DNA from: Eledone cirrhosa
Taxonomy: Eukaryota
Assembly: GCA_964016885.1 (NCBI GenBank)
Contig: OZ024745.1
Span: forward strand, 66,650,001-66,714,000
DNA: 64,000 bases
Reading direction: 5' to 3'
The notes under the pieces were generated by a model that made no database searches, had not been told where the DNA came from, and saw nothing but the letters and a program-made list of their open reading frames with translations. This document shows, piece after piece, positions 1 through 64,000 of the stretch. Each line of letters begins with the position of its first letter. The stretch's first letter is position 1. The translations under genes and the position numbers were made by a program.

Positions 1-1328
1 CCAATATTGTGAATCTTATTCAGAAACTAAAGAATAGGAAACTTAAGCAACATTTCTTTCCTCTACACAATACAAGTTTATCGATGGATAGTTTCTCTCA
101 TTAGAATATCTTTCAAATTAACAGCTACTGAAAATAGGAACGTCAATATTTGTGTGGAAATATCAATCGTCTATTACAGTAAACCGTAGTAGAATACGCA
201 CTCTCAAATGAAGCACACATCAATGATTCTATATTTAAATACATTAGCTAAACTTTCTCACCTTTCATCAATGCTTTTACTCAACTCTAAAAGGATTCTC
301 TCAGCAAGCAAGATGAATAAATAACTGCGACCCTCAAACGATTAAACACATCCTAAAACCTCCAACTGTTAATTCCCAAATAGATAACAGCGTCATCAAA
401 ATGCATGCCATGCACGAGGAGCAACTTCTCATAAATGAACAAAAAGGTCATTAATGCATGCGAAATATTGGTTATTTCCCTTCTAGCAATATTTTCAAAA
501 TAATTTCTACATTTAAACATGTCAAATGTGGCTATTCATCCAAACACTTTATTTCTAAAACAATTAGAAGAATGAGGTTATTGCTTATAACTCATCAAAC
601 AGAATTTATTCCCTGTGGAGAAATAGGATATATGTGTTGTTTTTACTCATTTACTACCCTTGCTACAAATAAACAATGCTTGTAATATATCTCTTATCCA
701 AATTATTGAAATTGAAATTGAAGGAAAGGAAGAGCCTCTATATGCTGACAGAAATGAAATTCAACCAGCTAATAGCTTTAAAATACATTTCTGAGGTCTA
801 CTGATTAAAACTAATAATATTTTCATATCATGGACAAGGGTTGATATTACGTAATATTTAAGAGATTGTTACGAAAGGAATAGTGGGAAATCTCAATCCA
901 CATAGCGAACACATGTTCATGAAGCCAAATATATTTGCATAAAGATGTAAGAAAATAATAAACTGCTTTTATAGCAAATTCTATACTTATCAATTGCATA
1001 GACTTCCGTTTGGACTTACCAACACAGTAGCATTTATTCAATGAATTCTGGACAATATAATGTCAACATTTTTGCATCCGGATGATGATATATTTGTGTA
1101 TTGATTTCTATATAATAGGTCGGAATACAAGTTCATGAATGGTTATAAAACATCTAAAGATGTGTATTCATTTTATAGCTCACCACAAACAAACCATTAG
1201 TTATGTACAAAGCAAACGATAACAAATTCACACCAACCGTAGTGCCATTATCTTGCTAGAAAAAATATGAACTCCAAAGACGTATTTTTAATAATTTCTT
1301 TACAAATGAAGGTGACCCTAACACATAG

Positions 1329-1332
<4 letters not shown>

Positions 1333-1404
<72 letters not shown>

Positions 1405-1432
1405 GATCTATCTATCTATCTACCTCTCTCAC

Positions 1433-1478
<46 letters not shown>
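1333..1478. repeat. (CT)n, (TA)n and (GT)n compound microsatellite
   Basis: Seen directly; explains the low-complexity ORFs here. Confidence 0.95.
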
Positions 1479-1481
<3 letters not shown>

Positions 1482-1571
1482 AGCGTGTTTATATATACAG
1501 TTATATACTTATGTGCATATGTTAATACACACACACACGGTTCTGTATATATATATATATATTTATTTATT

Positions 1572-2077
1572 TATTTAGGTTTATTGGTTCACCACTGGAT
1601 AGAACTGCTCATTCCGTATGGTCAACCTCGATGTAATATTATGGAGAGCACTCAACGTAATGCAACTCACCCGTGTTCGTTTGCCTAGTTGGTGGTGCGA
1701 GTACGGAGTTAATTATTATAAAATAACAGGAGGCTGGACTGGTTAATTTCTTTAAATGTTTATTATACTATGATCATTTCAATGACCGGGTTCAGTATAA
1801 ATCCGGTGACATCATCAGGTATTCGAAATATAACAAAGGAATATAACAGATAAAATCCATGGGGCTGAAAATCAGAGACAAGAGGACGACCGACTATTTA
1901 GCAGCTTCTACCTCGGTCTGCCGCCCTCTTGTCTCTGATTTTCAGTTCCATGGATTTTATCTGTTATATTCCTTTGTTATATTTTGAATACCTGATGATA
2001 TCATCGGATTCATACTGAACCCGGTCATTGAAATGATGTTAAACCTTTCAAGTATTTACACCAGTCCAGCCTGCTGT

Positions 2078-2086
<9 letters not shown>
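1572..2086. mobile_element. Non-autonomous PLE-type element, family A, foldback copy
   Basis: Inverted arms about 1717-1885 and 1925-2086; homologous to 17648-18010 and 18760-18972; flanked by (TA)n; carries an HHR. Confidence 0.8.
1765..1822 (-). ncRNA. Type I hammerhead ribozyme (family A)
   Basis: Minus strand reads ATAC CTGATGA [TGTCACCGG...CCGGTCATT] GAAA TGATCA TA GTAT. Stem I ATAC/GTAT; palindromic stem III. The plus-arm copy (1988-2037) has lost stem III. Confidence 0.8.
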
Positions 2087-2156
<70 letters not shown>

Positions 2157-2314
2157 AGTAGAAGCTTAGTAAAATCGAAGCTTTGGCTGTGGCGAAGCAA
2201 AGGCGACCTACAATAAGGAATGAGTAGCAAAGCACTCAATAAGGGAAGGTAATGAATTTTCACTTTAAAATGTTACATATGCTACATAGATGTTTGACTC
2301 AAGGTGTGTGTGTG

Positions 2315-2354
<40 letters not shown>

Positions 2355-2671
2355 GGTATGAGTTCGGATCTAGCTTACGAAGCTGCCGCAGCTCAGCCAT
2401 CGGGGTCCTGGCTCTTTTCATATATACATATATATATATAGTAAGGTGTACTATTGGTTGTGTAAAACAGTCCAATACATTTATGATAGCAATATTAAGT
2501 TCTCCACGCTTTTGTATATCTCCAATTCCATTCCATATATATATATATATATATATACCAATTATCTTGTTTACAGGTAGTTTCAACAGTCAACAGTGTG
2601 GGGGGGGGGGTACTGGGATGTGTGTAGCTACGTTCTGGTGAGAAACGTCACTGTCTGGCATATTGTTCAGT

Positions 2672-3155
2672 GGTTAATTAATCCATTATTTTACAATCGT
2701 TTCAAAAGGTGAAATGAAACATGACATTATTGATATATTAACTAATTTTCTTCTTCTTTCCCGCAGGTTCATGAGAGGGTGGTGAGGTCAGAGTCCCCAA
2801 ACACTTTTTCCAATGGGTCTTGTCAGAAGCAACGCTCTCCAACTGATCCGGGTGGATCTCCAGTGCAGCACAACCATCTTGCTCAGGGTCCAGGAATTCT
2901 TTCCTGTGATATTCTAACGACATAGCCATAGTATCGGAGCTGTGATCTCTTAATTTTGGAGAAGTAGCGGCTTACCTGGAATGGAATGACTCTCTTATAG
3001 TATTTATTTAACTCTATAATATTAGCCGGGATGAACATGATTTTGTCGAGGGAAATACTATGGGGTTATATAATAACTAACAATTAATCAATATATCGAT
3101 AATATCATTGTCCATTTCACCCTTTGAAACGATCGTAAATCAATGGATTAATAAA
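2672..3155. mobile_element. Degenerate foldback PLE end with decayed HHR (3039-3141, +), enclosing an RTE-like fragment
   Basis: Inverted arms about 2672-2746 and 3082-3153. GATT TTGTCGA GGGAAAT...ATTTCACCC TTT GAAA CGATCG TA AATC, then AATAAA. Confidence 0.5.
2745..2930 (-). pseudogene. 3' end fragment of an RTE-like non-LTR retrotransposon
   Basis: LEIHPDQLESVASDKTHWKK resembles the RTE C-terminal WExxAxDRxxWR motif; ends in a (GAA)n tail. Confidence 0.45.
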
Positions 3156-3547
3156 GCATTGAATCGACACTTTTCACTATGAAAACTATGTACCTAATGC
3201 TGTAGATATTTGAATACACAAAACCATATTATAAGATACCACCTTTCCATTTACAGAGGCAGATTCTGCTTTGCTTCAAAGACATATACATATCCGCAGT
3301 ACATTGAGGTCTACCAGCGTTGTAACCCCTACCCTATTGTTTGTGAATCACTATAGTTACATCTCTCTCTTTCTTTCTCTCTCTCTCTCTCTTATATATA
3401 TATGTATGTAAGTATGTATTATATATGTACATATGTATTATATATGTATATATGTAAGTATGTATTATATATGTACATATGTACATATGTATATACATAC
3501 ATATGTATATATATATACATATGTATATATATACATATATATATATA

Positions 3548-3580
<33 letters not shown>

Positions 3581-3759
3581 ACATGATACCTACTGAGTTA
3601 GCTTTACGACGATACATGGTAGTAGGTATTATGAGCATAAGAGAAGCTGTGTTCCTACAGAAATATTAAGAATAATGACAATGGACACAGCGGTATCTGT
3701 TCAAACAACGAAATGCATAACCAGCTATCGATATTTACTGTAAAAAAACGACTGAATAG

Positions 3760-4053
<294 letters not shown>

Positions 4054-4881
4054 AAAACAATGCTTCAAATTCATTGATACACTTAAGAACAGAATCAAAA
4101 CGGACAATAAGCAATATATGAGAATTAGATCTTATACCAAGAAAGAAAAAGAAATCTAAGGCGATGATGAAAACTCAACCGTTCAATCGATCAATTGGAA
4201 AAAGTTACAAAAAAAAAAAATGAAAGAAAAATTGCTTAATATTGAGTTCTGTCGCTCGATGACGAAGTCTAAAAGTATTATTCATCAATAGAAATGAATG
4301 TGAATAAATAGAACAGGGGAAAAGATTATACATTTGACGCAAATAGATCATATTACATGGATCTGAACATACTACAAATCATTGTGTTGAAGAGGTGTTT
4401 TATTTCTATTGACTAACTTCCTCGTCTAATAATACATATCGGTAACTGTAATTGGAGATATGACGTTTGATTCGACGTTATACAATGTCTGCTGTAACTG
4501 TTGCATTTTACATTTAAACGAACCATACGACTGAATACCAAATTGTATTTATAATGAAATATTCATTCTTATGTATGTATGTATGTATGTATGTATGTAT
4601 GTATGTATGTATGTATGTATGTATGTATGTATGTGTGTTTTTATGTATGCATGAGTGTAGCTATGTATGTATGTATATCGTGTGTATGTACGCATGTACG
4701 TATGTATGAACTTTTGAATATATTATTTTTTTTTAATTTTCACGAATAGAGAGAGAATCGATTCCTAACATAGAAACAAGACTCTTTCATTGGAATGTAG
4801 ACAGTAAACTAGTTAAATATGTATGTATGTCTATGTATTTGTGTATGTATGTATATATTTATGTATGTATATATGTATGTT

Positions 4882-5403
4882 GTGTCAGGGCGCTCTCGAG
4901 TGCTACTGGTACCATGTAACCCAGTACAACCTCTCTTATGCTCGGGTCGTCGGCGACTAAACCAGCAACACCACCAAGCTAGCTTTGTGAAGTGGGTGAT
5001 ATTTGGACACCCTCCGGGATGAAATATACAAGACCCGTCAAAGGGCGGAGGAACCCAGAAGAGTCAATGGCCATCCAAATAGTACTTTTTTTTAAACCTG
5101 GGAGTGAAAGGTTGTTATCACAGTACCTTTCTAAGTGAGGGAAACGCTGAAAAAAAAACAACCTGCGGCTTTGGAAGTATCTGATGCTGTTGACCTGTTA
5201 TCCTTTTCAGGTAGTGCTTGCGATGCTCAGAGAGTGGGATTGTTCCAGTGCAAGGCCTTTCCCCACTTAAAAACCTTCAAAACACAGGCATTACTTGTTC
5301 AAGGTCAGTTAGAGGTTTGTGTGACTGGCCGTAGCCTAAAAGTGCACCAAACTCTATAACCTGACAAGCGATTGCAGTACTTTTCGCAGAGTTTGCTGCC
5401 ATC
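4882..5403 (+). mobile_element. Non-coding retroposon in (TATG)n context, probably RTE-related; longest of three copies
   Basis: 5' region repeated at 5425-5545 (+) and 6770-6960 (-); all three copies start at the same point next to (TATG)n. Confidence 0.6.
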
Positions 5404-5424
5404 ATATATCTATGTATGTATGTA

Positions 5425-5545
5425 GGTCAGGTCGCTTTTGCGCGTTAATGGTAACATGTAATCCAGTACAGCCTAGTGCATGGTCGGGTCATCGGTGACT
5501 AAACGGGCAACCCCACAAAGATTGTACAGCGAGGAGATGAATTGG
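5425..5545 (+). mobile_element. Partial copy of the 4882 family
   Basis: Shares GGTAACATGTAA.CCAGTACA...GACTAAAC. Confidence 0.6.
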
Positions 5546-6769
5546 ACGGAAAATCAAACATGTACGTATGTATGTTTTTATGTACGTATATGTGTTTATG
5601 TGTACATAACTTTTTAATATATTTTAATCTTTTGTTATCTTTTAACCTTTAACATTTTTGGTGGGAGGAATAGAAGCTCTGTAACCTTGTTTAGTGATAA
5701 ACCTGGGAGAAGGAGAACTACATGTCAAACCTGAGGTTCATGAAGTGTTCAGTCTTCTCGTGTTATTTGTCACACTGAATAGCAGCTTTATGCATCGAAA
5801 AATGGTGCTATACTAGCAACATCCAATTTAAAAATGATATTTCGTACGTCTACTTCTTATTTTCTTTCCTCGTTATTTAAGCTCATAACGAGGTGTTGGA
5901 GGAAACCTAAAAGTGCGTCCGTAATTGTAATTGAAAAGGCCCTCTGCACCTCTATTAAGTCCCTTTCTCACTTTTTTTATTCACAGGGATTTGGTGTAAT
6001 GAATTCTGGTCAAGTCCTAGGTATTTGTAGAATTCTCTGTATGGTTCAACTCGGATGAGAAAGGGTGTTACTACAAAGGTACTGGATTGGTTTTGGAAAA
6101 ATTGTTTCCTCTCAGTTATCATTTCATTTGGTCAAATTCCATCTGCTGAGAATATTAATCTCCGTCATTTCACAACATTTTAAATAATAATTACATTAAT
6201 CTTCAGGTTGTCCACAAAGGCTTACATTAGTATCTTCTGCTGTTGTACAACACAATTTATATGCACTGGATTATCATAAGAGAAATCACGGTAAAATATG
6301 TGCCAAAAGCAGACAGAAGAAAAGAGAGAATATCTTCCTATGATATTCGCTTTCAAATGTTCTTAAATATTACCTACATATATACATACATACATGATGG
6401 CTGCTCCCTCGTTATCGAGTATGGCCATTGCACGATATACCATTATTAATAATTATTAATTAATTATATCGTGCAATGCATGTGCGTGAAGATATTTTTT
6501 TAAACTGAGGAAACACTGTGCACTGAGCCAATCCCAGGTTTTATATCGGAGTTATCCCAGTTTCCTGAGTTGCCTTCTCCTAGAATGCCCTGACAAAGGC
6601 TAGGGGTGCTTCACTCCCAGTGGTTTAACCGCGCGATCGGGTGTCCAGCCCGACTATTTCTATGTTTCCTAGCATATACATACACATGCACCCATGTGTA
6701 TGTATATGCGATACACATATACATATACATACATATGTACATGTGTATATATACATATTTATACACTTT

Positions 6770-6960
6770 TGGTTGGCCGTTGACTCTTATGAGTCATCCC
6801 GCCCTTTGTCAGGTTTTGTTTTTTGTCCTGCAGGGTGTCCCAAATCACCCTCCTCACCAAGTAAACTTGGTGGGGTTGCCGGTTTAGTCGCCGACGACCC
6901 GACCATGCGACAGGTTGTACTGGGTTACATGTTACCAGTAGCACTCAAGAGTGACCCGAC
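6770..6960 (-). mobile_element. Partial copy of the 4882 family
   Basis: Reverse-complement match to 4882-5070; abuts a (CATA)n tract. Confidence 0.65.
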
Positions 6961-7369
6961 ATACATACATATATACATACGTACACATACATACATACAT
7001 ACATACATACATACATACATACATACATACATACATACATACATACATACATAAATACATACATACACATGTAACTACGCACGTTCGTAAATACGTATGT
7101 ATGTATGTATGTATGTTCATTCTTCTGATTTCTATTTCAAATCATTCTCCGATAGATAGATAGCCGGATACCAATATAAAAATAAGGATCATTCATTAAC
7201 ATTAGACATAATCAATTACGTAGAAATGCATGCATTTATGTACCTACACATATATATATATGTATAGTTATATGCATGCATGACATAGAATGTGTGAATC
7301 TGTATGTATACAGATTCACACATACTGATACATATTTGTATATTTCCATCATTGTTTACCACTACATCA

Positions 7370-7575
7370 AAGGGCGGTGGATTAGCAGTATCGGTAGAGA
7401 GTTGGACACCATGCTTTGCAACATAGTGTTACGGTCTAAGTTGAAATCCCGCCGAGGTTAACTTTGCCTTTCATCCTTACGGGGTACATAAAATAAAGTA
7501 CTAGTAACGTACTGGTGTCGATTTAATCAACTTTCCCCTCCCTCATAAATTACTGTCTTTGTGCCTATACTAGAA
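7370..7575 (+). mobile_element. tRNA-derived SINE, full length, with 22-bp target-site duplication (TSD)
   Basis: A-box/B-box-like head and CCTTTCATCC...ATAAAGTAC core (MetaSINE-like from memory). TSD ATCATTGTTTACCACTACATCA at 7348-7369 and 7576-7597. Confidence 0.85.
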
Positions 7576-8251
7576 ATCATTGTTTACCACTACATCACAT
7601 CTTCTTTTCCATTCATGCACTACATTCTTTTAAATGCGTCCGTCACATACTTTACTGACTCAGGCTCCTTTATATTTAACAGGCAGTCTCATCACTTCAG
7701 TAGATAATCAAGCACTAGAAATGGTACAAATCTTATCAATTATAATATATCATTTTTGCATTTTCATGAGATTTCAGAGTATTCATTCCATTTCATTTTA
7801 ATTGCGTATTCAATTGTTAGTTGAATTCTCATTCTTGGACTTTCTATAAATTAGTTAGCAGGAGACCTCCGTAGTAAAACGTATAACAAAGTAGACCATG
7901 TATATAATATCCTTATATCCACGCACTGACATGTGATGTTATTCGAAGAAATGTTTGTATCTTTGACACTCATTAAAACTTTAGAGAAAAATCGCAAAAC
8001 CACTTTCTGACAGATTTCGAAATGCGACTGTCAAAAGAAAAGCTATAACTACGGAAGGTATGAAAAAAAAAATGTTTTCAGAGTCTGCTTCGAAGAGATG
8101 AAAAAAATCATGGAGACCCTTTGGAAACACTACAATTTATGATTTGCAAACTATTTTGATATTCCGTAAAATTGATGTTAAATGCTATGAATTTGATCAA
8201 CAGACGTGGTTACAGAAAATGATGCCCATTATGTCAAAAAAATATTCTAAT

Positions 8252-8307
<56 letters not shown>

Positions 8308-8340
8308 CATATATATATATACATACATATATATATATAT

Positions 8341-9562
8341 AGCTTTATGTAGGATTACATTCGCCTCTACATATGGATCGGGAATGAATGACAATGCCTC
8401 TTACCCCTTACTTTATCATAATTAGAACATGTTTTTGATATATATTTATTAAAATAACAGATTAAAGTTTCAGCAAAGTATTGCTGTTTTCACCCTTAAC
8501 GGATCTTCTGAAACTAAAAAAATCAATCTGTGAACGCAGAAGTAAATATTTCGAAAAACGTTGCAACTGAAGGTAAACAGGAAGACGATACTTTGGTTCG
8601 TGGAGTCGTTCCCTGGCAATGAACGTTGGTATGTGGTCGTTTGCTGATTGAGATTAGTTGGATCGAGGTAGATTAGTATGGATGGTGATTTTAACTAACT
8701 TGCAGTGGGTGCATAGGTTGATGTTCTACATTATATAATAATTTATGGGCAGATGATCGTATTACTGTGTTGATGCCGTATTTCATTTTATATGTGGAAG
8801 TTCAAAAGATGTAGATTATGACATCGGATGTTGATTTAATATAAATATATTAATTTCGTTTACGTAAATACGTATATGGTGGTTTGTGTAAGATGTTATT
8901 TCATTGAGATTTATTATATTATAATTTATTAGACAATATTTATTCTTCAGTATTGCACATTTTGCTTTTAAACCATTCTCTTTTTATTCGGTTTATACTC
9001 GGTCAATCATTTTGTTTGTTGGGTTTGGCAGAGTTTTATGTGTCATGTAGTGTTAATTTCGTAACTATATTTTACTTTAATATTTAAAGTTTTGTGCTGT
9101 TTACATTACAATAAGTTTCTCATCTGAGTTTTACGTAATATTATTTTATTGTGTAATGGTGGGTTGCAAGGTTTGGGTTTCTTCAGTTATAATTCTAGTT
9201 GTTGTGAGCATGGTATATATTGCTGGTGGTTATGCAGTAGCTACTAATGCATCTCGTGACTGAGTGCAATGCCAGTCACGTAATGGGATAGTAGCTGCTG
9301 TAGAGTATATATAATAACCGCATAATTCGACGGTTGTATATTGATGGCGTGCGTCGCTAGTATATATTAGGTGCTGAGACGTATGGTGTATGTCTTTGAA
9401 GGACGTAATTGATTTTTGATTATGCATTTTGCAGTAAGTGTATGGGATGTGCGTTTCAGTGTAGGTTTATTAGTTTTTGGTTGTGATTGCTTACGTTCAT
9501 GGACAGCATCAGGTTTGTGTAGATATTTGTTCGCGTTCTAGTTAAGACAACTAAGAGCTAGT
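8341..9562 (-). mobile_element. Non-coding PLE-type element between (TA)n tracts, with variant HHR at 8466-8515 (-)
   Basis: Minus strand reads AGTTT CAGAAGA TCC GTTAA GGGT GAAA...AAACT. Related ends at 47975-48124 and 54552-54684. Body has strong GT/AC strand skew. Confidence 0.5.
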
Positions 9563-11652
9563 TATATATATATTATATACAAAACACTTGAGATTTGTTT
9601 CCACTCAGTCATTTTTCCTATCCAAGCCATCATTGTTATTCTACGTCATATATTCAGCATTAGATGCAATATGTATCAGACAACTTACTAAGATCAACAT
9701 AATTGCGCAAGAATGCCAGATTGTGGCAGTTAAACAAGGTTACAATCAAACATTTAAACATGCAACCATGAAATATCATATGACACCGTTTCACAAGAAC
9801 ATAACACATACACCAAAGTACTGAACTAGAAACGATCTAGCAAATCAAATAGAAACAGAATAAACTATTCAAACCTATTGAACTTGAAAAGACCTAGAAA
9901 TATGCTCCACACGCCGAAAACAAACGTTTTTTTATCCAAACATAAAAACTATAGTCGTTTTCATAAAACATGTAAATTTTAAAAACAGGAAATATGCGCA
10001 GCGAACCGATTAAAAACCCCACTTTTGAAACGAAACCAAATAAGTGTATAAAAACAAAAACAATATAAGCATTAGGAAATTCAAAATATAGGCAACACAT
10101 TGAATGCTGAAAACCTGAAAAGACGCTTCTAGGAAAATAAAATAAAGCAGCATTAGACACCGACAATAGATATAATCAAATGTAATCAATGGTAGATGTA
10201 TAAAAAGTGAAATACCAAATTGCAGTATTCCTCAAATAATCATAATGATGGTATGATATTCGTTTCATGCGAAAGGAATTCAGAAAAAATAGACCACGAA
10301 TTTGACACAATATATTGAGTACATTATATATAATCATATATTCCACTCAACTCTGTATACTTACTTTGTTAAACACTTATATTGATCCGTTTCAAGAAAT
10401 ATTCTCTCAGATGTAAATCCAAGGATTCTACTAGTCGTTGTAGCACTCGTATGTATTGATTATTCTCGAAGATCAAATGCTTCTTTATTTATGGCACCTT
10501 TATCTTTTCCAAGATCATCTTTATAATAAATTATTTATTTGATTTGATAAATTAAACCGATTTTTATCAGATTGTCAGCACTAAACTATGACAACTTTCA
10601 GATTTATGCAATCTGTGGAAAATCCTCTTGACTGACGAACACTCGATGGCCGAACTGAACAAATTAAATTTCTGCTCTTTGGTGAAATGAATATGAACAC
10701 AACAAATTTTCAGGGAAATATGCATCTGTTACACTCCACAAGTCTCACAACTCAAAATTGTTTTAGTTGAATTTGAATTGTGGTGAAATTAATATGTGTT
10801 GCGGGTCGGCCAAATTGTGATCTTTTTCGACCGACAGACGGTGAACGTATTCATCTATTATGCCTTTTGTCTTTTTGCGGTCTTTTCCCTGATCGAGAGG
10901 AGATTGAATAGAAACTAATTTTATAGAGGAGAACCATACAATAGTGTACATAGTGAATAACGACATTCTATATTTAGCAGACGTGGCTCGAAATATTCCT
11001 TTCAGATTATGAAAATGGGCACTATTTATGGCGTCATACATGATAATATAATCTAATAGCTGGTAATATTTTGTCTTACTTAGACAGAGTAATATCGAAT
11101 ATTAAATTTCAAATACATTTTTCTGAAAACGTTCTTCAATCAAGTAACGTAAAGTTAGTAAATTTCTTAATACTTTCCGTAATTGCATTACACTAATTCA
11201 AAATCTAGTGATTAAACTATCATCATTTAAGAGTAAACAATATTTTTCTATTCATGTTTAGTCTGAATTGTAAGAAATTAAATAAAGGAAAACAATTAGC
11301 GTATTTAAATAGCAGAACACACTTCTCTTAAACTAAGTGACGCCACACTCATACACACATGAACAAACACATACATAGATATAGATATATATCTATATAT
11401 CTATATCAATAGATATATATCTATATATCTATATATCTATACATATATATATGATATATATGTTTATACATACATACATAAATGTAAGTATGTATACGTA
11501 TACACATATATGTATACAGACGTACAGTAGTATGTATATATATATACATACTACTGTACGTCTGTATACATATATGTATGTACGTATACATATTTACATT
11601 TAAGTATCAGCCGTACTAAGAGTGAAAAATGAAATTTCGTTTCATTCTTGTC

Positions 11653-11730
<78 letters not shown>

Positions 11731-12108
11731 GACACACACATATATATATATAAGTACATATACATATATAAATATATACATATCTATATATATACATATA
11801 TATATATACATATCTCTCTATATATATACATTTATATATATATATATATGAATGAGTATTGCGAGGTTTTTGATATGAAATCGTGTGTCGAAACAAATAT
11901 TGTTATACTTGGGGAGGATCTTATTTGTGTAATAATATTGCCAGAATTAATAACAGAACACACTCACTGTTTGGTTGGTTTTCGCTTCTGTGTCTTTTAT
12001 ATCGGTTAATTTAATTTTTTAATTTTTTATTCGGTCCTCAATATTACCATTGACTGACCAACGGTCAAAAATACAGATACAAAATAGACACAAACATATA
12101 TATAGTCT

Positions 12109-12150
12109 AACAAAGTTCTTTCGTTGTACAACTGCAACATCGTCAGTGGT
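12109..12150 (-). ncRNA. Hammerhead ribozyme in PLE 3' end, slightly decayed
   Basis: ACCA CTGACGA TGTTG...CAAC GAAA GAAC TT TGTT; one mismatch each in stem I and in the stem III palindrome. Confidence 0.6.
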
Positions 12151-12439
12151 GCTATTATGTTTCCTCCCGTTGTGCTAATATGTTTCCTCCCGCCATCTTT
12201 ATTTAGTCTGTTTATTTATATATTTATTTATCATTATTTTTTTTTTTACTTTTTTTTTTTCACTCCTCTGCGCATGCGTTTGCGTGTGTGTATAGTGGTT
12301 AATGTGTGTTCGTGTTTGGGTGACTGTGTATTGGTTATTGTATTCTATCTTAGTTTACTAATGTGTGTTTATATGTGTTTGTTGTTATTGTGCTTGTGTA
12401 TGTATTTATTTATTTATACTTCTCTTAGGTCAGTATTGT

Positions 12440-14590
12440 TTGTTTGGGTGTTGTTGTTATTCCATTCATTTTTTCTGTTTAGCCATGGCCTTCTAAGTTC
12501 TATTTCGCTAGCCTCTCTGATTTGCCTATCTTCTGGGTCATTTCTATGTTTAGATATTATTCTAATTTCTATGTTGTTTATGTTACCGTCGTGTCGTTGT
12601 CTGGCATGTTCGTATAGTACTGAACCGTTTTTTCGTCCTTCTAGATCCCATCAGTATTGGTCTATCCTTCCAGCTATGCTACGAGCTGTCTCGCATATGT
12701 ATGTTGTTGTCATATTTCTGCAAGTACCCTCTGTACATCTTATGCTATAGACTACGTTTCTAGATTTACAGTTTATCCGGGGGTTTAATTTACATAGAAT
12801 ACATTTCCTATTAGTACAGTAGGTTTTCTTAAAAGGGTAGGTTTTGCTGATCAGGGATGTTATGGTGGTTCCTGGCTTTTGTACCACCTTAATCTTTAAG
12901 TAGGTTTTTCTCAGGGCCTTTCTACATTGGTTAGCTAATTTACCTCCAGGGGTAGCGTCCACAAACATGACATTCTGGTATCTTTGGTTGTCGTACCATG
13001 AGGTGGCTTTCCCTATCTTATGTCTAGTCCTATCTAAGCTATTCCATGATTTGCTCCTGTATAATGGGCAAATTCCTTTCATGTCCAGTTCTATGAGGGT
13101 CTTATACTTCTCCGTGGCTTCTTCGTATACTCTGATTCTGTCTCTTTGGTTGTAGCCAGAGAACTGCATGCGGCTGATGAAGTGTTGGATGTATCTTTCC
13201 ATTTCTGTTGGGTCGCACATGCGGGACACGTTCTTCATCACTCGTACCAAGTCTGCGATCAGAATATTAAACTTAGCACTACTGGACATTGCTGATTTTA
13301 TTTAGTATCAGGTATTTGGAGACCATGGGTTTAGCATAGTGTGAGTGGAGAATTTGGGCTCTCTCGTCTATAGTGTTAATCCAGAGTTCCGTGTCTAATA
13401 CAGGTAGTCTATTGTTAGGGTGTTTGGAGGGGTAGTCGATAGTTACAGTTATACTCTGGTGTATGGAATTAGCTATCTGCTGGATGCTTTCCATTGTGCT
13501 ACGTTATAAATCAAACTTGTTAGTACTCTCTAGTGGGGATGTCCTTATTACAATATCGATGTCGTCTACGTAACGAGAGTACATGATGAGGTCTATGGAG
13601 CTCTAATCAAGGAGATCTTTGAGTCTCCTTTCCCACCATACCATAAAAAGGTTGGCAACGTCACCAGCTATGCTGACGCCAATGGCTGCTCCCTCATGTT
13701 GGGTGTAGATCTTCTCGTTGAATTTGAATATGTGGCCCTTTAGGGTAGTTTTGATACTAGCCCCTATTGCATGCGCGACCATTTTTCTTACCTGATCATT
13801 GTTTTGGTGGGAGTCTTTTTTGCCATTGAGGTTATGGTGGGGTGTCTACCTCTTATGGGTCTACTGGTGCAGAAACGTCTAAGGTCATGGCTGTCTAGGT
13901 AGTCAGTGTCATAGGTAAGTCTAAGTAGGAGGCCCAGTTCGTCTGTTTCGACGTTGCAGAACTTCACCCCACTCTCAATGATCATCTCCACACATTTCTT
14001 TACAGCAAAATCAATGTTAATGGATGGGTACAATGAAACCACATCCATACTGCCTATTTTGCAGTTGAATGGGTTTTTGTTTTTGTTGCACTTACTGATT
14101 CTGCTGAGGAGGTCATCTGTACTGTCACATACATCTGGGGACATCTTGATTATGGGGCGTATAACCATTGAGAGGAAGTAGGAGATCCTGTAGTTGCTAG
14201 CTATATTTACTCCGCATACAGGTCTTGTTGGTGGTCCTGTTGTCGGGTCGTCGACTGCCTTGCGGAGCCCATACAAGGGTGGTATGCCATTGTTAGACGC
14301 CTGGAAGTTGTTAGCAGTGCGTCTGCTTGGCTTTAGGATGTCGGTCCACATCATCATGTGAGCGTTGAGGATTTTCTCTCTCCCATCATGTATTTGCTGT
14401 GCAATTTCGCTCGTGTTGGTGATGTGGGTTGCATAGCCTTGCTGTAGTTCGGCATGCTGTCTATTGATCCTACCAGACTTATCCGTGGGTAGACATACTA
14501 CCTCACCATCCGTTGTGCACTGCTTGAGGCTAACCAAGCCTTCTACAGGTTTCTTCCCAAGTTGTTGGACCTCTGGTCTGCTCTGTCTCT
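12440..14590 (-). pseudogene. PLE reverse transcriptase + GIY-YIG endonuclease, frameshifted
   Basis: PTDKSG, SMDVVSLYPSI, GAAIGVSIAGDVANLFM, YSRYVDDIDI (about 13555-13590), LPVLDTELW, HYAKPM, and C-terminal CxxC...NVVYSIRC...YICETARS. Confidence 0.9.
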
Positions 14591-14707
14591 TAACCAACCA
14601 AACGGTGAGTGTGTTCTGTTATTAATTCTGGCAATATTATTACACAAATATGACCCTCCCCAAGTATAACAATATATATATGTATATACACATATATTAC
14701 TATATAC

Positions 14708-14742
<35 letters not shown>

Positions 14743-14831
14743 GATATATAGATATATGTGTATATATATATATATATATACATACACACACACATATATA
14801 TATATATATATACTGTATATATATATATATA

Positions 14832-14911
14832 TCCCTGATGACGCAATGAATTCTCGACAGTTGGATTATGTAACTGTCTTTATCCCATTGCAGAAACTAA
14901 TTAGTTGGAGT
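14832..14911 (+). ncRNA. Type I hammerhead ribozyme (family B, 5' copy, stem I shortened)
   Basis: TCC CTGATGA CGCAATG...CATTGCA GAAA CTAATTAG TT GGA. Confidence 0.75.
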
Positions 14912-15383
14912 GAAAATTTAAGTAAGTAAGTAAAAAAATTTTTTAAAATTTTTTTAAAAGATATTTTCTTATTTTACGTCTTTTATATTATTGTTCTGCA
15001 CCCTCCTGCATTGAACCACCTAGGTACTATGACATAGCCTGTGTATTTGCTGGCATGGACGTACATCTGTGCGCCTATGTTAGTTGATATATTAAATTAT
15101 CTATATTTATCTCCAAATCACTGATTTGTCGAGCAAACCTGCCAAAACCACTTCAAAATTTTTTTTGGGGTGTTAGTAGGCGTCAGTCATCTTACCATCC
15201 CATTCCTTCTAACTGGCCTCTATGTCACGTGATTGATTCTTTAGAATCGGCCATTTGACTGGAAGCAGTGAGAATTTCAGTACATAGAATCCAGTCCTCG
15301 CCTAGCTGTTCTTTCTACCGAATTATTATTTTTATATGAGCCGCCAGTGTCCGCGCATTGCCTGGAGGCTCAGCTGAGAATAG

Positions 15384-15465
15384 ACTCCCTGATGACGCAA
15401 TGAATTCTCGACAGTTGGATTATGTAACTGTCTTTATCCCATTGCAGAAACTAATTAGTTGGAGT
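15384..15465 (+). ncRNA. Type I hammerhead ribozyme (family B)
   Basis: ACTCC CTGATGA C GCAATG...CATTGC A GAAA CTAATTAG TT GGAGT; inner stem GACAGTT/AACTGTC. Confidence 0.85.
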
Positions 15466-15532
15466 GAAAATTTAAGTAAATAAGTAAAAAATTTTTTTAA
15501 AATTTTTTTAAAAGATATTTTCTTATTTTACG

Positions 15533-15600
<68 letters not shown>

Positions 15601-18600
15601 TTCTTTAGGTTTGTTGGTTCACCACTGGATAGAATTGGTCATTCTGTATGGTCAATCTTGGTGTAATATTGTGGAGAGTACTCAACGTAGTGCAGTTCAA
15701 CCGTCTTCGTGTGTGCAGCTGGTGTTGCGAATACGGAGTTAATTATAAATAAGAGACAGAGACAAAGAGGACGACTGACCAGCCAGCTGCTTTCACCTCG
15801 GCCAGTCGCCCTCAAAGTGACGGCAACTCAAACTACTAATGACCATCTGTTGAGGGGGCGAAGGCTTATAATGCACTACCACCTCTCCGTCAAAGAAAAA
15901 GGGGAAGAAAGAAAGGAAGAAAGAAGAAAAGAGGAAGAAAGAAGTCAGCGTAAGGGTCACACTACAGTCATGCTAGAAAACGCCGCGAAAAATGCTACTC
16001 CAAAGAATCTATATTTAACAAAGGCATATATAATTGTTTCTACTTTAGGCACAAGGCCAGCAATTACCCAGTGCATTACTGATACTTTTATTTTATCGAC
16101 CCCGTCAGGATGAAAGGCAAAGTCAACCTCGGCGGGATTTGAACTCAGATCGTAAAGGGACGTCCGACCCTCTACCGATACTGCCAATCCACCGCCCTTA
16201 CAAAGGCATATATAATGGGGGTCTGTATGGTCTAATATGTGAACCGAATATTGGAACGTTAAACTTATGGTCGAGTTATAGGATGAAATTAAATTAAAAA
16301 ATATTAAATGGCAAAATGATAAATTGAAAAATAATTTATTAGAAAATTAAAAAATTAAAGGTTAAGGTAGCGAGATTTATATAATGAACTTACAGAGAGA
16401 GTCTTATATTAAAAAGTTAATCCCGATTAGATATCAGGTTGGGATATAGAGTAAAGATTTCGATTGTGAACCCCATCCAGCACCTCCTAACCACTAGTCA
16501 GCCAGTTACGAGTGGTATCGTCCAGCGAAAGAAATGGAAATTAATATTTCCGAGTACTCTAGGAACGTAGCTACCTTAGGCCCCAGGAATGCTAGCGGGA
16601 AGTCTGCAAGTTCGACAGGCCATCGCCTATACCAAACGTATATTATTAATTCACACATGAGGGGTTTATTTACGTGCCAGTAGAGGCATGATACAGTTAA
16701 CAGTTATACCTAAGCCTGGAGTTTATAGGTATAAGTATAATATGGCGGCCAAAACAGGCGGCGCGGTGGGACCGGGGCAAAGCAACCCGCTCCGAGTAAT
16801 TTCGTTTACCGAAAGAGGGAAATTTATTTTTCGTTTAGCGAAAAGGGCAAATTTATTTTTCCAAGCATTCAAGGAAGGCTGAACTTTCCGAGTGCCCAGT
16901 GCGCAGCCGGGAAAAGCCACCACATAAGTCGAAGGTAGCAACCCAATGAAAAGTGCAAATAGACCATAATTATTTTAAAGTCCCAGTTAGTCCGGGTTAT
17001 AAGTAGTGTGGTTCTTTGGTGGGTAGGGGTTATGAAAGGTGCATAATGACCTGAGTAAGGAAAGTTAGAAAAAAAAATAAAAGCAGGATACAAAGACAAA
17101 ATACAAAGATAAAGATAAAATACAAAGATAAAGAATACATTGATAAAAATACATTAATAAATTAATAAAAAATTAATAAAAAATTAATAAAAGTAAATAA
17201 CTAGGGATGTAGTAAGACGGAAGTATATAAGAACGTATCGGAGGAATCACAGTAAAGGGGAAATACAATATAGATCAAGTTGTAGTAAGATAATACAGGT
17301 TGTACATATAGATATAGAGGATGGATGAGATGGAATGGTAACAGGTGGTACCTAGTGTAAAGTTCGGGTCTCCGAATTCAGTGTGAGTCACAAAAAAGTC
17401 CTGAGGTATAGAGTAGAGAAATCAGTCAATACAATACATGTTTTAGTATGATACGTAGAGTCTTGTCGGAATCCGAATCTTCCCGACAAGGAAGCAGTAT
17501 CGGGTGGGTCGTAGATAAAGCACAGAGCAGCCAAAATCCGAATGGTAAGTAGATCAGTTAATCCCATGCTGGCAATAGCTGTACACTGAAGTCAGTGCCG
17601 CTGTTCAATATTACATTTGGAAGTGCTCAACATTATTGGAGCATTATTTCTTTAGGTTTGTTGGTTCACCACTGGATAGAATTGGTCATTTCGTATGGTC
17701 AATCTTGGTGTAATATTGTGGAGAGTACTCAACGTAGTGCAGTTCAAGCGTCTTCGTGTGTGCAGTTGGTGTTGCGAATACGGAGTTAATTATAAATAAA
17801 ATAACAGGAGGCCGGACTGGTGTAAATCCTAGAAAGGTTTATTATAATATAATCATTTCAATGACCGGGTTCCATATGAATCCGGTGATATAATCAAGTA
17901 TGGAACATAACAAAAGAATATGTAAAAAACCATGGGTCCGAAAAGTCAAAGACAGAGACAAAGAGGACGACTGACTAGCTAGCTGCTTTCACCTCGGCCA
18001 GTCGCCCTCAAAGTGATGGCAACTCAAACTACTAATAACCATCTGGTGAGGGGGCCAAGGCTTATAATGCACTACCATCTCTCCGTCAAAGAAAAAGGGG
18101 ATGAAAGAAAGGAGGAAAGAAGTCAGCGTAAGGGTCACACTACAGTCATGCTAGAAAACGCCGCGAAAATGCTACTCCAAAGAATCTATATTTAACATAT
18201 CCCATCCTGATATCTGATCGAGATTAACTTTTTCATATAAGACTCTCTCTGTAAGTTCATTATATAAATCTCGCTACCTTAACCTTTAATTTTTTAATTT
18301 TCTAATAATTTACTTTTCAATGTATCATTTTGCCATTTAATATTTTTTAATTTAATTTCATCCTATAACTCGTAACAAGTTTAACGATCCAATTTTCGGT
18401 TCACACATTAGACCATACAGACACCCATTATATATGACTTTGTTAACTTTGCCTTTCATCCTTACAGGGTCGATAAAATAAAGTACCAGTAATGCACTGA
18501 GTATTTGCTGGCATTGTGCCAAAAGTAGAAACAATTATATATGCCTTTGTTAAATATAGATTCTTTGGAGTAGCATTTTTCGCGGCGTTTTCTAGCATGA

Positions 18601-18965
18601 CTGTAGTGTGACCCTTACGCTGACTTCTTTCTTCCTCTTTTCTTCTTTCTTCCTTTCTTTCTTTCTTCCCCTTTTTCTTTGACGGAGAGGTGGTAGTGCA
18701 TTATAAGCCTTCGCCCCCTCAACAGATGGTCATTAGTAATTTGAGTTGCCATCACTTTGAGGGCGACTGGCCGAGGTGAAAGCAGCTAGTTGGTCAGTCG
18801 TTCTCTTTATCTCTGTCGCTGATTTTTCGGACCCATGGTTCTTTACATATTCCTTTGTTATGTTCCAATACCTAATGATATCACCGGATTCATATGGAAC
18901 CCGGTCATTGAAATGATCATAGTATGATAAACCTTTCAAGGATTTACACCAGTCCAGCCTCCTGT

Positions 18966-18972
<7 letters not shown>
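15601..18972. mobile_element. Family A non-autonomous PLE-type element: tandem repeat (period 2047) plus terminal inversion
   Basis: 15601-16020 repeats at 17648-18196; 18197-18972 is an inverted copy; no RT ORF; degenerate HHRs at about 17843-17900 (-) and 18868-18925 (+, CTAATGA core); (TA)n flanks. Confidence 0.8.
16035..16199 (-). mobile_element. SINE nested in family A element, 17-bp TSD
   Basis: TSD ACAAAGGCATATATAAT at 16018-16034 and 16200-16216; partial counterpart at 18443-18535 in the inverted arm. Confidence 0.85.
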
Positions 18973-19063
<91 letters not shown>

Positions 19064-19120
19064 ATATATAAAGAATGAATAATAACAGGTAGACATCATA
19101 AAAAGGTAATTTATTCCGAG

Positions 19121-19243
19121 TGCTTACAAATGTTTCAGTAGTAGTTATACAGCCCAGTCATGCTATGTACAATTGATAATTAATAAATATTTGATTGCAG
19201 AAACGTAATTTTCAAATGCTGCGACTACCATTTCCTCAGAGCA
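19121..19243 (-). ncRNA. Hammerhead ribozyme with long stem II domain (PLE left end)
   Basis: TGCT CTGAGGA AATGGTAGT...ACTACTACT GAAA CATTTG TA AGCA. Confidence 0.7.
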
Positions 19244-19699
19244 GAATGGTTAAAATGTAAATACCCTTGTATTTCTTAAAGGAAGTTATTAGAGAAGATA
19301 GAGTAGAAAGGAAGATAGAAAGAATGGGAGAGGGGGAGAGAGAGAGAGAGAGAGAGGGAGAAAGAGAGAGAGATGTAGGGGTTGGAGAAGTGGGAGAGAG
19401 TGGTTTGATGAATACAGATAGCTTAATCAAAATGTTGTGGTAGGGGTTTTAATTTACTGTTTATTCTCAAGGTGACAGCCCTTAGGCATTGTGTTGATGT
19501 GGTCAAGATTGGGATTATTTATTGCCACAGAGAGCAGGTTCATAGATGTGGAGAGGGAGTCTGGTAGACTGAGGCTGAGAAATATATAGATATAGATATA
19601 TATAGAGAGAGGGAGGGAGAGAGAGCGGGGGGGGGGAGAAAGAGAGAGATAGAGAGCAGTCTCGGGTTCAAATGTTAAGTTATTTTATAGTGAGAGAAT

Positions 19700-21980
19700 T
19701 CAGCCTTCAGTTTGTGGTTGCAGTATAACGATCGTACGATTCTGTTATTTAGTAATTTGTTTTGGGATTTTAAGATATAAAAGAGTTCAAGGTTGCATAA
19801 TCAGCAGTACTTCAATCCACTCCGACATGCACTAGCGCTGCATAGTTTATCCCATTTCAAGGTAAACTGCCGGTTGCATTCTCGGAGATGCCAGGTCTTA
19901 TTGGCGAGCGTAGTCACAAGACGCTGTTTAGGATGCTTAATCGAAAATCGATGACGGTACCAGCGAGATTTAAAGGAGGTAGTACTAGACCCGATTTTTG
20001 GTCGTTAGATTCAACGGTGCATCGATAAACAATGTTGGACTCTAGGCATTTGTTCTTCAATTGGCATCTTTAGGGTAGGTGGCAGTTGCAATGTTTGTTG
20101 TGAGTAGCAAGTATACCATGGATAGGTTGGGATAACAGTTTAGGCGGGTTGTGTAATACCCGCCTCCCATTTGGTGGTTGGGAGGCCGATATTACGTTAT
20201 GCTCATCTGTTACTAAAATATTTTGTTTTGTAGTGTTGTTTAATAATTGCTTTAATTTAAGTTTTTTTTATGTATGCTTCAAGGTTTGGTGCGGTGGAGT
20301 ATGATAGCTTAATAGTCTTGGAGTTTAGAATCTTACTGTATTTATGGGAACTAGGGAAATGCTTGTTAATTAACTTAAAGAATGAAGGAGATAGTTTTGT
20401 ACTAATCGAAGCATTAAAATGGGGTTATACCAGATATACTTTCTACAACGTGATTTATTTGGTGATGATTTTCTATTAGTATGTATGGTGGTACTGTATA
20501 TGAACGTTTGTTTTTCGGTACCCCGGTTATATATTCTTTGATTGCGTGTGCATCTATGTGTTTTATGGAGATTCTTATCAATGTATTCTATTTCATCCCG
20601 CTGGTCAGCATTCCCCAGTGCGTTATTATAGTATTCTACATGTTCACTGAAAATCTCAAAGTTAGACGATAGACGAGAGATTCTGGGAGAAATACTACTT
20701 GGAATCGATTTGATCATGGAAAGTGGGTGATTCGAATTAACATTAATATAGGTAATGATCTCATTTATCTTGTGTATCCGTCCAGTATTTAAATTAAGAG
20801 TTACGTCTAGAAAATTTACTACTTTAAGATTGTATTCGTACGTTATTTTTAGACCCAGTTCACTAAAAGAATTTCTAATGTTTTTCCGTAGCCTTTCAAG
20901 ATTTTGGTTAAGTTATTAACTAATAGAAGCGCGTCATCTCTATATATTCCCCCCTGTAGATTACTAAATTTTCCATGTAGTATGTGGGCTATATAAATTC
21001 CCACAAGATCCGTGACCTCCGCTGAGTTGTTAGAGCCCATGGTGATGTCGAAGTTTGTGGGTCTGTCCCTACGTTCCCAGTAGCAGTTATCAAACTTGAT
21101 AATAGTTTTCCTAGCCTCTAGAATAATATTAATTTCGTCCTCCGTTAGGTCGGAATTGACTTTGGCAAACGATAGGGCCTTACGTAAAGTACTGGGTGAG
21201 ATTGAAGAGTAGTATTCGTCAATGTCGAATTGTATAAACTTAGACATACTCTTGTTCTTAACGTTATTAAACCAGCGAATTGCTTCGCTAGTTTTGCCCC
21301 ATCATTCAATTTCTATTTTCTTTTTCAATTGAGTTATTACCCTGTCAAGTATATGTTTGCTAATTTTTCCTATGTCTGATGTAGAAGGGCATATAAGTCT
21401 AATCTTACGGTTAGAGTCAAAATTTATCTTATGATCCTGCAGGTTAAAGGTAGGGGTTGCGAGTATAATCGGCTCGGTTCTATCGTCTATCTTGAGATTC
21501 TTCACTACTTTGTATGCTTCGTTGTTAATGCTCGTTAGTGTAGTTTCACTCGTTTTTCTATATTTCTTATGTAGTTCTTTGCGTATGAAGCTGTTGTATG
21601 TATCGATATCCATGGTATACACGTTAGAGGTCTTATCAGCTTTCACAACAATCCCATTAGTATTTTGCAAGTCTTTGGAGTAGTGCTTTCATGTTGTTCT
21701 GCAGCTCATTACATCTATGTTTAGTAAACTTGATATTCATGGTCATATTCATTAAGTCCTGTTCAAAAGCATCGAGAGGGGGGTTTGTGGGTGGGCTTTT
21801 ACATGATTTACAGCCATATGATTCATTGATAGATTCAGACGGGTGACTAGCGTGTCCCTTATCGAAATGGAAAGCTTTCCATCGTACACGCCGAATAAAG
21901 TCATTATTGCGTTGTAGTTGTATCATACCAAGAAGGTATTCCCTTTTGTTAGGTATAGGTATGTTTTTAAGTGACATACC
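19700..21980 (-). pseudogene. PLE RT + C-terminal GIY-YIG-type endonuclease, disrupted
   Basis: SLKNIPIP...FIRRVRWKAFHF, KADKTSNVY, FIQFDIDEYYSSI, DITMGS..SAEVTDLVG, GIYRDDAL, IWYNP, CNC...C...NIVY, IGSSTTSFKSRW..H. Possibly Hydra clade (not tested). Confidence 0.88.
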
Positions 21981-21989
21981 TATATGATT

Positions 21990-22860
21990 GATGAGAATCT
22001 CCATAACACACACAATCAAAGAATATATAACCGGGGTACCGAAAAACAAACGTTCATATACAGTACCACCATACATACTAATAGAAAATCATCACCAAAT
22101 ATATCACGTTGTAGAAAGTATATCTGGTATAACCCCATTTTTAATGCTTCGATTAGTACAAAACTATCTCTTTCATTCTTTAAGTTAATTAACAAGCATT
22201 TCCCTAGTTCCCATAAATACAGTAAGATTCTAAACTCCAAGACTATTAAGCTATCATACTCCACCGGACCAAACCTTGAAGCATACATAAAAAAACTTAA
22301 CTTAAAGCAATTATTAAACAACACTACAAAACAAAATATTTTAGTAACAGATGAGCATAACGTAATATCGGCCTCCCAACCACCAAATGGGAGGCGGGTA
22401 TTACACAACCCGCCTAAACTGTTACCTAACCTATCCATGGTATACCTGCTACTCACAACAAAAACTGCAACTGCCACCTACCCGAAAGATGCCCATTGAA
22501 GAACAAATGCCTAGAGTCCAACATTGTTTATCAATGTACGATTGAATCGAACGACTAGAAATCGGGTCTAGTACTACCTCCTTTAAATCTCGCTGGTATC
22601 GTCATCGATTCTCGATTAAGCATCCTAAACACCGTCTTGTGACTACGCTCGCCAATAAGACCTGGCATCTCCGAGAATGCAACCGGCAGTTTACCTTGAA
22701 ATGGGATAAACTATCCAGCGCTAGTGCATATCGGAGTGGATTGAAGTACTGCTGATTATGCAACCTTGAACTCTTTTATATCTTAAAATCAAAAAACAAA
22801 TTACTAAATAACAGAATCGAACTATCGTTATACTGCAACCACAAACTGAAGGCTGAATTC
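21990..22860 (+). pseudogene. Inverted duplicate of PLE thumb/endonuclease region
   Basis: Near-identical reverse complement of about 19690-20580 (RKYIWYNPIFN, TIKLSYST.PNL). Confidence 0.85.
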
Positions 22861-23479
22861 TCTCACTATAAAATAACTTAACATTTGAACCCGAGATTTC
22901 AACATCGCTTTCTCGCTAACTAATTCTTCTCAATAACTACTTCCTAACTATATCCCTCACCCCAACACTACAAGCCAATACCTTGCTTATCATTATAAAT
23001 GGGTACTTGTGTGCGATTTGCAGACTACAACTATGAACTCGATGTATCCCCCATCTCGTAGCCTTCGTCTGTCTCCTCTCTATCTCTCTTTCTTTCTCTC
23101 TCTCTCTTCCCTTCTCTCTCTCTCTCCCCTCTCTCTCTCTCATATCTATTTATCTATCTATCTATCTCTCTCCCTCGGTCTACCAGACTCCCTCTCCACA
23201 TCTATGAACCTGCTCTCTGTGGCAATACATAATCCCAATCTTGACCACATCAACACGATGCCTAAGGGCTGCCCCCTTGAGAATAAACAGCAAAATAAAC
23301 CCCTACCACAACATTTTGATTAAGCTATCTGTATTCTTCAAACCACTCTCTCCCACTTCTCCAACCCCTACATCTCTCTCTCTCCCTCCCCCTCTCCCCT
23401 TATTTCTCTCTTCCTTTCTACTATATCTTCTCTAATAACTTTCTTTAAGAAATACAAGGGTATTTACATTTAACCATTC

Positions 23480-23602
23480 TGCTCTGAGGAAATGGTAGTC
23501 GCAGCATCTGAAAATTGAGTTTCTGCAATCAAATATTTATTAATTATCAATCGTACATAGCATGACTAGGCTGTATAACTACTGTTGAAACAATTGTAAG
23601 CA
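23480..23602 (+). ncRNA. Hammerhead ribozyme with 96-nt stem II domain (PLE right end)
   Basis: TGCT CTGAGGA AATGGTAGT...ACTACTGTT GAAA CAATTG TA AGCA, followed by AATAAA. Confidence 0.8.
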
Positions 23603-23824
23603 CTCGGAATAAATTACTTTTTTATGATGTCTACCTGTTATTATTCATTCTTTATCTACACTCCGGAATACAGAAGGATCAGAAACTGAATTTGTCCGAC
23701 TATCCTTCCATAACTCGTTGAGTAACCCCTCACCGTACGTCAACTCTATCTAGTGTAGTAATTAAGCATTACTGCATTCAGGATAAACCTAAGCACTTCT
23801 TGCATAACCTAATATATATATATA

Positions 23825-23916
<92 letters not shown>

Positions 23917-24798
23917 TGTGTATGTGTGACTGCCCCTGTGTATGTGTATTTGTGTGTGTATATATATATATGTATATATGTATATTTAAATGTTTGTATT
24001 TTATCTTCTTCGTGACTCTGCCATCTCTACATAACCAAATGTACAGAAGTATATCATTCAGTGACGTGGTGATCACTTCACTTTATTTTGCTTAAAACTC
24101 AGGATAGTGGGTAACGGCACGTCCGGTTTTGAAACAACCTTTTGTTAAATTCTAAGTAACGGTATAGCAGGTATCAAATAATGTTTCTATACATCATTGA
24201 TAATGTTTTGTGTGGTATTAAAATAACATTCCTTCAAATCACTTTACGTGGTCATAATATGACCGAACGATGTCCTGGTTGCCTCTTTTATTTGCCAATA
24301 TAACCAATAAGATATTAGCTAATACTGCATATTGTATTTCCTCACCATATAAAATTCTTGTTCAAATTCCAATGCTGAGCTATTACATACGTTCACACTT
24401 CCATAGCGACTTCTTTCCACGTGGATAAGGTAAAGGTTACATTAAATTAGAAGGAACAAGATTAGACAAGACACCAATTACAGTCATTCATATACAATAG
24501 AAATCCATGAATTAACGAGTGAGATTTGACATAGAACTCAGGTAATTCTTCCACAAATTGCACCCGACTTGCTGAAACTAAGAACGACGCATTTGATAAT
24601 ACATTCCTCGTAACACTGTGCCTAGAAAATACGATATTATCGATATGACTGGAAGAAGGCATTTGATTGTACATCTACTTTAGTTGAGCCGCATCAAGGT
24701 GGTAACAGACACATATACATGTGTGTGCACGGATGAATGAATAACAGAAATAAAGAATAAAAGTTAAAATAAACGAGAAGAAGAATCAGGAAGTTGCA

Positions 24799-24879
<81 letters not shown>

Positions 24880-25357
24880 TGGGTGAATAAAAGAGACCGG
24901 CTAATTCCCCTCGCAGCAGTTCATTCGGATATGAAATGTGTAAAGTATATTGGTTGTATAAAGATTATGTATTACTTCGGAGAGTCCTAAATTATTTTAT
25001 ACGGAGTATATTGATTGGGACATAAATTTCTCTAAAATTTATTTAAAGAACCTATGATAGAGAAAGTACTGAAAATGGAAATGATAATTTGTTTTGTTAC
25101 AAATGAAGACTAGATTAATGAAACAAATATCTATTTCGTGTTACATGTAGTCATCAATTATCTTAATTAGCTTATTGCCTCAATATTTATTTTAGTTGTG
25201 ATTCTAATGAAGATTATGGTAAACTATACTAAAATACATATGGTTACACAAATGACAGTAATTTTAGAAACATTATAATTTGCTATTTTTACGTAATGAG
25301 ATATATTTTATATATATATATATATGTGTGTGTGTGTGCGTATGTATATATATATGA

Positions 25358-25417
<60 letters not shown>

Positions 25418-25463
25418 ATAAATATATGTATATATATATATATACATATAATTATATATATGT

Positions 25464-25496
<33 letters not shown>

Positions 25497-26503
25497 CATG
25501 TATGTATATATGTATATATATATATAGTTCAATTACGCTTATTTCAATTGTTTTATTGTAGACTTTCTTATCATTCATTAAGATTTAATGTGAATATAAT
25601 TAGATAAATGATAATCATTGAATCATTCAGAGACAAAATTAGTGATCTGGGATTTAAACGACAACTAACGATGTGGGATTTATTCTGAGATCTGAATATT
25701 TTATTATGCTTTAAAAATATTTAATAAATAAACAAAGATTCTAAAACTCTGATATTCGAAGACTAGCGTATATTAAACTTTGAATAGAAATTCTCTTTAT
25801 TCACTCGATAACCATTCTTTGGCACATTCAAAAGCAATCATAGAAAATATTTTGAAAATACAAGAAATGATGTGACGTTTACAATTTGCAGAAATGATAC
25901 TTTATAAAACTTTTCTTTCAATATGTTACATTCAGATATCTGTTTGATGAAATGAAATAATGTTTTATCAAATGGATGTTGTTGTTTTTTAAAGATAATA
26001 ATGGAAGATATAGAGAGACGGCGTCTATCTTAATGGCGCATTATAGAACACTAAAATATTTGACAGCAGTTTCTGAATTTGCACAAGAAGTTTTGATTCC
26101 ACTTATCCCCATAATAATAAAGATGGACATTTTGTTTTCAAAAGAAGATAGAAGGTGAAAAAGAAGACAGAATTAGACATTAGAATGAGAGTTTTGAGAA
26201 GAAATGTTATTTAAATAAAGATAATTTAGATATGAGAAATATCATATATATATATACATATATATATACAGTGGCGGACTGGGCCTAAAAATGTTGGTTG
26301 CCAGGAGATGAAGGGGGCCCACCTACATATAGAATGCTATCATTTAATTTTTTTTTTAAATACATAATTTTTAAAAAATACATAAGTCGAAACAAAACTG
26401 CAATCAGATTTTTGCTGGAAAATATCTTACCTTTTCTAATAAAAATTATTATAGATTTTGCGAAATCAAATTCAATTAATTCAACAGTTAGACACACATA
26501 GGA

Positions 26504-26694
26504 ATAATTGTTTCTACTTTAGGCACAATGCCAGCAATTACCCAGAGCATTACTGGTACTTTATTTTATCGACCCCGTAAGCATGAAAGACAAAGTCAAC
26601 CTCGGCGAGATTTGAACTCAGATTGTAAAGTGACGTAACTATGCTGGAAAGCTTGGCGTCCGACCCTCTACTGATATTGCCAATCCACCGCTCT
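26504..26694 (-). mobile_element. SINE with 8-bp TSD
   Basis: Same family as 7370; ACATAGGA on both sides. Confidence 0.85.
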
Positions 26695-26954
26695 ACATAG
26701 GAGCCAGAAGATTGACAAGACGACAATATGATTAATAGCTCTAGGAAAGCCATGAACGACACCACAACTTTTTAACTTTGATTTTGAAATAGGTTTATAA
26801 TTATTAATTTTCATTATACTTTTGTAGCTGGCTAGGTGGTCTAGTTGTAGGAATCATGGACAGTGGTGATCCTGGTCGGGAGTATGGTTCCCGGTAAACC
26901 TTTTCAGTTTTTTTTTTTTCCATGGGATGTAAAATAAAAACTGAAAAAGATTGC

Positions 26955-27037
26955 ATGCACCTCTCGACCAGGATTGAACCCAAGACCAGCATCTCCAACG
27001 TCTATAGTAACTACCGCTAGTCCACTGAGACAGCTAG
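26955..27037 (-). other. tRNA-like Pol III head (pseudo-tRNA or SINE head)
   Basis: Minus strand has CTCAGTGG (A-box-like) and GGTTCAATCC (B box), then T runs; no convincing cloverleaf. Confidence 0.4.
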
Positions 27038-27315
27038 AAAAACCTGCTGAAAATTCATACATATAAACGTACTTTCAAAATTTTCAACACAAAATGATGT
27101 GGTGTCATTCATGTCTTTCTTAATGTTATTGCTCCTACTTAAGGTCGACTTCTAAATCATTTGGGTGTTCCATAAACTACATCCTCGTTTTGTTTCTCAT
27201 CTATCTAGACTATATTTTAAGCTGTAATTCATGTTTCCTTTCCGTTGCACCTCATTTCTTACCCGCCACCCCACCCCACCAAACTTGCATGTCAGATTCA
27301 AACTCACAATGATTG

Positions 27316-27375
<60 letters not shown>

Positions 27376-27490
27376 GCCAATCATTGTAAGTTTATATATA
27401 TATGTGTTCGTGTGTGTGTATGTTTACACATATATGCATATGTATATATATATATGTGTGTATGTGTATATATATATATATACATACACA

Positions 27491-27523
<33 letters not shown>

Positions 27524-27529
<6 letters not shown>

Positions 27530-27840
27530 GGAAAAAATGAAATTTCATTTCTCACTCTTAGTACGGCTGATACTTAAATATAAGTATGTATATGTACATA
27601 CATATATGTATGTACGTATACATACTTATATTTAAGTATCAGCCGTACTAAGAGTGAGAAATGAAATTTCATTTTTTCCATTTATCGATTTTGGTACGCC
27701 CGGCCGACTAACTCACTTGATATGCAAATTAGGCTGCTCGGCCGGTAATATGCATAAGGAAAGTTAATACTTTCAAACGTTCAATCATCTGACAGGAAGG
27801 TATACGGTGCTGGTGATAGCTAATAAGCTTGAAACTAGTT
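27524..27840 (+). mobile_element. Family C fragment: 5' foldback, ending in an HHR cut at its cleavage site
   Basis: Inverted repeat about 27524-27684; ACGGTG CTGGTGA TAGCT AATA AGCTT GAAA CTAG T at 27804-27839; overlaps sequences at 11551-11655 and 46703-47005. Confidence 0.7.
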
Positions 27841-28735
27841 ATGTATATATATATGTATACACAACCTTCAACACTAATTGACTTGACAGATGTCTTTAAC
27901 CCATTGATACCAAACATTATTTGGTCAGTAGTTCGTGTGTATGTGCAAGTATATATGTATATATATGCTTGTATGTGTGTGTCTATAGATGTATGTTTGC
28001 ATGCATGAATGAATACACTAAGCTTTAGATTTAGTATAAAGTACAACCACTAATTTCGGCTATTTGCACTATCGTATATTTTGGTTTCTATTGATTCCCT
28101 GAGGGATTGTTTGACCAAATTCTTTGCTTAATTTTTTTATTTATTAAAAAAAATTATTATTCTTTCTTTTAGACTTCAGGTATATTTTTAAAGCAAAGCC
28201 AATAAAATTCTTTGAAAGCAAAGCCCCTAAAATACTGCAGTGGTCCCTCCAATTCTACTGTGGGCTTCTGCAATTCTATTGCTGTCCCCCTGGGGCCCAT
28301 TGCCATTGGGCAACGTGGCAACCTGGCCAGTCTCCATGGTATATTTATATATATATAGGACTGAACAAAGTCAGATTCACCGCCTTGGATCCTATGCCCC
28401 ACTTGGACTCGACTCACCTCCCCAATTTCTCTAATATCCCGTCCATTATCACACCCCTAGATTCCTATCGCTTTCTCTTGATCATTAACATCTTCTCCTA
28501 CAGCTAATAAATGCCGACTGCAGAGGCGGTACCATAGCCAATGAGGGTTATCCGAGGCGTGGTTATTGCTAGTTGAAAACTATATATGCTCACTCCACTT
28601 TTCCCTTCTTGCTCTGTATACACATATACATACTCTTATATTAATATACTTTTGCTCATAGCTTCGTACTTAAATGCACACACACTATTTTAATCACATA
28701 TACACACACATTTCTTTTTACTTTCGTACGGACGT

Positions 28736-28818
<83 letters not shown>

Positions 28819-28903
28819 TTACGCACGTGCACAAGCAGAGCTCTTTTTACAAAACGGTTTTTTTCCATTTCAGGCAGACGCGCTCCATCATCCACTTTTC
28901 TAA

Positions 28904-29338
28904 AAAATAAATCATACGCAAAACGCCAGCACCAACAGTTTTGCAAGAGATTTCAACATGAATGGACCTGTTATTTTTATCTAAAGACATTTTTTTCCAA
29001 TTCTAACCCGCCCGTCTCCTCAATCTATCTTATTTCTCGTTCTTTCTACGGAGAATCAGTGCTGCGACGAATTAGAATTTATTACACATATTACAATCGT
29101 TTCTCTGGTGACCAGCTCGAGGCACGATCGATGCGATCATCGAACCTGACTCTGAAATCGCAAGTTCTTCAGATACGTCTCAATCCCTCGAAGCAGAGAT
29201 TCCAAATGTCCTGCTTATCTCGTCGGCCAAAAATAAATCATACACAAAACGCCAGCACCGTTTTGCAAGAGATGTCAACATGAATGGACCTGTTATTTTT
29301 ATCTAAAGACACTTTTCCAATTTCAACCCGCCCGTCCC

Positions 29339-29342
<4 letters not shown>
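28904..29342 (-). mobile_element. Small element with about 115-bp direct repeats (period 326) around an HHR
   Basis: Repeats at 28904-29022 and 29230-29342; lies between (CA)n and (TA)n. Confidence 0.65.
29087..29177 (-). ncRNA. Hammerhead ribozyme candidate with 62-nt stem II domain
   Basis: CGTAT CTGAAGA ... GAAA CGATTG TA ATATG, then AATAAA; basal stem II pairing is imperfect. Confidence 0.55.
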
Positions 29343-29416
<74 letters not shown>

Positions 29417-30678
29417 TATATATATAACACATGGCAAACTGGCGTATAACTTCCTCTCGGAGTATCCCGAAGCAAGCCGATTTATTTTATGCTTCCTTTG
29501 TCAGCCATTGGAAAGTATATTCGCGATGGTGGTTATTAAATCACTTATTAAAACACTTTCCCTTTCGATACGTGTATTTACATGTACAAACACGGAGCAT
29601 ACTTTCGCAAGAACACACACACATATCTACACGTATGTGCGGGTATGCACAATAACATGCACACATGTGTACCTCTGTACACAAGCGCACAAGCCTGCAT
29701 ATGTGCATGTATATTTACGTATACATTCTTTGTTGACTGTCTTTTTTGATCAGGGATATCTCGTTACCCAGTGTCCAAAATATTAGGGTGGTTGTTTGTG
29801 CTTGGATATATTGTGATCACAAACAGTATATATTTTGTGTTATGTAGCCATGGCTTTCATATCTCGTTCCGCGAGTTGGGGCACGAGTTTGGTTCAAGTG
29901 AACTCTTCCATATAAGCCATCTGCTGTTGCAGGGTCCGCATCTCTTAGAAATATCAACATACAGTTTGTCTCTTTCTGCTAACTTCTAGATAAAGAAAAG
30001 TCGTTTTTACCCTTCCATATATGACAAACCACTAAACGTGCAAACCCTGTTTGGAGCCACAAAGAGAATGACGCCTATGTTTACATATAATAGGGGATAC
30101 TGAAAACATTTTACACACTACATTAACGTAGTGAAATCTTGTTATTTATGTACCGCTGAAAAGTGAAATATACTTACAATAGACTTTTAAAAGAACCGCT
30201 TGACCATACGACTCGATTTTCTCTATCGTTATCCATACGAATCTAATTTTCTTCTGAGGAGATGGTCTAAGCCGGACTAAAATTCGATTTAATATTATGT
30301 TGCATGCCATCTCTCTGCACTCAAATTAGCACCGTCTATCTTGTTAGAATTCCCTTCTTTACCTATTACAGAGATTAACCATAAGTTATTTAATCGATTT
30401 GGGATTTTGATAGTTCGGCCCCTTAACTTTTGTAGATTTTATTGTATCCTCTGAAAATCATTAGTTCCCCATCCTTAGCTTTAGAACACAACTACACGTA
30501 CAAGAATTTCTCTGGAAGTGACACTATTGCAACATGGCAGACTGAATAAGTTGGTATTAAGTCCAGCGAAACTCGTTGGATAATGCAATTACACACAATA
30601 ATACACGCGCACACACACGCATACACAGACACACAGACGCAAACACACACACATACACACACACAAACACAGACACAG

Positions 30679-30710
<32 letters not shown>

Positions 30711-30890
30711 ACACACATACACACACACACACACACACACATACATTTCAGGTCGACCCTCCCACTTGGTGCCAAGTTCGGATACATAAGGAACGAACTG
30801 ACACGTATCCGGAACAAATGCACCGACGCAAGTAACTGAGACACACACATCACACACTTCCTGGAAGTACTTAAACTAAGCGGATACCCG

Positions 30891-31436
30891 ATGTCCACCG
30901 CGAACCGTGCCAGAAACAACGGAAGACACCACACCCGAAGCATTAATACCTGCTTCCTGAAGCTCCCACACTTCAATGATAAAACTACAACGGCCATCCG
31001 CAGGGCCATCGGACGAGAGGGACTAGATATCCAGCTAGCCCATTCAGGACCTTCTCTACGCGGACAGCTAGCCAAGAGACACTCCACCATACAAGACAGC
31101 AGCTGCATGCTGGCCAACTGCCCCATCGACGACACAGACCTATGCCACCAGGCATACGTTGTCCACAGATTAGAGTGCGACAAACGTAGAAACTTCTACA
31201 TAGGGAGCACCACCAGACAACTGCACATTAGATTAAAAGAACACCTCAACACTAATGCTTCCTCATTTAAGAAACACTTCAGGAAATGTAAAAACATCAA
31301 CAAAAACATAATAGTTAGGATAGAAGCTAAGGAAAGAAAGCTCGGCAATCTTAGAATTAAAGAAACATTAAATATAGACAAAACGCAACCACAGATCAAT
31401 AATAAATTAGAACTCAACACGCAATTTTTAACATGA
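30891..31436 (+). pseudogene. PLE GIY-YIG endonuclease domain
   Basis: CMLANCPI...C...VVHRLECDK..NFYIGSTTRQLHIRLKEH...LRIKE.LNI...QPQIN. Confidence 0.85.
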
Positions 31437-31727
31437 TAGAGCGTTTAGCCCTCATATTTACATCTCCACGTATCCTCTCACACTGACACACGCACACATA
31501 CACACACACACGCACACACACACGCATGCTTACACCTTTACGTATTCTCTTACTCACACACACTAAGACATACATGTCCAAACCCTTTAAAGGGAGACAA
31601 CTCTTTATTCACTTGACCTGCTCAAACCTTCACTCTTTGACATTAGAAGTAGAATATAACTTTATACAACATCCGGTCAGCATGACTAAGCAACCCACTT
31701 CAAACACTGGATTAACCCCCTTTACAT

Positions 31728-31764
31728 TCCTCAGACGAAGATATATTATCTCGAAATATCAGGA
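31728..31764 (+). ncRNA. Minimal variant hammerhead (CAGANGA core)
   Basis: TCCT CAGACGA AGATATATTATCTC GAAA TA TC AGGA; second copy at 46518-46554. Confidence 0.5.
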
Positions 31765-31952
31765 TATATGAATAAATTAAGGTAAAAGACTAATTGTCAG
31801 CGTTATCTTTTACATTTATATTCTATATCCAAACATGCATTGTTCTGGCATTCTAACTTCAAATATATATATATATTAGAAAGTGAGGTTTTTTACAAAA
31901 TGAAAAAAAAGAACGAGGTGTCCTACACGAGTGAAAGTATAAGGAAAAAAGA

Positions 31953-32414
31953 TGAAATCGAAAATGCAACTGGAGTCTTTTTTTTTAAATATATATTTAT
32001 TTGGTTCCTTTACCGGTTTTGCAGTTTGTTCTGCTTTTCAAAAGTAGAATTGAGATGGAGGGTTTGTGGTGTTTCTCACATCTGGTTGGTGTTTGAATGT
32101 TACCTCTGTTTTATATAGAAAAAAGTGGCTTGAAATGCTAGGTCTTTAGAGAAGTAATTTGGTTGGTTGGTGAATAAGGTGAATAAGTATACTCACTAAC
32201 AAACCAAATTACTTCTCTAAAAACCTAGCATTTCGAGCCACTTTTTTCCATATAAAACAGAAGTAAAATTCAAACACCAACCAGATGTGAGAAAAACCAC
32301 AAACCCTACATCTCAATTCTACTTTTGAAAAGCAGAAGAACTGCGAAACAGGTAAAGGAACCAAATAAATATATATTTAAAAAAGAAAAGACTCCAGTTG
32401 CATTTTCAATTTCA
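31953..32414. mobile_element. Foldback element with degenerate HHR (32322-32357)
   Basis: About 230-bp inverted arms; CTT TTGAAAA GCAG AAGAA CTGC GAAA CAGG TA AAG; related end at 33502-33720. Confidence 0.7.
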
Positions 32415-32415
32415 C

Positions 32416-32452
<37 letters not shown>

Positions 32453-32465
32453 TATATCTATATAC

Positions 32466-32515
<50 letters not shown>

Positions 32516-33460
32516 GTAGAAAACTTATAATGAAACAATTGTTTGGAAAGGGAGATGTATTTTCATTATGTCTCATATAAAATAATACAACTGGCTATCC
32601 GCAACATACATATAGTTAGCACCCCAAACGTAAAATTAAGATTATACTAAGGTATATCCTAATGTTTGTTGAGTGAGATGGAAGCCGGTCGGAACATTGC
32701 TTAAAAGCTTTCTCTGTTAATGTATTAAATATTATACTCTTAATTTCCAGAGAGGAATATTTCCAGATAGCTTTTAAGTGTAACTTTCCGTATTTATTAA
32801 TTGTATAAAATATTGATTGTTATTCTGATATCTCATCTCTGTTTTAGCCTAAGGAAATACCTATATGCGTGTATAAATAATACATGCATATATTTTTTTT
32901 TTTTAAATCTAATTGAGTTCTTCACACGCATTGTTAAAATTATTGAAAGAATTAATTGACCCGCGTGCATATTATTTTATTTTCTTATGTTTTTGCGATG
33001 ACCTCCCCTTTCCGTTTGATGGCAGTGTGAAATTTCTCATTCTGAGACTGATGGAATTTCAAATCTGGCGGTCATTCTGACACGGAGGGGGACCATCGCT
33101 GTACATGGAATGTCGGTAAGAAATGTTTTTTTATATCGATATTTGACGGGCATTCACTGATGATTTATAAGTGCCCACCTGCATATATTCCTACGGACTA
33201 TGTGTAGGCTTCTACATAACCTGGACATATTTTTCCCAACTTGTAGAAAACTTCTAATGAAACAATTGTTTGGAAAGGGAGATGTATTTTAATTATGTCT
33301 CATATAAAATAATACAACTGGCTATCCGCAACATACATATAGTTAGCACCCCAAACGTAAAATTAAGATTATACTAAGGTATATCCTAATGTTTGTTGAG
33401 TGAGATGGAAGCCGGTCCGGTCGGAGCATTGCTTAAAAGCTTTCTCTGTTAATGTATTAA

Positions 33461-33463
<3 letters not shown>
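32516..33463 (+). mobile_element. Retrozyme-like element, family D: 1.3 units of a 727-nt monomer
   Basis: Direct repeat 32516-32731 / 33243-33463; (TA)n on both sides; HHR spans the unit junction. Confidence 0.8.
33153..33274 (+). ncRNA. Hammerhead ribozyme with 95-nt stem II domain (family D)
   Basis: TTCA CTGATGA T TTATAAGT...ACTTCTAA T GAAA CAATTG TT TGGA. The upstream partial copy has ACTTATAA, the perfect stem II partner. Confidence 0.7.
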
Positions 33464-33492
<29 letters not shown>

Positions 33493-34844
33493 ATATATAT
33501 ATGAAATAGAAGTTGAAAATGCAATTGGAGTCTTTCAGAAGATTTATTGATAATAACGTTACCGGTTTTACGCTTGAATGATTTTCAAAAGTTTGTGACT
33601 ATGTGTCTCGCATCTGAAGGTTTTGGTAATTTCTTTCTTATTTATTAAACAAAATAGCTAAGGTTGCTATATGTTTAAAGTACAATTGGATAGGTTGTGG
33701 AACATCATGTAATTAGATTTCGAGTTTTGTTGGTGTCTTCGTCAGAAATTGGGAGTGTGATTGTTCAGTGAACGTGGCTAGTAGCTATTTCAGAAAGAAT
33801 TCAATCAGAGAGAAATACTCATCACACTAAAGCCGGTTGATCGAGTCTGTGCTATGAAAACACTGACAAAATAAATACACCAAAGCTGCACTCAGTAATC
33901 TCTACATTCATTATGCCTACAATCTTCCTACAAATATTGTTGCAACAAAAGCAAGCAGCGAAGCATAAGCAAAATTAAACAAAACTTTGCTGAGTAAATT
34001 AAATATGTGGGGAGTGGGGCACGCGTGTGTGCACGTACGCGCTATAACACAGCGTATATTGGAAGATTTACTCTAAAATTAATACATTATAAAGTGAGTA
34101 AATTAAATGTGCGGACTAAATTGTTTGTGTCAGTGTACAATAACATCGTATATTAGAAGATCGACTGTAGAATTAATATATTAATATAGATATTATTTTA
34201 ACGTTTGAATTAGAAGCCATAACGTTGTGAAAACATGCAAATTTAAGTATGAAACCTGCTTCAAGGTTGTATTGCCTCAAAATACTTCGTATTTTTTAAC
34301 GTACTATGATAAATCTATAATTATCCTTTTTTGTTTGTTTGTTTTATTTTGCGAAATGCATAAATCCATGAGATACACTGGAATTTCGTCATCTTAAGTT
34401 TGTCATTTTACGTCAAGTGTGAGGTCAGTGATTCTGCTAAACTCTACTTATCTCATCATGAATTTGCCGTCTTTTACACTCGGATGATTGATTTGAAATG
34501 TGATTCCTTGTTGACTTGCGCTGCCTCTTTCTGCCATATTCGTTAGTCTTCCATTGTTACTGGCTAAACACGTCATACTCGGACTTACGCTTAATTAATC
34601 ATTTTTTTCACTCTCACTCATTCTTTCTCACTTCGTAGTCTGCCATATTGGCCACCGTAATAAACAACTCATCCTTCAAATCTCATTTTCATTACACTTT
34701 TCCTCATGCCAGTTAGTCATTTACTGTTTTTCATTTGATAACCTTCTATATATGTATTTACGTTTTTTGGTTTCATAAAAGTGGCAAATAAATGTGACAC
34801 ACCACTTCGCTTTCCATATAGAGAGATGATACATTATCTTCTCG

Positions 34845-35370
<526 letters not shown>

Positions 35371-35557
35371 TATTACTCCAAGAACAATATGCCAGGGAAT
35401 TCTCGCAAACTCGCTACCTAACTAAGAAAACCTCTTGTTGAGTCAAACAACGCCGTACGTTAAAACTATCCATAGTACAAAGTACACACGACCTCTAACT
35501 GGATTACCTAAAACGGCAACTTGTTATCCCATATACATATATATACATACACACACA

Positions 35558-35629
<72 letters not shown>

Positions 35630-35985
35630 GTTTACATATACATACATTTATATATATATTGTTTATCTAATAATTCTGTAGACATGATTTATAATAATAT
35701 ATTGCTCTGAGTATTTAATTTATTAATTCTTCATAGAGCTAAATGTGACCGGTTGTAACATATATACATTTATGTATATGTAAACCTTTACATTTAATAA
35801 TCTCCCGTAAGGTTGAGATTAAATTTGGCGATATTTGGCTGCGCTTTCGAGCGACAGGCCTACACGCCGTCAACAGCCAATCACATTCTTTCCAACTTGA
35901 CCACGGCCATAGTGTGATTCTTAGCCATTTTTTAATCCAATTTTGGCGTGATCGGCTTGGAATACTAAGTGTCTATTTTTGAGTT

Positions 35986-36065
35986 TATCTCCTGATGATT
36001 CCGAACTCAATGGATTTCCTATTAATAGGATATCTAAAAATACGGATGAAACCATGGTAGGGATA
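35986..36065 (+). ncRNA. Type I hammerhead ribozyme (family E, copy 1)
   Basis: TATCTC CTGATGA T TCCG...CGGA T GAAA CCATGG TA GGGATA. Confidence 0.88.
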
Positions 36066-36645
36066 GAGTTACGGTATGTACACAGTTCTTCTATGTTTGA
36101 TTTTACACCGAATTGCATATGGTTAATTATGTACTTGGTCGATTTATGCATGCTGTCGAAATGTTGGATCAATAACCTGCTGTGGATACCGCGAAGAAGC
36201 CACTCTCGTTTGTTTGTCGGAGATTTCTTAATAGGAGCTTTTATCCTTATGGCTTAGTATAATTGATTTTTTATATGGTTGATTGTGCTGTTTGGCAGAG
36301 GAAATGGAGTATATATTTTGTTTATCTAATAATTCTGTAGACATGATTTATAATAATATATTGCTCTGAGTATTTAATTTATTAATTCTTCATAGAACTA
36401 AAAAGTGACCGGTTGTAACATATATAAATTTATGTATATGTAAACCTTTATATTTAATAATCTCCCGTAAGGTTGAGATTAAATTTGGCGATATTTGACT
36501 GCGCTTTCGAGCGACAGGCCTACACGCCGTCAACAGCCAATCACATTCTTTCCAACTTGACCACGGCCATAGTGTGATTCTTAGCCATCTTTTAATCCAA
36601 TTTTGGCGCGATCGGCTTGGAATACTAAATGTCTATTTTTGAGTT

Positions 36646-36725
36646 TATCTCCTGATGATTCCGAACTCAATGGATTTCCTATTAATAGGATATCTAAAAA
36701 TACGGATGAAACCATGGTAGGGATA
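36646..36725 (+). ncRNA. Type I hammerhead ribozyme (family E, copy 2)
   Basis: Identical to copy 1, 660 nt downstream. Confidence 0.88.
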
Positions 36726-37007
36726 GAGTTACGGTATGTACACAGTTCTTCTATGTTTGATTTTACACCGAATTGCATATGGTTAATTATGTACTTGGTC
36801 GATTTATGCATGCTGTCGAAATGTTGGATAAATAACCTGCTGTGGATACCGCGAAGAAGCCACTCTCGTTTGTTTGTCGGAGATTTCTTCATAGGAGCTT
36901 TTATACTTATGGCTTAGTATAATTGATTTTTTATATGGTAGATTGTGCTGTTTGGCAGAGGAAATGGAGTATATATTTTGTTTATCTAATAATTCTGTAG
37001 ACATGAT

Positions 37008-37070
<63 letters not shown>

Positions 37071-37118
37071 CGTGAAATAAGAAAATTTTAAAAAATTAAC
37101 ATACTTACTAAAATTTTC

Positions 37119-37199
37119 ACTCCAACTAATTAGTTTCTGCAATGGGATAAAGACAGTTACGTAATAAACTGTCGAGAATTCATTGCGTCATCAGGGAGT
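37119..37199 (-). ncRNA. Hammerhead ribozyme (family B)
   Basis: ACTCC CTGATGA CGCAATG...CATTGCA GAAA CTAATTAG TT GGAGT on the minus strand. Confidence 0.85.
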
Positions 37200-37651
37200 C
37201 TATTCTCAGCTAAGTCTCCAGGCAATGCGCGGACACTGGGGACTCATATAAAAATAATAATAATTCGGTAGATGGAAAAGCTAGCGGGGACTGGATTCCA
37301 TGCACTGAAAAGCTCGCTGTCACTGGTCAAATGGCAGATTCTAAAGAATCAATCACGTGACACTGAGGCTAGTCGGTAGGAGTGGGATGGTAAGATGACA
37401 GAAGCCTACTAACACACCAATAAATTAGTAGTGGTTTTGGCAGGTTTGCTCGACAAATAAGTAATTTGGAGATAAATATAGAGAATTTAGTATATCTACT
37501 AACATATGCGTACAGATGTACGCTAATGCTAGCAAATACACAGGTTATGTCATAGTACCTAGGTGGTTCAATGCAGGAGGATGCAGAACAATAATATAAA
37601 AGACGTAAAATAAGAAAATTTTAAAAAATTAACTTACTTACTAAAATGTTC

Positions 37652-37732
37652 ACTCCAACTAATTAGTTTCTGCAATGGGATAAAGACGGTTACGTAATAA
37701 ACTGTCGAGGATTCATTGCGTCATCAGGGAGT
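37652..37732 (-). ncRNA. Hammerhead ribozyme (family B)
   Basis: Same motif, intact, 533 nt from the other copy. Confidence 0.85.
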
Positions 37733-37813
37733 GTATTCTCAGCTAAGTCTCCAGGCAATGCGCGGACACTGGGGACTCATATAAAAATAATAATAATTCG
37801 GTAGATGGAACAG

Positions 37814-37872
<59 letters not shown>

Positions 37873-38024
37873 TTGTGTGTGTGTTCTTAAGCAGAATTAA
37901 TGCTTAATTTGTTATTATTAGGCAATAAGAAATAAAATTTTATTTTGATATAATTATATTTAAATAATTGCAAACATTTTAATTCCTAAAATTCACAGGT
38001 CATGTACATATATTATTATTTATG

Positions 38025-38186
38025 GTTCGGACGCCATGCTTTCTACCATAGTTACGTCCCTTTACAGTCTGAGTTCAAATCCCGCCGAGGTTAACTTTGC
38101 CTTTCATCCTTACGGGGTCGATAAAATAAAGTACGAGTAATGCACTGGGATAATTGCTGGCCTTGTGCCAAAAGTAGAAACAATTA
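38025..38186 (+). mobile_element. SINE, 5' truncated
   Basis: GAGTTCAAATCCC B box, SINE core and GCCTTGTGCC...GTAGAAACAATT tail. Confidence 0.8.
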
Positions 38187-40221
38187 TTTATTATAATTAA
38201 TGGTTTCTCAAGTAGTCACCACTCATCCTTTTGTTCGTTATATTTTATTGATTTTCACTTGTTTGCATCTGATTCCTTGTTAGGTTTTATTATAATGTGA
38301 AAAAACAAGATTTGTTTCAGTGTGTACACCACGCATATGCTGCGCCACCGCCTTGATTCCATCGGCGCAGTTGCTAAGTAGCAATACATAAACACAAACG
38401 GACACAAAAGCAATTGCACACACAAACAAACACACACACACAAATAGACACACGCACACACACACACGTATTTGGATACTCAGTATTAAATGTGTGTATT
38501 TACACATACAGCTCTTTATTATAGGCGTAAAAGGTGGAGTGTTTATATTAAGAATGGGACATCGGTGTTTCAATTTAAAACTTTATTCTTAATTACACGT
38601 CATGCTTGTTTTACAAGTCATCGCGACTGTTTATGTATAGGCTGTTGCTTCCTTAACTCATTTGAAAATTTAAATATAATCGTAGTGTCTTTCTAGCATG
38701 CCTCCAATAGTAGATCCGACCTCTTTAATTATCAACACATTGTATTTTCCTTTTCTGAGAGATCAGCTATTTCCCGGCATAGAAACATTCATTTATATTG
38801 AAACCTACACATCAATACAAAATATATGAAAAAAAGGTATAAAATATTTTAGCTTTTTAAAAAGGCATTGAAATGTGTGGAAACAGTGATGATAAGTAAC
38901 ATATCGCAGTTATTTCAAAAATGGAAAGGGCATATTTTAAAAATAACTATATAGAAATATTTCATTAAAAGCAAATCAATGTTTTAAATTACGGTATTAC
39001 AGCCTACGCTGATTAGCCGTATGACAGAGTATGTCAATCTAGTAATGCATTAAATACAAATTCAGATGTTATGAAGTAGGGTACAAATATCTTTGAATAA
39101 CAAACATTGATATAACGTTGTTTACTTTACTAATGCGTTATTTCTAGAGAGATTTTGCCACGTTTCTTATAAACTGGTAGCTTCGCGTGTTTCATTTCTC
39201 TATTACTGAAACAACTTTCAATAAGTATGGTTGCATATGAATATAGGAATTCAAGTTTAAATATCTGAACATAGCAGGCATGTGTAAAGGTAAAGGTAAC
39301 ATATTAGAAATATAAATGTTAAGAGTATTTACTTGTGGAATTACAAACATTTCCTCTTCAATTGAGATATACTTAATAGTTAGGTCAATATACATAGTTG
39401 ATAGACTTTCGCATAGCAATAATTTCATTCTGAAACTTCAGACTAAGTCATTACAAATGAACGGATATAGAGACAAATAAATGTGCTATGGTAGCAAAGT
39501 AGCTTTTCTAAACTAAGTACTGTCGTTTCATGAAATCAACATTATTCAAACTTAAAACAGAAATCGAAACCCAGTTATCTATTTACCAACCGATCGATTT
39601 TTTGTGTTATCAACTAGTGTCATATGGAAAAGATAATCTGAAATTATACTAATCCGGCTTTTAAAAATAAGACACTACAGTTAATAAATAGTCAAGTTTA
39701 ATGGAGAGATTAACTTTTGTGAATTTGGTATCTATGTTAAGATTATGTTGTTTACTACGCAACTGCAGGAAGATCATTACCACTCTAAAAATCAATTTTT
39801 TATTCAATTTAAAAATCAACTTCCAATATTTTATACTATCGTATAATTTATAAAACTGAACATGAAATTTAAATCATAATAAAATGAATGCTTTTCGAGT
39901 AAAACGATATTGAGTTCACAAGCAACCAAATCTTATCAATTCTTTATGAATGGAAGATACTTATTTTGAAATGTATCTACACACCAGAACAAATTACTGA
40001 AATTATAATAGTTTTTAAGTCTTTACACAGGTTCTTAAGTTCGCTGCTTCTTACTAAACGATTTCTAAAATCACGGAATTTAATCTCATTTCCTTTAAAA
40101 CCTAATCTGAACAATTTTCAAGGACACGGTTTATCTGTAACTCATCGTAAAATGTATTGTTTAATATTGTTATTTTCATTATTAAAGAGAGATGATTTAT
40201 AGATGTCATTATTATGACTTA

Positions 40222-40437
40222 GGAGGGTGGTGGAATGGCAGTGAGGTAAAGCGTCGGAAACATGCTTTGTGGCATCGAGTTACATCCATTAACGTTCTGA
40301 GTCCAAATCCCACCGAAGTTAGCTTGGCCTTGCATCCTTATTGGAGTGACAAATAAAGCACAAGTAATGCAATGGTGTTTATTTAGTCAATTTACCCATC
40401 CCACCAAAATTGTTGGCCTTGTGCCTAAGTCAGAATC
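40222..40437 (+). mobile_element. SINE, diverged full-length copy
   Basis: Collinear with 7370-7575. Confidence 0.7.
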
Positions 40438-41539
40438 ACAAGCAAAACATTTGAAGAAACTGTGTGTTTTGTGTGATGTTTTTGTTTTAAGTTCACATCC
40501 GTAATTATATTTGATATCCCCAGTTGAACAAGTTGACACATATCGGTCAACTGGCGAGTTCATTCAACCGTTGCCTAGTTTTTTCCATGTTCGAAATTCA
40601 TAATTGGTCATCAACAGTGTTACAAATAGTAAATAGAGTTGTTCACTAAAACAAATGCTAGGATGGATATTGTTGTTGTTAGTGTTGTTGTTTGTGGTGA
40701 TGGTGTTGGTGATAGTCGTTGTGTTGCTTAGCTAGACTCAGCTTCGATCGTGCAGACCCATGTTCAAAAGTGTTCAAGAGGTGATCATTGTGAAGTTTTA
40801 GGGACATCCATGATTCCATTATCTGTGTCATTTTAGTCTCTAATATGGCTGGGTGCGAGGGAGATTCGGCTACTTTTTCTAGCAGTTTGTTCGGTCAGAG
40901 GGGGGGCTCTCACATTGGCTTGCGTAAGATCTATTGAAGCAAAATGTATTCCGTTATATTGCAATGGATTTTTTCTTAAGGGGATGCACGAGATTGTAAA
41001 CATGGTTTTCCTTCGAGGTAAAATGCTAGAGCAGTATAATCACTAGGAATGTCATGTTCTCGTGAATTATATATAACAAATCTGTATTTGACAGCGCTAG
41101 TCAACAATGGTCACGCAATTTATTTTATTCTATCAATATATACAAGAATAAAATTAACGCTACTAGTGTAAATTACGAACTAAAGTATCAGTTTCCTGTT
41201 ATTTCGGAAATCTTCGAGTAATATATTCTTCTTTTATTTTAACCTACTTAAATGTTAGATAAAATGAGTAGAATAGGATAGGGGGGAAGATTCTTTGTTT
41301 GATCGAAAATAAAATATTTCATTGAGAGACTAACACCTTGTCAATTCAAATATTGATTTTTGATAGTTACGATGTCATATTCTTGAGGTGAAAAATAATT
41401 CAGTATATCAATTATATCTATTTAATTGTTATATAGTTTATCTGCCCCACTAGAAAGGTAATGAAGACCTAGGCTGGAAGAGAAGAGTTTGGAATAACAA
41501 TGTCTTTAAATATTACTAACTCATTGGTGGTACTGAAGC

Positions 41540-42285
41540 ACCCAACGAAAAGTACAACAGTAAACCATGCTAGAAGGATGTCATAGAGGTGTTAAAAAGA
41601 GCCAGAACGGTACCTGCACCAGGCTCAAGCGGTATAGCTTACAAGATTTTTTAGAAATGCCTATTGATCCTTCGTAGATTGTGGGTCTCTTTCGGTTGAT
41701 CTAGAGCAGAGATTCTCAAACTTTTGGGGCCACCGCCCCCCTCACGGCCACGTAATACCTTCAGCGCCCCCCACCCTCAACGCCCCCCACCATCAGTCGG
41801 TGATGACACATCCAAACCTTACTAGCAGAGAAAGTGGACATTGAACAATGATTGTGATGATGTTAGTTTATCATTAGTAACATAGATGTAAAAAGAATGT
41901 GATTTTGTCAATAAGAATAAAGACATCTATGAGATTGTGTAGAATCTACACAATCTCATAGATGTCTTTATTATAGATATCTATATAAATGCTTAATATA
42001 CATATGCAATATATTTTTAAAAAACAGAAAAAAACAGGCTATTTATTGTTTAAAATTTAAACAATAAATAGCTTGTTTTTTTCTTTGTTTGTTAATACTA
42101 CACTGTCGCCCCCCAACCGCCCTCCGATATCAAAGCACAGCCCCCCCGGGAGGCGGTACCGCCCACTTTGGGAAATAATGATCTAGAGAGACGGAACCAT
42201 TCCATCATGTTGAAAGAGGCCAGATAGCTGCTGTGTGCCAAATGAAGAAAACTCTTTGGTCATCAGTCAATTTAGATTTTAGAAC
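41540..42285 (+). pseudogene. Hero/R2-group non-LTR RT fragment interrupted by a hAT MITE
   Basis: KRARTVPAPGSSGIAYKIF..C..ILRRLW before the MITE and GTIP..W...CVP.EENS..ISQFR after it. Confidence 0.55.
41707..42180. mobile_element. hAT (Charlie-type) MITE with 8-bp TSD
   Basis: Ends CAGAGATTCTCAAA and TTTGGGAAATAATG; TSD ATCTAGAG at 41699-41706 and 42181-42188 (NTCTAGAN target). Confidence 0.8.
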
Positions 42286-44587
42286 AATCTTCCCCCTGCG
42301 AGAAAATGCAATGCATGTGCCTATCTATGTTTTAAAATAAATTTAATTATCAATTTGTTATACAATTAAACTATTAAAAGGACGATGGTGTGCCTTAAAA
42401 AAGTATAACACCTTATTTAACGTATTCTTGAACAGAAAAGTTTCAACATTGTTGTTACAATCTAAGTTGCTGCACAAGAAAATAATTGAGGATTTATTTG
42501 TATTTGCTTTATTTGTTTCAAGGCGTGTCTTTGATTTTAGATGGCTTCTGTTCCTCACATTTTGTTTACGTCCATCTCAGAGAATGATATCTTATCACTT
42601 ATGATAGGGCGGTGAATATAATACCCTGCGTTATACATTTTAGCTAACTGCACTCTGAGTTCAAATATTGCCCAGGTCAACATTGCTTTTTAATTATTTT
42701 CACGTCGATAAATAATCTATCAGTTCAGTCATGGGACAGATACTTTTCTCTCGCTCTCCCTCTAAGAATAAATGGAAAACGAAAAAGAAACAAAGATAAG
42801 AGAAAAAACAAGACGTAGAATAAAACGATGCTGATGATGATAAATACATCTAGTGTTGGAATTGGAGGTGTACAGGCTAATATGAATGTCACTACAACTG
42901 CATCACGAAGCGAAAGTAAGAGAACATAATTCAACCGTTAAGCACCAGGGGACATTTAATCGACTATGCCCTCATGCCAATGAAATAATGTTTAAATTTG
43001 TGCCAATGGATATTCAGGCCTAAAATCAGCGAAGAGAAATTTTTCCTCACATTTTCACTATTACATTAAATCTAAAATTTCATGAACAAGACAAATGTTA
43101 AAAAGGTGTATAAAGGTAATAGCATCTATAACCAATATTTATTTTACAGACTGTGGACACAAATGAGCCTGAGTGATTTAAAAGTTCTCTTTACAATAAT
43201 AAGGGAATACATCCCAGTGACGTCTTGACATAGTGTGTTTTGCTATAACCTATGCCTATGTAAAACTGAGTGGACGGAATCTATGCCAAAGCCTTTCGGA
43301 TACATTGCACGTCTAAATAAAAGTTCCAGTGTGTTTAAATTGTCTCAGACTGATTCTGTCTAAGGATTATGGCGAGAGTATGATTGTGTGTGGAATATTC
43401 ATTCTCTATGAAGTTAATTTAAATAGTATGAGTGTTCAGTTGATTCAGCACGTCAAAATTGACACAGGATTTATAATAACCTTGTTCATTTAACTAGAAG
43501 GAAATCTAGCCTCGACAATGTTTGAACTCGGCGACAACGAAGATTATATAAGCACTGGGACGCAGTTATAACAATGAGTGGATACGAGAAAATTGGTGAT
43601 GATCTGAGGCGGTAAAATATAATTTTTATGGATGTTATAAAAATATTCAGTGAGTGGATTCAATGAAAAGATTGAAGTAATCTAATGTTTCGGACGCCTG
43701 TCATTTTCCCGGGAGGGAGAAATCATATGTGGATGTTTTTGCGTGTTAGTCGCATGATAGTTATTGTTGATATATTTAGGGTGGCATTGTATTGTTTCGG
43801 CTATCTGCAACGCCTACATATTTAAGAATATCAAATATAGTTTACTCTGCCTTTGTTGCAATCTGCTCAAAGATATTGCCAGTTCCTTAATTTCTTTTTA
43901 TGACAAAGTGTTGGTTTAATAGATTATATAAATATTTACGAGCCAGTCATTTCTATAGGCATACTTCATTATATCTTGAATTCAGCTAGCAAATAATATA
44001 TCATCGATCTCGTTTCTTGGTATTTGAGTTGTGACATATTTACATTTACTATTAATTCATAGCTTAGCAGTGTATTTCCTTTTATATTTTGTTCATGTGT
44101 TGCAATCTTCTTCATAGTTTAGTCGTGACGTTTTTAGTATTTTTTGCGAATGGTTCGTTCTCTTTTAGCTAAAATGAGATTGCCTCAACGTTCTGTTAGT
44201 TCAAAGCTTTTAAGTCATTGATGCCTATTATTAATTTAATTCCAGTCTTTGAAAATATTTTTTTATATGTTTGAGCCTTGTGACATATTTCTTCAATCTC
44301 GCGTTTCATTTTATTTCTACATTCAAGTATAATAAATATCTAAAATGATATTTCAGTTCACGTTTGGTTATGTATATAAATGCATATATTTACTTCAAAA
44401 CTTGCTTTAAATATATTTGTAAAATTATAGTAGCTATGTCTGATACTACCCAAATCGCATTACTTGTTGAATAGTCTGTTCTTGCTTTACAAGTATAGCT
44501 TATTCATTTTAGGATGCAAAACCCTTATTTAAGCAACATTAGGAATGTGAAGACTGATACATGTGTGTGCATATGCGTCTGTGTCAG

Positions 44588-44636
<49 letters not shown>

Positions 44637-44818
44637 ATAATGTATGTGTACGTGAGTGGGTGTATAGTGTATTTATATACAGAATACCGAAAGGTAGGAG
44701 AGCACTTAATTTGGAAATTTGTAATATTCATAATTTATTACGCTACTGCAAGCAAGAACACCAAATTGCGAGGTATATCTCTTGATATATCACTTAATGA
44801 AACCAATATTATAGTATA

Positions 44819-45856
44819 CTAGCCGAATTACCCGCGCCTTGCTGCGTTTCACACATTTTTCTTTTTGTAAGAAAATGATGATGATTTTAAATCAGTCATA
44901 ATTTATGGAGAAAAACTCTGCATTTCAATATTACTCAATGTAAAATGTAATGCATTATTTTTTGTAATATATCAAATCAAAATTACATTATTAAATCTTA
45001 TTCTTATTCTGTTTTTTGTAAATAATTCTTTTTAAAATACCAATTCAAAACTTGATCATTTCATTTTGTGTAAAGCATTATTTTCAAGTTAGAAATTCAA
45101 AGTTTAACTATTTATTTTTTAACATAATAAATACATGAAAATATATTTCATACTTTGTCCTAATGAAGAACTTCATGGCAAACATTTCCTGTCTTTCTTT
45201 GATTGGCTAAAATGTAGAGATTTTTTGAAGTTCCAGTCCTTGAAACAGCCAAATAAAACATGCCATGACTGAAACATGGGTTTGTCAGATCGATACCAAT
45301 AGTTTTGAAAGTTTGACCATGGCTCTTATCGATGCTCATAGCAAAGCATGGCTTCACTGGGAACTGCAGCCTCTTAAATGTAAAAGGCAACTCACTATCA
45401 TTTGGTATAAGTGAAATCCTCGGAATGAGAATAGCTTGACTTTTGTAAACCCCGAATATAATGGTTACTGCATTCAAGTTCGCATGCAATCTTGTTACAA
45501 CAAATCTTGTTCCGTTTATTGGCGAAAACTATCACTATAGGGGGTTTAATCTCCATTAGGGCATCTTAATATTATTGAAATTTGCTGAGATTTTGTGAAT
45601 AGGCATCATATCTTGTCATTGACCTATGGTTTAAACTTCATATAAGTAGAACGGAAAATATTTTCAGCGGGGGTTTGATGTCCCCGGGGAACCCTTTGAT
45701 TAAAATGAAATATACTTATCCAAGAACCCTGGGCAATGTAGTTTCGGAATATATATGGTTATGGGGGGTCTATCTCCAAAACCATAGGAGGAGGTCGTGA
45801 ACAAACAAGAAAACAAACAAACAGACAGGAACTACAACTTAATATATATATATAGA
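44819..45856 (-). mobile_element. Non-autonomous Helitron
   Basis: Minus strand begins TC(TATA..) and ends in GC-rich sequence then CTAG; inserted between A and T; carries a helicase fragment. Confidence 0.85.
45160..45520 (-). pseudogene. Helitron Pif1-type helicase C-terminal fragment
   Basis: NGTR...LIPRISLIP...PFTFKRLQFPVKPCFAMSIDKSHGQT...CFSHG.FYLAVSR. Confidence 0.9.
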
Positions 45857-45858
45857 TA

Positions 45859-46377
45859 TACGAGCAAGCGGAGGAGGGGTGAAAAGTTCCTGGCTTTAAT
45901 GGTTTCGTGAAAGGGTAGAACTGTTGCCTTTACAGAGAGTTAGGTCAACTATTTAGGAGGAGATATGCAAATAATCATGAGGGTATACGATATTTCTTTC
46001 TTGATTTGCAGATGTAACGCATGATGGCAGCTCCTATAGCAGATGTTGGTAAAACTGAAGCACGAGCGGTCATGAAGTTTCAAGGGGCAGCGGAAACCAT
46101 GGCAAGATGAAGGAAGCCTTGAATGATGGCTGTTTATCTTATTCCACAAAGAATATATGGATATCAACGGAACGAAATTTTATTCCAAATCGGAAGTGAC
46201 CGCTGCTACGGAGGCTTGGTCGGAGGCCCAACTTTCTGAGTTCTTTTTACGGGGCTTAGAAAAATTGAATAAGTGTGTAAATCTGAGAGAGTAAGATGTT
46301 GAATAAGTGTATAATTAACTGATTCTCCGGTATTCTCATTTATCCAGAGATAGGTACTTTTAGGTACGCCTCGTGTA

Positions 46378-46378
<1 letters not shown>
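45859..46378 (+). mobile_element. Internally deleted mariner element
   Basis: TACGAG...AAAAGTTCC and GTACTTTT...CCTCGT ends; remnants RAVMKF and EVTAATEAW..Q.SEFFLRGLEKL..CV. Confidence 0.7.
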
Positions 46379-46437
<59 letters not shown>

Positions 46438-46439
46438 CA

Positions 46440-46665
46440 CGAGGCGTTTGAAGTTAGAAAGACAGAACAATGCGCGTTTGGCAACCCACTTCGATCACTG
46501 GATTAACCCCTTTACTTTCCTCAGATGAAGAGATATTATCTCGAAATATCAGGATATACTAATAAATTAAGGTAAAAGACTAATTGTCAGCGTTATCCTT
46601 TGCATTTATATTCTATATCCAAACATGCATTGTTCTGGCCTTCAACACAATGCTTCAAGTAAATT
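46440..46665 (+). mobile_element. PLE 3' end copy with inverted 5' tag and variant HHR (46518-46554)
   Basis: Matches 31690-31850; 46448-46482 is the inverse of 31829-31863. Confidence 0.8.
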
Positions 46666-46714
46666 ACCAATTCCTATATATATATATAATATAAATATAT
46701 ATAGGAATTGGTAA

Positions 46715-46757
46715 ACGGTGCTGATGATAGCTAACAAGCTTGAAACTAGTACATCGT
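46715..46757 (+). ncRNA. Minimal type I hammerhead ribozyme (family C)
   Basis: ACGGTG CTGATGA T AGCT AACA AGCT T GAAA CTAG TA CATCGT. Confidence 0.85.
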
Positions 46758-47004
46758 TCCTGTGTCAGTGTTGAACAAAAAGGTGACGTGGTTGCCTTAA
46801 CACCGTATGACATAAATTCAGGCTGTTCAGTTTGTTTACAAACGAACAAAGCGACGTTATAATAAGCGCCGCTAAACTGATACGTGCATATATGTATGTG
46901 TACCTGTATGCATATGTATGTATATATGTATATATATATATATATATGTGCATGCTACTGTACGTCTGTATACATATATGTATGTACGTATACATGCATA
47001 CTTA

Positions 47005-47979
<975 letters not shown>

Positions 47980-48070
47980 TAATAATAATAAATTTGAAGA
48001 CTAAAATCCAAAGAGGGCTCGATAAGGATAAATATATATCAAATATATAAGAACCGTAGAGCAAATATTT

Positions 48071-48121
48071 AGTTTCAGAAGATCCCGTTAAGGGTGAAAG
48101 CAACGATTCTTTGCTTAAACT
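48071..48121 (+). ncRNA. Variant hammerhead (CAGAAGA core)
   Basis: AGTTT CAGAAGA T CCC GTTAA GGG T GAAA GCAA...TTGC TT AAACT. Confidence 0.6.
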
Positions 48122-48134
48122 TTATGTAAATTAT

Positions 48135-48340
48135 GTAAACTATATATATGTGTTTGTGTCTATATTGTATCTGTATTATTTTTGACCGCCGGTCAGTCAA
48201 TGGCAACATTGAGGACCGAGTAAGTTAGATCGCAGATATAAAAGACAGCGAGAAGCGAAAACCCACCAAACAGTGAGTGTGTTCTGTTATTAATTCTGGC
48301 AATATTACGCAAATATGACCCTCCCCAAATATAACAATAT
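48135..48340 (+). mobile_element. Solo copy of the 11850-family PLE terminus
   Basis: Reverse-complement homologue of 11897-12107; ends at AACAATAT(AT)n like 14675. Confidence 0.75.
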
Positions 48341-48475
48341 ATATATATATATATATAGCAATTGGTAATAAATATATATATATATATATATGTTTATCCC
48401 GGGTTCAATATGGACTAACCACAGTAAATGATGTACTCAATACATAGCAGAGTATAAATATTTTAATATAGAAAT

Positions 48476-48569
48476 GACTTCTAAAGGACTGGAACTGTTT
48501 CATTCGGGAGAAATCATCAGGGCTTCTTGATGATTTCTTCCGAATGAAGCAGTTCTAGTCCTGTAGAAG

Positions 48570-48571
<2 letters not shown>
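48476..48571 (+). ncRNA. Head-to-head foldback of a decayed HHR (48521-48571)
   Basis: GGCTTC TTGATGA TTTC..GAAT GAAG CAG...CTG TA GAAGCC; the inverted arm keeps CTGATGA and GAAA. Confidence 0.6.
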
Positions 48572-48625
<54 letters not shown>

Positions 48626-48702
48626 ACGAAGGAAATGTGGTAAGGAACCAGGTGGACCATAACGCACCAAAGTACTCAATACTTGAGGTAGTAGAGTGGG
48701 TA

Positions 48703-48813
48703 ATAGGAACCAGTAAGACCCCGACAGCTGAGCTCAAGCCGTTTCGACGGCTAATCCAGAATTAGCCGTCGAAACGGCTTGAGCTCAGCTGTCGGGGTCT
48801 TACTGGTTCCTAT
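48703..48813. repeat. Perfect 111-bp hairpin containing an HHR 3' half
   Basis: 53-bp arms with CCAGA loop; GAAA CGGCT...AGCTG TC GGGG. Confidence 0.9.
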
Positions 48814-48829
48814 ATATATATATATATAT

Positions 48830-49370
48830 GCGGTGTGTAAAAAAAAAAAATTAACAGGACTTTGTGTGATCTACGATTGGGGTAGAGATTAGCGGGTTGC
48901 TTCAACGTGTAATGTAATATCCACGGATATTATATAACTGCGAACTCGGGTGGCTGCCGTCATTGTCTATTTTTCACGGGCTTTTGTTAACAGCTCCTCA
49001 ATTTTAGACTGTCAATCGATCGGCACCGAGCAGCGAACCAGCCTGGTTTCTGGTCCGAAGAGGGAAAACTCGCTCAGAAAACTGGGAATACTGCAGCAGG
49101 TGTACGGAGATGAGACGATGTCCAACTCATGAGTGGCACAAAATATTCAAAGACAGAGGCGATGAAGTGGGACACGATGACCAGAGGAAGCGGCACATTT
49201 AGGTGAGTTTGAATATTTTCGAACATCTTGAAGCCAAACGAGACCTTTTCCTTTTCCAAAAGCTCAATGGGATTATCCAGATGACCCGTTTTCCTTTCCG
49301 AACTTGGAACCTATGAAGGAAGTCATAGACTCAAGAGGGATTATTTCGAAGGGGAAATTTTGTAGTTTAT
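48830..49370 (+). mobile_element. Degenerate mariner remnant
   Basis: EQR...ILQQVYGDETMS..EWHK.FK (N-terminal HTH) and GDYFEG (C-terminus). Confidence 0.6.
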
Positions 49371-49386
49371 ATATATATATATATAT

Positions 49387-49437
<51 letters not shown>

Positions 49438-49470
49438 TGTGTGTGTGTGTGTGTGTGCGTGTGTGTATGT

Positions 49471-49502
<32 letters not shown>

Positions 49503-49559
49503 TTGTGAGTGAGGCACAATTACGTCTCCGAGAAGCTGCTTCATATTTATTCACTTTCG

Positions 49560-49955
49560 GTAAACATAGTCTTAGCCAAGTGGTGGTGATATTATCTGAC
49601 GGTGTCCAACGCTCATTTGGTATATCGACCCTCAACCGTAACACACACAAAATCATTTGTAAAATGGACTGTTTTGAACCGCAATGGGAAACCTCCAAAG
49701 TAGCTGGTGATTATTCCGGTAAGGATCTGGTGCTGTTTATATTGATCCATATGCGTTGGTCAAATACGGCCAGATAACTGTCAGGTCGCCATGTCTTTTC
49801 TTGGCATTAACAATCATCTGGCTGAGGACTCCCATGTGTTGCAGACACCCAGAAAATCCTGGAATTTCCCCCTTCTAGATAGATGTGTTGATGTAAGCAT
49901 TATCAGTCGTATATGAGGTATTTTTTACCAGATCTTGCCTTCAACACTTGCATAG
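49560..49955 (-). pseudogene. Hero/R2-group non-LTR RT fragment
   Basis: VEGKI...YINTSI.KGEIPGFSGCLQH..VLSQMI..AKK..GDLTVIW..LTNAYGSI. Confidence 0.7.
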
Positions 49956-52109
49956 TTTATCTAAATATCCTGGAATTCACCATCTTGTGGCATATTTTTT
50001 GTGCTGAACATTTATTGAAAACATCTGGAATAAAGAATAAATCTGAATTAAACAGTGTACAGTTCAGGCATTTTATGTTTTAATAAAAAGTAGTATGTAA
50101 ATAATACAGAATTATAATATAAAATCCTAATCTAAAAAGGAATATAGTTTACAGGCATCTATTATGATGTAAGTTCTATAAAGTTAGAAATGTAGTTAAG
50201 GAGCGAGGTCGTATAATGTCGAAGCTGGCCGCGTTGGGCAGATGGGGGATGCTGTCATTACTCTGTAATACTCCTCTTTAAGTTACATAAACGTTACACC
50301 CATCTAACATTTTTGACAACTGTTACGGCTATATACACACCTGTAGAATTGAAAGTAGTAACGACTACCATTATCACTACGACTTTAACTGCCACCGAAG
50401 CAACCAACACGAGTACAACTACCATTGTCATTAACACTACTCCCCACTACTATTGCTAACTGCATCTGATGCAGCTGCTACTGACACTACACGGAGAAAA
50501 TATCGAGACTACCTCACGTAGTTTTACCATTGTTGCACGTCTGCATGTTTTAGTGTAAGTGATCAAGCATGCTGATACGGAAAAAAGTGCAGACGTTCGT
50601 TAGATGAAAAGATGAAGAATGATAGAAAGAGGAGGGGAGCAACTGAAGTACTGAACATGAAACAACTAGAGAGAAGGAAAAATTGGAGGTAGAGCGATAA
50701 AGAGGAATGGGTGGCGCAGAGTGGGATTCACAGAATGGGAAGAAAGTTGTGGTAAAGTTGAGAGCGGAAGGGAAGAGATGGAGAACTATTAGAGTACTTG
50801 TGATGCAGAATAAGAAAGAGTGTGAGCGATGAGAATGAAGTTGGTAAACTTGAGGGAATGGGGTGAAAAGAGGGTGATATGGGAAACTAACAAACTTTAT
50901 AGTATAAACTATTTATATTGTTAATGTATCTTGAAAATGGTTTGAATATCATGACTTCACATTACTTCTACTTCTATATATATATATGAGCTATTGTGTA
51001 TATATAAATGAATCTATGTTTATAGCCGATACAACTCACTAAAACACATTAACAAGTATTCATTATCAATATTGTCAGGTCAAAATGGTGGGTCTTTGGA
51101 TTTTATTGCACCTTCATTTTGGCAACAATATTCATGTATTCTGAAGTTCTCTCTTTGTTTACCATCGTGGCTCATTATGGTTAATCAAATATACTCCGTC
51201 ACCTCACCTTTACAAACATATTACCATGTCATGTAGCAACATTTCATACAGCTGCAGGTAAATATTCTTCAGTGTTTGTTTACAGTAATTGTTTTGCTTT
51301 AGCTCCTATTATATTATATATTTCTAGACTTCGCGTCACTTTTCAGAATTTACTCCCACTCAATTTGCTTCGTAACCCATGAGTTGGGAACAGCTAATGT
51401 AATAGATGTGTAAACGTGGAACCTCTGCGGCGTCAGTGAACATTCGAATAACAAAATCATTAGAATAACAACACCCGTAACATTAGAATAACAACACCCG
51501 TAAAATGGGAAGGACGTTTTTCAGAAAGTATCCTATTTAAAAGAGATTTGAAAAGAAATTGGGCTGATCAGTACTGGAAAGCAATTAATCATGGTCATGC
51601 TAAATGAAGGCTGACGACAGGCTAAGCTACAAAAATATGTTTTTAAATGAGAGGTAAAAATCATGTTAATTTGCCATTATACAATATGAAACAATTGACA
51701 ACATATGCCAAATAAATGGAACATGGAGTGCCAAATAAAATCCATGACAAAAATCTGAAGGTCTAACGTTTCATTTCTTTGCACGTCAAGAGAAAGATAA
51801 TGCAGGAGCTCCCGTTTTTTTATGTATTGTTTCTGATACAGATTCTTACCAGTTTTCTAGGATTCTAGATATATTATGAAATACTATGTTTATTGTCTGT
51901 GGTGAGCACATTGAATTTTATTATTTGAGACTATACCCATATTGTATGTATGGGCCAGTGACTCCTGAGGGAGTCATAGGCGTGCCATATACGGCTTTTC
52001 TAGGGCATTTTTAAATCTGGTGGAGTCCATCTCATTTCCCCCTCTGAATACAGTAGAATTCTCCCAGAGAAGGATAGAGAGTATGAGAGGTATAGAGGAA
52101 GATTCTACC

Positions 52110-52262
52110 CCGGTACTAGACTCGTACTCTTTTTATCAACTTTAAATGGATGAAAGGTTAACTCAACCACGGTGACAATTGAACTCAGAAAGCAGAGAGT
52201 CGAAACGAATACTGTAAAAGCGTTCTATCTGACGTACTAACGACTCAGCCAATTCAACGCCT
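52110..52262 (-). mobile_element. Old SINE copy
   Basis: GGATGAAAGG and TTGAACTCAG motifs as in younger copies. Confidence 0.55.
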
Positions 52263-52348
52263 ATACCCATATCAAGGAAAGGTAAACTTTGTTAAACAAT
52301 GCTTTAAAAAATCTGACAAAGGAAAATGTAGCAACTCAAATATATAAT

Positions 52349-52463
52349 TGTTTCTACTTTAGGCACAAGGCCAGCAATTACCCAGTACATTACTGGTACT
52401 TTATTTTATAGACCCCGTAAGGATGAAAGGCAAAGTTAACCTCGGCGGGATTTGAACTCAGAC
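52349..52463 (-). mobile_element. SINE, 5' truncated, 12-bp TSD
   Basis: CAAATATATAAT at 52337-52348 and 52464-52475. Confidence 0.85.
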
Positions 52464-53019
52464 CAAATATATAATGAAATAAATGGACGTACAAGAATCC
52501 TAATGAATTGAAATTAGAAATATTGTCATGCATTGATGGGGATAAGAATAGCCAAAAGGTAACATTAGACTAAGGAATCCTTGGAATACAATAAAAGGGT
52601 GACCAAGTGTGTAATGTTTTTATCACTGAGCTGCTCAATCAGGTCTGAGCTGGGGTTAAAAAATAAAACATATGAAAAACTCACCATCGGTTGCATGACG
52701 AGACATCTGTATCTCCGGTACAGGAATATTAACGGTAGTAAAAATGGTTAACGATATTAACATCTGTTAAATGAAACATCTGAAATAAATCTCTACTCAA
52801 TTATTCGACTAGACCTGGTAAATATGGCAGCTAAATCTCACACATATCATATATTGATAAACGTGAGTCATGTATCCAAGTTAATGTAATTGTAGATACT
52901 CTGTATGGCGGGGGTCGTCAGAGCCGGAACGCTTTTAATAATGTATCTTCTCGAGTTAAGCTAAGCTGAAGACTAAACCACAACAGACACGAGTGCATTC
53001 GACAAGGTAGATCAATTTC

Positions 53020-53092
<73 letters not shown>

Positions 53093-53270
53093 TATGTTGA
53101 AAAGGTAACACACCAGAGAGAGATATACAGTGCGCTATCAATAAAACAGGGAAAAGACCTCCAGTGTATGGAATCTATAACCTATGGAATCTATAACCTA
53201 AAGGAAGACTATAGACACGATAATAAAATATATAAATTAAAGCGTAAATAAATACCTCTATAACTATATA

Positions 53271-53350
53271 ACACACGTACAAATCCAAAGAGATGTTTCG
53301 CCAGTAATTTGTTGACAGAAATTGAATAACCTCAGTTCATCAGCGTGTGT
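53271..53350 (-). ncRNA. Hammerhead ribozyme
   Basis: ACACACG CTGATGA...GAAA CA...TG TA CGTGTGT. Confidence 0.75.
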
Positions 53351-53581
53351 ATAAGGAGTGTTATAAGGAGCGAAATATTTCGCTCCTTATAACAGTCTGT
53401 CCTATCTCTCTGTTTGGTTGAGCACACTTCTCTGAGTGGTTTTGGGCTGCCCTTTCTAGCAGCTCGTCCCTCAGAGGCCACTGGTTCACTGTCCTTAAAC
53501 ACGCTGTGACTTCTCTCTCCCACGTGTAGCTGGACAGTCACTTTTAAAATTCTCTTAGTGTTGTCTGAAATGTATAGCCTT

Positions 53582-53664
53582 ACACACGCTGATGAACCGA
53601 GGTTATTCCAAATTACTGGTCAACAAATTACTGGCGAAACATCTCTTTGGATTTGTACGTGTGT
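53582..53664 (+). ncRNA. Hammerhead ribozyme
   Basis: 7-bp stem I ACACACG/CGTGTGT, CTGATGA, GAAA, GUA cleavage triplet; stem II weak. Confidence 0.75.
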
Positions 53665-53905
53665 TATATAGTTATAGAGGTATTTATTTTCGCTTTAATT
53701 TATATTTTTAATTATCGTGTCTATAGCCTGCCTTTCATAGGTTATAGATTCCATACACTGGGGTTTTTTTCCTGTTTTATTGATAGTGCACTGTATATCT
53801 CTCTCTGGTGTGTTACCTTTTCAACATATTGTATTTTAAAGAGCTCAGGATTTCTTCTCCTTTGAGCACATTATTTACAGGGAATGGCGAGGGCCTATGG
53901 CTCCG

Positions 53906-53993
<88 letters not shown>

Positions 53994-54467
53994 CGTACAA
54001 TAAAGTGTTTGCTTTGTGACCACCTCAAATAATTCGACTAATATCTGCTCTATTGCGGCTACAAAACAATGTATACCCACTTTCATTACCTTTACAGGCA
54101 ATATTTATTAGAATGGTGTTGAAGTGTGTATACATTTTTGGAGGACACCCTGTATATATATATATATATGGTAAATATCTTTAAGTCGTTTGGAAGCTTC
54201 GACAATGCAGATGGGTAATTCTCCGGGTAAAAAGATCCGGTGATGGAGAGAGAGATGTAAGTGGGTGTACGTTGAGATGCGTGGTGTGTAGAAGACTGTA
54301 GCGTGTAGAAGAATGTAGGAAAGAGCGTAAAGGTTAAAAATAAAAATAATAACACGAGATAAAGTTACCTTGGAGGAGATTTAATTGTACCTATATATTT
54401 TGGGTTCACATCCATCAACTGGGGTTTTTTCCGGGGGGGGGGGGTTGTCTGTCGGAAAGATGCGAAA

Positions 54468-54509
54468 GAGGAAGATTTCTTATTAATTTCTGTATATTCG
54501 TATGTATAT

Positions 54510-54557
<48 letters not shown>

Positions 54558-54730
54558 TAAAATAACAGATTAAAATCTGTTATTTTAATAAATATTTGCT
54601 CTACGGTTCTTATATATTTGATATATATTTATCCTTACCGAGCCCTCTTTGGATTTTCGTCTTCAAATTTATTATTATTATTACTATATATATATATATA
54701 TAACTGTGAAGTTGTTATAATCATGTTACT

Positions 54731-54787
<57 letters not shown>

Positions 54788-54832
54788 CCTATATACATAC
54801 GAATATACAGAAATTAATAAGTAATCTTCCTC
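54468..54832. repeat. Inverted termini (54468-54516 / 54783-54832) around nested PLE-end fragments
   Basis: Inverted match seen directly; the inner 54552-54684 matches 8443-8466 and 47975-48070. Confidence 0.65.
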
Positions 54833-54892
54833 TTCCTCGACCTCCTTACTATATATATATACATATATATAGTGTGTGTGTGTGTGTGTGTG

Positions 54893-54931
<39 letters not shown>

Positions 54932-56107
54932 GAGGGTGGTCATGGTGGATTATTTTTAATAATTCGTCTGCTTGATTACTGCTGATGGGGGACTAAACAA
55001 TACCGATAGTCACTTGTGCATACATTTGTATAACAAAAAAAACATTATTGGGATATAGAGTTCTATATTAAACAATGCAGACACACTTACAGTCAGATAG
55101 GTAGACATCGATATATATATATATATATATTGTTACATATACAGGTGTGCACTCAAATGGAACTATATAATCAAACACCTGTACTAATATATACATATAC
55201 AGACTATTGATTCTTTCTTTAAAAGCTCATTTGTGTGTACACTGACGCAAAGGCATCTGTATAGTATTCATACATAAACAAATCGACACATATGCTCACA
55301 CATACTCATACACATTCACTCCCACAACAACAAACCTCCCACATACATACACACACACACACACCGAAGCATCTCTGTGCATGCCACGTGTAAACATTCT
55401 GTTGCACACACAAAGAGATGCACACGATTATACTCATCTCTACACCGACATCCTCACCGAAATAATTATAGACTGTCCCTCTCTCTCACACACATACACA
55501 CACACACACACACACACAAACTTCATCTCTCCCACATTCTCGTCCATTTGCTCACACGCGCACTCCAAAAAAACACTAAATCCCGCTCCTACTCATACAC
55601 ACGCACACACACTCTCTCTCTCTCTCTCTTTCCCCCTCTCTCTCTCTATCTTTCTTTCTCTCTTCTCTTTTCCACCTACATTTCCACCGATTTACTTATC
55701 GAGTCAGTGAGAGTCCTCTAAATGTAATTATTTGACCTGCAAAAATGCGAAGTCAAATTTCTATTAAATTACGCGGTGCAGAATTTGAAAAAAGGAAGTA
55801 CACATTACATTGTGTAGCCATAAATATACCTAATAACCTTTTCGATACAGGGTATCGGATGGGTCCGGTTGAATTAGGAATAAATAACAATATTTCCCTA
55901 TGTGACATACATATATATGAGAGACAGATATCTGTTCTGTTAAATAAAGTCATCTTCCCTGAAATGGACTGCACACGCACACACACATCCAACAGACGCC
56001 ACACACACACATACACACATACACACATACACACACATACAGGTGTGTGTACATCTATCCTTTTATTTATATATATATAAACGCATATATATATATATAT
56101 ATATAAA

Positions 56108-56146
<39 letters not shown>

Positions 56147-56462
56147 TTGTGTATGTATATGTGTAGTGCGTGTGTGTTGTGAGTATGTTGTGTGTGTGTG
56201 TGTTGCGTGTGTGCGCATGTGTGAGTTTGTGCATGCGTGCGCGTGTGTATACGACACACGTTTATATATATTTTCCTCGCTATTATGCTCCCACACATAC
56301 ATGCATTCACATGAACGGACACACACGCACACTAAAACTCACACAGACGGATGCTCATATTCCAACATAGAAACTCATGCAGGCACACATTGTGTAACAT
56401 TGCTGTAGCAAAAAAAAATAAATAAATAACTGAAAGTACGAAAGGCACCAGGAGGCACAGTG

Positions 56463-56572
56463 ACTTACTGCTACATGGATACTACTAACTATACCGAGCA
56501 GACAAACCACACAATCAATGCACTCACGCGATTCGTGAGCGATCGTGCGCACACCCATCTAGTCGGTTTATA
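56463..56572 (-). promoter_or_regulatory. Possible TATA promoter, short first exon and splice donor
   Basis: TATAAA at 56567-56572 (-), CpG-rich stretch, GTAAGT at 56463-56468; motif evidence only. Confidence 0.25.
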
Positions 56573-59228
56573 AGCAGTTGCTGCTAGGTATTGATATTGG
56601 AGTCACAGCTAAAAAAAAGTTCTGTGGTTAGGCAATTGAAAGTTGGAAGTGAAAGAAAAGAGAAGTCTAAGAGATTAAGAAAGATTAGAGAATAGTGACA
56701 ATTCAAAAGAAAGAGAGAGTGGAAAATGTAAAAGGAATGTAGGGGGTGAGATTAGATATGAATGGCCTGGGTCAATTTACTTGAACATGAAGATAATATA
56801 TTTATTAATTTTACACATGGCCTCAAGTTCTTTGTCTTTTTTTTCTCTCTAGAAATGTGATAATCAGTTACATCGAACCCCAATGTATGACTAGTACTTT
56901 ATTTTATCAATGTAGAAAGGAGTAAAGAAAAAGTTGAATACGAAAGGATTTGTACTCGAAATATTAAAGAGGGGGTAAGCTAAATAGGATTTTTTAATAC
57001 GGAATATGGTTAAGATATTAAAATTGTTTCTCTTAATTTAAGCCTCACACACTGTCACCTAATGAACACTAAAATTACTGATCCTACGAGAGAGCTTCTA
57101 TATACGTGATTCACTCTTTTCCTCTTCGTGGTGCACTAGAGATCATTTGAAAAATTACTGAGGCACGTCTCATGGAATATTTTAAAATCTGTTTTAAATT
57201 TCAATATTAAGAAAATATATATTGAAGACTATCGCGTACTTTGTTTTAATTATTTATAATTATTTATAGCAAAATTATGAATACAACGATTTTCAAAACC
57301 CTCAAATGTAAGTGTGAATTTTCCGAAGTTTTAACTGTTTTCGAAAATCCGCGTCGCACTTTGATAAATTTTGTGCCACACAACTTGAGAACCACTACCA
57401 TACTGGATCACTAAACCTGTCAAATACCTTACTGACATCACCCTGTCGTCTTTAGATACAAAACGTACACGGTGTATAATAATAATAATAATTAAAATGA
57501 TCATGTACAGTGCTCAGGTGCACTACAACTAATGTGTTCCACTGGCTGAACTAAATGGCATAATTTTTTTGTCATCTCTTTCCTTGATTACAACTACCTT
57601 AGGCCTAAGTAACAACAACAACAACTACGACAAAAACTATCACTCTCCAAATATAGAAACATGTTAATAACAATAATGAAACAACACAAATAACAATTTA
57701 TTGTTTTAAATAAATGAAATAAAACAAAATAGTACAAGTTGTGTGAAGGTATGAGAAGCAGCATATATGAAATTCTGGTGAGGCGAAATACTACCGAGTG
57801 GCCTACGCTGAATATCTCTAAAAATAAAAGAGAAAAAGCGTTAGTTTCTCATTCTCGGCTCATCTTAGGAGCTAATTTCGGGGCTTCTACATTGTTGCTC
57901 AAACTGCTAGAAATAACAGCCAAATCTCCTACAACTATCCCCCTAAATCCTTGACACAAAAGGCAGGATAATGTAGTCCTAAATATGTAATCTCTGAAAG
58001 AAAGATGGGCTGACCATCGACTGGAATGCATTTGATCTTAGGTTCGGATGACCTGTGGTTAAACAACAACTAGATATAACTATAACAGCCAAAGTTCATA
58101 TTTACTTAAAGCGGTATTGTAGCACTTAAAGAGTTAGTTTTACGCATGTATAATTTCGGCTGTTCGCTTTACACTTTTATTTTAGAGCTGGAAGTTTAAA
58201 CCACAGCAACATCAACAACAAAAACAACAGCATCATAAAACAAATTAAAGAAACAATAGACAGAACTAACAAACATGGTAACACTAGGATGATGACAATA
58301 GATAGAACAAATGAAATACGACGGAATATACGGATTTAACTAAATACTCACCTGTTTTACTAAAAAGTGGATATTAAAAAATAACACTTAACATTTATCG
58401 CCATCTGTTTTGGCCTGGAGGAGAGATTTCCAATGCTTAAATGAGAAAGAAAGAGAAAAATATAGGCACTTTATTATTTACTGCTTCATCCCATTCAGCT
58501 GTTTTTCATATTCACCACGTCTACTAACTTCTGTCTGAAAGCGCGCGTGTGTGTTGGTTGGAGTGTTTGTGGCTTAGTTTTCGTTGATTTTTATTTCGAT
58601 TCTATCCCTTGTTTTATTTTAAAATCTTATTTACACATCGCTTTACTCCAACATATTTTCCTTTCTCCCTTTATTTTTTTCTCTAATTACTTATTTATCT
58701 ATTCATACCCCCTTTCATTCATTCATTCATTTGTTTCTTTTGGCGTCCGTTTGAGATAATTCTACACACACAGACACGCGCATATATAATCTTCAGTTTC
58801 GGAAATTCTTGTGTATATACATTAAATATACATTTTTTTATTATTTTAAAGAAGTCTTATAACCTCCTTTTTCACCCTTCTCATTTTTGTTTCTTCTTGT
58901 TTTTTTTTTTTAACTTTAGGCAACTAAATTTTCTCCTCGTTCTTATGCCATACTCCCTAACGTTTATCAAAGATACACGTGGATAAACACACCTACACAG
59001 GCGGCGCGCACGCGGACGAACGGACTGACATACATACACATAAATGTATGTACAATTACATATACAGTTCTACGTATTCCAGGAAAAAATATGCATTTAT
59101 TCTGATTAGATAATATCATAGTTAAATATAGTTATTATTAATATGTTTCAAGTGTCTTCTAATGTTGTGATGTGGATGTCTTCAAAACCAGTGGACCGTG
59201 GATAGGAACAATCTGAGACACACACTCA

Positions 59229-59282
<54 letters not shown>

Positions 59283-59330
59283 AAGATTGAGGCAGAGACA
59301 GAGACAGTGACGGGAGACAAATAGATAGAT

Positions 59331-59402
<72 letters not shown>

Positions 59403-59952
59403 GCAGGCAGACAGCCAGTCAGGCAGACAGCCAATCAGGCAGACGGACAGACGCAAAGGTGCATTGCGATGCGGAGACTGATAGAGAAAATGAATTGGAT
59501 TAAAAAATAGCTCCAGAAACTAAAAACAAAAATGATTCAAAGCATGTGAAAGAGAGAATGTTAAGGGAAAATGAGTAGGGAGATTTGGAGAGGAAGGAGA
59601 AATATTTAAGGACTCTCGTTCGGAAACACACAACGGGATGAGAAGTAATACGGAGAAAAGAGAAGACAATAAGAAGAACGGGAAGAAGAAAAAATGTATG
59701 CAACTAAATGCAGATATTTGTTTGGAAAACCATGACAATATCCACGGTTCTATAGTAAGAGAGATAGATATAAATATAGAGAACGAAAGAGAGAGAGAGA
59801 GGAAGGAGAGGAAGAGACAGACTTAAACAACTAAATATCTAACGGAGTTACCTCCACCACGTTTAGATGGAAAACACTGGGATGCCGGCATATTTATTGG
59901 AAATATAAAGTTTGTTAAATTACTTGCTACAACTATATCTACAACCTTAGTG

Positions 59953-59962
59953 CCAGGTAAGT
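59953..59962 (+). promoter_or_regulatory. Consensus splice donor CAG/GTAAGT, possible 5' UTR exon end
   Basis: Perfect donor after a purine-rich non-repeat stretch; motif evidence only. Confidence 0.25.
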
Positions 59963-60071
59963 ATTTTTTTTCTGGATTCACAATAATTCGGTTGTGTTGT
60001 TTTTGATGGTGGTGACGTCAATGTTGTTGATGTATGCTTGTGTGTATATGTGTGCGTTTAAGTGTGTGTAA

Positions 60072-60105
<34 letters not shown>

Positions 60106-60106
60106 G

Positions 60107-60138
<32 letters not shown>

Positions 60139-60247
60139 TGATCTCTCTCTTTATATATCTAGCTAGCTATCATCTCTCAATCAATTTCAGGCTCTTTCTG
60201 GGCAAAACATATGGTTCTATAGAAATAACAATTTAAATTCACTGTAA

Positions 60248-60364
<117 letters not shown>

Positions 60365-60468
60365 GCGCGCGCTGACACACACACACAAACTTTTCCTTAC
60401 ATATGTATGTATATTTGCTCCCATATTTGACCATATATGAATGTGTGGGTAGGTATGTGGGTGTGCGT

Positions 60469-60516
<48 letters not shown>

Positions 60517-60911
60517 CTATTTATATGAAAATATAAGACAATATATATAGAAAAAAAATAAATATCTATAAATATGATTAATAAGTATAATTTGAATTTA
60601 CATTTATATAAAATTCAACATTTAAACGTCACTGTAAACATATAATTATGAAATATGGTCAAAGTTTAAACTAGGAGAATAAGAAAGGCATTTCTTTCAA
60701 AATTACATAGATTTATAATTAGAAACCAAAATATGATAAAGTAGAAAAAAGGAATATTTTCCTATAAGGTATACATGGATATCGAGATAAATTTGAATGT
60801 TACCGCGCCCTGTTAAATTGTTTACTTAAATATACATACGTACATACAAACAAAGAAATACAAACATCTCTCTCTCTCTCTCTTTCTTTCACTTCTCTCT
60901 CTCACTCTCAT

Positions 60912-60981
60912 TATATATATATATATATATGCATGTATGTATGTATATATGTATATATTTATGTTTGTATATATGTATATG

Positions 60982-61048
<67 letters not shown>

Positions 61049-61126
61049 ATATATCTATATATGTATATATATGTATATGTATATATATATATCTATATCT
61101 GTATATATCTATATCTATATATATAT

Positions 61127-61165
<39 letters not shown>

Positions 61166-61189
61166 AATATATATGTATATGTATATATG

Positions 61190-61278
<89 letters not shown>

Positions 61279-61317
61279 ATTTGTAAATATATTTGTATAT
61301 ATATGTATATATGTAAA

Positions 61318-61408
<91 letters not shown>
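60912..61408. repeat. Compound (TA)n/(GT)n microsatellite
   Basis: Seen directly. Confidence 0.95.
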
Positions 61409-64000
61409 GTGTGCGCAAATGCGTTTGTACGTGGCATGTGACTGAGTCTCCCTGTTCGTCTCTTCGTTTAAGTTTCTATCTGTACCTCTATATATGTCCC
61501 ATAAAGTAGCGGGTCGACCTAAACTATAGATATCATTATTACCTGAGACAACAATATATCATGGGGTCAATTTGATCGTTGTCTCATCCTCACTGCAATC
61601 TAACGGCTGAAACTAGTAAAGTAAAATATATTTTTATACACGTTACTACATTCACATATGCATATATATATATATATATATATGAACATGGTGAAAGTAA
61701 GTACTCTGGAGGAGTAAGAATCAATTCTATTTTATATATTTATATATATATATATAATGTGTGTGTGTGTGTGTGTGTGTTTAAAAAGCATACGAATTAT
61801 TAAGTTGTTATTTTTTCATTGAACAACTTTGTTTCAGTTCTGTCTTCAATGTGTATTTTGGATAATTTGCCACTATCAACGTAATTATATATATATACTG
61901 AATTTTTGTTCTTCGTTGGTGATTTCCTATTCGCGATGTTTTCTTAATCATTTCATTTACGCAAACCGTATTATTGTACATAATCATTAGAGATTCAGAA
62001 AAATGCTTTGTGGTATTTGGTCATGGCTCTTTTACGTTGTGGGTTAAAATCATACTGAGGTTAAAATCACACTATTTTTCTTTCATCATTCCGATGTCAA
62101 TAAAATACAAACCCTTCAATGACTGGCTCGATGATATCAGCCGTTACTGTCCAGCTTTTATAGCTATATTAGAAATGATTCTTACTCAATTTGATTGTTT
62201 TGTGTTTAGATGTAAGGAAATTATATATAAAAGTGCCACACACACTAATGCACACGTAAGAACAGCTAACCCCACATGTACACGTAGATATACGTACATA
62301 CATGCACATACACACACTTTTTTTTCTTTATACTGTCCTTTCTTTCTGTGTACTCTCCTTTCTAGGGTTGTTGTGACTTTCTTCAAGCCGGTTCTAATAG
62401 AGCAAATGTATTATTAAAAGCCCTGCCAAACATGACCATTCTTTAATTTTGTATATTTATGACAACATTATCGAATGTGTCTTTCACTTAAGACAAGTTG
62501 TAATTTGAGGAATATTTGGTTGTTAATCCTAGCAAAATGTGGAACCACGTAAGCTTTCTTCACTCAGTTCTTGTTTAATCTTTGGTCAACCCTAATCGAG
62601 CAGATTCATTTTCAATATTAGTTTGAAAATTGGCATCCATGTTTGTCATTTTAGAGGTCGATAACGTATGTTTTAGAGGAGATTCAGGTGGTATACCTCG
62701 CAGGTCGAGCTGCCTGTTTGCCTTTGTTCTTTCAGGTGTATTTGTGGGGTTTTTGTAACCAGAGATACGTGGATGTAATTCTGGGTGGCTTATACCGTCT
62801 AATAACATTAGAAAGAAGTTTCTAAGTCTTCGGCTGCCCTTCTAGAAATTCCAAAATATATATGATGAGCATATTAGATTATATAGTCTCAGAGGAACGA
62901 AAATCATGATGCGATGGTTACAACTAAAATACTTTTTATCATAGGTTGATTCAACTATCCCTTAACTGGAGATCAACAGCATCAAATTTAAATACATAAA
63001 ATGCGCTTATGATTATGGGAGTATTATACATATCGAAAGGAGAATTTTGCAGTGTCACTAGAGCATCAGCTAAAATAGTTTTAGTTATTTCTTGAGACTC
63101 ACTGATCTCGAAGTTCAAATCTCGTCGTTGTAAACATTGCCTTTCATCATTTCCTGATAGATAACCTACCTGTCCTGTATTGAGTTACATTCCTCCTCCC
63201 TCTTCTGCGGGTCTCTCTTTGAATTGTACCTATAATTCAAAGAGCCCAGTGTTGTCACATAGTGTTACAGATTGGACCTCAGAATTACATTAAGAACACA
63301 CATGTCTGAAATACTCATTTAAAGGTTACTTCCACTAACTAGCAGGAATTTAAGTGATCAAACAAAACGCTCATGTCAGAAGCCAACAAAGGATCCAGAT
63401 ATATGTATAGCTATTCAATGTGTTCATTGATTAGAAAAGGTAAATCAATGTGTCGCCCTTTTCATCATTCCATTCTACATGAACTGATCTTTATATATGA
63501 CTTGCAGTAACCTCTGAAATATGGTAAGAAATATAGGTACCAGTTAGAAACAGCAATCAGCAATCACTCAATATTTAATACGATACAGTCTTAAACAAAA
63601 TAAGTATGCAGTCGATGTACTAGTTGAAAATAAACCAGATATGCTTGCAATTTTACAGATACATAATTTAATCAAATATATAAGCAACAAAACAAGAATT
63701 TATAGTATAGAAAGGTATGGTAATATGTGGTTAGAGTATGTCTTCGACTAATATGGATTTACGTACGTAGTCAAGAAAACACACCTGGAAACAAAATAAT
63801 ATCTCTATTTATTGTCTACGGTAGGCTCTAAATCGAGTTATTTTCAGGAGAAAAGGTCAAAACAAATTGCAGCAAAAGTGGCTGATCAGTGATATTTCAG
63901 AATCAGAGACGTAATATGAATTTTAACCAGCTGACATAAACGTGTGAGTTCAGTATTTCACAACACGATGAAATATCGCTTCATTGGTTAAAAATAATGA

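Follow-up and report, generated by a model that had tools for sequence, protein, structure and literature searches.

A hammerhead retrozyme family of Eledone cirrhosa with the insertion pattern of Penelope-like elements

A dispersed repeat of the Eledone cirrhosa genome, here called family B, is a non-LTR retrozyme by all features that could be tested, and integrates in the manner of a Penelope-like element. We consider it likely that the family is transcribed, cleaves itself at a GUU and is reverse-transcribed into (TA)n tracts by a Penelope-like protein, probably from a circularised monomer. Penelope-like elements have been named as candidate mobilisers of animal retrozymes (Cervera and de la Pena 2020, PMC7229834), and Li, Clavereau and Pollet 2026 (bioRxiv 10.64898/2026.07.22.740005) argue in the same direction from co-occurrence and terminal-repeat homology, leaving the mechanism open. 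The new information reported here is the scars left by insertion, which provide insertion-level evidence on retrozyme mobilisation in a family of thousands.

The DNA analysed (the window) is a 64-kb stretch of contig OZ024745.1 (66650001-66714000), from a genome of 3.0 Gb. It contains two family B copies (Table 1) which, as the sequence-only reading had stated, have opposite orientations, periods of 554 nt (copy 1) and 533 nt (copy 2), and (TA)n adjoining all four ends; the GUU end at 15460 also lies where it had been placed. The same reading described a two-hammerhead element. Each copy is rather a partial tandem (1.28 and 1.4 units) with one hammerhead per unit, and for this reason carries two. 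A structural scan of the window detected complete type I hammerheads at 15384, 37732 and 37199. The first hammerhead of copy 1 is 5′-truncated: where it meets the (TA)n, only TCC is left of the ACTCC arm of stem I. The two copies are 86.7% identical across 682 columns, and no frame of at least 120 aa was found over either. The hammerheads had been thought to differ in the apical loop only, which is correct for one hammerhead of copy 2 but not for the upstream one, where one of two further changes breaks the GACAGTT/AACTGTC helix. The scan also returned a hammerhead-like match with a long stem II at 29178 (minus strand).

Table 1. Positions in the window of the family B copies, their parts and the adjoining coding element
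Feature	Positions	Strand	Remarks
Family B copy 1	14832..15540	+	1.28 units, 554-nt subfamily, 5′-truncated, terminates at site A
Copy 1, hammerhead 1	14832..14911	+	GUU end at 14906
Copy 1, full unit from cut to cut	14907..15460	+	554 nt; predicted circular RNA monomer
Copy 1, complete type I hammerhead	15384..15465	+	predicted cut after U15460
Copy 1, internal site A	14977..14988	+	CGTCTTT then TATA; unit position ~77-82
Copy 1, internal site B	15094..15106	+	AAATTATC then TATA; unit position ~195-204
Copy 1, terminal site A	15531..15540	+	continues into (TA)n
(TA)n 5′ of copy 1	14672..14831	.	common to the end of the adjoining Penelope-like element
(TA)n 3′ of copy 1	15538..15600	.	
Family B copy 2	37064..37815	-	1.4 units, 533-nt subfamily, terminates at site A
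Copy 2, upstream hammerhead	37652..37732	-	two extra distal stem II changes; GUU end at 37657
Copy 2, downstream hammerhead	37119..37199	-	GUU end at 37124
(TA)n at copy 2 3′ end	37009..37065	.	common, tail-to-tail, to a 660-nt hammerhead repeat
(TA)n at copy 2 5′ end	37815..37868	.	
Broken Penelope-like element by copy 1	11851-14673		minus-strand RT and GIY-YIG-like frames, inverted arm, short and long ends in (TA)n
Minimal hammerhead of the broken element	near 12110-12150	-	

The hammerhead at 15384 is made up of stem I (ACUCC/GGAGU), CUGAUGA, the helix GCAAUG/CAUUGC, a distal helix, GAAA and the palindromic AACUAAUUAGUU. The CUGANGA, GAAA and UH elements of the canonical core are present together with stems I-III. 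The base of stem II is non-canonical, having C after CUGAUGA and A before GAAA in place of the G10.1-C11.1 pair that flanks the canonical core. This C.A was found in 92 of 98 copies from the sample described below, and a G-C pair one step out in 94 of them. Searches against Rfam at the gathering and E-value thresholds gave no match to these hammerheads, and families carrying this conserved C.A variant are therefore likely to be under-counted. Irregularities at this position are known from other hammerheads: those of Penelope elements can have an unpaired base at position 9-10.1 (PMC4209133), and the axolotl retrozyme hammerhead HHR_Amex2 has U.U where family B has C.A (PMC7229834).

Helix III of a monomer has 3 bp with a palindromic loop, the palindrome being 12 nt long. 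In the monomer the active fold was 4.7 kcal/mol above an alternative in which CUGAU pairs with AUUAG (probability 0.85), and an inter-unit helix III was predicted at -9.0 kcal/mol. The ribozyme is predicted from these folds to be off as a monomer and on as a dimer; such masking of the core in a lone unit would protect a circle against renewed cleavage. All 15 representative units, folded whole as circles, lay below the shuffle mean, with z from -2.0 to -14.5 (12 shuffles for each). Self-cleavage at the GUU is likely, with a double hammerhead as the probable active form. Three points count against cleavage: the C.A base, results obtained with frog dimers, and U17, which is less favoured than other nucleotides at the cleavage position. 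In the frog work, eight of nine retrozyme dimers were reported not to cleave in vitro (bioRxiv 10.64898/2026.07.22.740005).

A pattern of the hammerhead core gave 9,149 matches in the genome and none when reversed, so the family B hammerheads are not chance occurrences. A body motif gave 6,093. The top matches of the 554-nt unit were 98-100% identical to it and lay on many contigs, in arrays spanning from less than one to about 10 units, with one type I hammerhead per unit. Clustering of 118 distinct units yielded 15 groups with lengths of 521-560 nt, a GC content of 0.34-0.37 and 58-99% likeness to the unit of the window.

To avoid selecting by the hammerhead, copies for the analysis of conservation were picked by the body motif. 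The first 100 listed matches, all on one contig (C1), were used, and 98 remained once two copies broken up by unrelated sequence had been dropped; a site was called variable when a second state occurred in at least five copies. None of 25 core sites varied, as against 69 of 136 body sites (Fisher p=2e-7, a guide only because the copies are related), and the longest invariant run in the body was 8. The core was intact in 85 of the 100 body-selected copies, the remainder having scattered changes or being interrupted. The proximal part of stem II covaried: pair 2 was C-G in 37 copies, U-A in 31, A-U in 28 and otherwise in 2 (n=98), and pair 5 was G-C in 45, U-A in 43 and otherwise in 10 (n=98). 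In the distal stem and loops 22 of 37 sites varied, and the sequence of the distal helix is not conserved across the family. The invariant core and the covariation in stem II support the proposal of the sequence-only reading that the ribozyme of a mobile non-coding RNA is under selection, and the outcome that would have spoken against it, hammerhead positions no more conserved than the body, was not what the copies showed. The two window copies alone give a weak signal, with differences at 2 of 81 hammerhead sites and 47 of 449 body sites (Fisher p=0.02). When contigs of two sequencing runs (X1 and X4) were aligned to copy 1, their variant letters pointed to the subfamily with a compensated stem II. 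The 331-nt contig of run X4, which is from another organism, matched body and hammerhead at window 15164-15479 apart from 6 differing letters and 4 gaps, its depth being about 3; it could be a relative's copy or contamination.

After removal of one duplicate from 161 merged regions, insertion ends were mapped in the remaining 160, a mix of best and pattern matches; the segmental duplicate L174 is counted twice in the 3′-end sample. The 3′ ends fell at two fixed sites, site A about 80 nt and site B about 200 nt past the GUU, both of which run into TATA, a microhomology to the target. Among 97 two-armed insertions, 86 combined an A end with a B end, none had A+A or B+B, and 11 had one non-canonical end. 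Thus all 86 insertions with two canonical ends were A+B, and the rule was seen across subfamilies. The second arms were inverted, with 3′ ends facing outward and no poly(A), and the gap between A and B forms a tail of about 120 nt at one end only. Neither the pair of fixed 3′ ends nor the inverted arms figured in the sequence-only reading. One-armed insertions ended at A in 42 cases, at B in 21 and elsewhere in 4. There was also a bias for insertion into microsatellite DNA: (TA)5 followed directly after 227 of 265 3′ ends and lay beside 46 of 66 single 5′ ends. The features of Penelope-type integration, including variable 5′ truncation, partial tandems and an inverted upstream arm, are present. 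Target-site duplications cannot be read because the flanks are (TA)n, and the paralogous flanks found for 7 of 156 insertions in an empty-site search were not decisive on the age of the TA tracts. None of the regions carrying Penelope-like protein matches had them on both sides. TA tracts also serve as common hot spots: at L095, L109, L175 and L282, copies from different family B subfamilies and other Penelope-like ends lie next to each other within a single tract.

The same kind of insertion was found for a coding family in this genome. The coding family that includes the broken Penelope-like element beside copy 1 has intact 1217-aa frames in many identical copies, one of them at C1:145226500-145233500 (L282). 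Inspection of the frame by eye showed RT motifs, a linker of the form CxxxxCxxC and a terminus resembling GIY-YIG; comparison of the linker with PMC8557442 suggests a reading as Neptune. Pfam searches with 19 frames of the window gave nothing above the cut-off, and the window's fragments of this element were not scored by Pfam. In nine of nine two-ended cases the 1217-aa family paired a short end with a long one, the two differing by 44-63 nt (two further regions showed one end only), which supports Penelope-like mobilisation of family B. Penelope-like elements have been described with an upstream arm in inverted orientation and with a tail of 30-40 nt that is often confined to one end (PMC8557442). 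In the anole element, for which a dimer is predicted, the RT starts internally at two sites downstream of the hammerhead; the tail corresponds to the distance between them, and both target strands are cut and extended (PMC11167929). Family B shows the two-start-site signature of the coding family in strict form, with one of each per insertion.

The 1217-aa family is the obvious candidate for the partner of family B, and a small RNA template with defined starts and a young, intact candidate enzyme from the same genome would allow the mechanism to be reconstituted. Its tail of 44-63 nt, compared with about 120 nt in family B, counts against the partnership. No homology to family B was found in two intact copies of the 1217-aa family or in the window's own element, nor in the terminal repeats at 40 of at least 150 GIY-YIG loci, a sample of few families; the only family B sequence at these 40 loci consisted of independent insertions in L133 and L144. 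Two other elements are further candidate partners with different end sequences, one with an RT frame of 938 aa and a GIY-YIG domain recognised also by Pfam (L136:3809-6622), the other with an RT frame of 1096 aa (L138:1775-5062).

To locate the 5′ ends, we counted them by unit position with an anchor on a conserved motif. Seven ends lay at positions 0 to 2, 19 at 3 to 20, 9 at -21 to -2 and 11 at 21 to 40. With a background of 0.5 per base, about 1.5 ends would be expected at 0 to 2 (P=9e-4), and the excess over the whole of 0 to 20 is also unlikely to be due to chance (P=4e-5, local background 0.5 per base). Five of the seven ends at 0 to 2 are from loci that had been selected because their body was complete. 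With moderate confidence, the excess fits run-off from a template cleaved at the predicted GUU cut; the ends at 6 to 9 could be due to stalling at stem I. Intact crossings of the unit junction numbered 290, as against 26 stops within 20 nt, a ratio that fits circles and uncleaved multimers equally.

The sequences of young arrays also bear on the form of the template. Each of 24 young insertions had one haplotype per array, in all units and in both arms. In L023 a private change was present in 4 of 4 informative pieces from both arms, and in L164 two private changes were present in 3 of 3. Arrays of a single haplotype imply a bottleneck of one unit followed by re-expansion, which a circular template gives directly, and we lean towards circular RNA as the template. 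Use of an uncleaved linear multimer, or template jumping, by the same element with a Penelope-like partner is the strongest alternative, though an unlikely one; the hammerhead would then serve only to free the RNA from read-through transcripts. Cleavage by the hammerhead is dispensable for the anole element, whose main template is uncleaved RNA (PMC11167929), so that circles are not required for a single insertion. The predicted masking of the monomer core and the prevalence of arms shorter than two units in the body-selected sample also agree with a linear template. Such a template can only shorten arrays, however, and the homogeneous arrays of up to about 10 units with one haplotype in both arms need a single-unit bottleneck and expansion. 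Other animal retrozymes, moreover, accumulate as circles (PMC7229834).

Arrays could instead have grown by unequal crossover after short insertions, making family B a dispersed satellite in which the hammerhead is a passenger from an old pseudo-LTR. Local amplification of arrays is favoured in bioRxiv 10.64898/2026.07.22.740005, and private changes with a period of 2 in L157 point to some post-insertion duplication, or to assembly noise. As an account of dispersal this explanation is largely refuted, and overall we regard it as improbable: the core is invariant while the body varies among subfamilies 58-99% alike, stem II has compensatory changes, very young copies lie on many chromosomes, and fixed 3′ ends occur with inverted arms.

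Two further origins are more improbable still. Units that were mere truncated pseudo-LTRs of a further coding Penelope-like element, a possibility raised in the sequence-only reading, would explain why the insertion architecture matches that of coding elements, and pseudo-LTR homology was found among the matches of 21 of 57 frog retrozyme families (bioRxiv 10.64898/2026.07.22.740005). Family B units, however, run head-to-tail for up to about 10 copies with no ORF between them, and the 65 5′ flanks of one-armed insertions had no shared continuation into a coding frame, the exceptions being one direct coding junction (L055) and neighbours that were TA-separated or antisense. Mobilisation by a LINE is equally improbable, for although twin priming yields inverted, truncated L1 insertions (PMC2837659), family B has outward 3′ ends on both arms at two fixed internal sites, lacks poly(A) and shares its end pattern with a coding Penelope-like family.

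On the reading that we prefer, a retrozyme RNA copied by a Penelope-like protein, a dimeric RT/GIY-YIG protein would nick both strands of a TA tract and prime once at A and once at B. The RT would copy through the intact junction in most passes, producing arrays, would stutter on CUCU when starting at B, and would sometimes run off a cleaved 5′ end. The stutter is suggested by the termini at site B. Where the template is TTCTCTATA, 26 of 33 terminal copies had 2 to 48 TC units and none of 61 internal copies was expanded; four of the seven unexpanded termini resemble mutated internal copies. A further 33 terminal ends had no TC unit and belong mostly to subfamilies whose template lacks TC. For the pattern of one subfamily, the whole genome contained 167 expanded copies (a pattern count, not individually checked) and 466 internal unexpanded ones. 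The TCTCTC at site A was unexpanded in 10 of 10 termini, and the effect is therefore site-specific. Slippage beside a long TA tract is a possible cause, but expansion was present in copies 97-99% identical, which makes replication slippage from a two-unit seed hard to invoke. We think it probable that reiteration by the RT causes the terminal expansion. A more tentative extension, which we would put somewhat short of even, is that a dimeric Penelope-like RT copies circular ribozyme RNA from two obligately paired starts, and that telomerase-like reiteration at one of them writes (TC)n and a hidden (TA)n at each insertion. In that case, TA tracts made by retrozymes and their partners would afterwards become targets of both. 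Terminal TC expansion bears on the link between Penelope and telomerase and on the origin of microsatellites.

Like metazoan non-LTR retrozymes (PMC7229834; bioRxiv 10.64898/2026.07.22.740005), family B has non-coding tandem units with one type I hammerhead each, a GC content below 50%, thousands of copies, a predicted self-paired circle, a palindromic helix III and co-existing Penelope-like elements. It differs in its C.A mismatch and long, two-part stem II, and the unit of 521-560 nt exceeds the 150-450 nt of PMC7229834 but is within the 51-972 nt of bioRxiv 10.64898/2026.07.22.740005. Expression and cleavage have been demonstrated for metazoan retrozymes in these two papers, whereas family B is known here from genome sequence alone. 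Targeting of (TA)n, two fixed 3′ ends, obligate pairing of A with B on inverted arms and (TC)n at the termini do not appear in the available text of either, and a literature search, with most subscription journals outside its scope, found no paper that reports for retrozymes a pair of fixed ends, an A+B rule or an expansion of TC at the termini.

The EN+ Penelope-like elements Neptune, Poseidon and Naiad (PMC8557442, PMC11167929, PMC4209133) share with family B partial tandems, 5′ truncation, an inverted upstream arm, a tail at one end, a bias for (TA)n and a hammerhead upstream of two RT starts. Family B is distinguished from them by its lack of an ORF and by a tail of about 120 nt compared with 30-40 nt. 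An autonomous Penelope-like element was rejected as a classification since family B has no RT/GIY-YIG ORF. In family B the starts match the target through a TATA microhomology; the anole RT, in contrast, initiates where there is no homology (PMC11167929). Non-autonomous Chlamys elements such as MRC1 (PMC8557442) are, like family B, non-coding dependants of Penelope with multicopy head-to-tail insertions. Their 3′ ends are similar to that of the autonomous partner, and a hammerhead is absent from most Chlamys elements (PMC8557442); for family B no homology to a partner was found, and the hammerhead is the most conserved part.

Other hammerhead repeats are present in the window. The second, of 660 nt (35700-37015), has hammerheads at 35986 and 36646 on the plus strand with U.U at the base of stem II, and terminates in the TA tract common to family B copy 2. 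The third (53090-53906) has two outward arms (53349, minus strand; 53583, plus strand) and A.C at the base of stem II; one end extends about 75 nt beyond the other as a tail, again a short and a long end. A minimal hammerhead with a U.U mismatch and a palindromic CTAG helix III lies at 46715-46900, and its motif recurs with a 511-nt period in L146. A partial match to U4 snRNA at 28512-28593 (plus strand, 64 bits) is likely a truncated copy.
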